Of a stretch of 64,000 bases of DNA, positions 1 through 64,000 are shown piece after piece. Source of the stretch: Candidatus Bathyarchaeota archaeon (lineage in GTDB: Archaea; Thermoproteota; Bathyarchaeia; Bathyarchaeales; Bathycorpusculaceae); NCBI GenBank assembly GCA_963832745.1, contig CAWHVC010000001.1:320001-384000 (forward strand), in the 5' to 3' direction. Numbering within the stretch: position 1 is the first letter of the stretch; each line of letters starts with the position of its first letter. Both the position numbers and the translations under genes were made by a program. The notes beneath the pieces were generated by a model, which was not told the origin of the DNA, did not search any database, and saw only the letters and a list, made by a program, of their open reading frames with translations.

Positions 1-854
1 ATCATGCCAGCCAAATCACCCAAATAAGAGTAAACACGTTCAAGCTCTAAAAAGATGGTACGCAACTGCAAAGCCCGCAAAGGCACAGAAATACCTGAAA
101 TCTTTTCTATAGCCCTACAAAAAACAAAAGCGTTTGCAACTGTTTCATCGCCACTTATGGTTTCAGCGATTTTAACGCATTCCAGCGGCGTTTTGCCTTC
201 AGCAAGCTTCTCGAGACCACGATGCTTGTAAAACATTCGTACTTCTAAATTGAAAATTGTCTCTCCGATTACGCTGAAACGGAAATGCCCCGGTTCAATG
301 ATTCCAGCATGCACTGGACCCACGGGGATTTGATAAACACCCTCACCCTCAACCTTTTTGAAAACATAAACTTCTTGAGCGGTGCTGTTTGGAGGTCGGG
401 TTTGAAGTGAACCATTTTTGAAAGACTTCAGCAGTGGATGGAAATCTTTAGGGTAAGTTTCGTGCAGGAACAGTTTGCGTTTGTCGTAGGCGTCATTAAA
501 TTCTATGCCGAAACCATCAGTGACTTCGCGTTCGTACCAACAGGCTGAAGCGTAAACTTTGGCAATTGATGGGGCGTAGTTGCTGTCAAGGCGTATTTGG
601 AGAATAGGGATTTCTTTGAAGCCAGCTTTTTCAAAAGCGTAAAGCAGCGTAAAGCCTTCTTGATTGCAAAAGTTTTGGACACAGAACAGGGCAATGAGTT
701 CATAACCGTTTTCGGAAAGTTGCTTGATTGTTTCGAATAACTGGGCAGTTTCCACTTGCAGATAGAGTTCATTGTTTAACCCGTTAACTATGGCCTGGTT
801 TGTTCCAAAGATTCTTTCAAATTCGGTCATTTGCGTCGGGAAAGTTTGCGGCAT
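1..854 (-). CDS. ehrL: Energy-converting hydrogenase-related (Ehr) large subunit, NuoC/NuoD-like (HycE/HyfG family); runs off the window edge
   Basis: Not in the ORF track; translated by hand from ATG 854: MPQTFPTQ...WYEREVTDGFGI...IPVGPVHAGIIEPGHFRFSVIGE...YKHRGLEKLAEG...AETISGDET...LELERVYSYLGDLAGM. The L1 RxCGxC motif reads TISGDE. Confidence 0.9.
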   Translation of the reverse strand, partial: MPQTFPTQMTEFERIFGTNQAIVNGLNNELYLQVETAQLFETIKQLSENGYELIALFCVQNFCNQEGFTLLYAFEKAGFKEIPILQIRLDSNYAPSIAKVYASACWYEREVTDGFGIEFNDAYDKRKLFLHETYPKDFHPLLKSFKNGSLQTRPPNSTAQEVYVFKKVEGEGVYQIPVGPVHAGIIEPGHFRFSVIGETIFNLEVRMFYKHRGLEKLAEGKTPLECVKIAETISGDETVANAFVFCRAIEKISGISVPLRALQLRTIFLELERVYSYLGDLAGM

Positions 855-861
855 GCCATAT

Positions 862-2334
862 TCACCTTATACCTAGCTCCATCACGATTGTTGAGAGCAA
901 ATCTGTTAACTGCTGAGGGAAAAAGACGCCCAAAACAAAGACTATGACAAGCAAAACCGCGATGGGCAGCTTCATGGCAAGTGAAGCCTTGAATTGTTTG
1001 GTTTCGCCAGAATCCTTTCGAGTTAAGATTTTTAAAAGAAATATTCCAAAGGCTGCGGCTACAAAAAGAAAAATGAACAATAAACTCAGCGTTAAAATTG
1101 GCGAAAGAATTGTTGATTGAATCAGAATCGAAATTTTTGCTAAGAAAATCGCTGATAATGGCATGCCTATTATTGCTACGCCACCCAAGATTAGGCTCCA
1201 TGATGCGAAGGGTTGTAGTTTAAGGGCGTTTTTGATGTTTTCCAATCGCACGCCTCCAAATTGGTGGTGCATGATACCTGAAGAAAGAAAAAGAGACCCT
1301 TTGGTGAATGCGTGAGCTAACACGTAGAAAAGTGTCCAGAAAATCGCCACAGGTGTTCCAAGTCCAATGCCGACAAGCAAGAATCCCATGTTTTCAACGG
1401 TTGAGTAAGCTATTACCTTTTTCAGGTTTACTTGGGTTAGCATCGTTAAAGCCGCAATAAGCATACTAATGACTCCAAAAGCAATCAGGAAGACTGAAAC
1501 TTTGAATCCAATTGAAGTTTGTGCTGCAATGGCATACATGCGGATAATGCCATAAACCCCAACACTTGTAATGCTGCCCGAAAGGATAGCGCTGACTGGT
1601 GCAGGAGCCTTTGAGTGTGCACTTGGAAGCCATGCATGGAAGGGAACGACACCACTTTTTGCTGCAAATCCAACGAATGTAAAGATGAATGCTGCGAAAA
1701 CTATGGCTGGTGAAAGCGTTGAAGCGACACCCATTAGTGTGCTCCAGTTAAGTGTACCGACGCCCAATGAGTTTTCGGTTAAGGTGAATAAAAGTATAAG
1801 ACCAATGAAGGCGAACAGCATACATGTTGAAGTTATAAAAATATACTTCAATGTGGCACCGATGTTTTTAACAGCATTAAGTATCACGATGAGGATGCCT
1901 GAAAAAGCGGTCGTCAACTCTGCAAGTATCCAGAACAAGGCCAGATTGTTAGAGAAGAAAGTGAAGGTTATTTCCACTAGAAGCAGGTTCAACGCAACAT
2001 AGAAAAATTTTAGATTGCCGCGGTCCATTTCGCCTATTTCGATTGAGCCTTCAATGTATCCTCGTGCATATACGGCTGCAGCTAGAAACAGCACAGCTGA
2101 AATAAGGACTTCGTAGATACACAAATGGTCCATGAAGAAGTAGCCGCTTCCCACTGAATAGTTGGGAACTTGGGTGAAGCCTAAACTATAAAGCCCCAAA
2201 AGTAGGAAGCTCGCTGGAAGAATAATGGCAAGAAAATTGATGGTTTTATGCGATTTAGCTATAATTGTTAATAGTACAATTACAAGGCCCAGTACACCGT
2301 AAAGTGTAAAGATGGTTTCTGTTGAAAGAATCAT
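862..2334 (-). CDS. hyfF: Hydrogenase-4 subunit F-like antiporter-type membrane subunit
   Basis: Polytopic; GFAAKSGVVPFHAWLPSAHSKAPAPVSAILSG, KKVIAYSTVENMG, HAFTKGSLF; operon position. Confidence 0.9.
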   Translation of the reverse strand: MILSTETIFTLYGVLGLVIVLLTIIAKSHKTINFLAIILPASFLLLGLYSLGFTQVPNYSVGSGYFFMDHLCIYEVLISAVLFLAAAVYARGYIEGSIEIGEMDRGNLKFFYVALNLLLVEITFTFFSNNLALFWILAELTTAFSGILIVILNAVKNIGATLKYIFITSTCMLFAFIGLILLFTLTENSLGVGTLNWSTLMGVASTLSPAIVFAAFIFTFVGFAAKSGVVPFHAWLPSAHSKAPAPVSAILSGSITSVGVYGIIRMYAIAAQTSIGFKVSVFLIAFGVISMLIAALTMLTQVNLKKVIAYSTVENMGFLLVGIGLGTPVAIFWTLFYVLAHAFTKGSLFLSSGIMHHQFGGVRLENIKNALKLQPFASWSLILGGVAIIGMPLSAIFLAKISILIQSTILSPILTLSLLFIFLFVAAAFGIFLLKILTRKDSGETKQFKASLAMKLPIAVLLVIVFVLGVFFPQQLTDLLSTIVMELGIR

Positions 2335-3071
2335 TTCGTTTTATCCCCCGTTACTTTCTCTAAATCTGCTTCAGCTACTTCATCATCCTCATCATCACCG
2401 AAAACTCGCCAACCGTTTTGAAACGGATTTAATCGTGAATGAAACTCTTCAATTGAGGAGTCAATGCCAAAGGCAAGTATAGCCGCTAAAAGCGTCAAGA
2501 TGATTAAATCTATGACTATTAAAATTTCAACCATCAAAGGTAACTCAGTCAAAAAGAGACCAAAAAGCAGGACACCATTTTCCATGGTTAGGTAACCGAC
2601 GATGTTTGTGATTGTTTGTTTACGGGTGAAAATAACCAGCATCCCAATGAAGAGCAAAGATACACCGATTGTTGCACCGACAAAGAATAGGCCACTTAAC
2701 TCTAAGGGAGCTAAAAGAGGCGTGAATGCAACGTAAACAAAGAGTATGATTATAATGCTCACAATAAGGGATTGATTGGGTGAAAGGAAGTGAAATTGGG
2801 CGTCTCGTTTAACATTTAATTTTTTGAGGATGTGTCTCATGAATTTTGGGATTATCAGGGTTTTGCTGGCGATTGTAAGTATCGCAAGAATTAAAGGTGT
2901 ATAGCTGCCGCTATCAATAAAGAACAAAAATGCAATCAACGCTAAAAGGAATGATTGAAGCGCATATGTTTTTACAAGCGACATAATGTCTCGTTTAACG
3001 ATTATTATAGCAGCGGTCACCAGAACCAGAACGATAAGTAACTGCGCCACGTTTTCAATTGCGGGAATCAT
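2331..3071 (-). CDS. hyfE: Hydrogenase-4 membrane subunit E
   Basis: YALQSFLL, GYLTMENG motifs; lies between hyfC and hyfF with a 4-nt overlap. Confidence 0.88.
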   Translation of the reverse strand: MIPAIENVAQLLIVLVLVTAAIIIVKRDIMSLVKTYALQSFLLALIAFLFFIDSGSYTPLILAILTIASKTLIIPKFMRHILKKLNVKRDAQFHFLSPNQSLIVSIIIILFVYVAFTPLLAPLELSGLFFVGATIGVSLLFIGMLVIFTRKQTITNIVGYLTMENGVLLFGLFLTELPLMVEILIVIDLIILTLLAAILAFGIDSSIEEFHSRLNPFQNGWRVFGDDEDDEVAEADLEKVTGDKTK

Positions 3072-4013
3072 TTAAGCAAAAACCTCGATTATTATGGTTA
3101 TCACTGCAAGGAACAGCGCCAAAGCAAAAAGCGCTGGAAGATGGAACAAACGGGATTTTGCACATGCCGACTCGAAAAGCCCAATGAAAACCGCGAGAAC
3201 TACGGCTTTTATAAGAAATGCTGCTAACGCGACAAGAATTGACGCTGCTGAGAAGTCGGAGGTTAATCCCCATGGAATCAGCGTGTTAATCAGCAGAGCC
3301 ATGAGCAGCATCTGTTTCATTGCACTGGAAAGCTCCATGAGTGCCAAGTTTTTGCCTGACTGTTCAAGAAGCATGGCTTCGTGAATCATAGTGAGTTCAA
3401 GATGGGTTTCGGGGTTATCTACTGGGACTCTTGAGGATTCAACGATTATTATGATGAATATGGAGATGGCTATGAGGATGAGGACTGGGTCTACAAGGAA
3501 GCTGGAGTTTAGGGCGCCTCGAAAAATGTCAGGAATGCTTGTTGTTTTAAACATAATTGCTAATGCCGCGAAGACCACGATCGTGATTGGCTCGATAAGG
3601 GCTGACATTGCCATTTCCCGTGAACTGCCCATGCCGCCAAACGCGCTGCCGGCGTCAAGCCCAGAGAGTGCCATAAAAAACTTTGCCAAAGCCAGCAGGT
3701 AGATGAATAGGATGATGTTTCCGATGAGGTCTGTTGGTTGCGGTATGAAAAGCAGGGGAACAAAAAGGCTGGCTGTAACTAGGGCAGCGATGTTAATGAG
3801 CGGTGTTGCCTTCATTATCCACGACGAGTTTTGTGAGTAAACGGTTTCTTTTTTGAAGAGCTTTGCCAAATTATAGTATGTTTGAAGTAGTGGTGGCCCT
3901 TTTCTTCGCTGTGTGACTGCTTTTACTTTTTTGATTAAACTGATGAATAACGGCGAAAGTAGCAGGGTGAATAGAATATTTAGTATTCCGTAAATTAGTA
4001 AGTCAAAACTCAT
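3072..4013 (-). CDS. hyfC: NuoH/HyfC-type membrane subunit
   Basis: QRRKGPPLLQTYYNLAKL, FGGMGSSRE, RVPVDNPETHLELTMIHEAM; ATG 4013 overlaps the hyfB stop (ATGA). Confidence 0.92.
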   Translation of the reverse strand: MSFDLLIYGILNILFTLLLSPLFISLIKKVKAVTQRRKGPPLLQTYYNLAKLFKKETVYSQNSSWIMKATPLINIAALVTASLFVPLLFIPQPTDLIGNIILFIYLLALAKFFMALSGLDAGSAFGGMGSSREMAMSALIEPITIVVFAALAIMFKTTSIPDIFRGALNSSFLVDPVLILIAISIFIIIIVESSRVPVDNPETHLELTMIHEAMLLEQSGKNLALMELSSAMKQMLLMALLINTLIPWGLTSDFSAASILVALAAFLIKAVVLAVFIGLFESACAKSRLFHLPALFALALFLAVITIIIEVFA

Positions 4014-5950
4014 GCAAACCACCAAATCAACAGTAAAAAGATAACAATCGTTATGAAAGCGTACGCGATATGCAGGTCAATGTCGCCACGTTGGAGAGCA
4101 TTGACTTTTAGGGAAACTTTTTTGATAAAATTAGCTACAGGCAGGTAGAGATATTCTTCAAAGAACTTCATCAGTTTAAGCTCAGCCTTACCGCTTTTGA
4201 AGACCGCTTGATTATTATCGTAATATTCTCGTTCGCTTTTCTTTTCCGTACGAAAAATCGATTTTAGGATTGTTACGATTGGTTCGGAGAAGCCTGAAGC
4301 TGAATACTCCATCAGATGAGTCTGAGTTGTGATGCCGCAACCCCATGTCTCTGAAAGCCGCTCCATTTTGCATGCTCTCTGCCTTAATGCAGCCCAAGCA
4401 AATACGTAAAAAACTGCAAGCGCCGAACCAATCAGAAGCATGTTTGGCAACTGTAGGGAGTATCCGAGTATTTGGAAGATTTGGTAAGAGAAAACGCCCA
4501 AACCGACACATAAAACGGCCAGTATCGCTGGCCCGATAAGCATGGAGCGAGGGGCTTCTTTGGCGGCTTTGGCTTTTTGTGAACGTGGCAACGCAAGGAA
4601 AGAGATTCCGAAGGCTTTTACGAAACATGCCGCTGCAAGAGCACTTGTGAAAGCGAACACGGCAAGGGCAACAATGAGAAGCAGAACGAGGAACGGGTTG
4701 CCTAAAGCAGGGGATTGGAAGAATACTTGAAAAATCATTAACTCGCTTACGAAACCGTTGAAAGGGGGCAAGGCGGAGATGGAGATTGCCCCGACCAGAA
4801 ACAGCAGTGCAGTGTGGGGCATTGGTTTGATTAAGCCACCCATTTCTTCAATGTTTTTTGTTTCCGTAGAGTTTACTACGGCGCCTGTTGCCATGAATAG
4901 CAGGCTTTTGAAGGCTGCATGGTTAAATGAATGGAAGAGCGCACCTAATAGTGCAATCAACGCTATGCTTGGGAGACCGTAAACGGTGAAGATTGTGTAT
5001 AAGCCGACGCCTACAAGGATTACGCCAACGTTTTCGATGCTTGAGTAAGCGAGCATCTTCTTGAGATCATGCTCCTTCAACGCATAAATGACGCTTAACA
5101 ATGCGGAGGTGATACCCATTGCAAGAATCAGCAGGCCCCACCATGACTCCAAAGGCAACAAGATGAGAAACCTGATTAAACCGTAAATGGCGACTTTAAT
5201 CATAACTCCCGACATGAGCGCGGAAATGTTTGATGGGCTTGCTGGATGGGCGTATGGGAGCCATTTGTGGAATGGGATTATGCCTGCTTTTATGCCGAAC
5301 CCCAAAAATAGGAAGACAAAAGCGATTGAAGTGATCAGGGGCTGCGCTGTTATGGGTTGGATGTTGAAGGTACCTGTGGTTACGTACAAGAACAGGAACG
5401 CAAAGAACAAGAAAACAGTGCTCAGATTGGTCATTACGAAGTAGAACATGCCTGCTTTGAGAGTTTCCTTCTTTTCATATTCTACCATGACTAAAAGGAA
5501 AGAGGTTAATGCCATTGTTTCCCAGAAAAACAAAAAAGAAAACATCGATGAAGAAGAAACAACAAGAACCATCGAAACAATAAACAAATTCATTAAGAAT
5601 ACAAGAAGATTTTTTCTGCCCTCACTATGTATATGCTCAACATACTGGATTGAATAAATTTGAACCGCCAAAGATACAATAGATACCAACGCGATGAAAA
5701 ACGCTGAGAGCTTATCGATAAAGAATGAGAACTCGAAGGGCGGCGTAATCCGGTAAGTCTGTGTCGTTACCGTTGTGTTTGTAAGGATGATTTCTGCGGC
5801 AAACGCGAGCAGGACAATGCTGGAAAAACAGCCCAGCAGGAACGATGCTTGTCTTGGCAGTTTGTTATTTTTCATTTTTATTGTTGCCAGGGGCGTTAAT
5901 GCGCCGAGTATAAACACGGCTAAACCAACAGGAAATAGGGTTTCAAGCAT
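4010..5950 (-). CDS. hyfB: Hydrogenase-4 subunit B (NuoL/MrpA-like antiporter subunit)
   Basis: GFGIKAGIIPFHKWLPYAHPASPSNISALMSG, LAYSSIENVG, LPPFNGFVSE, TWGCG. Confidence 0.92.
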   Translation of the reverse strand: MLETLFPVGLAVFILGALTPLATIKMKNNKLPRQASFLLGCFSSIVLLAFAAEIILTNTTVTTQTYRITPPFEFSFFIDKLSAFFIALVSIVSLAVQIYSIQYVEHIHSEGRKNLLVFLMNLFIVSMVLVVSSSSMFSFLFFWETMALTSFLLVMVEYEKKETLKAGMFYFVMTNLSTVFLFFAFLFLYVTTGTFNIQPITAQPLITSIAFVFLFLGFGIKAGIIPFHKWLPYAHPASPSNISALMSGVMIKVAIYGLIRFLILLPLESWWGLLILAMGITSALLSVIYALKEHDLKKMLAYSSIENVGVILVGVGLYTIFTVYGLPSIALIALLGALFHSFNHAAFKSLLFMATGAVVNSTETKNIEEMGGLIKPMPHTALLFLVGAISISALPPFNGFVSELMIFQVFFQSPALGNPFLVLLLIVALAVFAFTSALAAACFVKAFGISFLALPRSQKAKAAKEAPRSMLIGPAILAVLCVGLGVFSYQIFQILGYSLQLPNMLLIGSALAVFYVFAWAALRQRACKMERLSETWGCGITTQTHLMEYSASGFSEPIVTILKSIFRTEKKSEREYYDNNQAVFKSGKAELKLMKFFEEYLYLPVANFIKKVSLKVNALQRGDIDLHIAYAFITIVIFLLLIWWFA

Positions 5951-5963
5951 AACCTATTCCACT

Positions 5964-6095
5964 TTAGAGTAAGCCCAGTTTTGCCTTGTCAGCTGCAAAT
6001 AAGAAAAGCATTATTTCGTTAACAATATTCAATCTTGCGTTGAGGTTGGCTTTGATTTTGGTGCCAACGGTGCCATCGATTAGCTGATTATTCAT
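5964..6095 (-). CDS. Putative 43-aa small protein leading the ehr operon
   Basis: MNNQLIDGTVGTKIKANLNARLNIVNEIMLFLFAADKAKLGLL; TAA 13 nt before the hyfB ATG; below the ORF-track cutoff. Confidence 0.4.
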   Translation of the reverse strand: MNNQLIDGTVGTKIKANLNARLNIVNEIMLFLFAADKAKLGLL

Positions 6096-6356
6096 TAAGG
6101 TCGCGCCATCCAACCTCACAGTCCGCTAAAAAAGCTTTACGGAACAAGACAAGCCATTTTATTATCACTCAAACACTAGACCAAAATAACGTTTGTGCAG
6201 TGAAAAAATTTTCAATTTATGCATTTAATCTACGAAAATATTATACTGTTTAAGTATATACAAATGGTTTTCTAAACAGTTAAAAAATAGTAAGAAACAA
6301 GAATACTTGCCCCAAACAGCTAAAACACTCACAAGGCAAATGGATGAGAAAAACGA

Positions 6357-7220
6357 TTAGCCTAGCTCAAACGTTGTTACACCAAAAATTTTTTCCAAAG
6401 GCAACTTGGGTGCAGCTTTCGTGTACATTCTTACCGTACTAAAAACCGGCGTCATACCATGTGATTTTGCAAGCTTAACACCTGCAATGTTTGGTTCGGG
6501 AACATCCAAAAATACTTGCTCGTTTGGGACGGTAGAGGCTAAACTTGAAAGCAGTAACTCAGCAGTCTCAGCGTCTTCGGCAAATAAGGGTCCAATCTTG
6601 TGACCTCGGAAACATTTGCGAATTACACCATAACCCTTGATAGCTGCAGAGTCAGGCTCCTGTACCGTTAGGGCGTGAGCATCTTTTTGATAAAGCCAGC
6701 ATTCCAAAAATCTCAACCGTTTAGCAGGGAAAAACTTGGAATCAAAAACGGCAACTCTGTCTAAATCGCTTTTCTTTATTGGAACACAATTTTTTGAACT
6801 TGCACCGTTGAAGACGCCTGCATATCTGGTGTTGCTGTAAGCAGTTTTAAAACCAGCTTGCTCGTAACGGCTTTGCATGTTAACAACGCCGTCTATACCC
6901 AAGTTTAGGTTTTGGCTTTTGCTTAGGACAAATTGCTGAAGTGCAGTACCCACGCCTTGTCCTCGAAAATCAGGCATTACAATGTAAAAACCGGCAAAAG
7001 CAAAATTTTTTGAGTATTTTACTATAGAGACTGTGCCTAAAATTTTTTCGTCAAGTTTTGCCGCGTAGAAACCTGTGGGGTCAGTATGGTAGAAGCATTC
7101 TGCATCGTGGATTCCAGGGTCCCAGCTTTCGATTTTTGCCCAGTAGATGGCGGTTTCAACTTCTGCCTGAGTCATTTGGGTTATTGTTAGATGCTTGAGC
7201 GTTGAAGCGTCATTGTTCAT
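6357..7220 (-). CDS. GNAT N-acetyltransferase, YitH-like two-domain type
   Basis: GFYIVMPDFRGQGVG acetyl-CoA motif; KIGPLFA...LDVPEPN...FSTVRMY...FGVTTFELG C-terminal domain; ATG 7220 preferred. Confidence 0.85.
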   Translation of the reverse strand: MNNDASTLKHLTITQMTQAEVETAIYWAKIESWDPGIHDAECFYHTDPTGFYAAKLDEKILGTVSIVKYSKNFAFAGFYIVMPDFRGQGVGTALQQFVLSKSQNLNLGIDGVVNMQSRYEQAGFKTAYSNTRYAGVFNGASSKNCVPIKKSDLDRVAVFDSKFFPAKRLRFLECWLYQKDAHALTVQEPDSAAIKGYGVIRKCFRGHKIGPLFAEDAETAELLLSSLASTVPNEQVFLDVPEPNIAGVKLAKSHGMTPVFSTVRMYTKAAPKLPLEKIFGVTTFELG

Positions 7221-7283
7221 AATGTTTAATGGGTTTTTTATGTTTATAAGAATCACTCACTCGGGTTTTGATGTCCTACATTT

Positions 7284-7877
7284 TTATTTTAGGGGGTCTG
7301 TTGGAAGAATAATTTTTTGGTGTACCTCATTTAGAACATCTGCAACGGCTAGGTAGATGGCGCTTGATCCACAGATAACGCCTTCAATTCCTGTTAAATT
7401 GTTTAAAGTAAAGCTTCCAAATAGTACGGGGTTATCCAAGAAACTTGTTATTGATAACATAAAGAACAGTACAGCCGTAGTCACAAAGACTACTTGAAGA
7501 GTTTTTGTAGCCTTCAAAGTGCCGTAAGCCATAGCAAGCGTAAAGATCGCCCATAACAGAAAATATGCACCCAAAGAATTTGTTGACGGCGATTGGAGTC
7601 CAGTAAATATGGTTGTTTCTGGCAGTAGAATCAGCATTACTAAGGACCACCAAAATAGTCCATATGAAGTAAATACTACGGTGCCGAAAGTGTTGCCTCG
7701 ACGGTACTCCATTAAACCTGCAATTATCTGCGCTAAACCACCATAAGCTAAACCCATAGAAAGAATCATAGTGTCAAGTTGAAAAGCGCCTGCATTATGG
7801 AGATTCAAAAGCACAGTTGTTATACCAAAACCGAGTAGTCCCAAAGGTGCAGGGTTTGCAAGTTTTTGTGTACTTAT
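7284..7877 (-). CDS. satP: Acetate/succinate uptake transporter (SatP/YaaH, GPR1/FUN34 family), probable ATA start
   Basis: The in-frame extension upstream of the ORF-track start gives (I/M)STQKLANPAPLGLLGFGITTVLLNLHNAG; also YGGLAQIIAG, GNTFG, FTSYGLFWW. Confidence 0.9.
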   Translation of the reverse strand: MSTQKLANPAPLGLLGFGITTVLLNLHNAGAFQLDTMILSMGLAYGGLAQIIAGLMEYRRGNTFGTVVFTSYGLFWWSLVMLILLPETTIFTGLQSPSTNSLGAYFLLWAIFTLAMAYGTLKATKTLQVVFVTTAVLFFMLSITSFLDNPVLFGSFTLNNLTGIEGVICGSSAIYLAVADVLNEVHQKIILPTDPLK

Positions 7878-8060
7878 TTTTGCTTCCCCCTTACGAAAAA
7901 ATGTTGTTATCTATGAATTGGGGTTTAAAATGGATTAAAATATGTTGTGAAAGCTTGCGTGAAACAACAAAAAATTCGCGGTTAGGGTTAAGATTCTGAA
8001 TTCATAAGCGATTAATAAGAAAACGTACGAATGCTAACGTAACACACGGATGTTATTAAC

Positions 8061-9563
8061 ATGACAACTGACGAAGCTTCAGAAAAAAGAATTAGCGAGT
8101 ACAAAAAAAGACTCGAAGAGTTGGAAAGAGAAAACCAAAAACTCCGCGCAGTAAATCAGGAATTGGCTAAATCACAAATTGCCGTCCTTGAAGATGCAAT
8201 ACAGGGAGCTAAGGACATAGTTGCAAACAATGAAGAAACCATTAAAAACGGCAAAAAAATGGTTGAACTAACAAGTACTGTAGAAAAATCCGTTCAAGAA
8301 GTAGCAAAGCTGGCGCTTGAAACAACCAGTACAATCGACAAGGTTGCAAGCGCTGCTAAAAACGTTGGAGAAGTCGCAAGTAAAGTTTACACTGAAGCGG
8401 ACAACGCAAATAAAGAAACCGCCAAAGTTTTAGAAATGGGCAAACAGGCTGCGAACGTTTCCAACCAAATGGCAATCGGTATGCAACAAGTAAGCACTGC
8501 ATCACAGCAGGTTTCAACTGGCGCTCAAAAGCTTGCGGATCTTTCACAAAACGCTGCGAGAAGCACTGAAGCTTTAAAGAAAGTAATGGATGACGCGGGC
8601 ATAATCGCTAAAGAAGCGTCAAACGTTACTGGGGAAGCGTTGAAGAAGTCAAAAGAAGCAAACGAGAAAAGCCAAAAAGGTCTTCAGGCAATTGAAAACA
8701 TTAAAACTAACATTATCAAGGTTTCTGATGCAGTAACGTCTATGGTTAGCTCAATTGATCAAGTTGGGCAAATGGCTAACTCTGTTTCAGACATTGCGGG
8801 TCAAACTAACATGCTTGCACTTAATGCTGCTATTGAAGCTGCAAGAGCAGGCGAGGCAGGAAGAGGATTTGCAGTTGTCGCTGACGCCGTAAAAGGTTTA
8901 GCAGGTCAATCTAAAGTAGCAGCCCAATCATCAATCAGTCTTGTTAAGAACATTAAAGACGCTGGTAGTCAAACTAGCAGCATCTCAGGCCAATCACAAG
9001 TGGGCGCTCAAGAAGGAGCCACAGTTGTTTTAGCTGCTATAAAAGAGTCTGAAGGCATCGCCATTATAATGGATGTTATGAATGGAAAAGTAAACAACCT
9101 TGCATATGGCGTCGAAAAAGGTCTTCAGGAAATCAACGCGGTTACAAGAACCATCGAGGAAGTTGCAAGCATCGCGGAAGAAAGCTCATCAGCATCACAA
9201 GAGGCGTCATCAGCCACTGAAGAACAGACAGCAGCAGCTCAACAGATGGCAAGCATCGCCCGAGATGTTTCTTCAGTAGCTGAAGGAGTAGAAAAATCAA
9301 CAAAGAGAGTACTTGTAAACGCTGAGGAAGTAGCAAGACTCGCCGATAACGTAAGTACCGACGCAGCCATCGTTGAAAAGTCCGCTAAAGAAATTGAAAC
9401 GTACGCTGAGACAGTGGCTTTTACCACAAGTGAAGTGGGAGAAAACGCTCATTCAGTAGTTACTGCCGCTGAAGAAACAAACGTTAACCTGCAAAAACTC
9501 ATCGATAAAAGAACAGCTATACTTAACGATTTAATGCAAAAATACAACGTAAAAAAAGATTAG
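8061..9563 (+). CDS. Soluble methyl-accepting chemotaxis protein
   Basis: [31 protein letters not shown] hairpin tip (~E265); no hydrophobic TM segment. Confidence 0.93.
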
Positions 9564-9572
9564 GCGAACAAT

Positions 9573-10031
9573 ATGGCGAAATCTGTTCATAACGGCGACT
9601 TTCAAATTGTCAACTTCACCGTAGACAACATAAACTATGGGGTACCAGTTGAGCAAGTACGTGAAGTCCGAGACATGCAAGCAGTAACTCCTGTTCCAGG
9701 AGCCCCAGCGTATGTTGAAGGCGTAACTAACTTACGTGGACAAATCATTACCGTTTTTGATCTGCGTAAACGTTTAGGGCTTGCTGAAAAGAAAGGCTCA
9801 GGCGAAAAAATCTTGATAATTGACTTGGACAAATCAGCAGTAGGCGTCGTGGTTGATGCAGTAACTGAAGTTTCGACGATCCGAGAAGCGGATGTTGAAA
9901 AAAATATTGAAGTTACATCTGCACTTGGCGACTTCATTTTGGGCGTTGGAAAACAGAATGACCAGTTAGCGGTCATTTTGGATATTTCTAAAATCGTGCT
10001 TAAAACCAAAACGCAAGAATTGCCCAATTAA
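9573..10031 (+). CDS. cheW: Chemotaxis coupling protein CheW
   Basis: YGVPVEQVREV, TPVPGAPAYVEGVTNLRGQIITVFDLRKRLG, GVVVDAVTEV. Confidence 0.95.
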   Translation: MAKSVHNGDFQIVNFTVDNINYGVPVEQVREVRDMQAVTPVPGAPAYVEGVTNLRGQIITVFDLRKRLGLAEKKGSGEKILIIDLDKSAVGVVVDAVTEVSTIREADVEKNIEVTSALGDFILGVGKQNDQLAVILDISKIVLKTKTQELPN

Positions 10032-10040
10032 CCTTCTTTT

Positions 10041-10394
10041 TTAAGAATCATAAATTTTATCACATACAGCACTTAACACATTTTTGGAATGCCTTATTGT
10101 TTCCATAGCAACGTGGCCTTTCTCGGTTAGTTTATAAACTGTTTTCCGCCCGTCAGTTTCACCATAAATCAAACCTTTTCGCTCAATAGCATAAAGTGTA
10201 GAATAGACTGTGCCTGGACTCATTGACTCTGAAAACTTGAGGTTAACTAAATCAATAATGTCATATCCACTGATGGATTCACGTTTTGACATTTCCATCA
10301 AAATGATGACGTTAAGAAATTCTCGGATAATTCTTGTTTTTATTGCCTCTAACGTGTATTCCGCAGGTAAAATGGCGTTTTGAAGGTTCGTCAA
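10041..10394 (-). CDS. PadR-family transcriptional regulator
   Basis: SGYDII...SPGTVYSTLYAIERKGLI...RKTVYKLTEKG. Confidence 0.88.
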   Translation of the reverse strand: MTNLQNAILPAEYTLEAIKTRIIREFLNVIILMEMSKRESISGYDIIDLVNLKFSESMSPGTVYSTLYAIERKGLIYGETDGRKTVYKLTEKGHVAMETIRHSKNVLSAVCDKIYDS

Positions 10395-10568
10395 GCAATC
10401 AAGCGTCCTTTGGTAACAGGTGAATTATTTAACGCGGAGCGCTTTTAAAGTTATCGTGCGATAACTTGTTTGAAAGAAAAGTTTTTGAATCCTGCCCGAA
10501 TATGTTAAGAATAGATATTTTTGAAATAAACTGGATTTATTTCAAAAAAAATGAGTTGAAAATTGGGT

Positions 10569-11189
10569 TTAATAGTAGTAAGTCAATGTTACGGTGCCAT
10601 TGTTTGCTTCATTGCTGATATTACCAAGTTGAATGTCTATCGTGCCGGGAAGAATCGGGAAGTATGCCGTTCCATCGACGCCGACGGTGATTGTTTGATT
10701 GTAGTTTAATCCTGCATATGTGTAAGCTGCGTTAATGTAAGTACTGTTAGAAGATGATTGAACCTTTACTTCAACGTAACCTGCATAACCCAAAGTATCA
10801 TTCCAAAGGATAGTTGTTGTGTTTGCATCTTGAGTAAAAGATTGGCTATCTAATATTATTGCTGAATCGTTAAGGGCAAGAATGCTGGCGTAATTGCTGT
10901 TTTCGTCGGTTAATTCTGCTAGCTGCGTTTCGTAATCGGAGACTGAACTGTTAAGGGTGTTTAGCTGATTTTGGAGTATAGTTACTTTCGCGTTAAGGTT
11001 GGAAATTGTGGTTGTTTGTTCGGCTACTTGGTTTTCCAGGTCTGACATGTTTGTGCTGTCGAAAACTGTTCCATTTGCGACTGCCGCGGCTAAACCGGCT
11101 GCAAGTATAATGCAGACTACACCTAAAGCGAGTGCTATGTTTCTGTCAACAACTTTTCCGTTATTTGTTTCTGTCATTTTAGAGGTCAC
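10569..11189 (-). CDS. Membrane-anchored coiled-coil/beta-domain surface protein
   Basis: N-terminal TM (IALALGVVCIILAAGLAAAVA), heptad coiled coil, N/T/S-rich beta C-terminus with many NxT/S sequons. Confidence 0.75.
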   Translation of the reverse strand: MTSKMTETNNGKVVDRNIALALGVVCIILAAGLAAAVANGTVFDSTNMSDLENQVAEQTTTISNLNAKVTILQNQLNTLNSSVSDYETQLAELTDENSNYASILALNDSAIILDSQSFTQDANTTTILWNDTLGYAGYVEVKVQSSSNSTYINAAYTYAGLNYNQTITVGVDGTAYFPILPGTIDIQLGNISNEANNGTVTLTYYY

Positions 11190-11270
11190 TTTATTTTTCG
11201 TGTTTGTTTCTGCTATGGATAGGGATTTTTCTAAATGCCAGAGCAGTTGATGTAAAAATCAAAACCGTGT

Positions 11271-11312
11271 ATTAAGCGGTTTTTCCCAAATTGACCCCTA
11301 GTTAAACCCAAA
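11271..11312 (-). promoter_or_regulatory. Promoter with three 11-bp-phased boxes (TTTGGG tttaa CTAGGG gtcaa TTTGGG) upstream of TTAATA
   Basis: Read on the minus strand; the same motif occurs at 12203-12244 and 12953-12993. Confidence 0.6.
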
Positions 11313-11329
11313 ATATTAAAAAAAGAAGT

Positions 11330-11779
11330 TTAGTATTTTACGCTCAAATATAGCAGTACCGATAAAGCTGCAAACTCGAACAGGTCAGGCAAGACTATGA
11401 ATGGACCTAAACCCATCGGAAAGAAATGGAAGATGCTTGCTGTAAACGGACTTGAAAACAAATCTTTTAATAGAAATGCAAACCCGAAGATAAGCAGAGC
11501 AAAGGAGAATTCTGATTTTGTTTTTTTGTAGACGCTAATGAACGTAATTAGTAGGACAATTAATAATGCAACGTTTAAAGTTGAGACGATCGCATGTGCA
11601 ATGTAGAAGAATTCAAAATCGTAATAGAAGAAGGCTTGTCCTCCAGGGGGCTGTCTTTGTTCAACCGGCGTATAGAGTATGGATGCTGCCCAAAAAGCTG
11701 CAAACAAGCCAACCAATATAAGAATTGGAAGAAGTAATCCAATCTTGAATTTTATGTCACTTTTCATCTTGGTTTCCAC
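11330..11779 (-). CDS. 4-TM membrane protein, partner of the adjacent wHTH regulator
   Basis: Four hydrophobic segments; YKKTKSEFSFALLIF motif; co-oriented 19 nt downstream of the regulator. Confidence 0.75.
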   Translation of the reverse strand: METKMKSDIKFKIGLLLPILILVGLFAAFWAASILYTPVEQRQPPGGQAFFYYDFEFFYIAHAIVSTLNVALLIVLLITFISVYKKTKSEFSFALLIFGFAFLLKDLFSSPFTASIFHFFPMGLGPFIVLPDLFEFAALSVLLYLSVKY

Positions 11780-11798
11780 TTTTGCCTTGCCCCTTTTT

Positions 11799-12101
11799 CT
11801 ACTTTTTCCCTATTTTGCTGCTAATCTCCTCAAACAGGTTGTAATTGTCCTCCATCACTTGAGAAAGAAAATATGTTGCACCATATCGATCGCCGATTGA
11901 CGTGATCAAACGGTTTTTCTCCAGAACTTCCAAGTGGTGACGCATTGTTTTGTAATCCATGTTTAGCAACGTCGCAAGTTGGTTAGCATTTTGGGGTTTA
12001 TTTTTAAGGGCTTCAAAAATTTTTGCCCTAGTCGGCCCGCCGCGAGTGCCTGCGATTAACCATCCAAGCAGATACTTTAGTGAACGGGCGTTGCTAGACA
12101 T
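11799..12101 (-). CDS. ArsR-like winged helix-turn-helix regulator (archaeal GTRGG type)
   Basis: LGWLIAGTRGGPTRAKI...PQNANQLA...DYKTMRHHLEVL...YGATYFLS. Confidence 0.88.
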   Translation of the reverse strand: MSSNARSLKYLLGWLIAGTRGGPTRAKIFEALKNKPQNANQLATLLNMDYKTMRHHLEVLEKNRLITSIGDRYGATYFLSQVMEDNYNLFEEISSKIGKK

Positions 12102-12202
12102 TTTTTAACATCCTGTATAGGAAATCTTTGTTTCAACTTATTCTGATTAAGGTAATAAATGTCACCTTTTTTGTTTGTGTTATCTAGGCTTTTATGGCAA
12201 AA

Positions 12203-12244
12203 TTAGGAGTCAATTTGGGCTAAATATTGAAAAATGCCTTAATA
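12203..12244 (+). promoter_or_regulatory. Promoter with phased boxes (TTAGGA gtcaa TTTGGG ctaaa TATTGA) upstream of TTAATA
   Basis: Direct reading; shares the gtcaatttggg core with the other sites. Confidence 0.6.
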
Positions 12245-12285
12245 ATTTTCTGCGAACCCAGCTTTGTTTATGGAGGTGAACAAGC

Positions 12286-12834
12286 ATAGACACAAAAACA
12301 AAAGCGTTGACTTTAATTTCAGTGTTAGTTTTAGCCGCAGCCGCTACAACCCTGTTAGTTACAAATCAACTCAACGTTAACGCCGACACCAACAGCACAA
12401 GCACAGTAACCTCAGACGATTCAGCAACAAATACAAGCACAACCACAACAGTAGCTGACGACAATGCCAGTCAATACTTCTGCTTTGGTCATGGACGAAT
12501 GGGATTGATGACCATACAAGTAGAACATGGATTCGGAGGTCATGGACAGGTTCAAGTAAGCGATGAATTCAAAGAAAACGTCACCAGCATTGCGAGTGCT
12601 GATTCAGACGTACAAGACCTACTAAATAACGGATACAACGTGACCGCAGTAACTCCGATACTACAAAGCACTGTTGACGGAAACGGATACGTAACCACTA
12701 GAGCTTCAACTGCAATCCTCACCTTAACCAAAGACGACACAAACAGTTATGGCAGAGCACAGGTACTTGTTAACATTGACCAAGCCACAGTAACAAAAAT
12801 CTACACTGAAACAAGAACCCTAATAGAGAAGTAA
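12286..12834 (+). CDS. Secreted Thr/Ser-rich hypothetical protein, probable ATA start
   Basis: SD GGAGGTGA (12272-12279), then ATA GAC ACA AAA... in frame with the ORF-track ORF; signal peptide; Gly/His-rich linker. Confidence 0.75.
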   Translation: MDTKTKALTLISVLVLAAAATTLLVTNQLNVNADTNSTSTVTSDDSATNTSTTTTVADDNASQYFCFGHGRMGLMTIQVEHGFGGHGQVQVSDEFKENVTSIASADSDVQDLLNNGYNVTAVTPILQSTVDGNGYVTTRASTAILTLTKDDTNSYGRAQVLVNIDQATVTKIYTETRTLIEK

Positions 12835-12952
12835 CTTTAACCCAACCAATTTTTCTCTTCTTTCTCCATTATTCCCTTTAAAGTTCTTCTCTTTTTTTCA
12901 AAAAAATATTTCACGTAAACATTATGCGTTCTTTGCCGAGTTAAGGTTTGGA

Positions 12953-12993
12953 TTTGGGTTCAATTTGGGTATTATTTTGAAATTAATTTAATA
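12953..12993 (+). promoter_or_regulatory. Promoter with phased boxes (TTTGGG ttcaa TTTGGG tatta TTTTGA) upstream of TTTAATA
   Basis: Direct reading; third copy of the motif. Confidence 0.6.
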
Positions 12994-13019
12994 GCAAACC
13001 TGACCTTCAAGGGTCTTCA

Positions 13020-13150
13020 TGGCAGCCGAGAAGGTAAAAAACCCGTGTAAAGTTGCCGCAGACTCTCACCGTTTGAGTTTTGTGGCGTCGAACAAGCATC
13101 CTCCTCAGCACCTTCTCGGTTGCCAAACTTCAACCTAAAATATATGGTGA
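13020..13150 (+). ncRNA. Structured 5' leader RNA (candidate cis-regulatory element)
   Basis: 16-bp stem 13020-13035/13110-13125; inner hairpin 13055-13086 whose loop TCACCGT is complementary to SD ATGGTGA 13144-13150. Confidence 0.6.
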
Positions 13151-13156
13151 CCATTT

Positions 13157-14602
13157 TTGGGCGTACTAAACAGAGCTGTAAGAAATATTTCAAGAAGAAA
13201 AATTCGTGCTTCACTTGTAATAATTGCGTTGGCTTTTTCTATGGCCATTTTAATCTCGATACCTGCTGGAGTTATGGCTAATCAGGATGTTGCTCAATCT
13301 TTAAGCGACAACCTGAGTAGAACAATAACAGAGACAGGAGCATCCATTAATCAAACATTAACCCAGATAGATTGTACTTCGGAGCTTTCAGGATACGGTT
13401 TTAGACCTGCTGAATCAACAGGCAACTATAATCAAAGTGATAGACCCATGCCTTCTGGAGGATTTGGAGGCTCTGGTTTTGATCCAAGCCAGTTCGGTGG
13501 AGGTGGAATACCGGGACAATTTGGCGGCGGCTCCTTTGGCGGTGGTGAAGCTAATCCGATGAATCAGAGCTTGTATGACGATGTTTCAAGCATTAGTGGT
13601 GTTGCTGCTGTAGCACCCATTTTAGATGCGACTCAAGGTCAAAATGTAACTCAGGAGTTCATGGGCAGAAGCTTCACAAGAATCGTAGCGGATTACGTAA
13701 TTGAAGGCATACCACTGACTGAGGACCTCGTTAACTACAACATTTTACCAACTAATATTACAGAGGGCAGAAACCTGCAAGCTGGCGATAGCGGCGTAGT
13801 TGTTTTAAGTGAAAACAACACAGCATACTTCAACGCTGGCGTAGGCGATACAATATCAATTCTAGGTGAATCCTTCACTGTAGTAGGTATTCATGGGACA
13901 TCAGGCGTTTCAGACATCACTACGCTATACATGAACCTAACGGATGCTCAAACAATAACCAACAACACCGGTTACATAACAACATTAAGAGTGTTCGCCA
14001 CAGACAGTTCAGTAGTGTCACAAGTAGCAAGTGACATCAGCGCATTACACAGCGAATTAAACGTTCAAACAGCTCAAAGCACTCTGGAACGAATGCAAAG
14101 CCTGCAATCAAGCCAAACTACCGCAATAGAAAACGCTGAAGCATCACTTGCCCAAAGCCAAAGCACAGCCATTCAAGAAATCATCGTGGTAGTTCTCGCA
14201 ACTAGCTTAATCGTCCTATTCGTAATGCTCTACACTGTTCGTGAACGTACCAAAGAAATTGGCACACTCAAAGCAATCGGTTTCAGCAACCGCACTGTAA
14301 TGAGGCAATTTGTTTTAGAAGGCATCCTGTTGAGCGTTATCGCTGGAGCCATAGGCATTGCTATTGGAACATTCCTTGCGCCAACGCTATCTTCGCTACT
14401 ATTGCCAGCAATAAGCTCAGGAGCAACAGGAGCAGCTAGCCAATTCAGTCAAGCCACAATCCAAACCGCCGCGGTTTCGGTTACTCCGGAGTTGATGTTG
14501 CTTGTTTTCGGCTTCTCAATACTGCTTGGAACACTTGGCAGTTTGTATCCAGCTTGGAGAGCAGCAAAAATTAGACCAGCAGAGGCGATGAGATATGAGT
14601 GA
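13157..14602 (+). CDS. ABC transporter permease, MacB/FtsX family
   Basis: RNISRRKIRASL N-terminus, large extracytoplasmic domain, VRERTKEIGTLKAIGFS, YPAWRAAKIRPAEAMR. Confidence 0.92.
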   Translation: MGVLNRAVRNISRRKIRASLVIIALAFSMAILISIPAGVMANQDVAQSLSDNLSRTITETGASINQTLTQIDCTSELSGYGFRPAESTGNYNQSDRPMPSGGFGGSGFDPSQFGGGGIPGQFGGGSFGGGEANPMNQSLYDDVSSISGVAAVAPILDATQGQNVTQEFMGRSFTRIVADYVIEGIPLTEDLVNYNILPTNITEGRNLQAGDSGVVVLSENNTAYFNAGVGDTISILGESFTVVGIHGTSGVSDITTLYMNLTDAQTITNNTGYITTLRVFATDSSVVSQVASDISALHSELNVQTAQSTLERMQSLQSSQTTAIENAEASLAQSQSTAIQEIIVVVLATSLIVLFVMLYTVRERTKEIGTLKAIGFSNRTVMRQFVLEGILLSVIAGAIGIAIGTFLAPTLSSLLLPAISSGATGAASQFSQATIQTAAVSVTPELMLLVFGFSILLGTLGSLYPAWRAAKIRPAEAMRYE

Positions 14603-15359
14603 GATAGCATTAAAAATTGAAAAACTAACAAAAAGTTACATGCTTGGCAAACGTGAAGTCCAAGCGTTAACTAACCTTAATTTGGAAGTTAAAAAAGGTG
14701 AATTCGTATCCATCATGGGACCTTCCGGTTCAGGAAAAACCACACTGCTAAACGTTATTGGATGCATAGATAAAGCAACCAAAGGAAATGTAGTTTTAGA
14801 CGGCGTCGAAATTGACAAAATGCCTGAGAATGAACTCTACAAAATTCGCAGAGACAAAATGGGATTCATCTTCCAATCTTTCAACCTATTGCCGTACCTC
14901 AACGCCAGAGAAAACGTAGAATTACCAATGGAGCTAAAAACCTCATCTAAAGAGGCCAGAAGCAAAAGAGCAAGCGAACTGTTGGCGTTAGTTGGACTTT
15001 CCGGAAGAGAAAGCCATCGCCCACAAAGGTTAAGCCAAGGAGAACAACAACGCGTCGCCATCGCACGTGCACTCGCCAACGACCCAGCAATCATCTTAGC
15101 AGACGAACCTACAGGCAACTTAGATATTCAAAACAAGCAAGACATCATTAAACTGCTTGCAAACCTAAACATCAAACAGAAAACCACAATCATCATGGTT
15201 ACCCATGACAGTCAAGTTGCTTCTCACACTGAAAGAGTAGTCTTTCTTAAAGACGGCAAAATCTCAAAAGAAAGAGAAGGCCTACTGCTAAACAGGAAAC
15301 GTGAGGGTCAATTAAAACCCTATAAAGTAGAACAAGGAAAAGTGAAAGAAAATGTCTGA
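14595..15359 (+). CDS. ABC transporter ATP-binding protein, LolD/MacB type
   Basis: GPSGSGKT, GFIFQSFNL, LSQGEQQRVAIARAL, ILADEPTGNLD. Confidence 0.95.
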   Translation: MSEIALKIEKLTKSYMLGKREVQALTNLNLEVKKGEFVSIMGPSGSGKTTLLNVIGCIDKATKGNVVLDGVEIDKMPENELYKIRRDKMGFIFQSFNLLPYLNARENVELPMELKTSSKEARSKRASELLALVGLSGRESHRPQRLSQGEQQRVAIARALANDPAIILADEPTGNLDIQNKQDIIKLLANLNIKQKTTIIMVTHDSQVASHTERVVFLKDGKISKEREGLLLNRKREGQLKPYKVEQGKVKENV

Positions 15360-16740
15360 AACCCCTGAAAACCAAAACGCAGAAACAACGCAACCAATCG
15401 ATGAAGACCCAGCGGAACAAGCGACACATGCACCTGTTCAAGAAAACGAGTCGCCACAAAAAGCTTCAACGCCATCCTCTCAAGAATATTCACCTTTTTG
15501 GCCAACTGAGGAGCAGTCTCCTCCGCCACCGCCCCCGTCTTCGCCGTCTTCTTTATCACAACCTCATCAACATAAACATAGAAACACCAAAATAGTCATG
15601 GTAGCGCTTCTTGCTATTTGTTTGCTTGCTGGAAGTTTTATCGGGTACGCCTTAACCTATTCGACGCTTGACGGCAAAATTAATGACCTACAGTCTCAAC
15701 TGCAGTATTATCAGTCAAACGGGCAAACAGGCAATGTTGACACAGTTTCCAGCCTGAACTATACAGGTTCACTAGCCAGCTTGTATCAGAACGTTAAAGC
15801 TTCCGTTGTGGTTGTTCAGGACCTTGTGCCGCAATATAACATGTTTGGGTTCCTTGCCGGTTACGGTATCCAGCAGGGATCTGGTTTTGTAACCAGCGTC
15901 AACGGGCAACAAGTAATCGTGACAAACAATCACGTAATCGACACTGCAACAAACATTACTGTAACCTTTGCGGATGGCACCAGTTACACTGCAGAAGTTT
16001 TAGGCTCTGACGCAAATGCGGACCTTGCCGTTTTAAGCGTAGATTCATTACCCAGCGGCGTGCAGTCCCTAACAATGGTCAGTTCATCAACTTTAAACGT
16101 AGGAGACACCGTCGTCGCGGTAGGTTCACCGTACGGGCTTTCAGGAACCTTAACAACAGGCATCATCAGTGCGCTTGGAAGAACAATCGTTGAAGGAAGC
16201 AGCACAACAGGCATCGCCATCCCAGATACTATTCAAACAAGCACAGAAATCAACCCTGGAAACTCTGGAGGCCCACTCATCAACCTGCAAGGGCAAGTCG
16301 TAGGCATAACCACCGCGGCAGTCAGCGACTCACAGGGCTTAGGCTTCGCAATCCCATCAGACACAATTATACGCGAAATCGTCTCGCTCGTCAACACCGG
16401 TTCATACACTCAGCATCCATCATTAAACGCTCAAGGAACTGACATGAACCTACAAATCGCGCAAGCAATGGGAACCGATGTCACCTATGGATGGCTGGTA
16501 GAATCAACGCAACAAAACAGTGCACTTAAAGGCGGCACAACCCAAGCAACCATTCTCGGTGACCACGTAATCATCGGCGGAGACATCATAATCGGCGCAG
16601 GCAACAAAGTAATAACCAACTCAGATGATCTACTTACGTACTTGGAACAGAATACGTTGCCAGGGCAAAACGTAGATTTCACGGTGATTCGAGATGGACA
16701 GCAGCAGACTGTAACGGTGGAAATCGGCAGCCTAAGCTAA
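15352..16740 (+). CDS. htrA: Membrane-anchored HtrA/DegP-like serine protease with PDZ domain
   Basis: Catalytic triad motifs TNNHV, DLAVL, INPGNSGGPL; Pro-rich cytoplasmic N-tail, TM, C-terminal GGDII PDZ. Confidence 0.92.
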   Translation: MSETPENQNAETTQPIDEDPAEQATHAPVQENESPQKASTPSSQEYSPFWPTEEQSPPPPPPSSPSSLSQPHQHKHRNTKIVMVALLAICLLAGSFIGYALTYSTLDGKINDLQSQLQYYQSNGQTGNVDTVSSLNYTGSLASLYQNVKASVVVVQDLVPQYNMFGFLAGYGIQQGSGFVTSVNGQQVIVTNNHVIDTATNITVTFADGTSYTAEVLGSDANADLAVLSVDSLPSGVQSLTMVSSSTLNVGDTVVAVGSPYGLSGTLTTGIISALGRTIVEGSSTTGIAIPDTIQTSTEINPGNSGGPLINLQGQVVGITTAAVSDSQGLGFAIPSDTIIREIVSLVNTGSYTQHPSLNAQGTDMNLQIAQAMGTDVTYGWLVESTQQNSALKGGTTQATILGDHVIIGGDIIIGAGNKVITNSDDLLTYLEQNTLPGQNVDFTVIRDGQQQTVTVEIGSLS

Positions 16741-16849
16741 AACCAATCCACATTTCTTTTTATTTTTTAATTTAGAATTTGCTTGGAACGGTAGATGCTA
16801 ATGTTAAATTTTAAACCAAAAGCATATTGAAAACCGGTGATAAAAAAAA

Positions 16850-17371
16850 TTAATTCGGGGATAAGAAGCTTTCAATGTCCGCAATAAACTTCAGTGACTC
16901 TTCTTCTATCTGCCGGGTTAAAGCTTCTAAATTGCTGAAATCAGCGTTTTCAACCAAAACATGCTCAACGATTGAGTCAACACCGTTAAGGCTTAACGGA
17001 ACCTTGTACTTGTTGTAGTTTGCTTCTTTGAAGAGTTTCCAGTATTTTGCTTGAATAGTCTTGTTGTATCCTGCGAGCCAAATCTCGAATCTAAAAGCAT
17101 CATGTACAAACAGGAGTACAACTTTGAGTTTTTGTTGCTTCAAAGCTTTAGGAAAGAAGTAAAAATATGAATAATCCATTTGTCCTGGTTGAACGTTTCC
17201 TGAAACAAAAAAGTCAGGATACTTCTTTTCAAAATGCAGCCGTAAGTCGTCAAGGTAACCCATCAGCCCCTTGTAAGCCGTTTTAATGGTTTGCTTTGCC
17301 AGCTGATTTCTGTACTCTTTTAAGCCATTTAGAAAACCAAGCGGTGTTTCTGTTGTATCTTTAGCGTTCAA
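16850..17371 (-). CDS. Conserved hypothetical protein
   Basis: 173-aa clean ORF with GQMDYSYFYFFP and FEIWLAGYNK motifs. Confidence 0.7.
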   Translation of the reverse strand: MNAKDTTETPLGFLNGLKEYRNQLAKQTIKTAYKGLMGYLDDLRLHFEKKYPDFFVSGNVQPGQMDYSYFYFFPKALKQQKLKVVLLFVHDAFRFEIWLAGYNKTIQAKYWKLFKEANYNKYKVPLSLNGVDSIVEHVLVENADFSNLEALTRQIEEESLKFIADIESFLSPN

Positions 17372-17526
17372 TTTTTTCCCTAAAAGCTTTATGCGTCGAA
17401 CTAATTATAAACTTTTAACGTTAGATGGGCGCGTAAAGGTTTATTGACTAAACTTTTGCTTGAATTAGCGTATCCTTATATGCACCCAAAGCAGCCTATA
17501 TATAAATTCATAAAGAAGGTAAAGCC

Positions 17527-18246
17527 ATGTCCGCATTTGCAAGGCCAGGAGCATATGACTATAACGCAACAGTCTTTTCGCCAGATGGGCGTCTATATCA
17601 GGTTGAATACGCAATGGAGCTTGTCAACCGTGGAGCCACCATTTTAGGCATAAAATGTCCAGATGGCGTAGTATTAGCTTCAGAAGAAAACGCTGAAGCC
17701 CTTGAAAAGACAGACCATTCATTAAAAATCTTCTCGATAGATGACCACATTGGAGCTGCCATCGTAGGCTTAGGCAGTGACGCAAGAGTCTTAATTCAAA
17801 AAGCCCGTGAGGACGCCCAAAGCAACAAGTTAACCTATGATGAACCAGCCGACGTGGAAGTAATAACAAAAAGCGGCAGCGACCTACAACAAGTATACAC
17901 TCAACACGGTGGCGGTCGCCCATTCGGAACCGCTTTAATAATTGGCGGCGTTGACAGGACTGGACCACGTGTTTTCTGCACACATCCAAGCGGCACATAC
18001 AAAGCTTACAAAGCGGTGTCACTTGGCGCTGGAAGGGAAACTGTACAGGCACAGCTACCAGAGAATTATAAAGAAAACATGAGTCTTGACGAAACATTGA
18101 AACTTGCGGTTAAATGCCTCAAAAACTCTATGCAGGCAAGGCAAATGCCGGTTAAACTGACATTGGCAGTTATTTCAGCGGCTACAAAGAAAATGAAGCT
18201 GTTAACGGAAGCTGAAACTGAAAGCCTCATCAAAGAGGCACAATAA
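17527..18246 (+). CDS. psmA: 20S proteasome alpha subunit (probable paralog)
   Basis: YDYNATVFSPDGRLYQVEYA, KIFSIDDHIG, GLGSDAR, YTQHGGGRPFG; TATA (TATATAAA) just upstream. Confidence 0.93.
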   Translation: MSAFARPGAYDYNATVFSPDGRLYQVEYAMELVNRGATILGIKCPDGVVLASEENAEALEKTDHSLKIFSIDDHIGAAIVGLGSDARVLIQKAREDAQSNKLTYDEPADVEVITKSGSDLQQVYTQHGGGRPFGTALIIGGVDRTGPRVFCTHPSGTYKAYKAVSLGAGRETVQAQLPENYKENMSLDETLKLAVKCLKNSMQARQMPVKLTLAVISAATKKMKLLTEAETESLIKEAQ

Positions 18247-18303
18247 ACCCTTTTTCAAACTTAAACTAGTTTTTTTGCCTATGCAACATTTATAAATTTT
18301 TTA

Positions 18304-19475
18304 TCAACGTTTTTTTAAAAGAAAAATTACCAAACAAGCAACCACCACAACAATCAAAGCAAGAATTATCCAAATATAGGGTTCAATATTCCAAGAACCA
18401 TTAGCAACTTGGGAACCTGGAGTTGGCGTCGACAAAGTACCGTAACCAAGCGGTGTATATTGTTCATTAACGTTTAAAGCAGTTGAAGTTGAAGATGGAT
18501 CAAAACCGCCTATCGCATACAAAGTATCGTTCACGACTGCTACCCCAAAATCTTCTCGGATGTAGGCATAGCTGTACCATTTGCCCAAGCGTCAGTTTTA
18601 AGATCGTAAACTTGATTGAGAGACAACCTATAAGCTACCTCAGCTTTCAACCCTATAACATATAGCCGTTGAGGCGCATTAGCACCAGCAGTAACTCCAA
18701 CACCAGTTCCTTCCAAACCGATCGGACCATCACTGCCATAAGTAACACTGTTAGTTTCAGGGTCAAAAATCATTAATTGCTGTAATGAGTGAGAAGGAAT
18801 AGCTCCCATGTCATGCGAGCCAGTAGCAATTATTTTGCCATCAACAACCACTGAGTATCTTGGCGTTGGCATATACCCATTGTTTGACCATAAATTACTG
18901 GCGATATCATAAACGTAAATGGAACCTGCGCCCATAACGTAAATTTTGCCGTCTATTGCTTGGGCAGAAATCTGCATAGCCTCAACAGGCAAAGATGCTT
19001 TGGTTTCCCAAGTATCAGCAGCCGTATCATAAACCTCCAAGACATTAACCATCGTATAACCCTTAAAACCAGATGGATAACCAACATCATACACACCAGT
19101 TGCCCCACCTATGCAGTAGATTTTGCCCTGATAAGCAGCAACTGCAAAATAAGCCCTTGCAGTCGGCATAGAAGCCTTATAAACCCAAGAATCACTAACA
19201 GGGTCATACTGCTCATTAACCCCCAACACATCAGTAAGAGAATGATAACTTGAGCCAGTACCGCCAATAGCATAAATTTTGTTATCCACAGCCACAACAC
19301 CCAAACCAGAACGCGCCACATGCATCGACGCCTTAACAGCCCAAGAATCCTCAACAACCCCAAAAGCAAACACTGGCTTAAGAAAAACAGCAAACAAAGA
19401 CACAAACAACAACAAAACCAACAACACAACAATAGACTTGTTTGATGCCAGCAGCTTTTTGCTTGTTGCTTTCAC
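18304..19475 (-). pseudogene. Secreted Kelch-repeat protein with C-terminal TM, split by a 1-nt frameshift near 18558
   Basis: The Kelch repeat MPT(S)REDFGVAVVNDTLYAIGG is continuous across ORFs 18540..19475 and 18304..18588 if one base is restored (ACA TCC CGA). Confidence 0.8.
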
Positions 19476-19609
19476 TTGTTACATCTTCCTCTTTTGCCTA
19501 TAAACCCAAAGAACCTAATAAGTTTTAGCACAAAAAGGACAACCACAGGTTGCAAACCAAAAAGAGCAAAAAACACACAAAAAACCAAGCCCCTGCCTTA
19601 GTTAACCAA

Positions 19610-19637
19610 GCCTATTTGGAACATATAGGGGGTAGGC
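19610..19637 (+). repeat. Shortened copy of the dispersed CTATT...GGGGTAGG repeat
   Basis: GCCTATTTGGAACATATAGGGGGTAGGC. Confidence 0.45.
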
Positions 19638-19651
19638 AGGGTGAAACCAGC

Positions 19652-19741
19652 GTCTATTTGTGGCCTATTAGAGACTATATGCAAATCCCTAAGAGGGGTA
19701 GGTCCGTATTGGTTGAAAATTCTCTCATTAGTATGTTGAAA
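19652..19741 (+). repeat. Dispersed intergenic repeat, copy A
   Basis: GTCTATTTGTGGCCTATT-N8-ATGCAAATCCCTAAGAGGGGTAGGT...TGGTTGAA...CATTAGTATGTTGAAA; aligns with copies B, C and D. Confidence 0.7.
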
Positions 19742-20080
19742 TTCAGTGCTAATTTGCTTATGGGTTTAATGTGTTTATTTTAAGGGTGTTTTAACGCCAA
19801 AATTGTTTAAAGGACACGTTTTGCTGCTGTTTTAGCTGTTGGAGCGTGAGAAATGCCTTAACCCCAAACAAATGGGCCATGCCAGTGCCCGAATGCATAG
19901 CGCTATTCAACGCTTTTCGCTTCTGTTCCACTAACCTTTTTTGAATTAAATTACCATTTTACAACTTTTATTGACGCTTGCCGACTTTATTTGACGCGCT
20001 CAGCAACCCTTAAGGCGCTAATTAAAAAAAACAACCCAAAACAAACACATCAATAAACAAGACAGAAGAAAAAAATCGGG

Positions 20081-20599
20081 TTAAACGATGTATCTGTCAC
20101 AGCCTTCAAAGTCTTTAACGATTTGCATGTTACCTTTAGGCGCAGCTGGCCCAACAAGAGTTCCTAACGGCAAATCTTTAAGCAGAACCCACGGCGATTT
20201 GCGTGCCAATACGGTTGCTTGATGCTCCTCACCGAAGCTTTTCTTGGCAACCTCAATAACTTGTTGCCGCACAGCCACTTCTGACATTTCACCAAGAGCA
20301 TGCAGATATTCATGCAACAAGAGGTTGTAGACGAGCGCATTAATAGTGGGTTTTGAAGGAATTTTTGTTTCAACAACATCAACGAGTGCCCGGTTTAAGA
20401 CAATGTTGTTTGTGCCGACTGGGTAATAAGCACCTAGCTGCAAGGGCAAATCATCCAAGAAAAGCATCATGTTACCACGACGTTTACGCATGGAATATTC
20501 TACTGTGCTTTTGACTATTTTCCATACTTCAGCGTAGGTTTTGGCGTTGTCTAATTCTTGCCGGAAATCTTCAGAAGCAGAGGGTTGATTTACATTCAA
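20081..20599 (-). CDS. Archaeal hypothetical protein with HExxH zincin-like motif
   Basis: LGAYYPVGTNNIVLN...LLLHEYLHALG. Confidence 0.75.
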   Translation of the reverse strand: MNVNQPSASEDFRQELDNAKTYAEVWKIVKSTVEYSMRKRRGNMMLFLDDLPLQLGAYYPVGTNNIVLNRALVDVVETKIPSKPTINALVYNLLLHEYLHALGEMSEVAVRQQVIEVAKKSFGEEHQATVLARKSPWVLLKDLPLGTLVGPAAPKGNMQIVKDFEGCDRYIV

Positions 20600-20727
20600 G
20601 AATAAGCACCTTAATTACAAATTATCGTAATTAGATGCCTTTAAACTTAACCAGTAAAAAACCAAAAAACAATACGTTGATAAACAACTTTTCCCTCAAA
20701 TACAGTTAGACTTTTTGGTGAATTTTT

Positions 20728-21165
20728 ATGGCAAGCAACATTCTTGTACGCGATGTTATGACAAAAAACCCGCGGGTAGTCCGTGAAGACACAAGCATCC
20801 GTGAGGTAATAGCAACTTTTAGCAAGTATGATATCAACTCAATTATTGTTGTTCAAAACGATAAACCCGAAAAACCAGTCGGTATACTTACCACCAGAGA
20901 CGCCTTAGTCCGCGGTTTCGAATATGGATTACCCGTTGGGTCAATAACCGCTCAAATGTTAGCAACAAGCCCCGTTGTCACAGTTAACGAGCAAGCAACC
21001 GTGGAAGAAGCCGCAGATATGATGAGCCGCAATAAAATAAAACATTTACCTGTAACCAGCAACAACAAGTTGATAGGCATAATTACAGACACAGACGTCA
21101 TGTTTGCTGTCCCCTCAATGCTATCAATGATGGAAGAAGTTTGCCACCAAACAATACCCGCTTAA
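20728..21165 (+). CDS. CBS-domain pair protein
   Basis: VRDVMTKNP, PVGILTTRD, IKHLPV...LIGIITDTD; SD GGTGA. Confidence 0.9.
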   Translation: MASNILVRDVMTKNPRVVREDTSIREVIATFSKYDINSIIVVQNDKPEKPVGILTTRDALVRGFEYGLPVGSITAQMLATSPVVTVNEQATVEEAADMMSRNKIKHLPVTSNNKLIGIITDTDVMFAVPSMLSMMEEVCHQTIPA

Positions 21166-22133
21166 ACTAAAACAGGTTGTTTATGAGCTAACAAGTCTTT
21201 AACCGTAACCAGCTTAACGTCAACACGGTAGTTAATTCTGCCCCTAACCACCGCTGCAGACGCTTCACCGCTAAAACTAAAAGCCACAAAAACACCCTGC
21301 TTCGCTTTAACCTGCATAAGTGAATTCAAAAACACGTCAATCTGCACTTTACCAACATCATCCGCTTGGCTTGCAACCACTGCAGAACCATCACCTGCAA
21401 AACCGTCAATTCCCTTTCGTGCATCCAAAACGGGCGCTTCAGTACCCCGTAAACATCCAAGAACCCAACGCTTAAACTCTGACGACGTAAACAACCGCAG
21501 TTTTTCTTCAGTTAACCGCCTTTTCCTCACCACAAAAACGCCTGCAACTGAAGCAGCAGCAACTACAGCAACACCAGCCACTGGAAGGATTATGTTTGCA
21601 AAGTCAAAACTGCCAACTGCTGCTTCTGAAATGTAGCCTGTTCCGTCACAATCGGGACAAACAATAAGGGAGCCTACGCCTGAACCGTTGCATACTGGGC
21701 AAGGGATTGGTTCAGCGGTTAAGTCAAGTTGGTGAGTGAAGTAGTTTTCGTCTTTTAAATTATTAAAAGTAAGAAGTATCAGGGTGTCGCTGTTGGCTTT
21801 TAAAAGTGTACGGTTGCTTGTTTCTGTTAGAACATTTTTTTGCGTATTAATGGAAGCGGTAGCAGTGGCATAAACGTCGACGGCTTCGTTATTATGATAA
21901 CTTCGGGAAACGTTAGTTTGTGTTGGGCTTGCACCGACCTGAAGGAGCCCATAGGTTATATTCGCCTGTACTTCTCCAGACCCACCGCATCTAATGCAAT
22001 ATTGGCTAGTGATTTGTCCTGTTCCATGGCACCTGGGACATTCAACAGACGCCGCAACAACCCATGCAAAAACGGATAAAACAACCAGTACAGTTACAGC
22101 TAAAAAAACTATTTTGTGGCTAAACATTTGCAT
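21162..22133 (-). CDS. Signal peptide + DnaJ-type zinc finger + TM + degenerate Mrr-like nuclease domain
   Basis: Four CxxCxGxG repeats; TM IILPVAGVAVVAAASVAGVFVV-RKRR; C-terminal EF..W...GIDG...VG...GVFVAFSFS...KLVTVKDLL. Confidence 0.75.
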   Translation of the reverse strand: MQMFSHKIVFLAVTVLVVLSVFAWVVAASVECPRCHGTGQITSQYCIRCGGSGEVQANITYGLLQVGASPTQTNVSRSYHNNEAVDVYATATASINTQKNVLTETSNRTLLKANSDTLILLTFNNLKDENYFTHQLDLTAEPIPCPVCNGSGVGSLIVCPDCDGTGYISEAAVGSFDFANIILPVAGVAVVAAASVAGVFVVRKRRLTEEKLRLFTSSEFKRWVLGCLRGTEAPVLDARKGIDGFAGDGSAVVASQADDVGKVQIDVFLNSLMQVKAKQGVFVAFSFSGEASAAVVRGRINYRVDVKLVTVKDLLAHKQPVLV

Positions 22134-22258
22134 TTCAACACCAAACAGGCCATCTCAGCCTATTGACTTAATTGAAACAGTTTACATTTAAAACTTATCA
22201 AAAACCAAAAGCCACAGCTAACCATTAAAGCCTTGAAAAAAAGAAAACCAACAACCAA

Positions 22259-22441
22259 CTAAGCTTCTACAGGAGATTCACGTTTTTTGCCTGCTTCAAT
22301 AAGCTCTCGAACACGGCTTCCACCCTGCTTACCAATTTTTTTATAAAAATCTTTACCATGAGTCCTAGAAGTCTTCAGTCCACCACGACGCCCAGCATCA
22401 GAAACAGACATTTTTCCTTTAGCTTTTTCCTCTTTCGGCAT
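22259..22441 (-). CDS. KGG-motif general stress protein (GsiB/YciG-like)
   Basis: MSVSDAGRRGG...HGKDFYKKIGKQGG; strong SD GGAGGTG. Confidence 0.85.
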   Translation of the reverse strand: MPKEEKAKGKMSVSDAGRRGGLKTSRTHGKDFYKKIGKQGGSRVRELIEAGKKRESPVEA

Positions 22442-22635
22442 CTAAAAATCCACCTCCCTTACGGTTGGGAAAAGCAGCATTTGGTGTAAGCCAAATAACG
22501 CTCTTAAACTTATGTGGTTGATGTATACCAGTAACAGCCCTTAAAACTTGAACGGTTAAGCTTATAGAGCCCCAAAAAAACCGTCAACATAAAAACCTTA
22601 TACAATCATAAACCTAAATTTTAAAGGGGCAATTA

Positions 22636-23843
22636 TTGGAGAATCAAAAACCCAACGCCCAAGCTTTTTCTGCAAACCGGTCTGCCTTAGCAGTGCTTTT
22701 TCTGGTTGTCTTTCTTGACAATTTAGGTTTCGCCATAGTTGTGCCTTACCTTTACTTTTTTGTGGTCGCTTTAGGCGGCTCACCACTCCTTTATGGAGTT
22801 CTCCTCGCGTCCTACAGTCTAATGTCCCTAATTTTTACCCCATTCATAGCAAGCCTCAGTGACAGGTTTGGAAGAAGAAAAATCCTGCTATCAGCCCTTG
22901 TAGTATCCACAGTAGCCTACTTCATTTTTGGGTCAGCTCAATCCATCTGGCTATTGTTTGTTGGCAGGATGCTTTCAGGAACTACGGGAGCCACAGTGCC
23001 TGTTGCACAAGCTTACGTTGCAGACGTAACTTTGCCTAAACAAAGACTGCGTTACCTTGGACTTTTAGGCGCTGCCGCTGGGGTAGCCTTCATTTTAGGA
23101 CCAGCAATCGGCGGAACACTAAGCAGCCTCTTCAACTACGCTGTACCATCCTACTTGGCTTCAGCACTTGCGTTTTTAAACCTGATTGCAGCATTTTTCT
23201 TGCTCCCTGAACCCCCCAGCTTCACAATAAAAGAGCAGTGTTCTCATTTTCGGCACTCCTAAAAGTTATCAAAAAACGCCCCATCATGCTACTGCTGGCA
23301 ACCTATTTCTTGTTTTTTACGGCCTTCATTTTTTTGCAGTCAACACTTTCGCCTTGGCTGCAGACAGTTTTCGGTTACGGCGCCTTTCAAACTGGTTTAG
23401 TCTTCTTCTTCATTGGTGGAATCAGTTCCATATCACAAGCAGTATTGTTACCTTCTTTAAACAAAAAATTCAGCCAACACAACCTATTCCTTTTCAGCAT
23501 TTCTCTATTTGCTTTATCACTAACATTTTTGGCGTTTATTTCTAGTTTACCCACTTTTTTGGTTGCTATCAGCCTTGTTTCTTTTGCCTTCGGGAACCAG
23601 TTCGTCATAATTAACACTTTAATCTCCACCAGTACACCTAAGGAGGCTCAAGGCAGTGCTTTGGGAATTGCATGGACAGTCGCAGGTCTTGCACAAACAA
23701 TTACGCCGATTTTTGCCACAACCACATTTACCTTTGGCGTTTCGGCAGGGTTTGTTGGGTTAGTATTTGTTTTTCCAGCAGTGATTGCTATTTTAACGGT
23801 GCCTTTGGTTTTAAGTTTCCAAAAAACATCAAGTAACAGTTGA
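22636..23843 (+). pseudogene. TetA/DHA1-family MFS transporter split into two 6-TM ORFs by a frameshift near 23230
   Basis: Motif A (SLSDRFGRRK) and motif C (GPAIGG) in the first ORF; TM7-12 in 23238..23843; one extra A in the 23229-23232 run joins the two. Confidence 0.8.
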
Positions 23844-23882
23844 TAAAGAAAATTCAGGCTTAGCAAAAACTGCTACAGCTTT

Positions 23883-23945
23883 TTTCAACATATTAATGGT
23901 TTGAAATTCAACCATTAGCACCTACCCCTCTTAGTGTTTCGGCAT
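23883..23945 (-). repeat. Dispersed intergenic repeat, copy B
   Basis: Reverse complement ATGCCGAAACACTAAGAGGGGTAGGTGCTAATGGTTGAATTTCAAACCATTAATATGTTGAAA; 15-nt exact core shared with copy A. Confidence 0.7.
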
Positions 23946-24277
23946 TTATCAACATCAAAAATCATGAAACAGATGATCTTTCAAAAAGACTGTCAATAAA
24001 ATCCAGCGGTTCAAACTCAGCCAATCTACAAGTCTTAACTGGGTCTTAAAGCATCATTAAAGGGTGTTGTCAAGGCTTACACTTTCTAAATTATCCCGAG
24101 TAAGATCTTTGGAAATGATTGATTTTGAGGCAACTGAAATTCTTTAAAAATTCATGGTTAAGCAAAGGCTAACGTGTAAGAGGATTTTGGGCAAGAAAAG
24201 TAGCTTGATTTAGGGTTTCCCTGAATTAAAAAACTAAAAAAATAACATTCATTAATCATTGTTACTAGAATGTAATT

Positions 24278-24547
24278 GTGAGTTTTTTGGAATTCATTAA
24301 AGGCGTTATTGATTCTGATGCAAGATTTGGTATAGCAGTGATTCGACCAAATAGTGCAAACAAAAAATGTCGCATACGCCGAATGAGAATCGAATACTTC
24401 CTTACTAACTACGCTATTTTTCTTGTTACTCCACAGCCCTGCATGAAATGCAATAAAATCGAAACCTGCGAAGACGATTTCATTCTTCAAATAATAGAAA
24501 AATTCAATGAAAACAACAAAAACAATGAACAGTACTTTCTCTTCTAA
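24278..24547 (+). CDS. Hypothetical protein or gene fragment with CxxC
   Basis: AT-rich ORF containing PCMKC; no recognisable family. Confidence 0.3.
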   Translation: MSFLEFIKGVIDSDARFGIAVIRPNSANKKCRIRRMRIEYFLTNYAIFLVTPQPCMKCNKIETCEDDFILQIIEKFNENNKNNEQYFLF

Positions 24548-24629
24548 AACCTTTTTTTCGAACAGGGTCTAGTTTTAAGCAAAAACTTTTAGGCACCAAC
24601 AGACTTTACTCTAAAAATAGGCGAACGAG

Positions 24630-26561
24630 TTGTCGAAAAACCTGTCATGCATGTTCTTAATCGTCATTCTTTTAGGCGGATTAACAGTATTCACTACAGC
24701 CTTAAATGTTAACGCACAAAACAGCGAAGCTTATGGCCCAATGTCCTTTGGCGCCACAAACTATGGCGGAGAAAAAGACGATTATGCATACAGCATCCAA
24801 CAAACAAGCGACATAGGCTTAATTATGTCTGGACAAACACGGTCTTCAGGCGCAGGCGGTTCAGACTTGTGGCTCGTTAAAACAGGCATAACCCCATACT
24901 ACTTGGATGGCGTTCAAAAAGGAGTTTTTCAGGGCGAAAAATGGGAGGTAACATTTGGCGGACCTGCAGACGACGTCGCATATTGCGGTATTCAAACTGC
25001 TGAGGGCGGTTTTGCAGCTGTGGGATTTACGGCATCTTTTGGCGCTGGCGGATTAGACGTGTACATGGTTAAAACAGACGCATCAGGCAAGTTGCAGTGG
25101 AATAAAACTTTCGGAGGAACACAAGACGACTGTGCCTATTGCATAATTCAAACAGATGACGGCGGATTTCTACTTTCAGGCTACACTAATTCGGGTGGTC
25201 ACAAAAGTGCTTGGATAATTAAAACTGACATGTACGGCAATAAAATGTGGGATAAAATTCTTCAAGGAACATCAGTGAACTCAGCCATAAGCACCCAAGA
25301 TGGATATGCTTTAGCTGTTGAAAACCAAAATTCGTTTAGATTAATCAAGGTTGACTTGATGGGTGATACTGTTTTTGATAAAGTTTACTTAGTGGATAAT
25401 AAAGCTTCGACGCAAGGCATAGTTCAAGCAAATGATGGCGGCTACGCGCTTGCAGGTTGGGTAAATAGCGGTAAGGCAGGCATAGATGACGGGTTACTAG
25501 TTAAAACTGACGTTAATGGTGAAAAGCAGTGGAGCCAAACATACCACGGTTTAGGTTGCTACGCTATGGTTAAGGCATCAAATGGCGGTTACGCTTTAAC
25601 CGGTGACAGAGCATTCTTGTTAATTACTGACGCCAATGGAAACGTGCAATGGAACCAAAAATATGACTGCCAAAGCGATGATGACGTCCGCTGCTTTACC
25701 CGTATGCAATCAATCATTGAAGCAACCCCAGACCATTTTGTTATGGCAGGTGGCTATAACGCTGGTTCTAACGGTAACATGCAACTTCAATGGATTCAGG
25801 TTACTCTTAAATCTGGCCAAAAACTGGTTCCCCCTGAAACTGTGATTATTCAGCCAGAAAACAAGACATATACGGTAAGGGAGGTGCCGCTTACTTTTTA
25901 CGTTAATGAACCAACACGTTTCTTAGGTGCTTGCTTAAACGGATTCAACTTCACTATCGAAGGCAACACGACCCTCAAAAACTTGTCAAACGGGCATTAC
26001 AACATAGCAGTTTTAGTCACAGACACGGACCTTAACCATGCTGTTTCCCAAACGGTTAGCTTCACCGTTGACAGCAGTGAACCCTACGTGGAACCGAAAG
26101 TAAGTATACAATCGCCTACAAATCAAACTTATAATAACACGTCTCCAATCATTTTGGACTTTACTGTTGACCAACAAGCATACTGGGCGGTCTACAGCAT
26201 AGACGGACAAGATAACAAGACAGCTTATCCACACATGGGACTTTCACTTAACGGTGGTGTCCACACGCTAACGGTTTATGCGGGCGGTATTGCAGGCGGA
26301 CCAGCAGGATACGACACTGTAACATTAAACGTGACAGGTTACTCATGGGACTACGGTTTTAGTTATCCAACTTCAAGTAACCAATATAGTGCAGCAGTAA
26401 ACCAAATAATTCAAGCCACGGTGCAAGCGGCAACATCCGAAGAGTTTCTGATAATTGCCACAGCATTTTTAGCGTTTACAGTCGGAGTAGTAATAGTTTT
26501 ATTGGTCGTGTTAACCAAAAAAGGGTCAAAACAAAACAAGAATAACAGATTGATTCGTTAA
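24630..26561 (+). CDS. Cell-surface protein: beta-propeller-like repeats + Ig-like domains + C-terminal TM
   Basis: Signal peptide; repeated W..TFGG..DD.A...IQT.DGG...G; two P.N.TY Ig-like units; TM followed by a basic tail. Confidence 0.85.
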   Translation: MSKNLSCMFLIVILLGGLTVFTTALNVNAQNSEAYGPMSFGATNYGGEKDDYAYSIQQTSDIGLIMSGQTRSSGAGGSDLWLVKTGITPYYLDGVQKGVFQGEKWEVTFGGPADDVAYCGIQTAEGGFAAVGFTASFGAGGLDVYMVKTDASGKLQWNKTFGGTQDDCAYCIIQTDDGGFLLSGYTNSGGHKSAWIIKTDMYGNKMWDKILQGTSVNSAISTQDGYALAVENQNSFRLIKVDLMGDTVFDKVYLVDNKASTQGIVQANDGGYALAGWVNSGKAGIDDGLLVKTDVNGEKQWSQTYHGLGCYAMVKASNGGYALTGDRAFLLITDANGNVQWNQKYDCQSDDDVRCFTRMQSIIEATPDHFVMAGGYNAGSNGNMQLQWIQVTLKSGQKLVPPETVIIQPENKTYTVREVPLTFYVNEPTRFLGACLNGFNFTIEGNTTLKNLSNGHYNIAVLVTDTDLNHAVSQTVSFTVDSSEPYVEPKVSIQSPTNQTYNNTSPIILDFTVDQQAYWAVYSIDGQDNKTAYPHMGLSLNGGVHTLTVYAGGIAGGPAGYDTVTLNVTGYSWDYGFSYPTSSNQYSAAVNQIIQATVQAATSEEFLIIATAFLAFTVGVVIVLLVVLTKKGSKQNKNNRLIR

Positions 26562-26618
26562 TCAAACAATTTTTGTGCCCCAATTTTTGGGTCAATCAAG
26601 CTTTTTGTATTTTACGGT

Positions 26619-27269
26619 TTAAATGTTTTGAAGGTATTTTATTAGCTTTTCAAATTCACCTGTTTTTTTCATTTGTCCATTTTGAAGCATTTCTTCTATA
26701 TTTGACTTTATGTAGAGACCTCCTGGAGGATACAGTTGACGGGCAACTAAAGTGAAAACTTTACAGTTCGCTTTTCCAATAGCCTCTTCTTTAAAGCGCC
26801 ATTTGTAAGGACCCTTCGGCGGAAGCAAAGTTTCAGAAAGAACAAGAACAACAAAATTTTTGACGTTTGTAAGTGCTTCAACCTCATTAAATTTTAACCG
26901 CAGAGACTTGTTAAGGTCTTCCCGTTTGTCATTTTCCAGAAGCCGCCCGGGAACCGCGTTATTTTTGACATCTACCACTACTTTTACATTGTCAGATGGG
27001 TAGACATTTTGATTAGGATCTACACCATTTTTTAGAAGGAGCAAGTCAGTTTTTATTTTTGAGCCTTCAATTGTTACGTCAGGGTTTAGTGTAAGGTTTA
27101 GTTTTCTTTTTAGGAGATGGTTGCGCAGTATAATTACAGTTGCAGGTCCAGATTTCTCTCGAGCGGTTTTGTCAGTTTTTTGTTTTTCAAATTCTTCACT
27201 GACCTCAAGTAGCATCTGATATTCTTCGTCATTGTTTGTTAGTAATGGTTTGGTTGAGTAATTGGTCAT
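26619..27269 (-). CDS. Putative PD-(D/E)xK nuclease
   Basis: KTDLLLL...VVVDVKN; basic, AT-rich gene just downstream of tRNA-Ser. Confidence 0.55.
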   Translation of the reverse strand: MTNYSTKPLLTNNDEEYQMLLEVSEEFEKQKTDKTAREKSGPATVIILRNHLLKRKLNLTLNPDVTIEGSKIKTDLLLLKNGVDPNQNVYPSDNVKVVVDVKNNAVPGRLLENDKREDLNKSLRLKFNEVEALTNVKNFVVLVLSETLLPPKGPYKWRFKEEAIGKANCKVFTLVARQLYPPGGLYIKSNIEEMLQNGQMKKTGEFEKLIKYLQNI

Positions 27270-27446
27270 TTTTGTTGTCCTTCGAGTTTTTTAAAATATG
27301 AATATGTTTTAAAAGATTTTTCAGTATTTTTCTGCTTTTAAAAATTAAAAAATAAGAATAATATTTGACAATGGGATGTTGGTTCGTACTGCTCGTTGTT
27401 TTAATAGTTGTTCAGGTTTTTTGTAGTCGCCTCTAAAAGTTGAAAA

Positions 27447-27533
27447 TGGCGCGGGATGTGGGAATTGAACCCACGCGGCCTTTCGACCACAGACTTAGCA
27501 GGCCTGCCCCATACCAGGCTTGGGGAATCCCGC
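27447..27533 (-). tRNA. tRNA-Ser(GCT), CCA encoded
   Basis: Acceptor GCGGGAT/ATCCCGC; anticodon arm CAGGC-CTGCTAA-GTCTG; long variable arm GGTC-GAAA-GGCC; T-loop TTCAATT. Confidence 0.97.
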
Positions 27534-27740
27534 ACGCGCTAAACTGCCTGCATAACTGGTTTTAGCCAAACATATTACTGTAGCCAAATTAAACCTTTCT
27601 GACAAACAAAGCATGTAAGCTTCACTAAAACGATAACGTTCTAACCATTTTAAGTTTATCCAGACAAAAAATGCAAATGTCTTTGTTCTAAAAAAGTAAG
27701 CATTTAAAAAAAACACGCTCACATAATATTTGATGTTTGG

Positions 27741-27959
27741 ATGAGTCTTAGCGGCGCTTACAAAGACTTTATGCTTTTAGGCTTAATGGTAGGTATACCT
27801 ATTTTGGCTGTAATAGTATTTTACCAATACTTAACAACCAACCAAACAGAATACTTCTACATGGGCATAGCAATTATTTTTTTCATGGTTTTAGGCGTTA
27901 CAGCAAGATACTTTTTCCTATTTGATTACGTCAAAACATTGTTTGACAAATGGCGTTAA
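27741..27959 (+). CDS. Small 2-TM membrane protein
   Basis: 72 aa with two hydrophobic segments. Confidence 0.6.
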   Translation: MSLSGAYKDFMLLGLMVGIPILAVIVFYQYLTTNQTEYFYMGIAIIFFMVLGVTARYFFLFDYVKTLFDKWR

Positions 27960-28738
27960 CCAACATTTTTTGGTTTATGCAGTCTCAAAAAAGCTGCAAT
28001 CATCAATGTGTTTAAGCAAACAGCTACAACAATTGGAACCATTGTCGAAGGAAATTCTGGCGCTACAGGATCCGAAAGCGTTGTCTCTACCACGGGCAAT
28101 GTAACACCGCTATTTGTGCCTGCTGAATCAAAAAAGATTGAAGCTTCAAAGCCTTCTACTGTTGCGCCAAACCCAACTGCAAAACCTATAGAGTGCCCTT
28201 TCTTGAAAACGTAATCTACTGGAACGTTGAGCGTGTACTGGGTTGGGTCTTTGGTGAAGGGGTTTCTGGCGATAGCTATTGGACCTTCGGTGACAAAATC
28301 TATTATTTCTTTGTTGTTTTCGTCTATTTCTACAACTCCAAACCCGTAGCTTCCTCCGCTAAAAAGGCTGGTAAGCTCAAACGTGCTGCTAATGTAAGCG
28401 GTGATAGTTACGGTGCCTTTAACATGTAGGTCGCTTTGTAGGGGTTTTGCCCATATAGCTACAGCGCTGTAGTAGCTCCAACCATCACGAGTACCCGTAA
28501 TTTGGGATTGCAAAGTAACTTGTGAACCAGTTCCAGTAGGAACAACATCGTTTGCTCCGTCGTAAGCTACAAAGGAGCCGTTGTTGTCCTTCTGAATCAC
28601 TTGATGATTGTGGAAGTATAACGTTTGAGTTACGGTTTTTGTTTGAGCTTCACAGAGAGACGGTTGAGTTATGATTAGGCTGCCTAAAGATAAAATAATT
28701 AGCAGAAAAAGGGCAGTGTACCCCTTAATGTGCTTCAA
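27956..28738 (-). CDS. Secreted beta-rich protein with PEF-type C-terminal sorting signal
   Basis: Signal peptide; APEFPS + TM + basic tail. Confidence 0.8.
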   Translation of the reverse strand: MKHIKGYTALFLLIILSLGSLIITQPSLCEAQTKTVTQTLYFHNHQVIQKDNNGSFVAYDGANDVVPTGTGSQVTLQSQITGTRDGWSYYSAVAIWAKPLQSDLHVKGTVTITAYISSTFELTSLFSGGSYGFGVVEIDENNKEIIDFVTEGPIAIARNPFTKDPTQYTLNVPVDYVFKKGHSIGFAVGFGATVEGFEASIFFDSAGTNSGVTLPVVETTLSDPVAPEFPSTMVPIVVAVCLNTLMIAAFLRLHKPKNVG

Positions 28739-29402
28739 TTTTTTCCGGCTCCGCAGAAGTTAAATTTAACGCATTAGCAATTCGTTCTTTGTTGCCTGCA
28801 AAAGTAGAAATGTAAGCACCCAACTGATGCAGCATAATTGGCGCGATAATGCTTCCAGACAGTAAGAAACTAATTGAAGCCACTGAGTCCTCATAGGCAA
28901 GGCCTTTTGCAATAAAGTTCATGCCACCAAACATGCGTTCGCCATTTTTTTCTTTTGGAAACAACATGTGTGCACCAACGTGAGTAGCCCACCGTGCAAC
29001 CATGGCAGGAATAACGTTGAACGGAAATGGGATACCTATCATTGTAAAACCAACCAAGAAAAGAGGCAAAACTACGCCGCTCCAATGAGTTTCCGCAATT
29101 ATGCCGTCATCGCAACCGCGAAGTGAGGTGCTCCAGAAGTGCTCAAATTCTTCACGTGTTTTGATGTAGCTTAATCCTTTAATGTATAAACCATATGAAA
29201 GGCGAGTGCGGGCTAAAAGAGTTGTAACAGCCAATACCAGCGAGCCCACAAGCAACCCCATTAAGGCTGTGTCAAGCGTGAAACCCATTTGTTCAGCTGT
29301 TAAAACGCCAAACACAAGTGGCGACAACAGAATAGCAAAGCCTACCTGCCAAGAAAGGTAAATTACCGCAAAGACACGCCATTTACCTTTCGGAAACCTC
29401 AT
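28725..29402 (-). CDS. Membrane protein, divergent CPBP (Abi/CAAX-II) intramembrane protease-like
   Basis: GIIAETHWSG, WATHVGAH and APIMLHQLG fall where the CPBP motifs EExxxRG, FxxxH and HxxxN are expected; overlaps both neighbours. Confidence 0.5.
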   Translation of the reverse strand: MRFPKGKWRVFAVIYLSWQVGFAILLSPLVFGVLTAEQMGFTLDTALMGLLVGSLVLAVTTLLARTRLSYGLYIKGLSYIKTREEFEHFWSTSLRGCDDGIIAETHWSGVVLPLFLVGFTMIGIPFPFNVIPAMVARWATHVGAHMLFPKEKNGERMFGGMNFIAKGLAYEDSVASISFLLSGSIIAPIMLHQLGAYISTFAGNKERIANALNLTSAEPEKIEAH

Positions 29403-30415
29403 CTCGCATACCCAACTGTTTCAGTCTCTTCTTTAAGATTCACAGGAGTAACCGCTTCCTGAGCATTATCAACTAAACCTACAACCGCTAAAGCACCGAT
29501 TAATCCGCGTTCACCAGTGATGGGTATTGCTTTTACGCCTGCCTGATCTGCAGCTCTGAAAGCTTCGTCAACAGTTACTTGTTCTCGCTTTACCTTTCGA
29601 GCGTACGTTTTTAGGACGTCTGGGGAACGGATTTTTTCCATTACAACCATGCCAGTCTGTTTTGAAACGGTTGCTTTACGGATTAATTTTTCAAAAGAGG
29701 AAACCAAATCTTTTTCCCTCCCTGGTTTAACAGCAAATACAAGTCCAGAAGCAGCATTGTTTGTTGTTTTTGCTGGGTTCGCTGGCCAGTTAAGTGAAAG
29801 TGTTAACCGCAAAAACTTGAAATCCCTTGATGAACGATCTAAAATTGAGGCTAACTGTAGAGCCGTGGCGAACGTGGCGCCTTTTTCAGATGAGTCCGTG
29901 TCGTCAACGCCGATTACTACTTTTTTATAAAGAGGATACTCCGTTTCAAAAGCTCTGCCTTTTGGATTTGCAGGTCTTTCAGTGCAACGTATTGCACCGC
30001 TTGACCAAAGACGTATTAATTCAGGACCTCCGCCGATTCCTTTGTAGGAAACCACTACACTTTTTTCTTTAGGCTTAACCTCTGTTATAGCTAAAGGCAC
30101 GTAACTGGGTATTAGGTGAGTGTTTTCTGCTTTGCCAACTTTTAGTTGATTAATGAATAGGTCGCCAAAAATTTGGTTGGGCATTGGGTAAGCTAAATCG
30201 GTGATGCCTGCGACGCCTTGTCCACTTAAAAAATAGTTAGTTCCACCTGACACAAGCGAGGAGAACCATGTTGGGCATTTACTTACCGTTTCAACAGCAG
30301 TGCCTTCAGCATCCATTAATGCCAGGGAGCGCCATTGCTTTTTTAGGTATCTTTGTTTGAAAAATTCTTGGTGGCTTAAAAACTCGTTACCTTTTATTTT
30401 AAGGCTGGTCAACAT
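29399..30415 (-). CDS. Methanogenesis marker protein 11 / TiaS N-terminal-domain-like (DUF1743) protein
   Basis: VVVSYKGIGGG, VVIGVDDTDSSEKGATF, PAKTTNN, TGERGLIGALA; no OB or Zn-ribbon domain; ATG 30415. Confidence 0.75.
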   Translation of the reverse strand: MLTSLKIKGNEFLSHQEFFKQRYLKKQWRSLALMDAEGTAVETVSKCPTWFSSLVSGGTNYFLSGQGVAGITDLAYPMPNQIFGDLFINQLKVGKAENTHLIPSYVPLAITEVKPKEKSVVVSYKGIGGGPELIRLWSSGAIRCTERPANPKGRAFETEYPLYKKVVIGVDDTDSSEKGATFATALQLASILDRSSRDFKFLRLTLSLNWPANPAKTTNNAASGLVFAVKPGREKDLVSSFEKLIRKATVSKQTGMVVMEKIRSPDVLKTYARKVKREQVTVDEAFRAADQAGVKAIPITGERGLIGALAVVGLVDNAQEAVTPVNLKEETETVGYAR

Positions 30416-30601
30416 AAAAATTCGATTCCTTCCTTTTTGAAATAAAAACTCCGCCCAAAAATTGCATGGCAAACGTTTTCACGCTTGCACCTAAAAACTA
30501 TAAAGAAAGACCCAGTAATTAAGTTTTATATAGAACAGCAATCCACTCGTATGTGCCTAAGAAGCACTTGTTTTTGGCGCACACCTTTTGAGGGAAAAGT
30601 A

Positions 30602-33352
30602 TTGTCTTTTACATCTATAGCTTTAAGAAACATTCCCAGACGTAAACTAAGAAATGCCCTAACGGTTTTAGCAATTATTTTAGGCGTTACACTTATTGTG
30701 GGTGTTAACATCGCTTTTGACAGCGTTTATGACCAATTCGGCTACACTGTTAATCAGGCGGTTGGAAACGTGGACGTTAGCGTCCGAAGTGCGATAAACA
30801 TGCCGTTTAACCAATCTGTACTCAAGACTGTAAACGAGACAGAAAACATTGCGGATTCTTATGGACGTTTAACTGGAGAAGCAAACGCCTCACAACCAAA
30901 CGGATGGGTAAGCACCACTTTAATCGGCATAAATTCAACTGCTGATTTTGACTATCTTGACACGGCAGCCACCAACATTACAGGTCAAAGAGAATTAGGC
31001 TTTAACAGTTCAGAAGCTATAGTTGATAACCGCTTAAATTACACGTTAGGACAAAAATTTAGTGTAGCGGTTCAAATTGGAAGCTACCCTGATTTTGAAG
31101 CTAAAAATTATTCTTTGACTGTTTCAGGGTTTTTCCAGTCAAACGCTTTTGAAAACCAGTACGGCGCCATTTTTGGAGACGGTTACACAGGCTACCGCAT
31201 CTACGTTGACCTAGCCAAGGCCCAAAACATGATGAATTACACGGACCAAATTAACAGTGTAAGCTTAAAACTTTCAGACACAGGACAAACCAGCGGTACC
31301 GTAAGCACGTTAAGCAACAGTTTAGGCAACGATTACATAGTTAACCCAGTCAAAGAAAGCCTGCTAAACATTGTTAATCGAGCCACATTTGGGCTTAAAA
31401 GTGGCTTGCAAATCATGTCGGTAATGGCGCTCTGCGTAGCCATAGTAATTGTCTTAAACACTATGTACATGAACATAGGTGAACGTACACATGAAATCGG
31501 AATTTTGCGGTCACAAGGCGCTTCCACGCGGCAGGTTTTCTGGATTTTCTTCTCTGAAAGCCTAATCTTGGGTATAGTAGGCGTTGCAATCGGTTTAGTA
31601 AGCGGATTGTTTGTTACAGACATTTTTAGGTACTTTACATCACGAATCTTTCAACCATTTTCGCCAGGTGTAGCGTTTAATTTCTCTTTTCCCGCAAGCA
31701 CTACTCAACATTTAATCCTCGGCGTTGTGGCGGGTTTAGCAACAGTTACTATCGGGGGAATGATTCCGTCTCTATCCGCTTGCAAAACCGATCTTATCAA
31801 CGCTCTACGGCCGTCAATGCGTAAACCAGGCAAACAGCGGACAGCGCTTAAGCTGATTCTTGGAGGGTTGCCTTTAACGATTTTTGGCGCCTTCATTTTT
31901 GTCTGGTATGACATGTTCGCCCAGTACGGTGTGGGATTGTATATTGTTTCAGCGTTAGCACCTATTGCGATGATGGGTGTTACAATGCTAACGGCTGGTT
32001 TGCTTCGAAGCGGCGGTCCAGCGATTGAAAGGGGCTTGTACGCGTTTGGCAAAACACGCAAAATAATCAGCAGAAATGTCGAGCGTAACTTGATGAGGAG
32101 TACGATATGTTTTGCGTTAATTGGCATTTCGTTGAGTTTAGTAGTTGTTATGGGTGGAGCTCAAATAGGCACGGTTGCGGGCGTTGAAAACGTTATTCGC
32201 TCATTTTCCAGTAGTGACTTGACGGTTATGACCGATAATGTTGTTAGCAAAGGTTTTGCACAAAACATTACAGCAATTGAAGGGGTTAATTCGACTACGC
32301 CTGTGCTTGTAGTTCCGGACAGGACACTTCTTCAAAGTGACGCAGCTAATTCTCCGCTTAACTCTTCAACTACTGTTTTAGCTATTGACACTGTTTCTTA
32401 TTCTTCTGTTATGTCAATGACTTTCAGTGATGACACGCCAGAAGATGTTTTCAGTCGGCTTAACGAAAAAAACACTATTATTTTGACTTCTCCACTTGCT
32501 CAATCGTTGAATGCCACTGTAGGTGACACAGTGAAAGTACGCTACATTGCTTATGAGGATAAGGTTGTTAAAGTGGAGGTTCCAGCTGGAACAGTTTTGC
32601 CTGCAGGAGTGCCGACGCCAGCACCAACTGAGTATCATGTCACTGTGCCCCTTTTGGAATGGAAAAACTGCACAGTTGTCGGGGTAGCACAGGGGGCATG
32701 GCTGGATATTATGTCGTTTGGCAATTTTATGCTGTCTGAAGCCTCATACATTTCATACAATAACCTGAACTCGACTTTTCCAAACAGCAATAAAAACTAC
32801 AATGACACCGCTAACCTGTTCTTCGTAAAAGTAAATCCAGACACAAACATTGACCAAGCCAAAAACAACCTCGTTAGCAACTATGGCGACCAATACAAAC
32901 TCAGCATTACCACTTATAATGACGCAGTACAAAGAGTACGAAGCTCAATAGACGAAATCTTCTACATCCTTTACTCAATCGTAATTTTTGCAGTAGCAAA
33001 CGCTGGCATAGGTGTAGCAGCCATAATGATAATGAACGTGTCTGAACGCAAAAGGGAAATCGGCATTCTACGTTCCCAAGGCATGAGCAAATCTCAGGTT
33101 GTCACAAGCATCATAGGCGAAGCCACTTTCTTAGGTGTTGTTGGCTTTGCTATGGGCATAATTGTTGGTTTAATGTTTCACCGGGTAACCGTTAGTTACA
33201 TGCGGCTTGAAGGCTTCCCAATGGCGTTCATCATGCCGTATGATGCGATGGCAGTTATTCTTGTTTTAGCAATTGCAACCGCAGTAATAAGCGCCGTTTA
33301 CCCAGCTGATAAAGCTTCAAAGCTTGATATTGTCGATGCCATAAGACACTAA
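30602..33352 (+). CDS. ABC transporter permease with duplicated MacB/FtsX domains
   Basis: RNIPRRKLRNALT; two ERxxEIGILRSQG motifs; TTG 30602 is the likely start. Confidence 0.9.
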   Translation: MSFTSIALRNIPRRKLRNALTVLAIILGVTLIVGVNIAFDSVYDQFGYTVNQAVGNVDVSVRSAINMPFNQSVLKTVNETENIADSYGRLTGEANASQPNGWVSTTLIGINSTADFDYLDTAATNITGQRELGFNSSEAIVDNRLNYTLGQKFSVAVQIGSYPDFEAKNYSLTVSGFFQSNAFENQYGAIFGDGYTGYRIYVDLAKAQNMMNYTDQINSVSLKLSDTGQTSGTVSTLSNSLGNDYIVNPVKESLLNIVNRATFGLKSGLQIMSVMALCVAIVIVLNTMYMNIGERTHEIGILRSQGASTRQVFWIFFSESLILGIVGVAIGLVSGLFVTDIFRYFTSRIFQPFSPGVAFNFSFPASTTQHLILGVVAGLATVTIGGMIPSLSACKTDLINALRPSMRKPGKQRTALKLILGGLPLTIFGAFIFVWYDMFAQYGVGLYIVSALAPIAMMGVTMLTAGLLRSGGPAIERGLYAFGKTRKIISRNVERNLMRSTICFALIGISLSLVVVMGGAQIGTVAGVENVIRSFSSSDLTVMTDNVVSKGFAQNITAIEGVNSTTPVLVVPDRTLLQSDAANSPLNSSTTVLAIDTVSYSSVMSMTFSDDTPEDVFSRLNEKNTIILTSPLAQSLNATVGDTVKVRYIAYEDKVVKVEVPAGTVLPAGVPTPAPTEYHVTVPLLEWKNCTVVGVAQGAWLDIMSFGNFMLSEASYISYNNLNSTFPNSNKNYNDTANLFFVKVNPDTNIDQAKNNLVSNYGDQYKLSITTYNDAVQRVRSSIDEIFYILYSIVIFAVANAGIGVAAIMIMNVSERKREIGILRSQGMSKSQVVTSIIGEATFLGVVGFAMGIIVGLMFHRVTVSYMRLEGFPMAFIMPYDAMAVILVLAIATAVISAVYPADKASKLDIVDAIRH

Positions 33353-33744
33353 ACCCTGTTTTTGCGTCGAGCTATGTCATATATGGCAGCTATTGCTACA
33401 GCATCAAGAACAATGCCCCCAGCAAGAAACAACGGCGAAGGCACTACAATTACCGCTGGAACAAAATTCAAGAAAAATAAGGAATGCAAAACAATTCCGC
33501 CAAAATACAAGAAAGCCAATAAAACTGCAGAAAAAAGATTTTTCGTGTAAAGAAAAATTAGGCTTAAAATTGCCAAAGCAAAGGTGCCGGGAATCACAAA
33601 ATCGGCGATATGTAGAGTGGAGAAAGCTGCTGAGGTTTCAGCGCCTATGGTGTTTGGCGGTAAAAGGAATGGGATAGCAAAATGGAAAACTCCGAAAACA
33701 AGAAGGAATACTGTTTCAACAAAATGTATCTTGGACTGGAGCAT
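33349..33744 (-). CDS. 4-TM membrane protein
   Basis: 131-aa hydrophobic ORF inserted antisense between the permease and the ATPase. Confidence 0.65.
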   Translation of the reverse strand: MLQSKIHFVETVFLLVFGVFHFAIPFLLPPNTIGAETSAAFSTLHIADFVIPGTFALAILSLIFLYTKNLFSAVLLAFLYFGGIVLHSLFFLNFVPAVIVVPSPLFLAGGIVLDAVAIAAIYDIARRKNRV

Positions 33745-33837
33745 GTCAGGTCGTCCTCAATCTTTTTTAATGCAATCTTACTAAATTAACTTGTAGAGTA
33801 ACGCTTGTTTTTTTAAGGCTTTTTAGGAGAGACCTGT

Positions 33838-34530
33838 TTGTCTGTCAAAGTTGTTGATGTAGAAAAAACTTACCGTTTAGGCGAAAACAATGTTCACGCA
33901 TTAAAAGGCGTGAGTTTAGAGGTAAATAAGGGCGATTTTGTCGCGTTCATAGGACCCTCTGGTTCAGGAAAAACGACGCTGCTAAATCTAATTGGTGTAT
34001 TGGATAAGCCAAGTAAAGGCAAAATCTACGTAAACGAAACAGACTTAACGTTGCTTAAAGAAAAAGACTTAACCAAACTTCGGCGGGGCACAATCGGCTT
34101 CATCTTTCAATTCTATAATCTTATTCCAGTTCTTTCAGCATTTGAAAATGTAGAGTTACCCATGTTGATAGCGGGCGTTCCAAGCAAAGAACGCGAAACC
34201 CGCGCTAAAGAGCTCTTGAAAATGGTGGGGTTAGCTGACAGGATTCATCATCGTCCTGACGAGTTAAGCGGTGGAGAACAGCAAAGGGTGGCAATTGTTC
34301 GTGCATTGGCTAATAGACCATCAATTGTGCTTGCCGATGAACCCACGGGGGATTTGGATTCTAAAACGGGTAAAGAGGTTGTTCAGGCACTGCATGACCT
34401 GTCTAACCGTGAAGGCGCAACAGTTATAATTGTTACACATGACCCTACAGTTGCCAGCATGACCAGCCGCGTGTTCGAAATGCGCGACGGCACGATAATC
34501 AAGGAGCACATAAACACTTTGACACATTAA
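33838..34530 (+). CDS. ABC transporter ATP-binding protein, LolD/MacB type
   Basis: GPSGSGKT, LSGGEQQRVAI, LADEPTGDLD; SD GGAG. Confidence 0.95.
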   Translation: MSVKVVDVEKTYRLGENNVHALKGVSLEVNKGDFVAFIGPSGSGKTTLLNLIGVLDKPSKGKIYVNETDLTLLKEKDLTKLRRGTIGFIFQFYNLIPVLSAFENVELPMLIAGVPSKERETRAKELLKMVGLADRIHHRPDELSGGEQQRVAIVRALANRPSIVLADEPTGDLDSKTGKEVVQALHDLSNREGATVIIVTHDPTVASMTSRVFEMRDGTIIKEHINTLTH

Positions 34531-34598
34531 CATTAGTGGTTTTAAAATCCATCTAGATTTAAATTAACACTAATTATATAGGATTTAGATGCGTTTTT

Positions 34599-35279
34599 TT
34601 GAACAACGAACAATTTATTCTCTTTACAGGGTCAGTCATTGCTTTGCTGTTAGGGTTATTATCCGCGTTTGTTCCAGCATTAGCGTACATAACAGTATCA
34701 GCTGAATGGTCAAACTTTTTGCTTTCAAACGCACCACATTTTGTAACTATTCAACCGCTGATTTTTAGCTTCCATGATTTTACTATCAAACTGCTGGTTT
34801 CAGCGTTTGGCGGCCTTCTGGGTTTATGTTCAGTCTGTTGTGAACATAGGAATACGGTCCCCTTTCTTAGCTTCGCAGGTTTATCGCTTGGCACAATTGG
34901 GTTTTTGCTGCCTTATGGTTCAAGCCAATTTGCGGCAAGTGATTATTCAAGTGACGTCCCATGGGTTGGCTCTCTGATTACTCTTGTGGGTGTTTTGTTG
35001 ATGTTTTTAGGGTTTTCTTTAAGAAATACTCAGGTTCCAAAATGGGCACTTTTTGTTATACCTATCCTGTTAATTATTTACTTGACATCGCCTGTATTGA
35101 TTTTTACGGGTAACCTGCAGCTGTTTATTTTCTTGCAAGTTAACATTTCAATCAGCACAATAATCGGCATTTTGATTTTGATGGGGCACTTGATTATTGT
35201 ATGGGCTGGAATAACGGGTCTTCGCATTCCTGAAAATGAACAAGCTAATCCTTCGGCGAAAATTAACACTAAAAAATAA
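34599..35279 (+). CDS. Polytopic membrane protein
   Basis: About 6 hydrophobic segments. Confidence 0.65.
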   Translation: MNNEQFILFTGSVIALLLGLLSAFVPALAYITVSAEWSNFLLSNAPHFVTIQPLIFSFHDFTIKLLVSAFGGLLGLCSVCCEHRNTVPFLSFAGLSLGTIGFLLPYGSSQFAASDYSSDVPWVGSLITLVGVLLMFLGFSLRNTQVPKWALFVIPILLIIYLTSPVLIFTGNLQLFIFLQVNISISTIIGILILMGHLIIVWAGITGLRIPENEQANPSAKINTKK

Positions 35280-35408
35280 ATAAACTCAAAGATTTTTCTT
35301 TACTTCTTTAGTATTGATTGTTCATATTGTTTCCAAAAGCATAAGTGGTTAATACTCATTTTTTATCTAATCCACAAGTATCCCTGCTCATTTGACGTTT
35401 GGAGAATA

Positions 35409-37232
35409 ATGATGAAAATCCGCGCTAAAACATTGATTGCTCTTTTAGCTACGACCCTGTGCCTGTTTATCATTATTCATTACATATCTGCCTCTGTAAT
35501 ACTAGACAATTTTTCCAAAATAGAAGAAGATGAAGTAATCCAAACAATAGTTCGACTGCACATCGCCACCACAAGCCGCTATACTGATTTAGACAACAAA
35601 TTAGTAAGCTGGTCACAAAAAAACAGCACCTACGAATTCGTTAAAAGCCAAAACATCACCCAACCAGAACAATTTATCACCCCATCAACAATGCAAACGT
35701 TAGACATCAATTACGCCATAATTTTAAACGAAAAAGGGTCTTACATTACTGGCGTTGGACTTAACTTAACCAGCATGCAACTCACCTCTATTCCAAAACC
35801 TATACTTGCAAAAGTATCATCAGATGAGCAAATATGGAATTTGAAAAAGTTTGAAAGTTTTGCAAATGGTTTCATCCAAGTTGAAGGTCAACCCATTTTT
35901 TTAGCTTCAAGACCAATACTCACAACTGAGGGAAATGGCGCAGCTAGAGGGGTAATAATTTTCGCTCGTTACTTTGACAAAGTAGAAATAACTAAACTTT
36001 CATATGAACTTCGTTCTTCGTTAACTATACAATCTATTGATGATTGGAAAAATTCTGGTTTTACACAGGAAAATGTTTCAGGTGCTTCATACGTTAAACC
36101 GTTAAATGAGCAATCAATAGCAGGGTATGACATTATTAATGACATAAATGGTAAACCAGTTTTTGTTTTAGGTGCTACCTTGCCTAGAACAGTTTACAGT
36201 CAAGGATTAAAAACGATAGGTTTCATTGACCAAACATTGATACTTTCAGGCATAATTTTCACATGCACGATAATTCTGGTTTTAGAATTTTCAGTTCTTA
36301 ACCGTTTAAGCAAATTGACCAATGCCGTAAAAAAACTTGGAACCACCGGTAAACAGTCACCAATACTTACAATGTCTGGAAACGACGAAATAACCTGGTT
36401 AACACACTCAATCAACGGGTTACTTAAAGAGATACAAAGTCAAAGTTTGAAACTTCAAAAAAATGAACGCTTATCCGCTATCGATGAACTCGCAAGACAA
36501 GTTGGGCATGATTTGCGAAATCCGTTAACAAGCATTAACAACGCAGTTTATTACCTTAAACACAAAGGCAACATATGTACTGCAAAAAACCGTCAAACAA
36601 TGCTAAACATTATTGAAAATGACATCCAACGCGCCGACAAAACAATAACAAGCCTTGTTGATTACTCAAGCGAAATACTGGTAGACCCACAGAAGTGTAG
36701 CATAAAGGGGCTTCTTTTGGATGCTTTAGCAAGAAGTGCTGTACCAAACCGGATTAAAGTAATAAACAACACTTCAGAACAGCATATTTTGAGTGTTGAT
36801 AAAGAAAAAATTGAAAGAGTGTTTATGGCAGTAATAAAGAACGCTGTTGAAGCAATACCAAAAGAGGGAACCTTAAAAGTGGATAGCCGAAAGGTTGGCG
36901 ACAGCATCCAAACTTTTTTCATGGACACAGGTTTGGGAATCCCTGAAAAGCTTGTTTCAAAAATTTTTGCTCCTTTGATGACAACTAAAGCTCAGGGTAT
37001 CGGCTTTAGCTTAGCTATTAGTAAACGTATTGTTGAAGCTCACGGCGGCACAATAAGTTTTGAAAGTAAAGTTGGAAAAGGGACAACGTTCAAGGTTACC
37101 TTGCCAATACAACCGAAGATTGAATTAGAAAATCAAAAGGCTACTTTGCCAAAACAGGACCCACTGCTGCATTACGAGCTTATTGAAGAAACATCTGCTG
37201 ATATAAAAAGTGGACAAACAGATAATGTTTAA
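35409..37232 (+). CDS. Sensor histidine kinase (CHASE4-HAMP-HisKA-HATPase)
   Basis: Two TMs flanking an extracellular domain; GNDEITWL HAMP; VGHDLRNPL H-box; KNAVEA, DTGLGIP, HGGTI...GKGTTF. Confidence 0.92.
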   Translation: MMKIRAKTLIALLATTLCLFIIIHYISASVILDNFSKIEEDEVIQTIVRLHIATTSRYTDLDNKLVSWSQKNSTYEFVKSQNITQPEQFITPSTMQTLDINYAIILNEKGSYITGVGLNLTSMQLTSIPKPILAKVSSDEQIWNLKKFESFANGFIQVEGQPIFLASRPILTTEGNGAARGVIIFARYFDKVEITKLSYELRSSLTIQSIDDWKNSGFTQENVSGASYVKPLNEQSIAGYDIINDINGKPVFVLGATLPRTVYSQGLKTIGFIDQTLILSGIIFTCTIILVLEFSVLNRLSKLTNAVKKLGTTGKQSPILTMSGNDEITWLTHSINGLLKEIQSQSLKLQKNERLSAIDELARQVGHDLRNPLTSINNAVYYLKHKGNICTAKNRQTMLNIIENDIQRADKTITSLVDYSSEILVDPQKCSIKGLLLDALARSAVPNRIKVINNTSEQHILSVDKEKIERVFMAVIKNAVEAIPKEGTLKVDSRKVGDSIQTFFMDTGLGIPEKLVSKIFAPLMTTKAQGIGFSLAISKRIVEAHGGTISFESKVGKGTTFKVTLPIQPKIELENQKATLPKQDPLLHYELIEETSADIKSGQTDNV

Positions 37233-37319
37233 GCACGTTTTGGTAAATGATTGTACCTTAACCCATTTAACTAAACCGTACATTAAACAAGTAAACAAAA
37301 GTTTCATGGAAGGTTAAAA

Positions 37320-38782
37320 ATGAAAAAAGTACAGCAATGGCTCTATCGATAATGCTGATTGCTACAGTTTTGCTTTCAGCTTTTATTATTTTACAAAGTT
37401 ACAGTCTAACTGAAAAACCGTTTTATGTTGGAGTAACATACTGTGGCAGCTCTGTAGAAGAAGCCAAACAGTTAATCGATAAAGTGAAGGCCTACACCAA
37501 CCTCTTCGTGCTACAATCGGGACCTTTGCAAGAGAATCAGTCGGCGACAGTTGAGATTTCTGATTACGCGGTTAACAACGGCTTAGACATCATAGCTTAT
37601 TATGGTTCTTTAGATTGGAAACATGATGTAGTAAGTAGCTTTCTTAATGCAACTGATAACCGTTGGGGTAACCACTTTTTAGGCGTATATTACGGTGATG
37701 AGCCAGGCGGAAACCTACTTGATGATTGCCACTTGACTTTAAGAGACGAAAGTGGCATAGCATCGGGTATTGATCAAGATGGAAATAGGTTTAGAACAGG
37801 AAATTGGAATAAAATTACCTTTAAAACTTCGGGCACAATAACTTTAGAGGATACTGCAGTCTATGTTACCGGCGTTAATGACACAATACAACCACACCCA
37901 CACAAAATAATGACAAATTATTACCCCAACCAAACTATCATTGTTACCCAATATCCTCCAGCAGATACAATCATATACCAACAAGACGGCACGGTAACCT
38001 TGCAAAAGCTTGATGGCTCAACATCAAGAGTTACAGACCGAGGCAACATTTCCCAGTTTGAACCCTATCAGCAACTCTGGAATTCAAGACCATTGCAAAC
38101 ATACGATGAAACAGCAAGCATGTTTGAAAAAGTCAATAAAGAATCAGTTAATTGGCTACATAACCAGTCTTCGTCGGCGAAGGCGTTCACGTCTGATTAT
38201 GGTTTGTACTGGTTTGACTATTTAGGCGGTTACGACGTGGTTTTAGCGGAGTTCGGCTGGAACCATACTGAAGCCCAACATATGGGGTTGGTTCGCGGTG
38301 CCGCAAGCTTGCAGGGTAAAAGTTGGGGTGCCATGCTAACTTGGAAGTTTGACCAGCCACCTTACATGGCTTCAGGCGAGGAACTTTACGACCAAATGAC
38401 ACTTGCTCACAACGGCGGTGCAGAATACGTAGTCGTTTTCAATTATTCACCAAATGATGAGGGTGCAGGTGTTTTGCAGGATGAGCATTTTGCGGCGTTG
38501 GAACGCTTCTGGAACGAAAACGTTCTACCAAATAATGAAAAGGCAAAAACAGTGAAGGCTGAAGCGGTGCTGGTTTTACCATCAGATTATGGTTGGGGCA
38601 TGCGTAACCCTAAAGACACGATTTGGGGGCTGTGGCAGGCTGATGACAAATCCGCGCAAGTGTGGAGTTCACTGCAGAATGCGCTTGAAGTTCACGGCGA
38701 AAAACTGGACATTGTTTATGATGACACGGCGTTTCCAGTTTCGGGTTACCAGCAAGTTTTGTGGTGGAACAAGACTGGTTAA
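37320..38782 (+). CDS. Secreted hypothetical protein; a 1-nt frameshift in the A6 run after ATG 37320 is likely
   Basis: FYVGVTYCG, YYGDEPGG, TSDYGLYWFDY, YGWGMRNP; restoring one A gives signal peptide MKKSTAMALSIML; otherwise the start is 37337. Confidence 0.75.
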
Positions 38783-38908
38783 CCAAACCATTCATTGTCC
38801 TGCTTTACGATGTTACGATGAATATTTTTTTAAAGGTTTATTTACTATTTGTTGGCAGATACATTAACAGTAACCAATACACATGCAACAAGTCATGTTG
38901 GTGAAAAG

Positions 38909-39340
38909 ATGGGAATTAGACTTACAAAATCCGATAAAACATTCATACAACAATTACCAGTTTGCCATCTAGCAACAGCAACCGAAGACTGCGAACCAGT
39001 AGTTCGGCCTGTATGGTCAGTTTTCGACGGCGTTTTCATTTACTTTGCATCTGACCCCGACACTCCAAAACTAGAGCAGATAGAGTCAAACCCGCAGGTG
39101 TCTATAGTTTTTGATGATTATGACAGGAATAACTGGTCAACCGTAAGAGGCGTACGTATTCAAGGCGAAGCAGAACTTCTCTGGAGCGGCAAAGAATACC
39201 AGTATGCGCATTCACTGCTTAAAGAAAAGTTTCCAGAATACCGAACAGAAGACGGCGGCTGGAAAGAAGGCGACCTGCCGATTGTAAAAATTACGCCAAC
39301 ATCCTTTGCCAGATGGGCAGAGGGTAAATGGACAAAATAA
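38909..39340 (+). CDS. Pyridoxamine 5'-phosphate oxidase-like split-barrel (flavin/F420-binding) protein
   Basis: HLATA...PVVRPVW...KLEQIESNPQVSIVFD...GVRIQGEA; SD GGTGA before ATG 38909. Confidence 0.85.
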   Translation: MGIRLTKSDKTFIQQLPVCHLATATEDCEPVVRPVWSVFDGVFIYFASDPDTPKLEQIESNPQVSIVFDDYDRNNWSTVRGVRIQGEAELLWSGKEYQYAHSLLKEKFPEYRTEDGGWKEGDLPIVKITPTSFARWAEGKWTK

Positions 39341-39385
39341 ATTTTACCCTAAATTTTTTAAGTTTTCAACCGCTTAATCCTATTT

Positions 39386-40168
39386 ATGCAAAATATTAAC
39401 GTCTTGTTTTTTCTTTCACCAATAATTGTTATCATAATTTCTTCTGCGTTAGTAATTTATTGGTACCGCAAACGTCATTTCCGTTGGACAGCCCTAATTT
39501 TTTCGTTGGCAGCTTACGCAGGCGCCATTGCACTCAAATATGCGGTACAAATCCCAACAATAAACTTGGTTAAGGATTCAGGCCCCGTAGTGCTCGGCGC
39601 ATATTATGGCATTCAAACAATGGTTTTCGAGGTCGGCTTGGCTTTTCTGGTTGCATTAATTGCCCTTCGTTACCGTGAACTTAGCGGAAAAGATGCAGAG
39701 GGTTACGCTTCAGGATTAGCTTTTTGGGAAAACGCTGGCCTGCTTGGAATTCTTATTTTAATCAACTATGTTACATATTATAGTGTTCTTTCTTCAAACA
39801 CACCTCTTGCACAACAACTATATGACCAATTAACGTCAAATGCACCAGGACTCTTCGCATCCAATCAAGAAGCGCTCGGCTTAGTTGGCATCGCTGTTTT
39901 TGAACGGGTTTCTTCGATTATAATTCATTTTGCCTGGGGTTACCTTTGCTTTATGGCTGCCTACCATCATAAGTCGAGGCTGTTTTTGATAGCGTTGCCG
40001 ATGGGACTGGTTGATTTCTTTGTACCTTTTGCTGCAAGCGCGCCAATAATGTTTGAGGTGCTGTTTTTTGCTTTAGCTGTAGTGTCCTTGGCGGTTGCAT
40101 GGTATGTGACAAAAGATTTGCATAAAAAACCAGAAGCCGAAAACGGAAAAGCTGGTTTGTCAAGCTAA
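39386..40168 (+). CDS. YhfC/PrsW-like glutamic intramembrane protease
   Basis: Polytopic; VFEVG, GLAFWEN, FERVSSIIIH, GLVDF. Confidence 0.7.
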   Translation: MQNINVLFFLSPIIVIIISSALVIYWYRKRHFRWTALIFSLAAYAGAIALKYAVQIPTINLVKDSGPVVLGAYYGIQTMVFEVGLAFLVALIALRYRELSGKDAEGYASGLAFWENAGLLGILILINYVTYYSVLSSNTPLAQQLYDQLTSNAPGLFASNQEALGLVGIAVFERVSSIIIHFAWGYLCFMAAYHHKSRLFLIALPMGLVDFFVPFAASAPIMFEVLFFALAVVSLAVAWYVTKDLHKKPEAENGKAGLSS

Positions 40169-40230
40169 AAGTTTGCTTATTTTTCTCCTGCAATAATGGC
40201 GATTCTGCCCATCGTAAACGGCAGTTTTAG

Positions 40231-40395
40231 CTAAGGGCAAGCCAGATTCGAAACTTTCATGCCCCAGATGTGGTGTTGCACGTTTTTCCTGTTTGGCGAA
40301 AATAAGTACCGTGGATAAGCAAAATATGCGGCGGTTATAAGGCATAGGGCAGCTATGATTCCAAGTGGCCACAGCCAGAGGTTTGTAACGCAAAA
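40231..40395 (-). pseudogene. Probable gene relic (TM segment resembling the N-terminus of membrane-anchored SAM methyltransferases)
   Basis: LWPLGIIAALCLITAAYFAYPRYLFSP...NVQHHIW, with no start codon and an early stop. Confidence 0.3.
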
Positions 40396-40553
40396 ATTAT
40401 TGTTAAAACGGTGAAGCTGTTGATGAACCGTTTTTTGATACCCAGTTATCGTATTCTGCTTGTTGGTTAACCGTTTTAGCCATAACGGGTGAGTCATAAG
40501 AAGGGGGAATGTAGGTCCAAGATTAAAAGGTTGAGAAAAAAGGCGTACAGGAG

Positions 40554-40808
40554 TTATTTGCTCCATTGATAATTAGAGAATTCGATTGTATCAATAATGC
40601 GTTGCGAAAAATCGATTGGTTCCGATTGGTCGCAGTACATTACGAATCCGTCAAAAGCGAAGAAGTACATGTTTTTTCTGCGGTAAATTATTTTGGGTTT
40701 TGCTATGCGTACGAGTTCTTTAAAGTTTTCTCGGTCGAATTTGACACGGTACGAACTTGCTTCATTTGCCGCTGCCATTGTTGCTGCCATGGTTGTTATC
40801 TCAGCCAT
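40554..40808 (-). CDS. Small hypothetical protein
   Basis: 84 aa; SD-like GGATGA upstream; YFFAFDGFVMY. Confidence 0.7.
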   Translation of the reverse strand: MAEITTMAATMAAANEASSYRVKFDRENFKELVRIAKPKIIYRRKNMYFFAFDGFVMYCDQSEPIDFSQRIIDTIEFSNYQWSK

Positions 40809-40959
40809 CAGTTTTCATCCTTAAATGGTGAATATATACCCTTTTTTGTGATTTAATTCTTTTCTAAATAAACAATACACAGGATTTAGAATACTAAAAA
40901 GTAGAACAGGAAAAAGCTTATTCAGTAAATACAAAATAGTAAAGGCGAGGTTAAAAGTA

Positions 40960-41748
40960 GTGTCTCTTGAATCAGGCAAAAAATACGGTTTCATTGCCAG
41001 CCTAATAAACGTAATAATGCCGGTAGTTGCAATTTTATTAGTTGTTGGTTTACTTGCTTACCAGTTTTCCATTTATGCAGCAGGCGGTGTTGGCGCTTCA
41101 CTTTTTGGAGCAGGAGCCTTCTTAGGCGTATTTGTGGTTCTAGGTGCAGTCAGTATTATCGGTTTAATATTGTTCTTTTTAGCAATGCATCGCTTAGCCC
41201 AATATTATAATGAACCATCAATCTTCAAAAATGTCCTCTACGGGTTTATAATAACAATCGTAGGCGTCATCATAGCGCTCATAATTGACTTTGGATTCAT
41301 TTTAACAGCAGCAAGCCGTTTTCCTCAAGTCGGTACACCTTCAACGGCTGGACCAATCGTTGCACAATTCATACTAGGATACATGTTGGTCTTAGCTATC
41401 GGATTCATTTGTGCCATAATTACCGCGGTACTTTACTGGCGTGCATTCACAAAACTTGGAGAAAAATCAGGTGTTGAAAGCTTCAAAACTACTGGTCTTC
41501 TGTACCTTATCGGCGCAGCTTTAACAATCATAGCTGTAGGGGCAATTATAACGTGGATTGCATGGATATACTCTGCAATGAGTTTTAGAAAACTCCAGCC
41601 GAAACCTCAACCTGCCCCTATCGCCTCAACTTATCCACCTGCAACAGACAAAATTTACTGTAACTACTGCGGTACTGAAAATCAAGCCAGCTCAATCTAC
41701 TGCAGAAACTGCGGCAAACCCCTACGCACCACACAAGCCAGCGTCTAA
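40960..41748 (+). CDS. DUF996-family membrane protein with C-terminal zinc ribbon
   Basis: LAQYYNEPSIFKN, KLGEKSGVESFKTTGLLYLIGA; CNYCG...CRNCG; SD GAGGT. Confidence 0.85.
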   Translation: MSLESGKKYGFIASLINVIMPVVAILLVVGLLAYQFSIYAAGGVGASLFGAGAFLGVFVVLGAVSIIGLILFFLAMHRLAQYYNEPSIFKNVLYGFIITIVGVIIALIIDFGFILTAASRFPQVGTPSTAGPIVAQFILGYMLVLAIGFICAIITAVLYWRAFTKLGEKSGVESFKTTGLLYLIGAALTIIAVGAIITWIAWIYSAMSFRKLQPKPQPAPIASTYPPATDKIYCNYCGTENQASSIYCRNCGKPLRTTQASV

Positions 41749-41820
41749 ACCAATCATTTTTTGCTTTAAAAACAAGCAATAACGCCTACGCTTGTAAAAA
41801 AAGCAACCTTTTTTTTAAAT

Positions 41821-42275
41821 TTAGGTCTCTTCTATCTGTTTGGCTTTACCGGCAATTACTGCAGGTATCAATGCAATTGCGTTTATGATTGCAAATGCTA
41901 AGTAAGTGTTTGATAAACTAGATACAAGGAGCGTTTTATCTGCGGCCTGTAATTAATTGTCGTATGCCTTGCACGGTTCTGAACACAATAACTTCTGTGG
42001 GTTCATTCCAAGGGTTTAACGCGGACCCTATCGTGAATATGGCAAAATCGATAACATAAATGCGGACTCGCCAAAAATATCTCCAAGCCAGCCAATAATT
42101 GAAAAAATTAACGTGTTTATTAAAATGTATGCTTGTGATTCCCGATTGCCTGTTCAATGTCAGCGCCTAATTATTCTGAAACCTGTGGCAACCCAATTAT
42201 AACTATTCGCGTATCGATTCCAACCATTAAAACGCCGATTATTGTAGCTGTTAAGGCTAACCAGTTGTACTGCAA
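41821..42275 (-). pseudogene. DHA2 (EmrB/QacA) MFS transporter pseudogene with a large internal deletion
   Basis: Hand translation: QYNWLALTATIIGVLMVGIDTRIVIIGLPQVSE*LGAD..., LGDIFG-RVRIY...FAIFTIGSAL...FRTVQGI, joined directly to a terminal TM (AFAIINAIALIPAVIAGKAK). Confidence 0.75.
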
Positions 42276-42310
42276 AAAAAATCTACTAACCAACGATTGA
42301 TAACTGAAAA

Positions 42311-42634
42311 TTAATCCACGGTAGGCTCATTCTTTTTAGGTTTATCTAATTGTCCATGATAATGGTTAATGCCAATATACAGCATAACAATGAAAAGGCT
42401 AACAAAAACAACTTCGATAGCTACAACAAAAATTATGGTATTGTAATGGTTCTCAGCAACCTCGTCAGGATTTATATAGGTCACGTTAGGGCCTGTCCCC
42501 TGAGAAGGGTTATTTATATGCTGTAAAATATTATCCACATCCTGATCAGCTTGCAACGCAAAAGTTACTATGGGCACAACTAATGCAACTACCAAAAATA
42601 TTCCAGCTAACGTGAAAATATATTTATGATGCAT
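42311..42634 (-). CDS. 2-TM membrane protein
   Basis: 107 aa with two hydrophobic segments. Confidence 0.65.
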   Translation of the reverse strand: MHHKYIFTLAGIFLVVALVVPIVTFALQADQDVDNILQHINNPSQGTGPNVTYINPDEVAENHYNTIIFVVAIEVVFVSLFIVMLYIGINHYHGQLDKPKKNEPTVD

Positions 42635-42708
42635 AAAAACCGCATTCTTCTAGTAGTTTTTTTAAGATATAAACTTTATAAACTTTGAAAAGAATCAACG
42701 CCGTAAAA

Positions 42709-43083
42709 TTATAGCAGGATAATAATTGAGGTTTCTTTTGTTGAAGGCTTGTAAAGCTGTATTTCGTTGAACGCGATTTTTTCAGGCATACCTTCAAGCC
42801 TCATGTAGTCAATATTGAGACTTGTCTGTTCTTCTTTAAAGTTACAATCAATTATGGTTTCAATGTCAACTTTGTTTATCTTGTTACCTGATTCATCCTG
42901 AATTGCGTAAGTGTTATCGTCTTCTTTACTTATCCAGTGCCCAGGGTATAGTAATGTTTCAAGTACACGTTCCTTGTAAGCTTTTATAGAAAACTGTTCA
43001 GGAACTTCAATTCGCAGTTTAACTAAAGACGCAACACATTTGCGTTTGGAGCCTTCAGCAATTAACTGAGACACACTCCTCAC
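42709..43083 (-). CDS. Hypothetical protein
   Basis: 124-aa ORF with no recognisable motif. Confidence 0.55.
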   Translation of the reverse strand: MRSVSQLIAEGSKRKCVASLVKLRIEVPEQFSIKAYKERVLETLLYPGHWISKEDDNTYAIQDESGNKINKVDIETIIDCNFKEEQTSLNIDYMRLEGMPEKIAFNEIQLYKPSTKETSIIILL

Positions 43084-43655
43084 AAAAATACTTGTAAAAG
43101 GTCAATCATAAAATTATGCTTATTTAGAAATTAAACAAGCTTTAAAGAAAGTGGTACTCAATTTTAGGTTTTGAGTTACCTTTTTGCTATCGTATACCTA
43201 TGTAGGCACAATATACAACGTTAAAATTATGATGTAAACTATTATGAAAAACATTAGTCCTATTATGTCAGCATCAGTAAACGCTTGACCGACAAAAATA
43301 GGCATCATAAATTTATATGTGAAAAAATCGATAAAAGGCATAACACCTAATCTTATCGCCAATGTGTAGCAACAAAGCACATTACCAGCTTTTTTCGGAT
43401 TTTTTTTGCTTGCAAATCTCCGCTTGCTCTGTGGTCAAAAATCTCCAATAAACGGTACAACGACAACAAAAGTAACCACGGCAGCAGTAGCAATAATTAT
43501 TGCAATAGCAATCATAGGATTTCTAATAAAGAAAAAATAACATTTCTTTTTTTTATCGGTTAATAGAAAATATTTTTTTGCAATCAAAAAAGATGCGTGC
43601 ATCAATCAATTTTCGGCTTTATGCCTTGTAGTGGATAATAAATCGACGGCAAAGA

Positions 43656-44114
43656 TTATTCTTTTAATGCAGCTAACGCTTCTTTGGCATGTTTAGTGAA
43701 TTGGAGTTGCGAAACGAAAACGTGTTTAATTTTACCATCTTTGCTGATGACGTAAGTTACCCTGCCCGGAATGCCCAATGTAGATGCAACACCGTATAAT
43801 TTTCTAACGCTGTTTGTGCTGTCGCTCAATAGGATATATGGAAGATTATGGTGACAGGCGAACTGCTTATGTGACTCTATACTTTGGCCGCTAATACCAA
43901 TGACTTCGGCATTTCTTTCTTTGAATGTTTCATAGTTATCTTTGAATGCTTGTGCTTCTTTGACGCATGTTGGTCCTTCGTCTCGGGGGTAAAAGAAGAG
44001 AACAACATTCTTTTTTCCGAAAAACTGGGACAGAGTAATGTTTTCGCCGGTGCTTGATGGCAGGGTAAAGTCTGGGGCTTTGTCGCCGATTTTGATTTTA
44101 GCCATTTTATTCAC
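43656..44114 (-). CDS. bcp: Peroxiredoxin, BCP/PrxQ family
   Basis: [26 protein letters not shown]...SHKQFA, LLSD, GRVTYVI. Confidence 0.9.
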
Positions 44115-44253
44115 CTTTGTTGTTTATATGTAAGGTTTGGTTTGGAATAAAAAGGGTTCATTGGTTTTTTGAATTTTGGATAATGTTTCTTGATGGTTTA
44201 TTTAGCAACTTTTTTAAGCATAAATGCATATATTATAATATGGTGATAAACAT

Positions 44254-44529
44254 ATGAAATATTCTAAAATCGTTATTGCCCTGGGAGTCATTGCCGCGTT
44301 GACCCTGGCATTTGTAGGATTAGCAGCAGCCCAAAAAACAACTAACCAAACAACCACGAACACAAACACGCCCAACCAAGCCTCAAACAACGGCGTCTGG
44401 GGATGGATAGGCAACTGCTTCGGATACGGAGCAAACCAACCATACACCGGTCAATATGTAGCACCGCAAGCACCCTAGCAAGGTGGCTATTACAACGGAT
44501 ATGGTTATGGACCCTGTTGGGCAAGATAA
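44254..44529 (+). CDS. Small secreted Gly/Tyr-rich protein with in-frame TAG at 44476
   Basis: SD GGTGA; signal peptide; the frame continues past TAG as QGGYYNGYGYGPCWAR-TAA. Confidence 0.65.
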
Positions 44530-44663
44530 ACTAAAGCCACGCTCGCTAAAACCGATACCTAACTAGCAAAACCATGTCACAAGAATACGCGACTTTTTTC
44601 CTTAAGTTTCATTACCCAAGCTTTTGTTTATTTGCGATAATTAAGTTATAAACTGTGATAAAA

Positions 44664-44740
44664 TGGTGCGGTAACCGGGATTTGAACCCGGGTCCTAGAC
44701 TTGGCAAGCCTATGTACTAACCAAGCTGTACTATTACCGC
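44664..44740 (-). tRNA. tRNA-Gly(GCC), CCA encoded
   Basis: Acceptor GCGGTAA/TTACCGC; anticodon arm TAGGC-TTGCCAA-GTCTA; T-arm CCGGG-TTCAAAT-CCCGG. Confidence 0.97.
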
Positions 44741-45000
44741 ATACAGCGTATTTCAACGCAACAATCTAAAAACTCCCTAATAAACTATAGTTTTTAGTTT
44801 TAACAACTTTTCTATCGTACGATAAGAAAAATTAACACTTCAAAATAAAATGCACTAAAAGTAGGACAACGGAACGATGATTTTGAACAGACCCACTAAG
44901 CAAGCCCAAGTGGCATGAACACCCGCCATACTTACAACTCGAATTTAATTCTCAGCCTCAAACCCCCGTTTAAAATTTTATAAGCTGCCTCGATGTTGCT

Positions 45001-45951
45001 TTGTTGAGTGTGCAGCTTTTGAGTTTGGGTATTATTGGTCTTGGAAAAATAGGCAGCAATTTAGCACTTCAATGCGTTGATAAGGGCATACCGGTTGTTG
45101 GAATAGACACAGCAGACAAAACTGAATTGTCCAACAAAGGCTTCAAAATCACCAAGACCCTTCAAGAACTCGCCAACGCTCTAAACCACCCCCGCATTAT
45201 CCTGCTATATCTCCCTGCAGGAAAAATCATCGACCAAGTAATCACCGATATCTTGCCATTCATTGAAAAAGGCGACGTCATAGTGGACGGAGGCAACTCT
45301 TACTTTAGAGATTCTGTTAGACGAGAAGCGGAGCTTTCGGAAAAGGGCATATTTTTTGTTGATTGTGGAACAAGCGGAGGCATAAATGGCGCCCGATATG
45401 GAGCATGTTTTATGGTGGGCGGCAAGCTTGAAGCCGTTGCCATAGTTGAGCCAGTGTTGAAGAGGTTGTGTGTTGAAGGCGGCTTCTTACATACGGGTGA
45501 ACCCGGCAGTGGGCATTATGTCAAGCTAGTTCATAATGGGATCGAGTTTGGGATGCTTCAAGCAATAGGTGAAGGAGTAGAACTTCTAAAAAACGGTGAC
45601 TACTCGGTTGATTTGGCTGAGGTTTTTAGGGTTTGGTCTAATGGGTCGGTTATTAGAGGTTGGCTAGTTGAATTGATGACCCAAGGCTTGCGGGAACAAA
45701 ACGGTTTAGAGAAGATTTCTGATTTTGTTGAAGACACAGGCGAGGTTAACTGGCTTGTTGAAGAAGCAATCAAAAAGGAAATACCTGTTCCAGTAATCAC
45801 TCAGTCTGTGCTTGAACTTTTTAGGTCAAGACAACGATGCAGTGATGCAGCTAAGGCAGTGGCGGTTATGCGGCACGGTTTTGGTGGTCACCCATTTGGA
45901 AGAGATGAGTATATTGCTAAAGAAAGAAAAGAATCAAAAATAAAACGCTAA
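45001..45951 (+). CDS. gnd: 6-phosphogluconate dehydrogenase, decarboxylating, short (GntZ/YqeC/GndA) type
   Basis: GIIGLGKIG, VDGGNSYFRDS, DCGTSGG, GHYVKLVHNGIEFG, GSVIRGWL, DTGEVNW, MRHGFGGH. Confidence 0.93.
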   Translation: MLSVQLLSLGIIGLGKIGSNLALQCVDKGIPVVGIDTADKTELSNKGFKITKTLQELANALNHPRIILLYLPAGKIIDQVITDILPFIEKGDVIVDGGNSYFRDSVRREAELSEKGIFFVDCGTSGGINGARYGACFMVGGKLEAVAIVEPVLKRLCVEGGFLHTGEPGSGHYVKLVHNGIEFGMLQAIGEGVELLKNGDYSVDLAEVFRVWSNGSVIRGWLVELMTQGLREQNGLEKISDFVEDTGEVNWLVEEAIKKEIPVPVITQSVLELFRSRQRCSDAAKAVAVMRHGFGGHPFGRDEYIAKERKESKIKR

Positions 45952-46065
45952 TTGCCAAAACTATTCGTAAAACCAAAAAATTCTGCTGAAAAGAACCAAA
46001 ACACCCCTTACAGGGCTACATTTTTCTTTTTCTAAGTAATTTGATATATGATTTGATGTTATTGA

Positions 46066-46602
46066 TTGGTTATGGCTTTCCAGCTTATCCCCATGCCAAT
46101 ATCCATACTTTTTGCAGTAGTATTTTTTGTTGCAATAACGTTTGCTCTTTGGAAGTTGCGACGGAAAGGAAAAATTTACGGGGTTATGTTTAAGGTTGTT
46201 GCTGTTTTTGGCGTGGCTATCTTGGCAGTTTTAGTTGTTATGGCGATTTTTCAGGTGCCAGTTGCTCCGGGAAAGGTTGAGATTTCTTTAACCACGAATA
46301 AATCGACTTACGTTTTAGGCGAAGGAGTGGTAATCAAATTTGACGTTAACAACATGAATGATTGGGCGGTTCCGGGACCAACAAACATAGTTTGTGTAGT
46401 CGTTCGAGATAACGTTCACGTTGGATTCTTTAATATTCAAAATTCTTATTCAACTTATGCTCCTAATTCGGTTGTCACTTATCAGTTTGAACACCAAAAT
46501 TACTTTACTACCCCAGGAAACTACACAATAGGTGTAACCTTAGAAGGAGACGTCAATTACAGTCCAACCAAAGAAGTAAAAATAACAACATATCCCGCAT
46601 AA
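46066..46602 (+). CDS. 2-TM protein with extracellular Ig-like domain
   Basis: LTTNKSTYVLGE...PGNYTI Ig-like pattern. Confidence 0.7.
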   Translation: MVMAFQLIPMPISILFAVVFFVAITFALWKLRRKGKIYGVMFKVVAVFGVAILAVLVVMAIFQVPVAPGKVEISLTTNKSTYVLGEGVVIKFDVNNMNDWAVPGPTNIVCVVVRDNVHVGFFNIQNSYSTYAPNSVVTYQFEHQNYFTTPGNYTIGVTLEGDVNYSPTKEVKITTYPA

Positions 46603-46679
46603 AACCTGCTTTGTTGCTGACCAACATCAGTCACATATCTTTATGCTTGCCTCAAAGTTTCCTTTTTTGGTGAAAAATT

Positions 46680-47102
46680 TTGGTATTAGGTGAAAAATTG
46701 TTTGAAGGCAAAGGCAAAAGTGGACCCGGATTTATAAAATGGGTTGGAATGGAAGGCATCGCCCAGATGTATACGTGGACTGCAAACGTTAAAGGCATGG
46801 GCAAAGCTACGGGCGCAGAATGCATGATTTCTGTAACCGCAAAAAGTATGACGCCGCCAAAAGGCGTAGGCATGGCTAAAGATCAAGGCATCTTCCGGAC
46901 AACCACTGGCGACATGGGCATCATAAAAGGAATGGATATTGCAAAAATGGCGGAAGGCAAAACCATCAGCGTTGGCCTATGGAGTTTCATGACATCCTCA
47001 GAAAAGCTTGCTTGGATGAACGATTTAATTGCTGTTGCAGAGTTTCAAGCACTGGACCCGATGTGGCAGGATTTTAACATTAAAATCTACGAGTGGATTT
47101 AA
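46680..47102 (+). CDS. Conserved hypothetical beta-rich protein
   Basis: SD GGTGA; LGEKL...SEKLAWMN...IYEW pattern. Confidence 0.7.
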   Translation: MVLGEKLFEGKGKSGPGFIKWVGMEGIAQMYTWTANVKGMGKATGAECMISVTAKSMTPPKGVGMAKDQGIFRTTTGDMGIIKGMDIAKMAEGKTISVGLWSFMTSSEKLAWMNDLIAVAEFQALDPMWQDFNIKIYEWI

Positions 47103-47959
47103 GGCTTTTTTTGAGTTAGCAGGCTTATGCCTAAAACGGGCATAACGATTATCCACCAATCAACTAGGCTAATCCAAGTCCAATAAGCAGGTGAAAAAGC
47201 AGAAACTATCAGGAAAACTCCGATGTAAAGACCCATCAAAACTAAAGCTACACCAAACAATCGGTTGTCAAAGGTTAGTTTTTGTTTTCTTACAATCGTC
47301 ATAAACGCTGCAGCCATCAAACAGGTAGCTACCAACAAAGTAACCGCTGAATTCGCAAAACCCACAGCAAAAACTGCATCACCAAAATTGAACGATGGCA
47401 AAGCATACAGTGCCAAAGCAAAATGTTTAACCCATAAAGCAAATGTGAAGCTGATTATTGACAACGCAAGCCATCTTGCCGCTTGTGCTAATTCTAAGGC
47501 TGGTTTTCTTAGGGTAAAGTATAGTTTTAGGAAAATTGGCGTTACAATCAACAGTTGACCTGCGTATGATAATGCCGCGCCTAAAGTTGCATTTGACATG
47601 GGTCCTGTTAACAAATAGATTATGAATGGCAGATTGAACAGGTAGTAGATTCCTTCAAGCAGTACACTTTTGCGTAGAAGCGAGATTGAAAACGTTTTTC
47701 TGAACAGCAACATTGCGGTAAAACCTACAAAAAAGCATGTGCCGATGAAGCGAAGAATAACGCCGACCTCGCCGATTAACTCTGAACATAGCCAGAATAC
47801 AGGTCCAGAAAGCGAGCCTTTTGCAATCAACCCAAAAACTGTTTGGGCAATATGGATTTCTGCTTCAATTGAATTGGCTAAAATGAGCAGCTGGTAAACA
47901 AAAAAGGCTACGGCAACTACTAAAATGAATGGCGCTTTAGCTTTAACTTGAGAAGTCAT
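47099..47959 (-). CDS. Polytopic membrane protein
   Basis: About 8 hydrophobic segments. Confidence 0.7.
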   Translation of the reverse strand: MTSQVKAKAPFILVVAVAFFVYQLLILANSIEAEIHIAQTVFGLIAKGSLSGPVFWLCSELIGEVGVILRFIGTCFFVGFTAMLLFRKTFSISLLRKSVLLEGIYYLFNLPFIIYLLTGPMSNATLGAALSYAGQLLIVTPIFLKLYFTLRKPALELAQAARWLALSIISFTFALWVKHFALALYALPSFNFGDAVFAVGFANSAVTLLVATCLMAAAFMTIVRKQKLTFDNRLFGVALVLMGLYIGVFLIVSAFSPAYWTWISLVDWWIIVMPVLGISLLTQKKP

Positions 47960-48005
47960 TAATTTTGTATATACATTGTCTTGGGCTTAAAAGGTTTAAA
48001 CAGGT

Positions 48006-48377
48006 CTACGTGTCAAACTTTGACAAATAAACTGCGTTCCCTTCTTTAAACGCCCTCAAGAGTTCGCAATGCCGCAGAACAGCAAATTCCCTAGTAAATT
48101 CTTCCTCAGACATTTTCAATTCAACTATATATTCTGCCCTGTTTACTTTGCCGCGTTCAATAACAGTTTCGTAAATTTGTTTTTGCAGTTCGCTCAAACC
48201 GTCCGTTCCTGACTGCCCCAACTCTTTACGAACGTTTAAGGTGGAGGATACTGCTGTTGGATCACAGATTTTGGTTGTATCCATCATGTCAAAGCAGCAG
48301 TCTTCGCACAATGTTTTACCTTGATAAGTGTAAGATTGCTCTTCTTCAAGTTTTACGCCACATTTTTCGCAGTTCAT
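48006..48377 (-). CDS. Zn-finger + winged-helix protein
   Basis: CEKC...LCEDC...CDPTAV; C-terminal REFAVLRHCELLRA. Confidence 0.75.
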   Translation of the reverse strand: MNCEKCGVKLEEEQSYTYQGKTLCEDCCFDMMDTTKICDPTAVSSTLNVRKELGQSGTDGLSELQKQIYETVIERGKVNRAEYIVELKMSEEEFTREFAVLRHCELLRAFKEGNAVYLSKFDT

Positions 48378-48485
48378 ACGTTTTACCCAGAAAGTAGCAT
48401 TGTGGCAAGTTATTTTTTGTTTTCTAATCTTTTAGCCAAAAAAAGCATGAAGACTTTAAATATCCAAAACCAATTTGCCGAATAG

Positions 48486-48538
48486 GTCTATTTGGTGTCT
48501 AATCACCAATCATTGCAGAAAACGTAGAGGAGGGTAGC
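48486..48538 (+). repeat. Dispersed intergenic repeat, copy D
   Basis: GTCTATTTGGTGTCTAAT-N9-TTGCAGAAAACGTAGAGGAGGGTAG. Confidence 0.55.
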
Positions 48539-48763
48539 TCGTCACCAACCTATTAGGATTCTAATAAGCTCCAAATAGGTTGGTATGAAAAGTAAAGCAC
48601 TGGGCGGCAATTAACAGCAGCAAAGTCGGGCAATAGCTTACATGTTTGCTCTTTTTTGTGTTGCTTAAATAGTGTATACCAAAAGCAACTTAACAGCGTA
48701 AACCAATAAGAAATAATGAGGAAATTTTGTATTTTTCTGTAACCCCGGATGGAGTTGTAAAGT

Positions 48764-48946
48764 TTGACCGCAAAAAAACCACGAAAAGAAATAAACTCAA
48801 CGCCTATCGAGGAAATTTCAGCAAACAACCGCGACAGGCCACCAATAAATCAAGCCCAAAACCCTATGCATGAGGCAGAAATAAAAAATGAACGCGAAAG
48901 AATCTATGATGAGTTAAAGAAAAAAGACCAAAAAATCAAAAAGTAA
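48764..48946 (+). CDS. Small basic hypothetical protein
   Basis: 60 aa; GGAG upstream; lies between repeats D and C. Confidence 0.4.
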   Translation: MTAKKPRKEINSTPIEEISANNRDRPPINQAQNPMHEAEIKNERERIYDELKKKDQKIKK

Positions 48947-48962
48947 ACTAAGTCAATTTTAA

Positions 48963-49015
48963 ACCTACCCTCATAGGTTTCAGCATAGAACCGCGAATAG
49001 GCGGCAAATAGGCTG
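48963..49015 (-). repeat. Dispersed intergenic repeat, copy C
   Basis: Reverse complement CAGCCTATTTGCCGCCTATTCGCGGTTCTATGCTGAAACCTATGAGGGTAGGT. Confidence 0.65.
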
Positions 49016-49305
49016 ATGCAAGCAGCGTTAACGTTGACTTTGCAGTTTTCTTGGGTAAAGATTGACTTAAAATAGCTATTTGTTGTACCTTGATGGGTTG
49101 AGTGTCATGTATGGGAAAATGGGTTTGGAGCTACTCTATGGGAATGTTCAACCCACCAAGGCACCAAAAGATTTCTGTTGGGTTGCCCTGTTTCTCTCAA
49201 GACTACCTGTAACTGGTTTCTCTGAAATAAGAGTTGTACAAATAGAATATTTAGAAACAATATAACTATGCATTCAGCTATTGCTATCAGTGATTGACGG
49301 TCAAA

Positions 49306-49700
49306 ATGAGCAAAGATGCCATAAACAGGCTTTTCCCCAAGCAAGCAGATAACGAGTTTAAAGGCGCTAAAATAATTGTTTCAGTATCCTTCATTATTGT
49401 AATATTCACGATCGCAAGAAGCCTGATTCACATTTTTGCTCCAGACGGCAGAGCCTTTAGCATTGCAGGAATCGACATGTCAATTGCAGGCGGCGCCAAG
49501 TAGTGTTTCTGCGTTACAAGAGTCTAATCCCATTCATGTAACGTAATCGTTTAGCAGAATACTTGAGAAGAGTCTAATCGGATTAGCAAAACCCTTAACA
49601 ACCACACACATTCCATCAGGAGCAATCGAAGACTACAGAATAATTCCCTTAGCCATTGCAATGCTGATTTTTTTATTGATTACCAAAAAAAGTAACAGGA
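49306..49700 (+). pseudogene. Membrane protein pseudogene (internal deletion, frameshifts, stops)
   Basis: MSKDAINRLFPKQADN...RSLIHIFAPDG..SIAGID followed by broken frames: LRYKSLIPFM*, KPLTTTHIPSGAI...IIPLAIAML. Confidence 0.6.
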
Positions 49701-49701
49701 T

Positions 49702-50094
49702 TCAATTGTGAACCAATTCATATGCGCGTTGTATATTTTCATAATTTACAAAGTTGCCCATTATCGAAACTTCTTTAACACATCCATCCGCTCGATACTG
49801 CAGGTAAAGAACCCTAAAGAGCGCAAAACAAGTTCTCTTGCTGCAGACTAACGAATTGTAAGGAACTACAAACCTAAATTTGCCCCTTAAAGTAACCCCG
49901 TACACCTGCTTGTTTGTCACTGTAATTATCGTATTGTTTTGTTGGGTCATGACAAAAAAGCCGGGACGACTAAAACACACGCTAACTCCCCAAGGACCAA
50001 AGGTCAAAAGCTGCTTTTCCTCAAACGATAAGGTTTTCCGCAAAATGGACAAAACCTGTTTTGAGCACCTACTTTGCCGCCACAGTTTGGGCAA
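49702..50094 (-). CDS. Hypothetical protein (PH-like fold possible)
   Basis: ITVTNKQVY...FVVPY pattern. Confidence 0.4.
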   Translation of the reverse strand: MPKLWRQSRCSKQVLSILRKTLSFEEKQLLTFGPWGVSVCFSRPGFFVMTQQNNTIITVTNKQVYGVTLRGKFRFVVPYNSLVCSKRTCFALFRVLYLQYRADGCVKEVSIMGNFVNYENIQRAYELVHN

Positions 50095-50360
50095 TAAAAA
50101 TTCTGTTCTCGCTCAAAAGTCAACTACACCAAAACCCTTAATTTAACAGTAAGTTTAACGCACATAGAAGTTTATCTCTTCTCATAAAGGGCGGTCATAC
50201 AAATACAAGTTGATAATTTTCCCTTTACTCAAAATCGGCACACTTTTTTCAAAGTAATGCTGCCAAAAAATGGGCTGAAAAGAAATATCCAATGGATTGA
50301 GGCTTTCAATTGGTTAAAAAAGTAAGCGAAACAGCTGCAATTTACAAGAAAGAAAGTAAA

Positions 50361-50497
50361 TGGTGGGGCAGAGAGGATTTGAACCTCTGACCAACGGGTA
50401 TCTACAGCTCCAGAACTTCGTCATTCCCCAAAGGGTCAGTACCAAATTCTGTGATACTTCTGGAGCCCGCCGTAATACCGGGCTATACTACTACCCC
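50361..50497 (-). tRNA. tRNA-Trp(CCA) with a 60-nt intron at 37/38 (50400-50459), CCA encoded
   Basis: Acceptor GGGGTAG/CTGCCCC; anticodon arm GCGGG-CTCCAG|A-CCCGT; T-arm AGAGG-TTCAAAT-CCTCT. Confidence 0.95.
50400..50459 (-). ncRNA. Intron-encoded box C/D-like guide RNA (degenerate)
   Basis: D' CTGA, hairpin CCC-TTT-GGG, C' ATGACGA; guide AGTTCTGGAGCT complementary to the anticodon region. Confidence 0.65.
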
Positions 50498-50741
50498 ATA
50501 CCACTACAGTTTTTAATAATTTAGCACTCAGATATTTATACATAACACCATAGCAGATAGAACTTTGAATAGACGTTTTGCCCTCGTTTTCGTTTACCGC
50601 TCTGTTCACCGCATTACCAAAAATTGTTAACTCAATTTTTTGGTAGTTTTTGTTGGGACTCTAACCCTTAGAGTTGCCTTTGAGTTTCTGTTCTTAATGT
50701 TAGGGCTATATCCTTAATCTCCTTCAGTATTTTCAGAGAAT

Positions 50742-51698
50742 ATGGAAGCAAAAAAGATGCCAACAATAGAAGCAGTCAATTTAACCAAAACGTACGGTGC
50801 ATTTACAGCCCTCTCAAATCTAAACCTAAAAATTGGAGGTACAAAATGCGTCGGTTTCCTTGGACCAAACGGTTCAGGAAAAACAACTACATTAAAAATG
50901 TTCACTGATTTAATCAGGCCATCCAAAGGAGAAGCCCTAATTAACGGCGTAAACGTGCATACCCAAAAGAAGAAAGCCCTTGCATCCGTAGGCACACTTA
51001 TTGAAACTCCTGAAATTTATGCTTCACTTACACCCAGAGAAGCGTTAACCATGATTGCTGAGATTCGAGGGGTACCACGTGAAGAAAGAAAACAACAAGT
51101 GGAAGAAGTCGTCGCGGAAGTCCGCATGGAAGAATGGATTGACAAACGTGTAGGCAAATTTTCTAAGGGCATGAAACAGAGAATTTGCATCGCATCGACG
51201 TTACTCAATAACCCTACAATTATCCTTTTAGATGAACCTACAACTGGACTTGACCCCCGCGGAATGAGCGAAGTCAGAGACATCATCAAATCGCTAAAGG
51301 GCAAAAACAGGCTCATCTTCATGAGTTCACACATTCTAAGCGAGGTTTCCGATGTGTGTGATGAGGTTGCTATGATAAATCAGGGTAAACTAATCGTTTA
51401 CGATACTCTGTCTAACGTTACCGCCAAGTTTTCAGGAGGAAACAATGTTGTAGAAGTTGGCCTGCAACATCCAGTAGACAACCAAATCGTAACCAAAACT
51501 ATTGCTGCTTTTCCAAACGTTATTAAAACCGAAAAAATTGACGACAAAAACCTCAAGATTAGTTTCACTGGAGGCTTAGACGTGCAAGAGCAACTGCTCA
51601 GCGAGGTAGTCAAATTGAACATTGGAGTTGTCAGCTACAAAGCTGCTTCATCTGAACTTGAAGAAGTTTATCTTAAACTCATAACCTCAACGCTGTGA
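50742..51698 (+). CDS. ABC-2 type transporter ATP-binding protein
   Basis: GPNGSGKT, FSKGMKQR, LLDEPTTGLDP, SSHIL. Confidence 0.95.
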   Translation: MEAKKMPTIEAVNLTKTYGAFTALSNLNLKIGGTKCVGFLGPNGSGKTTTLKMFTDLIRPSKGEALINGVNVHTQKKKALASVGTLIETPEIYASLTPREALTMIAEIRGVPREERKQQVEEVVAEVRMEEWIDKRVGKFSKGMKQRICIASTLLNNPTIILLDEPTTGLDPRGMSEVRDIIKSLKGKNRLIFMSSHILSEVSDVCDEVAMINQGKLIVYDTLSNVTAKFSGGNNVVEVGLQHPVDNQIVTKTIAAFPNVIKTEKIDDKNLKISFTGGLDVQEQLLSEVVKLNIGVVSYKAASSELEEVYLKLITSTL

Positions 51699-52540
51699 TA
51701 AACATGACCCAAACATTACTTGAAACAAAAAACGCGGTTCCCAGCAGCTTTGCACAAGTCACCATAACCACAAAGTACACGCTTCTTGACTACATAAGGT
51801 CCCGCAGATTCTATATACTGTTAGCAATAACACTTAGCATCAGTGCACTTTTAACGTTCGCAGTTGGATACTACCGCCCTGAAGAATTTCTTGCCTCAGA
51901 CCTAACGTTCTATTCTGGTTGGTGGGGAAACACGGCAACCTTTGTAGTTGTGCTTTCAGCAGTTTTCTTCGGAGGCGACGCAATTTCAGGAGAATTCCAA
52001 AACAAAACCGGCTACTTCGGCGTTCCGAACCCAATCAGACGCTCTTCGATTTACATTGGAAAGTGGCTGTCCGCATTCATTGCGTCCACGGTCATACTGG
52101 GCATATTCACCGGTATAACTGTGGCTAACGGTGCATACTATTTTGGTTCAGTGCCAATAGAGTTCGTTGAATCGGTTCTTTTCTCATGGTTCTATCTTGT
52201 TGCAGTTCTTGGCTTTACGTTCCTGTTCAGTTCACTGTTCAAAAGCAGTTCCTATGCTATCCTTGTCACTGCAATCTTGTTCCTGTTCGCATTCAACATA
52301 ATAGAATTAGTAGTCACACTACTTATACATGTTGAACCTTGGTTCCTACTCAGTTATGGCGCAGGAATAATTGGAAATATACTGACAGTACCTTATCCAG
52401 TTCATGAGGTATCAATACCGCAAAGCGCAATCACTATGTACAGCGTAACTGTTCCAGAAGGACTCACAATCATTGCAGTATACTTTATAATAACCACAAT
52501 ACTTGGCTTAGTGCTGTTCGAAAGAAAAGAGTTCAATTAA
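51695..52540 (+). CDS. ABC-2 type transporter permease
   Basis: 6 TMs; DAISGEFQNKTG...PIRRSSIYIGKW; FERKE. Confidence 0.9.
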   Translation: MINMTQTLLETKNAVPSSFAQVTITTKYTLLDYIRSRRFYILLAITLSISALLTFAVGYYRPEEFLASDLTFYSGWWGNTATFVVVLSAVFFGGDAISGEFQNKTGYFGVPNPIRRSSIYIGKWLSAFIASTVILGIFTGITVANGAYYFGSVPIEFVESVLFSWFYLVAVLGFTFLFSSLFKSSSYAILVTAILFLFAFNIIELVVTLLIHVEPWFLLSYGAGIIGNILTVPYPVHEVSIPQSAITMYSVTVPEGLTIIAVYFIITTILGLVLFERKEFN

Positions 52541-52552
52541 GTAAAAGTGGCG

Positions 52553-52582
52553 CCGGTCGGTTCAAATCCCGACGACCCACCC
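52553..52582 (+). other. tRNA 3'-half-like fragment
   Basis: GTCGGTTCAAATCCCGACGACCCACC: T-arm plus degenerate acceptor strand with no 5' half. Confidence 0.5.
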
Positions 52583-52640
52583 CTAAATTTTAGCCAAAAG
52601 CGGTTTCCAAAGAAACGCATATTGCCGTTTTTTTCAGCCG

Positions 52641-53594
52641 TTAAGGACAATCATCTTTTTTTGCAACCTTTTCCATTTGCTCCAAAATCAATCGCACTTT
52701 TTTGAGCTGTGTAGCCCTGAAGCCGCAATCGGGGCATAAATATTGGATATTTTCTTTGTTCACTGTTTTCACGATTCGATTATATCGCTCGATGATTGTT
52801 GCTTCATCTTCGACAATATTGTTTGAGATGAATCCTGCTGCAAGCTTGATGCCATGCTCTTCCAGCGTCTCTTTTGAGAATACCTCAAAATTCTCTTTTT
52901 CTAAATCTCCGCTAAATCCTACGCTCAAGATTGGAACTCCCAAACCCAAAAGAGTTTCATAAAGGTTAGAAACGCTTTTGATTGACCCGCAAACATGACA
53001 AAGCACTTTTTCTTCTTTAATTGCTGAGGATGGAAGCTGTGAAACAAAAGTTTTTAGAATCTTTTGTGCGGTGTCAAGAGGTATTTGCCCTGTTGAAAGT
53101 AAGGGTTCATCAATCTGCAGGAAAGCTCCAAGTTCAAGCAACCGCTGTGCTAATGGCAAGAGTGCTTGGGCGAAGTCAGAATATAACGTTTCAATATTAT
53201 CTAAACTGTAATGCTCCTCTGTGCTGTTGATGTCTGCTGAGGCGCAGATTGTACCTAAAGTCATTGGACCCGTTATGGAGATTTTGACTTTCGCTTCTTT
53301 ATTCGTGTCTTTTAAGATTGATTGCACGGTTTTGTAGTCTTGTATTTTGTAGAATTCGTCCAACTTGCTTTGTTCCAACGGCTTAATTTTTCCAGCAATT
53401 CTTAAGCCATCACCAAAGCGTTCTAAACCTTTCAGTTGCTCAAAATATTGAATCATGTTGCTTCGCTGTTCGCCATCCGAAACCAAATCAACGCCATAAT
53501 GCAATTGCAGGTCAACGACTTCTCTGATTGCATCTTCAAGACGCTTACCAGGAAAAGGCGGAAAACTCCCGACAACGGTTGTTTCAATTGCCAT
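52641..53594 (-). CDS. Cobalamin-independent methionine synthase, single-domain core type
   Basis: TTVVGSFP, SDGEQR, ITGPMT, LQIDEP, HVCG, PDCG zinc ligands. Confidence 0.85.
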   Translation of the reverse strand: MAIETTVVGSFPPFPGKRLEDAIREVVDLQLHYGVDLVSDGEQRSNMIQYFEQLKGLERFGDGLRIAGKIKPLEQSKLDEFYKIQDYKTVQSILKDTNKEAKVKISITGPMTLGTICASADINSTEEHYSLDNIETLYSDFAQALLPLAQRLLELGAFLQIDEPLLSTGQIPLDTAQKILKTFVSQLPSSAIKEEKVLCHVCGSIKSVSNLYETLLGLGVPILSVGFSGDLEKENFEVFSKETLEEHGIKLAAGFISNNIVEDEATIIERYNRIVKTVNKENIQYLCPDCGFRATQLKKVRLILEQMEKVAKKDDCP

Positions 53595-53619
53595 ATTTGT
53601 ATTTAGGCAAGTTAATTAT

Positions 53620-53895
53620 TTAGGGCTTTCTTGAACGCAGTTTAACCGATAAAATAGCAGTAGCCAGAATCAAGCCAACAGCAATAGCAGCAATTAGCAC
53701 CGTCAAGTTTTGGGAAAGAAAATCGTGGGTTGGTTCATCCCGCATCTGTTATGCTTGTGAAATCTGCGCCTCCATGGCAATCAACAATCCAAGTCTTTGA
53801 AGAATCAGCAACACTGAAATTAACAAAATTAAACCAGATATAATTAAGCAGGTTGAAAGAACTAACGCAAATATTAAGCAGGCGTTTTTTCGCAT
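53620..53895 (-). pseudogene. Remnant of a NosD/beta-helix-type surface protein (N- and C-termini only)
   Basis: Signal peptide MRKNACLIFALVLS..., then WIVDCHGGADFTSITDA, then directly a C-terminal TM + KLRSRKP; frames broken. Confidence 0.6.
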
Positions 53896-54163
53896 AGGAC
53901 AACATACGGTAAAACGAGTGATTTTAATATAAAACTTGCTTAATTTATCCTAAATACAGGCTAATGTTTGAAAAAATCAATTCATATTTGAATAAAAATT
54001 CTATTCGACATATTAAGGAAAAACATTTTGGCCGCTGTTTTCTGGAAAAGGAATTTGATTGACTTTTTAGAAACGGCAAAATAGCTTTTGGATGATCTTC
54101 ATTAGCACTTGAAGCAAACATTCATACGTCTTTGGGGCGAATTCTTTTTTGAGGAAATTCTGG

Positions 54164-54499
54164 ATGGCGTTTGTAAGGGAAAGAAAAAAGGAAGTTGACA
54201 TTGATTTTCCAGTTGAAGCTATTTGGCAGGCTTTGCCTAAAGCGGTGGATGAGTTTGATTGGGAAATAAAAGAAAAAGACGAAATTGCCCACCGTTTAAC
54301 CGTTAAAACTTCTGGGACACTCTACTCTTACGGTTCAACACTTAAGGTGGAACTAAAACAGTTAAGCGGTAACACAACCCGTATGACCGTTTACGGCGAA
54401 ACCCCTGTAACAACAATAACGTCTACATTGCAGTTTGGCCAAACAATCGACGTTATTGACGATTTCGTATTGGCACTGGCAGAAGTAATGAACCGTTAA
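54164..54499 (+). CDS. Hypothetical protein
   Basis: SD GAGGA; 111-aa alpha/beta ORF. Confidence 0.7.
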   Translation: MAFVRERKKEVDIDFPVEAIWQALPKAVDEFDWEIKEKDEIAHRLTVKTSGTLYSYGSTLKVELKQLSGNTTRMTVYGETPVTTITSTLQFGQTIDVIDDFVLALAEVMNR

Positions 54500-54653
54500 C
54501 AGCAGCTTTCGAATTGTGGTTGCATTTGTGTTTCCACATACTGCTATATGCCGCTTTTTGACTCAAAATACGGTGGCGATATTTTTGGCCGTAGAAAATA
54601 TTGAAATGGAAAATGTAGCAGTAATCGAAGCAGGTGAGAAAGCACATCGAACA

Positions 54654-55076
54654 ATGGGTCCAGTTGATTATATTTTGGTGCGGTTTCCTGGCAACAAGTT
54701 TAATGGAAAAATCATTCCCGAACTCATGCGTTTAGAAAAGAACGGAATCGTCCGCGTTATCGACTTAGTTTTGGTAGTAAAGGATTCAAATGGAAAAGTT
54801 TTCATTACCGAAGCCAAAGACCTCAAAGGAGAAGCAGCAACCGCGTACTCTGAAATTGCCCAAAACACTCGGGAATGGTTCTATGAAGGCGACATAAACG
54901 CTCTTGCAGATAACTTACCAAACGACAGTTCCGCAGCGTTATTGCTGTTTGAAAACATCTGGGCTATCAAATTCAAAGAAGCACTCATTAATTCTGAAGC
55001 TGAACTAATTGACATGGGTAGGATTCCACCTAATGTAATCGAAAAAGTACAAGACTTAATGGAAGGAGGCACTTAG
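54654..55076 (+). CDS. DUF1269/DUF6325-like protein
   Basis: MGPVDYILVRFPGNKFNGKI...GIVRVIDL...SSAALLLFENIWA...GRIP. Confidence 0.8.
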   Translation: MGPVDYILVRFPGNKFNGKIIPELMRLEKNGIVRVIDLVLVVKDSNGKVFITEAKDLKGEAATAYSEIAQNTREWFYEGDINALADNLPNDSSAALLLFENIWAIKFKEALINSEAELIDMGRIPPNVIEKVQDLMEGGT

Positions 55077-55078
55077 CT

Positions 55079-55351
55079 TTGAGAGGAAGAGGCATAATGC
55101 TTGTAGCGGGGATGCGTGCGGGAGAACGTAAGGCAGAAGCGTCACAACAACAGCAACAGGCGCAGCAAAAAGCACAGGCTCAGGCGTATCAGGAAGGGCA
55201 GAAGTCTGCTCAGGCACAATCGGTAGCGGCACCAGCGGTTGCTCCACCGAAAGACACCACTACCGAATTGATGAAACTTGCTGATCTGCACAAGTCCGGT
55301 GCATTAACTGATGCAGAGTTTGAAGCAGCAAAAAAGAAGTTGTTAAGTTAA
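55079..55351 (+). CDS. SHOCT-domain protein
   Basis: Gln/Ala-rich linker; ELMKLADLHKSGALTDAEFEAAKKKLL; SD GGAGG. Confidence 0.88.
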   Translation: MRGRGIMLVAGMRAGERKAEASQQQQQAQQKAQAQAYQEGQKSAQAQSVAAPAVAPPKDTTTELMKLADLHKSGALTDAEFEAAKKKLLS

Positions 55352-55378
55352 TCTTCAAACAAACTTTTTCTTCTTTTT

Positions 55379-55714
55379 TTAGACAATTTTGATATGGATT
55401 TTTTGATTTTCTATTTTTACAAGGTATGCCGTTAAATTGGGTAGTTTTGGGCTGTATGGATTGACCTGTGGGGGTGCTATGCATCTTCCGGTGGTTACAT
55501 CAAATTTTGCTTGATGCCGTGGACAAGTTAGAACTGTGCCTTCAAGTTTGCCCATTGAAAGGTCTCCTCCCAAATGTGGACAGGTATTATCGATTGCAGA
55601 GATGTTGCCTTCAATATTAGAGATAAGGATATCTCTGTTTTGCAAGGTTACTTTTTTTAAGGTTCCATTGGGCATTTCTGAAACATCTATAACTGGTATG
55701 TAGCCTGACTCCAA
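55379..55714 (-). CDS. Rieske [2Fe-2S] ferredoxin
   Basis: CPHLGG...CPRHQAKFDVTTG. Confidence 0.92.
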   Translation of the reverse strand: MESGYIPVIDVSEMPNGTLKKVTLQNRDILISNIEGNISAIDNTCPHLGGDLSMGKLEGTVLTCPRHQAKFDVTTGRCIAPPQVNPYSPKLPNLTAYLVKIENQKIHIKIV

Positions 55715-55772
55715 AAAGTTTGCCTCAACCTTAAGTTAAGATTAAGAGCTTTAAAGGCATTGCTTGCCTTGA

Positions 55773-56345
55773 TTAACGAGGGATTTTTTTGTGATACACC
55801 GAAAACACAAGTAGACAATTCATAACTGTCAAGTACACAGGAAAAGCAAGTGCGCTAAAATTCCAAATCGTGGCAGCGGCGAAGCTTGTTAAGGGACTAA
55901 AGATGCCGATAAGGTAAGGCCAGGCGGATTCGGTTTGCGGGTTTGTCCAAGCTTTTGCCAAAGTCGGAAAGGCAGCGAAAGCATCACCTGCAATAGCTAA
56001 CCCGATGGCTAAGTTAGGTTCTTGTGTGATGTACCAAAGCACGAGTGCCAATCCTGAGAGGACACCGCATAGGTAATCAACTCGTGAAAGTTTCCAGTAA
56101 GCCTTTCTAGTTAAAAAAGAAGCTATGAAAATCAGTAAGGGGCAAAAACCTGCCATGAACACTGGCAGCACAGCCAATTCAACGCCGTTGGAGATTGCAG
56201 CGGCTGTAGCTATGAGGGGCGCGACTGACCACATTAGCCAGGTTACCCTGTTAGGCAGTGTGTCACCTTTGAACATTGACCGTATGTAGGCAACTGCTGC
56301 AACTAGTGAAGCGAAGGCTGCAACGTAGACAAGATACTCTAGCAT
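55773..56345 (-). CDS. Polytopic membrane protein (PQ-loop-like)
   Basis: YIRSMFKGDTLPNRVTW...PTLAKAWTNPQTE internal repeat. Confidence 0.7.
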   Translation of the reverse strand: MLEYLVYVAAFASLVAAVAYIRSMFKGDTLPNRVTWLMWSVAPLIATAAAISNGVELAVLPVFMAGFCPLLIFIASFLTRKAYWKLSRVDYLCGVLSGLALVLWYITQEPNLAIGLAIAGDAFAAFPTLAKAWTNPQTESAWPYLIGIFSPLTSFAAATIWNFSALAFPVYLTVMNCLLVFSVYHKKIPR

Positions 56346-56404
56346 AATGCGTGATGTATGTTTTCTGGTATTTTAACAATTCAAAAATTTACTTTTTTGG
56401 CGGA

Positions 56405-56923
56405 TTATTCGCCTTTTTTCTCTTCTATTGTCAGCACCTGGCGGGGGCTGTAGCCTTTTTTACTTAATGACATGTCAATTAACTCTATTTTAGATGGGTC
56501 AATTCGCATTAACGAAAGTTGTTGAGGGAAATCTTGCAGGTTAAATTGTTTGGCGGTTTTTTCCCACTGGTAATCTTCCAAGCCTTCCTTAAATTTTTCA
56601 GTATTTCTTGGGAGTATTGTTGCTTTTCCAGTAATTTGAGCTCCTTTGGCGCTATCCCACCCTGTGTACGGCAAGTAAATGCCTACGCTAACATTTTGGT
56701 TGTTGGCTAAATTTTTGATTTTCATACCTGGCTCGCCCGCAAAATAAAGGGTAATTCCTTTGCAGTGGTATTCAATAGGAGTTGCCCGTGGCATGTTGTC
56801 ATAACAAGTTGCCAAAACACACATGTTGTTTTCAGAAAGAAATTGTTTAACATGTTCTTCTAACTCTTGAGGTGCCATAACCTTAGTTGGCTGGTTTCTA
56901 AAAGACATAACTGTATCCTCCAA
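56405..56923 (-). CDS. Pyridoxamine 5'-phosphate oxidase-like protein
   Basis: CVLATC...PRATPIEY...KIKNLANNQNVSV...GAQITG. Confidence 0.85.
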   Translation of the reverse strand: MEDTVMSFRNQPTKVMAPQELEEHVKQFLSENNMCVLATCYDNMPRATPIEYHCKGITLYFAGEPGMKIKNLANNQNVSVGIYLPYTGWDSAKGAQITGKATILPRNTEKFKEGLEDYQWEKTAKQFNLQDFPQQLSLMRIDPSKIELIDMSLSKKGYSPRQVLTIEEKKGE

Positions 56924-57034
56924 TAATCAAGTATTTTTAGAAGATTAAATCTTATTGGGCCTGAAGAATAACTCTACCGCGGTGGGGCAATGCATAATAG
57001 TTTAGTTTTGGAATAATGGTTTAAGCGATGACTC

Positions 57035-57814
57035 TTGGTGCTGCAAAGTTCACGGACTGCATGGTTAAAACGTAAAGCTCCAAAGTTGATTGTTGCGGCA
57101 GTAATCATCATTGTTGTCGGCTACTTCTTGTTTGAAATACTCGAAGACGTCCTTGTTGAGGGTTCAACACTGACAAGCGAGCCAGTAATCGGAGCAATAA
57201 TCTCTTTTACCCGTGACGTTACCGCCACTATTTCCTCATGGGGTTACGTGGGACTTTTTCTTTTGATGCTGCTGGAATCAAGCTCTTTTCCTATACCCAG
57301 CGAAGTCATTTTGCCCTTTGCAGGTTATCTTGTTTCAACAACCAAACTGGATTTAGGTTTAACGATACTTTTCGCCACAGTCGCTGGCGTCTGCGGTTCA
57401 CTAATTGACTACTACATTGGCCGAAAAGGCGTAAACATGCTGGCAAAATACAAGCTATTAGGGCACGTTGTTTTTTCGCCTGACCAACTTGCGACAGCAG
57501 CAAAATGGTTTGGCAAGTACGGAGCCGCAATGGTTTTTCTTGGGCGACTGGTTCCGGGGATCAGGACATTTATTTCGTTTCCAGCTGGAGCTGTCAAAAT
57601 GTCAGTTACAAAGTTTGTTATTTACACGGCGGCTGGTTGCTTAATTTGGAATTCAATACTGGTTTATGTGGGTTACTATTTGGGCAGCAATTGGGCGCAA
57701 GTTGCAGGGGTCTCACATTACCTTATTTTAGGAGTTATCGCTGTAATAGCAGGTGTTGTAGTGTACTGGCTATTAAGGCGAAGGCGTATAAAGAAAACAA
57801 AACAGGCAATTTAG
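57035..57814 (+). CDS. dedA: DedA family membrane protein
   Basis: LESSSFPIPSEVILPFAG, YYIGRKG, WFGKYG...GRLVPGIRTFISFPAG. Confidence 0.92.
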   Translation: MVLQSSRTAWLKRKAPKLIVAAVIIIVVGYFLFEILEDVLVEGSTLTSEPVIGAIISFTRDVTATISSWGYVGLFLLMLLESSSFPIPSEVILPFAGYLVSTTKLDLGLTILFATVAGVCGSLIDYYIGRKGVNMLAKYKLLGHVVFSPDQLATAAKWFGKYGAAMVFLGRLVPGIRTFISFPAGAVKMSVTKFVIYTAAGCLIWNSILVYVGYYLGSNWAQVAGVSHYLILGVIAVIAGVVVYWLLRRRRIKKTKQAI

Positions 57815-57824
57815 CTTGTAATGT

Positions 57825-58082
57825 TTAGTATTTTTTACCTTGAGAAAGTTTTTCAAGTATGATTTTTACGTCTGCATCGTTATCTGCTAAAATGTTGACC
57901 CATAACTCAAATTCTGCTTTTGAGATTTCTTTTTGCAAATTGCCGTTTTGGTCTGCAGAAAAGTATTTCGCGGCGCCTGCTGGGGAAGACAGCAGCCTAA
58001 CGTAGAATATTCGGTCGTCAAGTACTATTTTAGAGGAGCAGCTTTCGCTTTCTGCAGAGTCATAATCGATTTCATACGCCAT
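57825..58082 (-). CDS. Hypothetical protein
   Basis: 85-aa ORF from ATG 58082. Confidence 0.6.
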   Translation of the reverse strand: MAYEIDYDSAESESCSSKIVLDDRIFYVRLLSSPAGAAKYFSADQNGNLQKEISKAEFELWVNILADNDADVKIILEKLSQGKKY

Positions 58083-58367
58083 AATGGTGCCCTTAAGAAA
58101 CAGGTTGCCACCCAAATTTACTTAAACTTTACCCTAAACAAACATTCAAACCCCTCTATGCAGTAAAAAGGAATATTTTGATTTTTACAAATCTCTTAGC
58201 ATAAAAAATCAGTATGCACTTTAAAACTAAAAAAGCTACAAACAAAACAAGCGGGCTTCACCACAAAAACATTTTTTTCAAAATTCTTGTTAGAATTTCC
58301 TCTTCAATATAGTGAAGCTTCGCTACTTAACTCGAGAGGAAGATACTTTGGGCGGCTTGAAACTTTA

Positions 58368-58535
58368 CTATGTGGCTTTTTGACTGTGCAGGGTGGCTGC
58401 TGCCGCTAAACTGTTTTTGTTAACATTTCGTTTATCTGATTTTTCGCCGTAAAAGCAGAGGAGCCATCCGCAAAACCAAATTGCAATGGCAAATGGAAAG
58501 AAGGCTATCTTTAACATTTTTTTGGTGGACGCCAT
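58368..58535 (-). CDS. Small single-TM protein (55 aa)
   Basis: MASTKKMLKIAFFPFAIAIWFCGWLLCFYGEK...; AGGTAAG upstream; below the ORF-track cutoff. Confidence 0.5.
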   Translation of the reverse strand: MASTKKMLKIAFFPFAIAIWFCGWLLCFYGEKSDKRNVNKNSLAAAATLHSQKAT

Positions 58536-58628
58536 TTTGCTCGCTTACCTAATATGCATGTTATTTGAAGATAAGCTTTGCGAAAAAAGGACAAGTTAGT
58601 GTTTATCGATAAAAAAAGCATACGAAAG

Positions 58629-60263
58629 TTAGTTATCCCATTTTAAACCTAATATTTTTAGTTTTTTCCTGATAGATTTTGAGCGTTTAATGAAAAGGTA
58701 GCCTGATGCAAGAATAATAATTGATGACGCAATGGCAGTTGCAACCCAAAAAGTGGGAAACGTGGCTATAACAAAAGATACCTCAGAGGATGAACCAGAG
58801 TTTCCAAGCTTATCAACTGCATACACGATTATGCTGTGACTTCCATCAGGCAACGCTGGCAAGGTAATGTTTCCCGTGATGGACGTTGAAGATTGCCCAT
58901 CCAAACTGTAAGTTAACTGAGTCGCGGGCTCGTCAAGTACAAAAGTTAATGGCACATCTGCTGAACTGTATGTTTCTTCCAACGGCATTAATACAGTGAT
59001 GTTTGGCGCAGTGTTATCAATGGTAAAGTAAACCGGTTGTGAAGCACCCATATTACCCAAAGTGTCATTAGCAAAAACCATTATGACGTGTTGACCATCA
59101 GGAATATCTGTAATTTCAGGAGTTCCAGTTAAAGTAACGTTTAGATTGTTATCTAAAGAGTATCCGACCCAAGAAACAGCTTTGCTAATTTTGCACTCAA
59201 TTTTTACGTTTTTGTAAGTAATATTTTCTGGACTTATAATCTCAATAGTGGGCGCAATTTTTCCGTATCCCACTGGTTTGAATTCTTCATTGCTGTTTAA
59301 CCAGTTTGCTCCATCAAAACCGCCAACTGCATAGACAACATCGTTTACAATTGCCAAACCCAAATAAGCTCGTGCGGATGACATTTTTGGGCCTTCACTC
59401 CAAGAGTTATTTTCAATATCATAAATCTGGGTTTTATCACTAAAAGTTCCCGCAGAATAGCCACCGATATAGTAAATTTTCGTTGGCGCCATAACACCCG
59501 AAGTAACAACAGTCGCACCATAACTGGAAGGGTAGTTTAATGGTTTGCCAGTTGTCCAAGTATCTGTTTGAGTGTCATAGATTTGAACAGCGTTAGTTGA
59601 TGAATCAACCCCTGATACTGATTGTTTTGTTCCACCTATCATGTAAATTTTTGTGTCGATAACAATTGAAGCGCAACCTTGAAGCGCAGTGGGCATTGAA
59701 ACATTTGTGGACCACGTATTAGTTGCAATGTCGTAAACTTGGTTAATGTTTGTCTGATTATAGTAAGGTGAAATACTTGAGTAAGTTTTTCCGCCGATAA
59801 GATAAATTTTGCCGTTAACAACATTCGCTGACAAATCAGCTCTTGGAGTAGGCATAGAAGCCACGGTTTGCCAAGTATTGCTAACGGGGTTATAAACTTC
59901 TACGTTACCCGTGAAGCTGTCACCAACTGAACCACCGATAACATAAATTTTGTTCTCATAGGTTGTTATGGCAAATCCTGTTCGGGCAGTTGGCATAGGC
60001 GTTTTAGTGTACCACATGTTCGTTGCTGGGTCATACATTTCATTTAACGCAAGTTCACCATTACTGCTTGAACCACCTATTGCATAAACTTTGCCTGATA
60101 CTACCGCTAAGCCTAATCCGCCACGGCTTGTCGGCATAGCCGCTAAACTTGTCCATGAAGACTCTGTTTCTGTGTCCGCGGCTTGGAGGGTTTTGAGTGG
60201 CAGGACTGTTAAAACTATAGAAATGGCAAGTAGCAGGATTAAGGCTTGGATATGCTTGCTCGT
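58629..60263 (-). CDS. Secreted Kelch-repeat + Ig-like surface protein with C-terminal TM, probable ACG start
   Basis: Six MPT.R...Y.IGG Kelch repeats; the in-frame upstream extension encodes signal peptide (M)SKHIQALILLLAISIVL, 6 nt after GAGGT. Confidence 0.85.
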   Translation of the reverse strand, partial: TSKHIQALILLLAISIVLTVLPLKTLQAADTETESSWTSLAAMPTSRGGLGLAVVSGKVYAIGGSSSNGELALNEMYDPATNMWYTKTPMPTARTGFAITTYENKIYVIGGSVGDSFTGNVEVYNPVSNTWQTVASMPTPRADLSANVVNGKIYLIGGKTYSSISPYYNQTNINQVYDIATNTWSTNVSMPTALQGCASIVIDTKIYMIGGTKQSVSGVDSSTNAVQIYDTQTDTWTTGKPLNYPSSYGATVVTSGVMAPTKIYYIGGYSAGTFSDKTQIYDIENNSWSEGPKMSSARAYLGLAIVNDVVYAVGGFDGANWLNSNEEFKPVGYGKIAPTIEIISPENITYKNVKIECKISKAVSWVGYSLDNNLNVTLTGTPEITDIPDGQHVIMVFANDTLGNMGASQPVYFTIDNTAPNITVLMPLEETYSSADVPLTFVLDEPATQLTYSLDGQSSTSITGNITLPALPDGSHSIIVYAVDKLGNSGSSSEVSFVIATFPTFWVATAIASSIIILASGYLFIKRSKSIRKKLKILGLKWDN

Positions 60264-60385
60264 TTTGAGACCTCTTGCAGTGGTTTTTTCTTAAAGCTAA
60301 TAGTGCTCTTTTATCCTTATATGGTTGAAGGTTTCTTAAAAATTAGAAGCCAATTTTTTAAAAAGGGAAGAGATAGGTGAAATTC

Positions 60386-61672
60386 TTAAGCTTGGTCTGC
60401 GGGGGTTTTCTTTGACCTTTTTTTGAACATTAGTTTGGCAGTGAGGATTTTTTCGGTTGAGAACAGTTTTGAGGCAAAGTACATGATGATAACGGTAAAG
60501 ATTGTAACGTAGATGATGCCGAATAGGACTGTGGTGTAGTCGCCCATGATTACTGCTTTGGATGCTATGATTGGGTGGCTGTACGGGATTGCGTAAAATA
60601 TTGCTTTGACCGCGGTTGGTAACGTGTTTATGTCCAAGTACATTAGTGCCATTGATGGTATGAAGATTAACGGGTAAATGTAGCCTATGAGGGCTTGTGC
60701 GCTGCGGACGTTTTCTGCGAAACTGGACATGACAACGGCTAGAGCAAGTGCGGATAATAACGTGACGAAAAGGGATATTCCAAGCATGATGTAGCCAAAG
60801 GTTGAGGGAACCAAGCCCAGGGTGACGAGGTCAACGTTTGCAGTGTTGGGGATGCCCATTGTGATTGAGCCTATCATGTATGAGTAGCCGACTAGGACTG
60901 TTACTGCTGCGACGCCGGCGACGATGACTGTGCTTGAGACTTTGCCCATTAGTATTGCAAAGCGGTCTACGGGTGCGGTTAGGAGTGTTTCAAGGGTTTT
61001 TTCTTCTTTTTCCATTGCGACGCTGGTTGCGGCTATCTGCATTGCGTATGTAATCATTATCATGACGGTTAAAGGCAAAGCGATTGATTGTGAAATCATT
61101 AAGCCGGATAAGGTTGCTGGGTCTATGCCTTCTTGTACTTGGCCTTTGATGATTGTTGATTGTGTTGTCAGGACTGCGTCGGGGGCGATTGCGCGGTTGA
61201 AGGCTTCGACGTATAGGGTTAAGCTTGAGGTGCCGATATCGCTAAAGATGCCGCCGCCTTGGAAGACACCGTAAATGTTGACGTCTGTTGTTGTGTTGAA
61301 GGTGCCGTTTAGGTGCTGGGTCATGTTTTGGCTGAATCCTGCTGGGATTTCCATGAATTGTGTGCTGTTGTAATTTGCGAGGAGATTTTGGTCTATGACT
61401 TGTTGGGCGGGGATGTCTTTTAGGACTTGAACATTCATGGACGAGTTAAGGTATGCTATGAAGGTTTGGCTCCAGTTGCCGCCGTCATTGTCTACGACGA
61501 CCAAGGTGGCTTTTTGTGCTTGTTCCTGCGCGCTGGTCACTGCGTAACCCATTACTAAGCCTAGGACAGGGAACATTATGAGTGGAACAAGAATCATGCC
61601 GACCAAAATTTTGGGGTCCCGCATGAGTTCTTTAAGCTCTTTTAGAAGAATCGTTGTAAAGCCTTTAAGCAT
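60386..61672 (-). CDS. ABC-2 permease, NatB-like
   Basis: LKELKELMRDPK, AMEKEEKTLETLLTAPVDR...ILMGK; ATG 61672 overlaps the ATPase stop. Confidence 0.9.
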   Translation of the reverse strand: MLKGFTTILLKELKELMRDPKILVGMILVPLIMFPVLGLVMGYAVTSAQEQAQKATLVVVDNDGGNWSQTFIAYLNSSMNVQVLKDIPAQQVIDQNLLANYNSTQFMEIPAGFSQNMTQHLNGTFNTTTDVNIYGVFQGGGIFSDIGTSSLTLYVEAFNRAIAPDAVLTTQSTIIKGQVQEGIDPATLSGLMISQSIALPLTVMIMITYAMQIAATSVAMEKEEKTLETLLTAPVDRFAILMGKVSSTVIVAGVAAVTVLVGYSYMIGSITMGIPNTANVDLVTLGLVPSTFGYIMLGISLFVTLLSALALAVVMSSFAENVRSAQALIGYIYPLIFIPSMALMYLDINTLPTAVKAIFYAIPYSHPIIASKAVIMGDYTTVLFGIIYVTIFTVIIMYFASKLFSTEKILTAKLMFKKRSKKTPADQA

Positions 61673-62408
61673 AACCTGCCACCTTCGCGAAGACTTCTTC
61701 GAGGTTTTCGCTGCCATACTTGGCTTTAAGTTCTTTTGGTTCGCCTTCAACAACGATTTTGCCTTTGTTAACAAAAGAGACGCGGTTGCAGAGGTATTCT
61801 ACTTCAAGCATGTTGTGGCTGCTTAAAATTACGGTGATTCCGTAATCTTTGACGTAACGCTTGATGATCTCTCGAACGTGGTAAGCGTGGAGAACGTCTA
61901 AGCCGCTTGCGGGTTCATCGAGCACTGCCAATTTGGGGTGGGTCATAAGGGCGCGGGCGATGAGGAGACGGCGTTTCATGCCTTTACTGTAGGTTTTGGC
62001 GCGGTCTTTTAGGCGGTCTCCGAGTCCGCTGAGTTCTGCGGCTTCGTTTACCATGGTTTTGAGGTCGCGGTCTGGGGTTTGATTGAATTTTGCCATGAAC
62101 TGGAGGTATTCAAGGCCAGTGAGGTTTGGGTAAGCGCCCGATTCTTCTGGCAGGTAACTGAGGATTTTTCGGACTTCAGCGGCTTTAGAAACGACGTCTA
62201 ACCCGAATATGTCAATTTTACCTGAAGTTGGCAAAATTAGGGTGCAGATGGTGCGTAGTGTGGTTGTTTTGCCGGCGCCGTTTGGGCCGATTAATCCGTA
62301 GACTTCGCCGGGTTTAACGGTGAAGCTTAATTCATCCAACGCGCGGACAGTGCCGAATTGTTTTACTAACGATTTAGCATCAACAGCAAGAGTCAAAGTA
62401 TGATACAC
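61665..62408 (-). CDS. ABC transporter ATP-binding protein, NatA-like
   Basis: GPNGAGKTT, YSKGMKRR, LDEPASGLD, SSHNMLEVE. Confidence 0.95.
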   Translation of the reverse strand: MYHTLTLAVDAKSLVKQFGTVRALDELSFTVKPGEVYGLIGPNGAGKTTTLRTICTLILPTSGKIDIFGLDVVSKAAEVRKILSYLPEESGAYPNLTGLEYLQFMAKFNQTPDRDLKTMVNEAAELSGLGDRLKDRAKTYSKGMKRRLLIARALMTHPKLAVLDEPASGLDVLHAYHVREIIKRYVKDYGITVILSSHNMLEVEYLCNRVSFVNKGKIVVEGEPKELKAKYGSENLEEVFAKVAGYA

Positions 62409-62644
62409 GCTCTCCCGAAATATTCGGGCAATATCGATATAAAGTTAATCAAGCGTAAACAGCGATTGAGCGCTTTTTGGGGTTTGGGTTTGCAAATTAC
62501 TTTTTCTTAAAAATTCACAGAGGGTGAAAAAGCATCAGTAGGATCTATATTCTCAGTGTTTTACAGTTTTTTTGGAGTTTTTTTGTGGTGTTGCTGAAAG
62601 GGTTTATTAAGGCAATAAGTGAATTACTGCGTTTGGTGTAAAAA

Positions 62645-62737
62645 ATGGTATATACACTTTTCATTGAAGAAGACGAAGAAAACTGCGACGACGACTGCGA
62701 TTGCGACTGCGAATGTGAAGACTGCGAGGACGAGTAA
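62645..62737 (+). CDS. 30-aa acidic cysteine-rich peptide (metallothionein/phytochelatin-like)
   Basis: MVYTLFIEEDEENCDDDCDCDCECEDCEDE; TTTATTAA at ~62603, GGTG SD, downstream hairpin and T-tracts. Confidence 0.65.
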   Translation: MVYTLFIEEDEENCDDDCDCDCECEDCEDE

Positions 62738-62796
62738 ACCCGCAAAAATGTGCGGTAACCCTTCCTTTTTTCCGTTTTTTAAATCTGACCCGTTTT

Positions 62797-63723
62797 TTAT
62801 TCTAAAAATTGCTCCAAATACTCTGTAACCAACACGTAGGCTTGAGCGTCTTCTGGGCCTATCCGAACCCCGCCTCGGTCAGTTTTGATTAAAACTTCAC
62901 CATCATTCTCGCCAACAGGCTCATTATACCTTATCCTGTAAACAAGCATAGTCACCTTATCATTTTGCACTTGAAAAGTCAACAAAGGAAACTTGACACC
63001 TGGAAAAAATACGTCAAACTTTTCCCCCGTACGCTTCTCAATCATAAAATCTTTGCGTTCCTCCAAACCCAACAAACTATCCAAAAGGCTACCCTTAAAC
63101 CTGGGAAAACCCGACTGCACTTCCAATTCAGCCTTCCTCTTAACCGCACCAATCAGTCCATCTAATGCCAAATCATCCCAAAGCTCCACCCCCACCTTTT
63201 CCGCCTCCACCTTTGCCTGCTCAGAAAAACCCGTAGTAACCAAAACTATCGCCGTATCACATTCATAGATACGTTTTGCCTGCAGAGCCATCAAAACAAT
63301 CGCATCCGAAACCACACAATTTTTGGGATATTTACGCGCTAAAACCGCTGTTTTGCCACCGCTTTTAGAGGCAATATAGTCTATGCCTTGAAAGGCTTGT
63401 ATTTTTTCGGGGTGAATGTCATAGCCTAATTCTTGCATAAGCCATTTTGTAAAGTTCTCAAACTCTTTACCAGATAAACTGTCAAGGGTGTAGACGGGTT
63501 CTTTTTGCTGCTTTAAGCCAGTTTGTCTTTCAGCGACAGTTCTTAAGATTTTATGCTCAATCATTTCCGTTTTTTGTAAATGTTCTTTTTCGATTCTGCT
63601 TGCAAGCACTTCTGCCTTGTCAAGAGGCAACCTGAGTTCATCTTGGAGAACCTCTATAATGTCAAGGTTTGGGTACCGATTGAAGATTTCTTGTAAAACT
63701 CCGTTAAACTTTACGTGACGCAT
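62797..63723 (-). CDS. Mrr-like restriction endonuclease-fold protein with degenerate catalytic motif
   Basis: LSGKEFENF...LGY...GIDYIA...AVLARKY...IVLVTTGFSEQAKVEA...VELWD. Confidence 0.8.
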   Translation of the reverse strand: MRHVKFNGVLQEIFNRYPNLDIIEVLQDELRLPLDKAEVLASRIEKEHLQKTEMIEHKILRTVAERQTGLKQQKEPVYTLDSLSGKEFENFTKWLMQELGYDIHPEKIQAFQGIDYIASKSGGKTAVLARKYPKNCVVSDAIVLMALQAKRIYECDTAIVLVTTGFSEQAKVEAEKVGVELWDDLALDGLIGAVKRKAELEVQSGFPRFKGSLLDSLLGLEERKDFMIEKRTGEKFDVFFPGVKFPLLTFQVQNDKVTMLVYRIRYNEPVGENDGEVLIKTDRGGVRIGPEDAQAYVLVTEYLEQFLE

Positions 63724-63735
63724 ACCTTTTAGCTC

Positions 63736-64000
63736 CTATCGAGTGCTTTTTCCCGCATGTTTAGGACATAGCTGATGTTTAAACTCGTCAGTGTAAGACA
63801 AATTCGCTTTCGAGTAAATTTTTCCGCTACCGCACACATCACAAAAACCGTAATGCTGGATACATACGCTTGAATTGTCGTAACTGCATTTAAACTCAAG
63901 CAAGCGACTATGCCGTTTTCCGCAGACCGAACACACAAACCCTGAACCCTGCTCAATATACTCTTTTAAAGTATCATCAAAAGTTAAGACAGCTTTTTTG
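63736..64000 (-). CDS. C-terminal Cys/His-rich (Zn-finger) end of a gene starting beyond the window
   Basis: Frame open to the window edge: ...FVCSVCGKRH...C...CIQH..CDVC...LCPKH; stop 12 nt before the Mrr-like gene. Confidence 0.7.
   Translation of the reverse strand, partial: KKAVLTFDDTLKEYIEQGSGFVCSVCGKRHSRLLEFKCSYDNSSVCIQHYGFCDVCGSGKIYSKANLSYTDEFKHQLCPKHAGKSTR

Follow-up and report, generated by a model that had tools for sequence, protein, structure and literature searches.

What does a structured segment of about a hundred nucleotides do between an operator-controlled promoter and an operon for an ABC transporter and an HtrA-type protease? The question arises from a stretch of 64,000 nucleotides (hereafter the window) in the genome of a Bathy-6-type Bathyarchaeon. 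Bathyarchaeia are an abundant uncultured lineage found in soils, peat, sediments, and arthropod guts. To our knowledge, very few cis-regulatory or stress-linked RNAs have been described in archaea, and we know of none in Bathyarchaeia. A narrow literature search found no paper joining Bathyarchaeia and HtrA, and a similarly narrow search on Bathyarchaeota non-coding RNA returned nothing relevant beyond general covariation papers. A first-pass annotation of this DNA had proposed a structured 5' leader whose hairpin loop pairs with the Shine-Dalgarno sequence (SD) of the first gene, i.e., a translational switch, or alternatively a separate small RNA (sRNA). The element is, in our assessment, very probably a genuine conserved leader RNA, and the RNA family to which it belongs is real and previously uncatalogued.

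Structure of the leader RNA

The leader RNA domain is non-coding, measures about 105 nt, and lies at about 13019-13126 on the + strand of the window, where the structure described in the annotation can be read from the sequence itself (13020-13125). Fold and covariation define a closing helix between a purine-rich 5' arm (TGGCAGCCGAGAAGGT, 13020-13035, +) and a 3' arm (ACCTTCTCGGTTGCCA, 13110-13125, +), and the annotated 16-bp stem with its single G-U pair is confirmed at these positions. Inside this helix, an A-rich 5' interior strand (AAAAAACCCGTGTAAAGT, 13036-13053, +) is unpaired or weakly paired in the fold and leads into an inner hairpin at about 13054-13087 (+) with the loop TCACCGT at 13066-13072 (+). 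The hairpin had been annotated as 11 bp at 13055-13086; its existence stands, but its pairing in the predicted fold consists of 9 + 4 pairs with a small internal loop. The 3' interior strand (13088-13109, +) comprises CGAACAA and then a C/U-rich tract (CATCCTCCTCA, 13097-13107, +), all of it single-stranded in the predicted fold. This includes CATCCTCCT (13097-13105), a second tract resembling an anti-SD that the annotation had correctly described as unpaired.

Folding of 13010-13165 on the + strand gave -52.8 kcal/mol (z = -3.84; 1 of 200 shuffles as good), compared with z = -1.92 and 10 of 200 shuffles as good for the minus strand, and a covariance model of the element scored 29-131 bits on the + strand vs. 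16-27 bits on the reverse strand. G-U or U-G pairs are frequent at four positions of the closing helix in an alignment of 33 sequences, and it is because of these many G-U pairs that the element was assigned to the + strand. A gene on the minus strand was rejected given the weaker fold, the lower model scores, and the fact that the G-U pairs would become A-C there. The genome (3.02 Mb) contains one full-length match to the element and three other matches of only 14-21 nt (E >= 2.2). The element is therefore single-copy, which rules out the multi-copy MITE that the annotation had raised as an objection, or any other dispersed repeat. A sequence look-up returned this DNA only from overlapping portions of the same genome.

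As the annotation had anticipated, Rfam 15 has no match in the window at gathering thresholds. At E <= 10, a search of 12800-13300 returned only a snoRNA match on the other strand (15.2 bits vs. a cut-off of 45), and at E <= 1 a search of five homologous loci returned only a miRNA match (24.4 bits vs. a cut-off of 135); these matches are chance-level. There is no tRNA or tmRNA at the element's place, and an H/ACA or C/D guide RNA was rejected for want of an ACA box after the helix, of a K-turn signature (judged by eye), and of any Rfam match.

Conservation across Bathyarchaeia

The covariance model matches in 63 of 120 genomes of the genus (Bathy-6/Bathycorpusculum-like Bathyarchaeia) and sporadically in the rest of the order (10 of 151). 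Covariation of the closing helix is strong. Counted in alignments that were fitted to the covariance model and so favor the modelled helix, 94% of its cells are paired with compensatory changes at 15 of 21 pairs; the corresponding values for 33 sequences are 96.9% and 10 of 16 pairs, compared with 41%-59% paired cells in slid controls, and an alignment of 15 sequences gives a picture that agrees with this. In the latter, 91.7% of the cells of the inner hairpin are paired and 4 of 5 modelled pairs show compensatory changes. None of 500 shuffles scores as well as the whole structure, a comparison in which the kinship of the sequences overstates significance. The comparison of homologues thus places both the closing helix and the inner hairpin far beyond chance, and the covariation and G-U pairs seen there bear out the annotation's suggestion of selection at the RNA level.

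Throughout the family, the closing helix has 16-21 pairs, predicted folding energies of the whole domain range from -28 to -46 kcal/mol, and the 5' interior strand is A-rich. The interiors of type A (the subtype of the window), type B, and other genera cannot be aligned except for a CAAAYAA segment and a C-rich pyrimidine tract directly before the 3' arm, which all subtypes carry. Type A has CAUCCUCC as this tract, type B has CCCCUUC, and other genera have CUCCUCCCC or UCUCCCC. Most type A members also keep AAAAACCCGTAT in the 5' interior strand. The interior of type B is different, without the type A inner hairpin, and is almost invariant, with no covarying inner helices or junction in the alignment. 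A triple helix of the pyrimidine tract and the purine-rich arm was considered and rejected, the mirror symmetry being absent by eye from the window and from type B.

Promoter and operon context

Operator-like direct repeats at 12950-12984 (+), i.e., ATTTGGGT boxes about 11 bp apart followed by TTTTGAAATT, lie immediately upstream of the TATA box and are conserved 5' of the RNA in homologues. The same motif with the same spacing to TTAATA recurs in the window at 12201-12245 (+) and at about 11285-11312 (-), and it is found at one further promoter of the genome (G000 C1:227283-227323). At another promoter with this operator, the leader is short, has a strong SD, and does not contain such an RNA; the RNA is specific to the FtsX/ABC/HtrA operon. 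The presumed reader of the operator is a divergently encoded winged-helix regulator of 100 aa (ArsR/HTH_20-like; 11799-12101, -; Pfam HTH_20 4.8e-09), co-transcribed with a membrane protein of 149 aa (11330-11779, -; an ORF with no Pfam match). This gene pair is present in most of 15 homologous loci. Among 80 loci retrieved with the regulator protein, 49 have the RNA in divergent orientation to its gene, and inspection by eye added at least 15 others.

The TATA box itself (ATTTAATA, 12986-12993, +) is conserved in homologues. Archaeal TATA boxes usually lie at about -26/-27, and the first paired base of the helix comes 29-33 nt after the initial T of TTTAATA in 62 of 64 distinct sequences (mode 30; 33 in the window). 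The helix thus begins at the position expected for the transcription start, which we infer at 13017-13020 (+) from this distance and the usual place of the TATA box.

Downstream, the operon begins with an FtsX/MacB-type ABC permease at 13157-14602 (+; Pfam FtsX 3.3e-21, MacB_PCD 4.5e-09), whose TTG start codon at 13157 is in frame with the FtsX/MacB domains. It continues with an ABC ATPase that overlaps both neighboring genes (14595-15359, +; ABC_tran 6.5e-34) and an HtrA-type serine protease with a trypsin-like domain and a PDZ domain (15352-16740, +; Trypsin_2 2e-30, PDZ_2 8.1e-07). A regular-expression search placed an FtsX gene downstream of the element in 52 of 64 sequences and an HtrA gene in 4, and the remaining 8 were assigned by eye to FtsX or HtrA genes with unusual starts. 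The RNA directly precedes HtrA in 6 of the first 15 loci, the order RNA-FtsX-ABC-HtrA holds in 5 of 8 longer type B stretches, and in genomes with two copies (L023, L026) both precede FtsX paralogues. Only one element, the doubtful orphan L134, stands without an FtsX or HtrA gene.

Between the end of the helix and the start codon lie 17-46 nt (median 27; 56 sequences with an assigned start), a distance that also accommodates the SD and therefore leaves no room for a second archaeal promoter. Since the helix stands 29-33 nt past the TATA box and 17-46 nt before an FtsX or HtrA start, the element is the 5' leader of the operon. The annotation was right on this point, for which covariation, G-U pairs, the single genomic copy, and the promoter distance all speak. 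In the window, the spacer (13126-13156, +) contains a plausible SD, GGTGA, at 13146-13150 (+). Fold statistics across the family describe the spacer as unstructured: from the helix end to +12, the mean minimum free energy is -2.1 kcal/mol and the mean z is +0.15, with 1 of 62 sequences at z < -2, and positions -13 to -5 have a mean predicted unpaired probability of 0.61. The SD and the start codon thus lie outside the leader domain and are accessible in the predicted folds.

Candidate functions of the leader

Our best guess, held with somewhat less than even confidence, is that the leader acts in cis as a 5'-terminal clamp that governs the fate of the transcript. Transcription from the operator-controlled promoter would start 0-3 nt before the helix of 16-21 bp, which would join the first bases of the transcript to bases about 90 nt downstream. 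Within the interior closed off in this way, an A-rich strand and a C-rich pyrimidine strand would be exposed. Such a clamp would act on transcript fate and not on ribosome access. Its base-paired 5' end could protect the long stress-operon mRNA from 5'-end-dependent decay, in which the nucleases would be archaeal 5'-3' exonucleases. About half of the members, the window not among them, carry a U4-U7 tract just past the helix, where transcription may partly terminate; a stable RNA of about 100 nt would then arise beside the read-through mRNA. The exposed C-rich strand could be a docking site for a putative protein or RNA partner that tunes the outcome.

The U tract divides the family: at least 4 U directly follow the helix in 34 of 64 distinct members and are absent in the other 30. 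Where the helix of the window ends, there are no 3 or more consecutive T, its T5 run being at the start codon instead, and no U tract follows the helix in the nearest relatives either. According to part of a published account (PMC8716108), U tracts serve as the terminators of archaea; they usually comprise 4-7 U, and a hairpin is not strictly required. Besides the missing tract in the window and its nearest relatives, two points qualify the clamp. A pure stabilizer would not need a conserved interior, and the near-invariant interior of type B resembles reversed operator boxes, so that its conservation could act on DNA.

The same structure could instead release a trans-acting stress sRNA, a domain of about 100 nt freed from the leader by U-tract termination or by processing, whose exposed C-rich motifs would pair with G-rich ribosome-binding regions in the manner of the enterobacterial sigma-E-dependent sRNAs; we regard this proposal as unlikely, though with a real chance of being right. 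An RNA with both ends locked in a helix would be stable, the 34 of 64 members with 4 or more U after the helix would offer a point of release, and the RNA would share its regulation with a putative envelope-stress regulon. Conservation extends to the single-stranded C-rich strand, whose motifs in type B are not paired with the 5' interior strand: pairing of that strand with the CCCAA boxes was tried and rejected, at a mean of -1.89 kcal/mol vs. -1.84 kcal/mol for shuffles and with 2 of 50 loci at p <= 0.05. However, 30 of 64 members have no U tract, and the host has no RNase III gene that could release the RNA: its genome, 99% complete, has no match to PF14622 or PF00636, whereas positive controls gave matches in 8 of 14 genomes. 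This rules out a leader stem processed by this enzyme.

Targets in trans did not emerge either. In the window's own genome, the 14-nt complement has no close match beyond the gene itself, and the near matches that were inspected lie at no obvious start codon. When up to 2 mismatches were allowed, five type B genomes contained 18, 12, 21, 15, and 16 sites, compared with 14, 19, 19, 17, and 11 for a reversed control, i.e., there was no excess of complementary sites, and the best of the type B sites falls by eye in apparent G+C-rich coding sequence. Within the window, matches of only 5-6 bp were found to the translation initiation regions (TIRs) of genes of the operon and regulon. The annotation's separate sRNA thus survives only as a species derived from the leader. 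An independent gene is at odds with the fixed FtsX or HtrA gene downstream (56 of 64 by regular expression, 8 by eye), the single and doubtful free-standing element, and the lack of room for a second promoter.

Part of the conservation could also reside in DNA. The type B interior would then be a second, inverted operator array bound by the winged-helix regulator, forming a loop or roadblock about 100 bp past the first array, with the RNA helix merely folding the leader away; this mixed reading seems rather improbable to us. Its evidence comes from 50 type B loci, in which 113 operator-like hexamers in reverse orientation (CCATAA, CCCAAT, and CCCAAA, with two 11 nt apart) fall at +30 to +59, against a background of about 3 estimated from the locus, and the forward boxes lie between -80 and -41. 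A nearly invariant type B interior devoid of RNA covariation would fit such an array. However, all 50 loci are homologous and the enrichment is therefore a single evolutionary event, type A (including the window) and the variants of other genera have no boxes yet keep the helix and pyrimidine tract, and the strict upkeep of a 16-21-bp helix would be left unexplained.

A ligand-sensing riboswitch, with the interior as aptamer and the closing helix plus U tract as expression platform, is very unlikely. The 5' leader of a transporter operon is a typical position for one, a long terminal helix is followed by U in about half of the members, and the type B interior is strongly conserved. Yet no core is conserved in all members as an aptamer would be: the interior differs radically between subtypes and genera while closing helix and gene context stay unchanged, and type B has no covarying internal helices or junction. 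Our in silico search found no alternative pairing that competes with the closing helix, and there is no Rfam match even at permissive thresholds.

We see little chance for the switch favored by the annotation, in which the SD of the permease gene is bound in a pseudoknot by the TCACCGT loop or the CCUCC tract until temperature or a ligand frees it. The complementarity is present, in that ATGGTGA at 13144-13150 is the complement of the loop, and it recurs in the relatives L008, L010, and L011; the SD of the window also has a predicted unpaired probability of 0.36, below the family mean, and HtrA genes in bacteria are heat- or stress-regulated. But this complementarity does not exceed chance, as the interior-to-TIR duplex of the window has z = -1.1 with 13% of shuffles as good, and duplexes across the family barely beat shuffles (mean z = -0.9; 8 of 62 at p <= 0.05). 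The loop is common only to five close relatives (L008-L012, the window's own locus included), of which L012 carries one uncompensated loop change. Type A members further away have loops of unrelated sequence, and the hairpin as such is missing from type B; loop-SD complementarity is not maintained across homologues. A thermometer or pseudoknot switch is unlikely because the pairing is confined to the closest relatives and the SD region is unstructured; across 62 sequences, the SD or start codon was not found in a conserved metastable helix. A domain of -28 to -46 kcal/mol closed by 16-21 pairs would moreover be far too stable for physiological melting.

Finally, a leaderless small ORF (in the window, ATG at 13019 and 39 codons) is next to impossible as an explanation: 9 of 12 type A members have an ATG where the transcript is predicted to begin and 6 share the frame at both ends, but a 1-nt indel breaks the frame in the closest relatives L008 and L011, L013 has a stop after 11 codons, an ATG is missing from 3 type A members and from type B, whose lengths vary by 1-2 nt, and the ATG would be buried in the closing helix, so we rejected a leader peptide for lack of a conserved start codon and reading frame.

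Implications

Clear covariation, a promoter with a readable operator, and a fixed HtrA operon make this leader an entry point to archaeal extracytoplasmic protein quality control. It also touches the wider question of whether archaea exert post-initiation control through 5'-terminal helices and U tracts. A more far-reaching idea, which we would call a long shot, is that the leader forms the RNA arm of an archaeal envelope-stress circuit, combining cis control over the amount of FtsX/ABC/HtrA mRNA that survives or is read through with feedback on the regulon by a released 100-nt RNA. In most of the family, i.e., type B, the single-stranded interior is antisense to the operator boxes of the regulon in the same 11-nt phase, which might allow it to titrate the regulator or to pair with nucleic acid that contains the operator. 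If true, an RNA copy of the operator would be used for feedback, for which we know of no precedent.

Comparison with known systems

The sigma-E regulon of enterobacteria includes the sRNAs MicA, RybB, and MicL, and sRNAs derived from 5' UTRs are known as well. The element described here resembles them as an RNA that would be co-induced with an HtrA/DegP-type protease from a stress-regulon promoter and that exposes a single-stranded C-rich sequence as a possible seed. It differs in being always physically joined to its operon, and no targets were found by complementarity. With RNA thermometers such as ROSE and fourU it shares a structured 5' UTR before an HtrA-containing operon. Thermometers, however, hold the SD or AUG in a weak helix, whereas here the SD lies in an unstructured spacer and the conserved helix is very stable.

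Bacterial terminator or attenuator leaders likewise place a hairpin and a U tract between promoter and first gene, as do 34 of 64 members of this family. Archaeal termination, in contrast, needs the U tract and not the hairpin, according to part of the same account (PMC8716108), and the window has no such tract. Compared with bacterial attenuators and riboswitch platforms, the family showed neither an antiterminator alternative nor a conserved aptamer in silico. The clamp that we favor has its closest counterparts in the 5'-terminal stabilizer hairpins of bacteria, e.g., in the ompA 5' UTR or the aprE and ermC leaders of B. subtilis. Both feature a stable helix within a few bases of the 5' end, a free SD, and a position before a long or stress-related mRNA. 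What sets this element apart is that it is archaeal and that its helix is no simple hairpin but encloses about 70 nt that include conserved single-stranded sequence.

Structure and selection of the operon leader

The FtsX/MacB-type permease gene (TTG start at 13157, + strand) is directly preceded by a structured RNA element of ca. 105 nt, followed on the same strand by genes for an ABC ATPase and then an HtrA-type protease with overlapping gene ends, and flanked upstream by divergent genes encoding a winged-helix protein (100 aa) and a membrane protein (149 aa). This element is the leader of the operon and very probably a genuine conserved leader RNA. Every sequence feature listed in the first-pass annotation is present when the sequence from 12700 to 13500 is read. 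A closing helix of 16 pairs including one G-U (arms at 13020-13035 and 13110-13125, + strand like all features within) encloses an A-rich strand on its 5' side, an inner hairpin (about 13054-13087) whose loop TCACCGT (13066-13072) has its complement ATGGTGA at 13144-13150, and a 3' interior strand (13097-13107) with CATCCTCCTCA at its end. The fold of the + strand from 13010 to 13165 (-52.8 kcal/mol, z = -3.84) was equaled by 1 of 200 shuffles and that of the minus strand is less exceptional (z = -1.92; 10 of 200).

The proposal that preserved pairing reflects selection at the RNA level is supported by covariation. In an alignment of 33 sequences, the proportion of paired cells is 94.2% (80.7% in shuffles), compensatory changes occur in 15 of 21 pairs, and the observed covariation score was reached by 0 of 500 shuffles, though the alignments behind the pair counts had been fitted to the model and, with related sequences, shuffle counts cannot be read as probabilities. 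Pairing falls to 41-59% when the partner is slid by 1-3 columns. For the closing helix alone, two-sided changes affect ten of the 16 modelled pairs and 96.9% of cells are paired. A 15-sequence alignment agrees with these results and also supports the inner hairpin, as present in the window's subtype, with 4/5 pairs compensatory. Because G-U and U-G pairs are common at four helix positions and model bit scores are higher for the forward (29-131) than for the reverse strand (16-27), the RNA is made from the + strand.

The element is single-copy in the 3.02-Mb, 99% complete genome and therefore not a MITE, a possibility raised at the outset. The expected absence of an Rfam match held around the element even at E <= 10 and on five homologous loci at E <= 1, and ARAGORN found no tRNA at this position; across the whole window, Rfam matched three tRNAs and nothing else. 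The element represents a new family of RNAs in Bathyarchaeia. Elsewhere, a 134-nt Rfam tRNA (50364-50497, - strand; 49.7 bits) is missing from the ARAGORN results and is probably an archaeal tRNA with an intron.

A 39-codon ORF (13019-13138, + strand) begins where the transcript is predicted to start, and its frame is preserved in 6/9 ATG-bearing sequences of the window's subtype (type A). It is broken in the closest relatives, and we therefore rejected a leader peptide.

Distribution and subtypes

Of 61 related genomes, four including the window's own gave a BLAST match to the element. A covariance model from four sequences detected it in 15 of 120 genomes within the genus, and a second model built on those 15 in 63 of the 120 (37/73 among genomes at least 90% complete). 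Six of 151 genomes in a family sample carry it, including the window's own and two other genera, as do 10 of 151 in an order sample, including one genome of another family whose locus (L133) has operator, RNA, and FtsX gene. Among 80 loci retrieved via the winged-helix protein, the covariance model located the RNA in divergent orientation to the regulator gene in 49; inspection of the 31 misses revealed at least 15 recognizable copies, two reduced ones (L059 and L082), and one truncated copy (L089). The loci so retrieved belong to Bathyarchaeia; their records name 'Bathy6' MAGs as well as Candidatus Bathycorpusculum, with peat, fen, soil, sludge, and arthropod guts as sources. The two reduced leaders, from termite-gut Candidatus Bathycorpusculum, span about 60-80 nt between the same operator promoter and FtsX, with recognizable helix arms and no conserved interior. 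A copy in another genus (L134; G372:C9:864861-864954, - strand) has neither operator/TATA upstream nor FtsX downstream and may be a relic or free-standing.

All matches pooled amount to 82, i.e., 64 distinct sequences. The 12 distinct type A sequences, the window's among them, have an interior composed of a covarying hairpin, then GUCAAAYAA and CAUCCUCC. The 50 type B sequences share a nearly invariant interior, AAGGCCAUAAGCCCAAUAACUGCCCAAAUAAAAUNCCCCUUC, and no covarying inner helix was found among them. Variants from other genera (L024, L025, L115, and L133) have different, longer inner hairpins. Common to all subtypes are the closing helix, itself well conserved in sequence (CAAYCAAGAAGRG paired with CYCUUYUUGGUUG), the A-rich 5' strand, and, immediately upstream of the 3' arm, a pyrimidine tract rich in C.

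Position of the leader and its promoter

Counted from the first T of the TATA box, the first paired base lies 29-33 nt downstream in 62/64 sequences (mode 30; window 33). Given the usual position of the archaeal TATA box relative to the transcription start, the closing helix should start no more than about 3 nt from the latter. From the helix end to the start codon there are 17-46 nt (median 27) containing a GGUG-type SD, leaving no space for a second TATA-dependent promoter before an SD-bearing 5' UTR. The downstream gene, assigned by pattern, is FtsX in 52 and HtrA in four of the 64 sequences, and by eye the remaining eight are FtsX or HtrA with unusual start codons or spacing; Pfam identified HtrA at L013 and L015. 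In two-copy genomes, both copies lie upstream of FtsX paralogues (L023 and L026). The order RNA-FtsX-ABC-HtrA is found in 5/8 longer type B stretches, the other three having no HtrA directly after the ATPase.

At some loci, ACG (L021, L029, L033) or CTG (L119) aligns with the ATG/TTG/GTG start of FtsX, or ATA (L013) with that of HtrA, each downstream of an intact SD, which suggests non-canonical initiation in this lineage. In the complete genome carrying L122 (G003:C1:986500-992100, - strand), the FtsX gene behind the leader consists of two separate ORFs (169 and 289 aa), reflecting either a frameshift or an assembly error.

A motif of TCAATTTGGG, 18 nt, and TTAATA is common to four promoters of the genome, i.e., that of the element (12950-12993, + strand), those of two exported-protein genes (12201-12245, + strand; about 11285-11312, - strand), and, outside the window, one preceding genes for a 77-aa zinc-ribbon-like protein and then a small membrane protein (G000 C1:227283-227323, - strand). 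Judged by this motif, the element's promoter belongs to a putative small regulon, in which the leaders from the other promoters are short, carry strong SDs, and contain no structured RNA. The operator-motif scan also surfaced near-identical G/T-rich stretches of >100 nt (TTTGGTTGTGGGGGGGTTTGG...) on several contigs, all outside the window (G000 C1:557514, C4:143762, C5:103919).

Possible functions of the leader

We tentatively favor cis-acting control of transcript fate, a reading that we regard as possible rather than probable, because of the helix at the 5' end, the free SD, the strict linkage to one operon, the exposed C-rich strand, and the U tracts (a run of at least four U directly after the helix in 34/64 members). 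A leader-derived sRNA acting in trans would fit both the stable architecture and these U tracts, but the element is free-standing in L134 only and no excess of complementary sites was found.

The type B interior may be read at the DNA level as a second, inverted operator, or may, as RNA, copy the bottom strand of the operator. It contains two or three hexamers that are reverse complements of operator boxes (CCATAA, CCCAAT, CCCAAA), with CCCAAT and CCCAAA 11 nt apart as in the operator itself (e.g., L030:1501-1597 and L027:1501-1598, both - strand and outside the window); no pairing of these boxes with the 5' interior strand was predicted. Forward boxes cluster at -80 to -41, and 113 reverse hexamers fall at +30 to +59 in the 50 type B loci compared to about 3 expected from locus background, an enrichment that represents one evolutionary event because all 50 loci are homologous. 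However, the window's own subtype lacks reverse boxes. A riboswitch is unlikely because the interior differs between subtypes and is thus not conserved.

The first-pass annotation was right about a structured leader of the ABC-HtrA operon under selection as RNA, but its switch by loop-SD pairing is wrong or at least unsupported. This pairing is limited to the closely related L008-L012, which include the window's own sequence; even there, L012 has a loop change without compensation, and the loops of the remaining type A sequences are unrelated. Predicted duplexes between interior and translation-initiation region exceed shuffles by only a small margin (mean z -0.9; 8/62 at p <= 0.05; window z = -1.1), and the region from helix end to +12 is essentially unstructured in predicted folds (mean MFE -2.1 kcal/mol, mean z +0.15; z < -2 in 1/62). 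The SD is mostly unpaired in whole-leader ensemble folds (mean unpaired probability 0.61; window 0.36), and the folding energy of the conserved domain is -28 to -46 kcal/mol. Given the unconserved loop, weak duplexes, unstructured SD region, and stable domain, we reject a thermometer or SD-sequestering pseudoknot as the conserved function. Since no RNase III gene is present in the genome, processing of the leader by RNase III is ruled out.

Under cis-acting control of transcript fate, the closing helix would act as a clamp protecting the 5' end of the transcript, and a factor could dock on the exposed conserved C-rich strand. Where a U tract is present, partial termination would produce read-through mRNA together with a short, stable RNA. 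As far as described in the cited work, archaeal terminators are U tracts of usually four to seven uridines without a strict hairpin requirement, and termination efficacy increases with the number of U4 tracts (PMC8716108).
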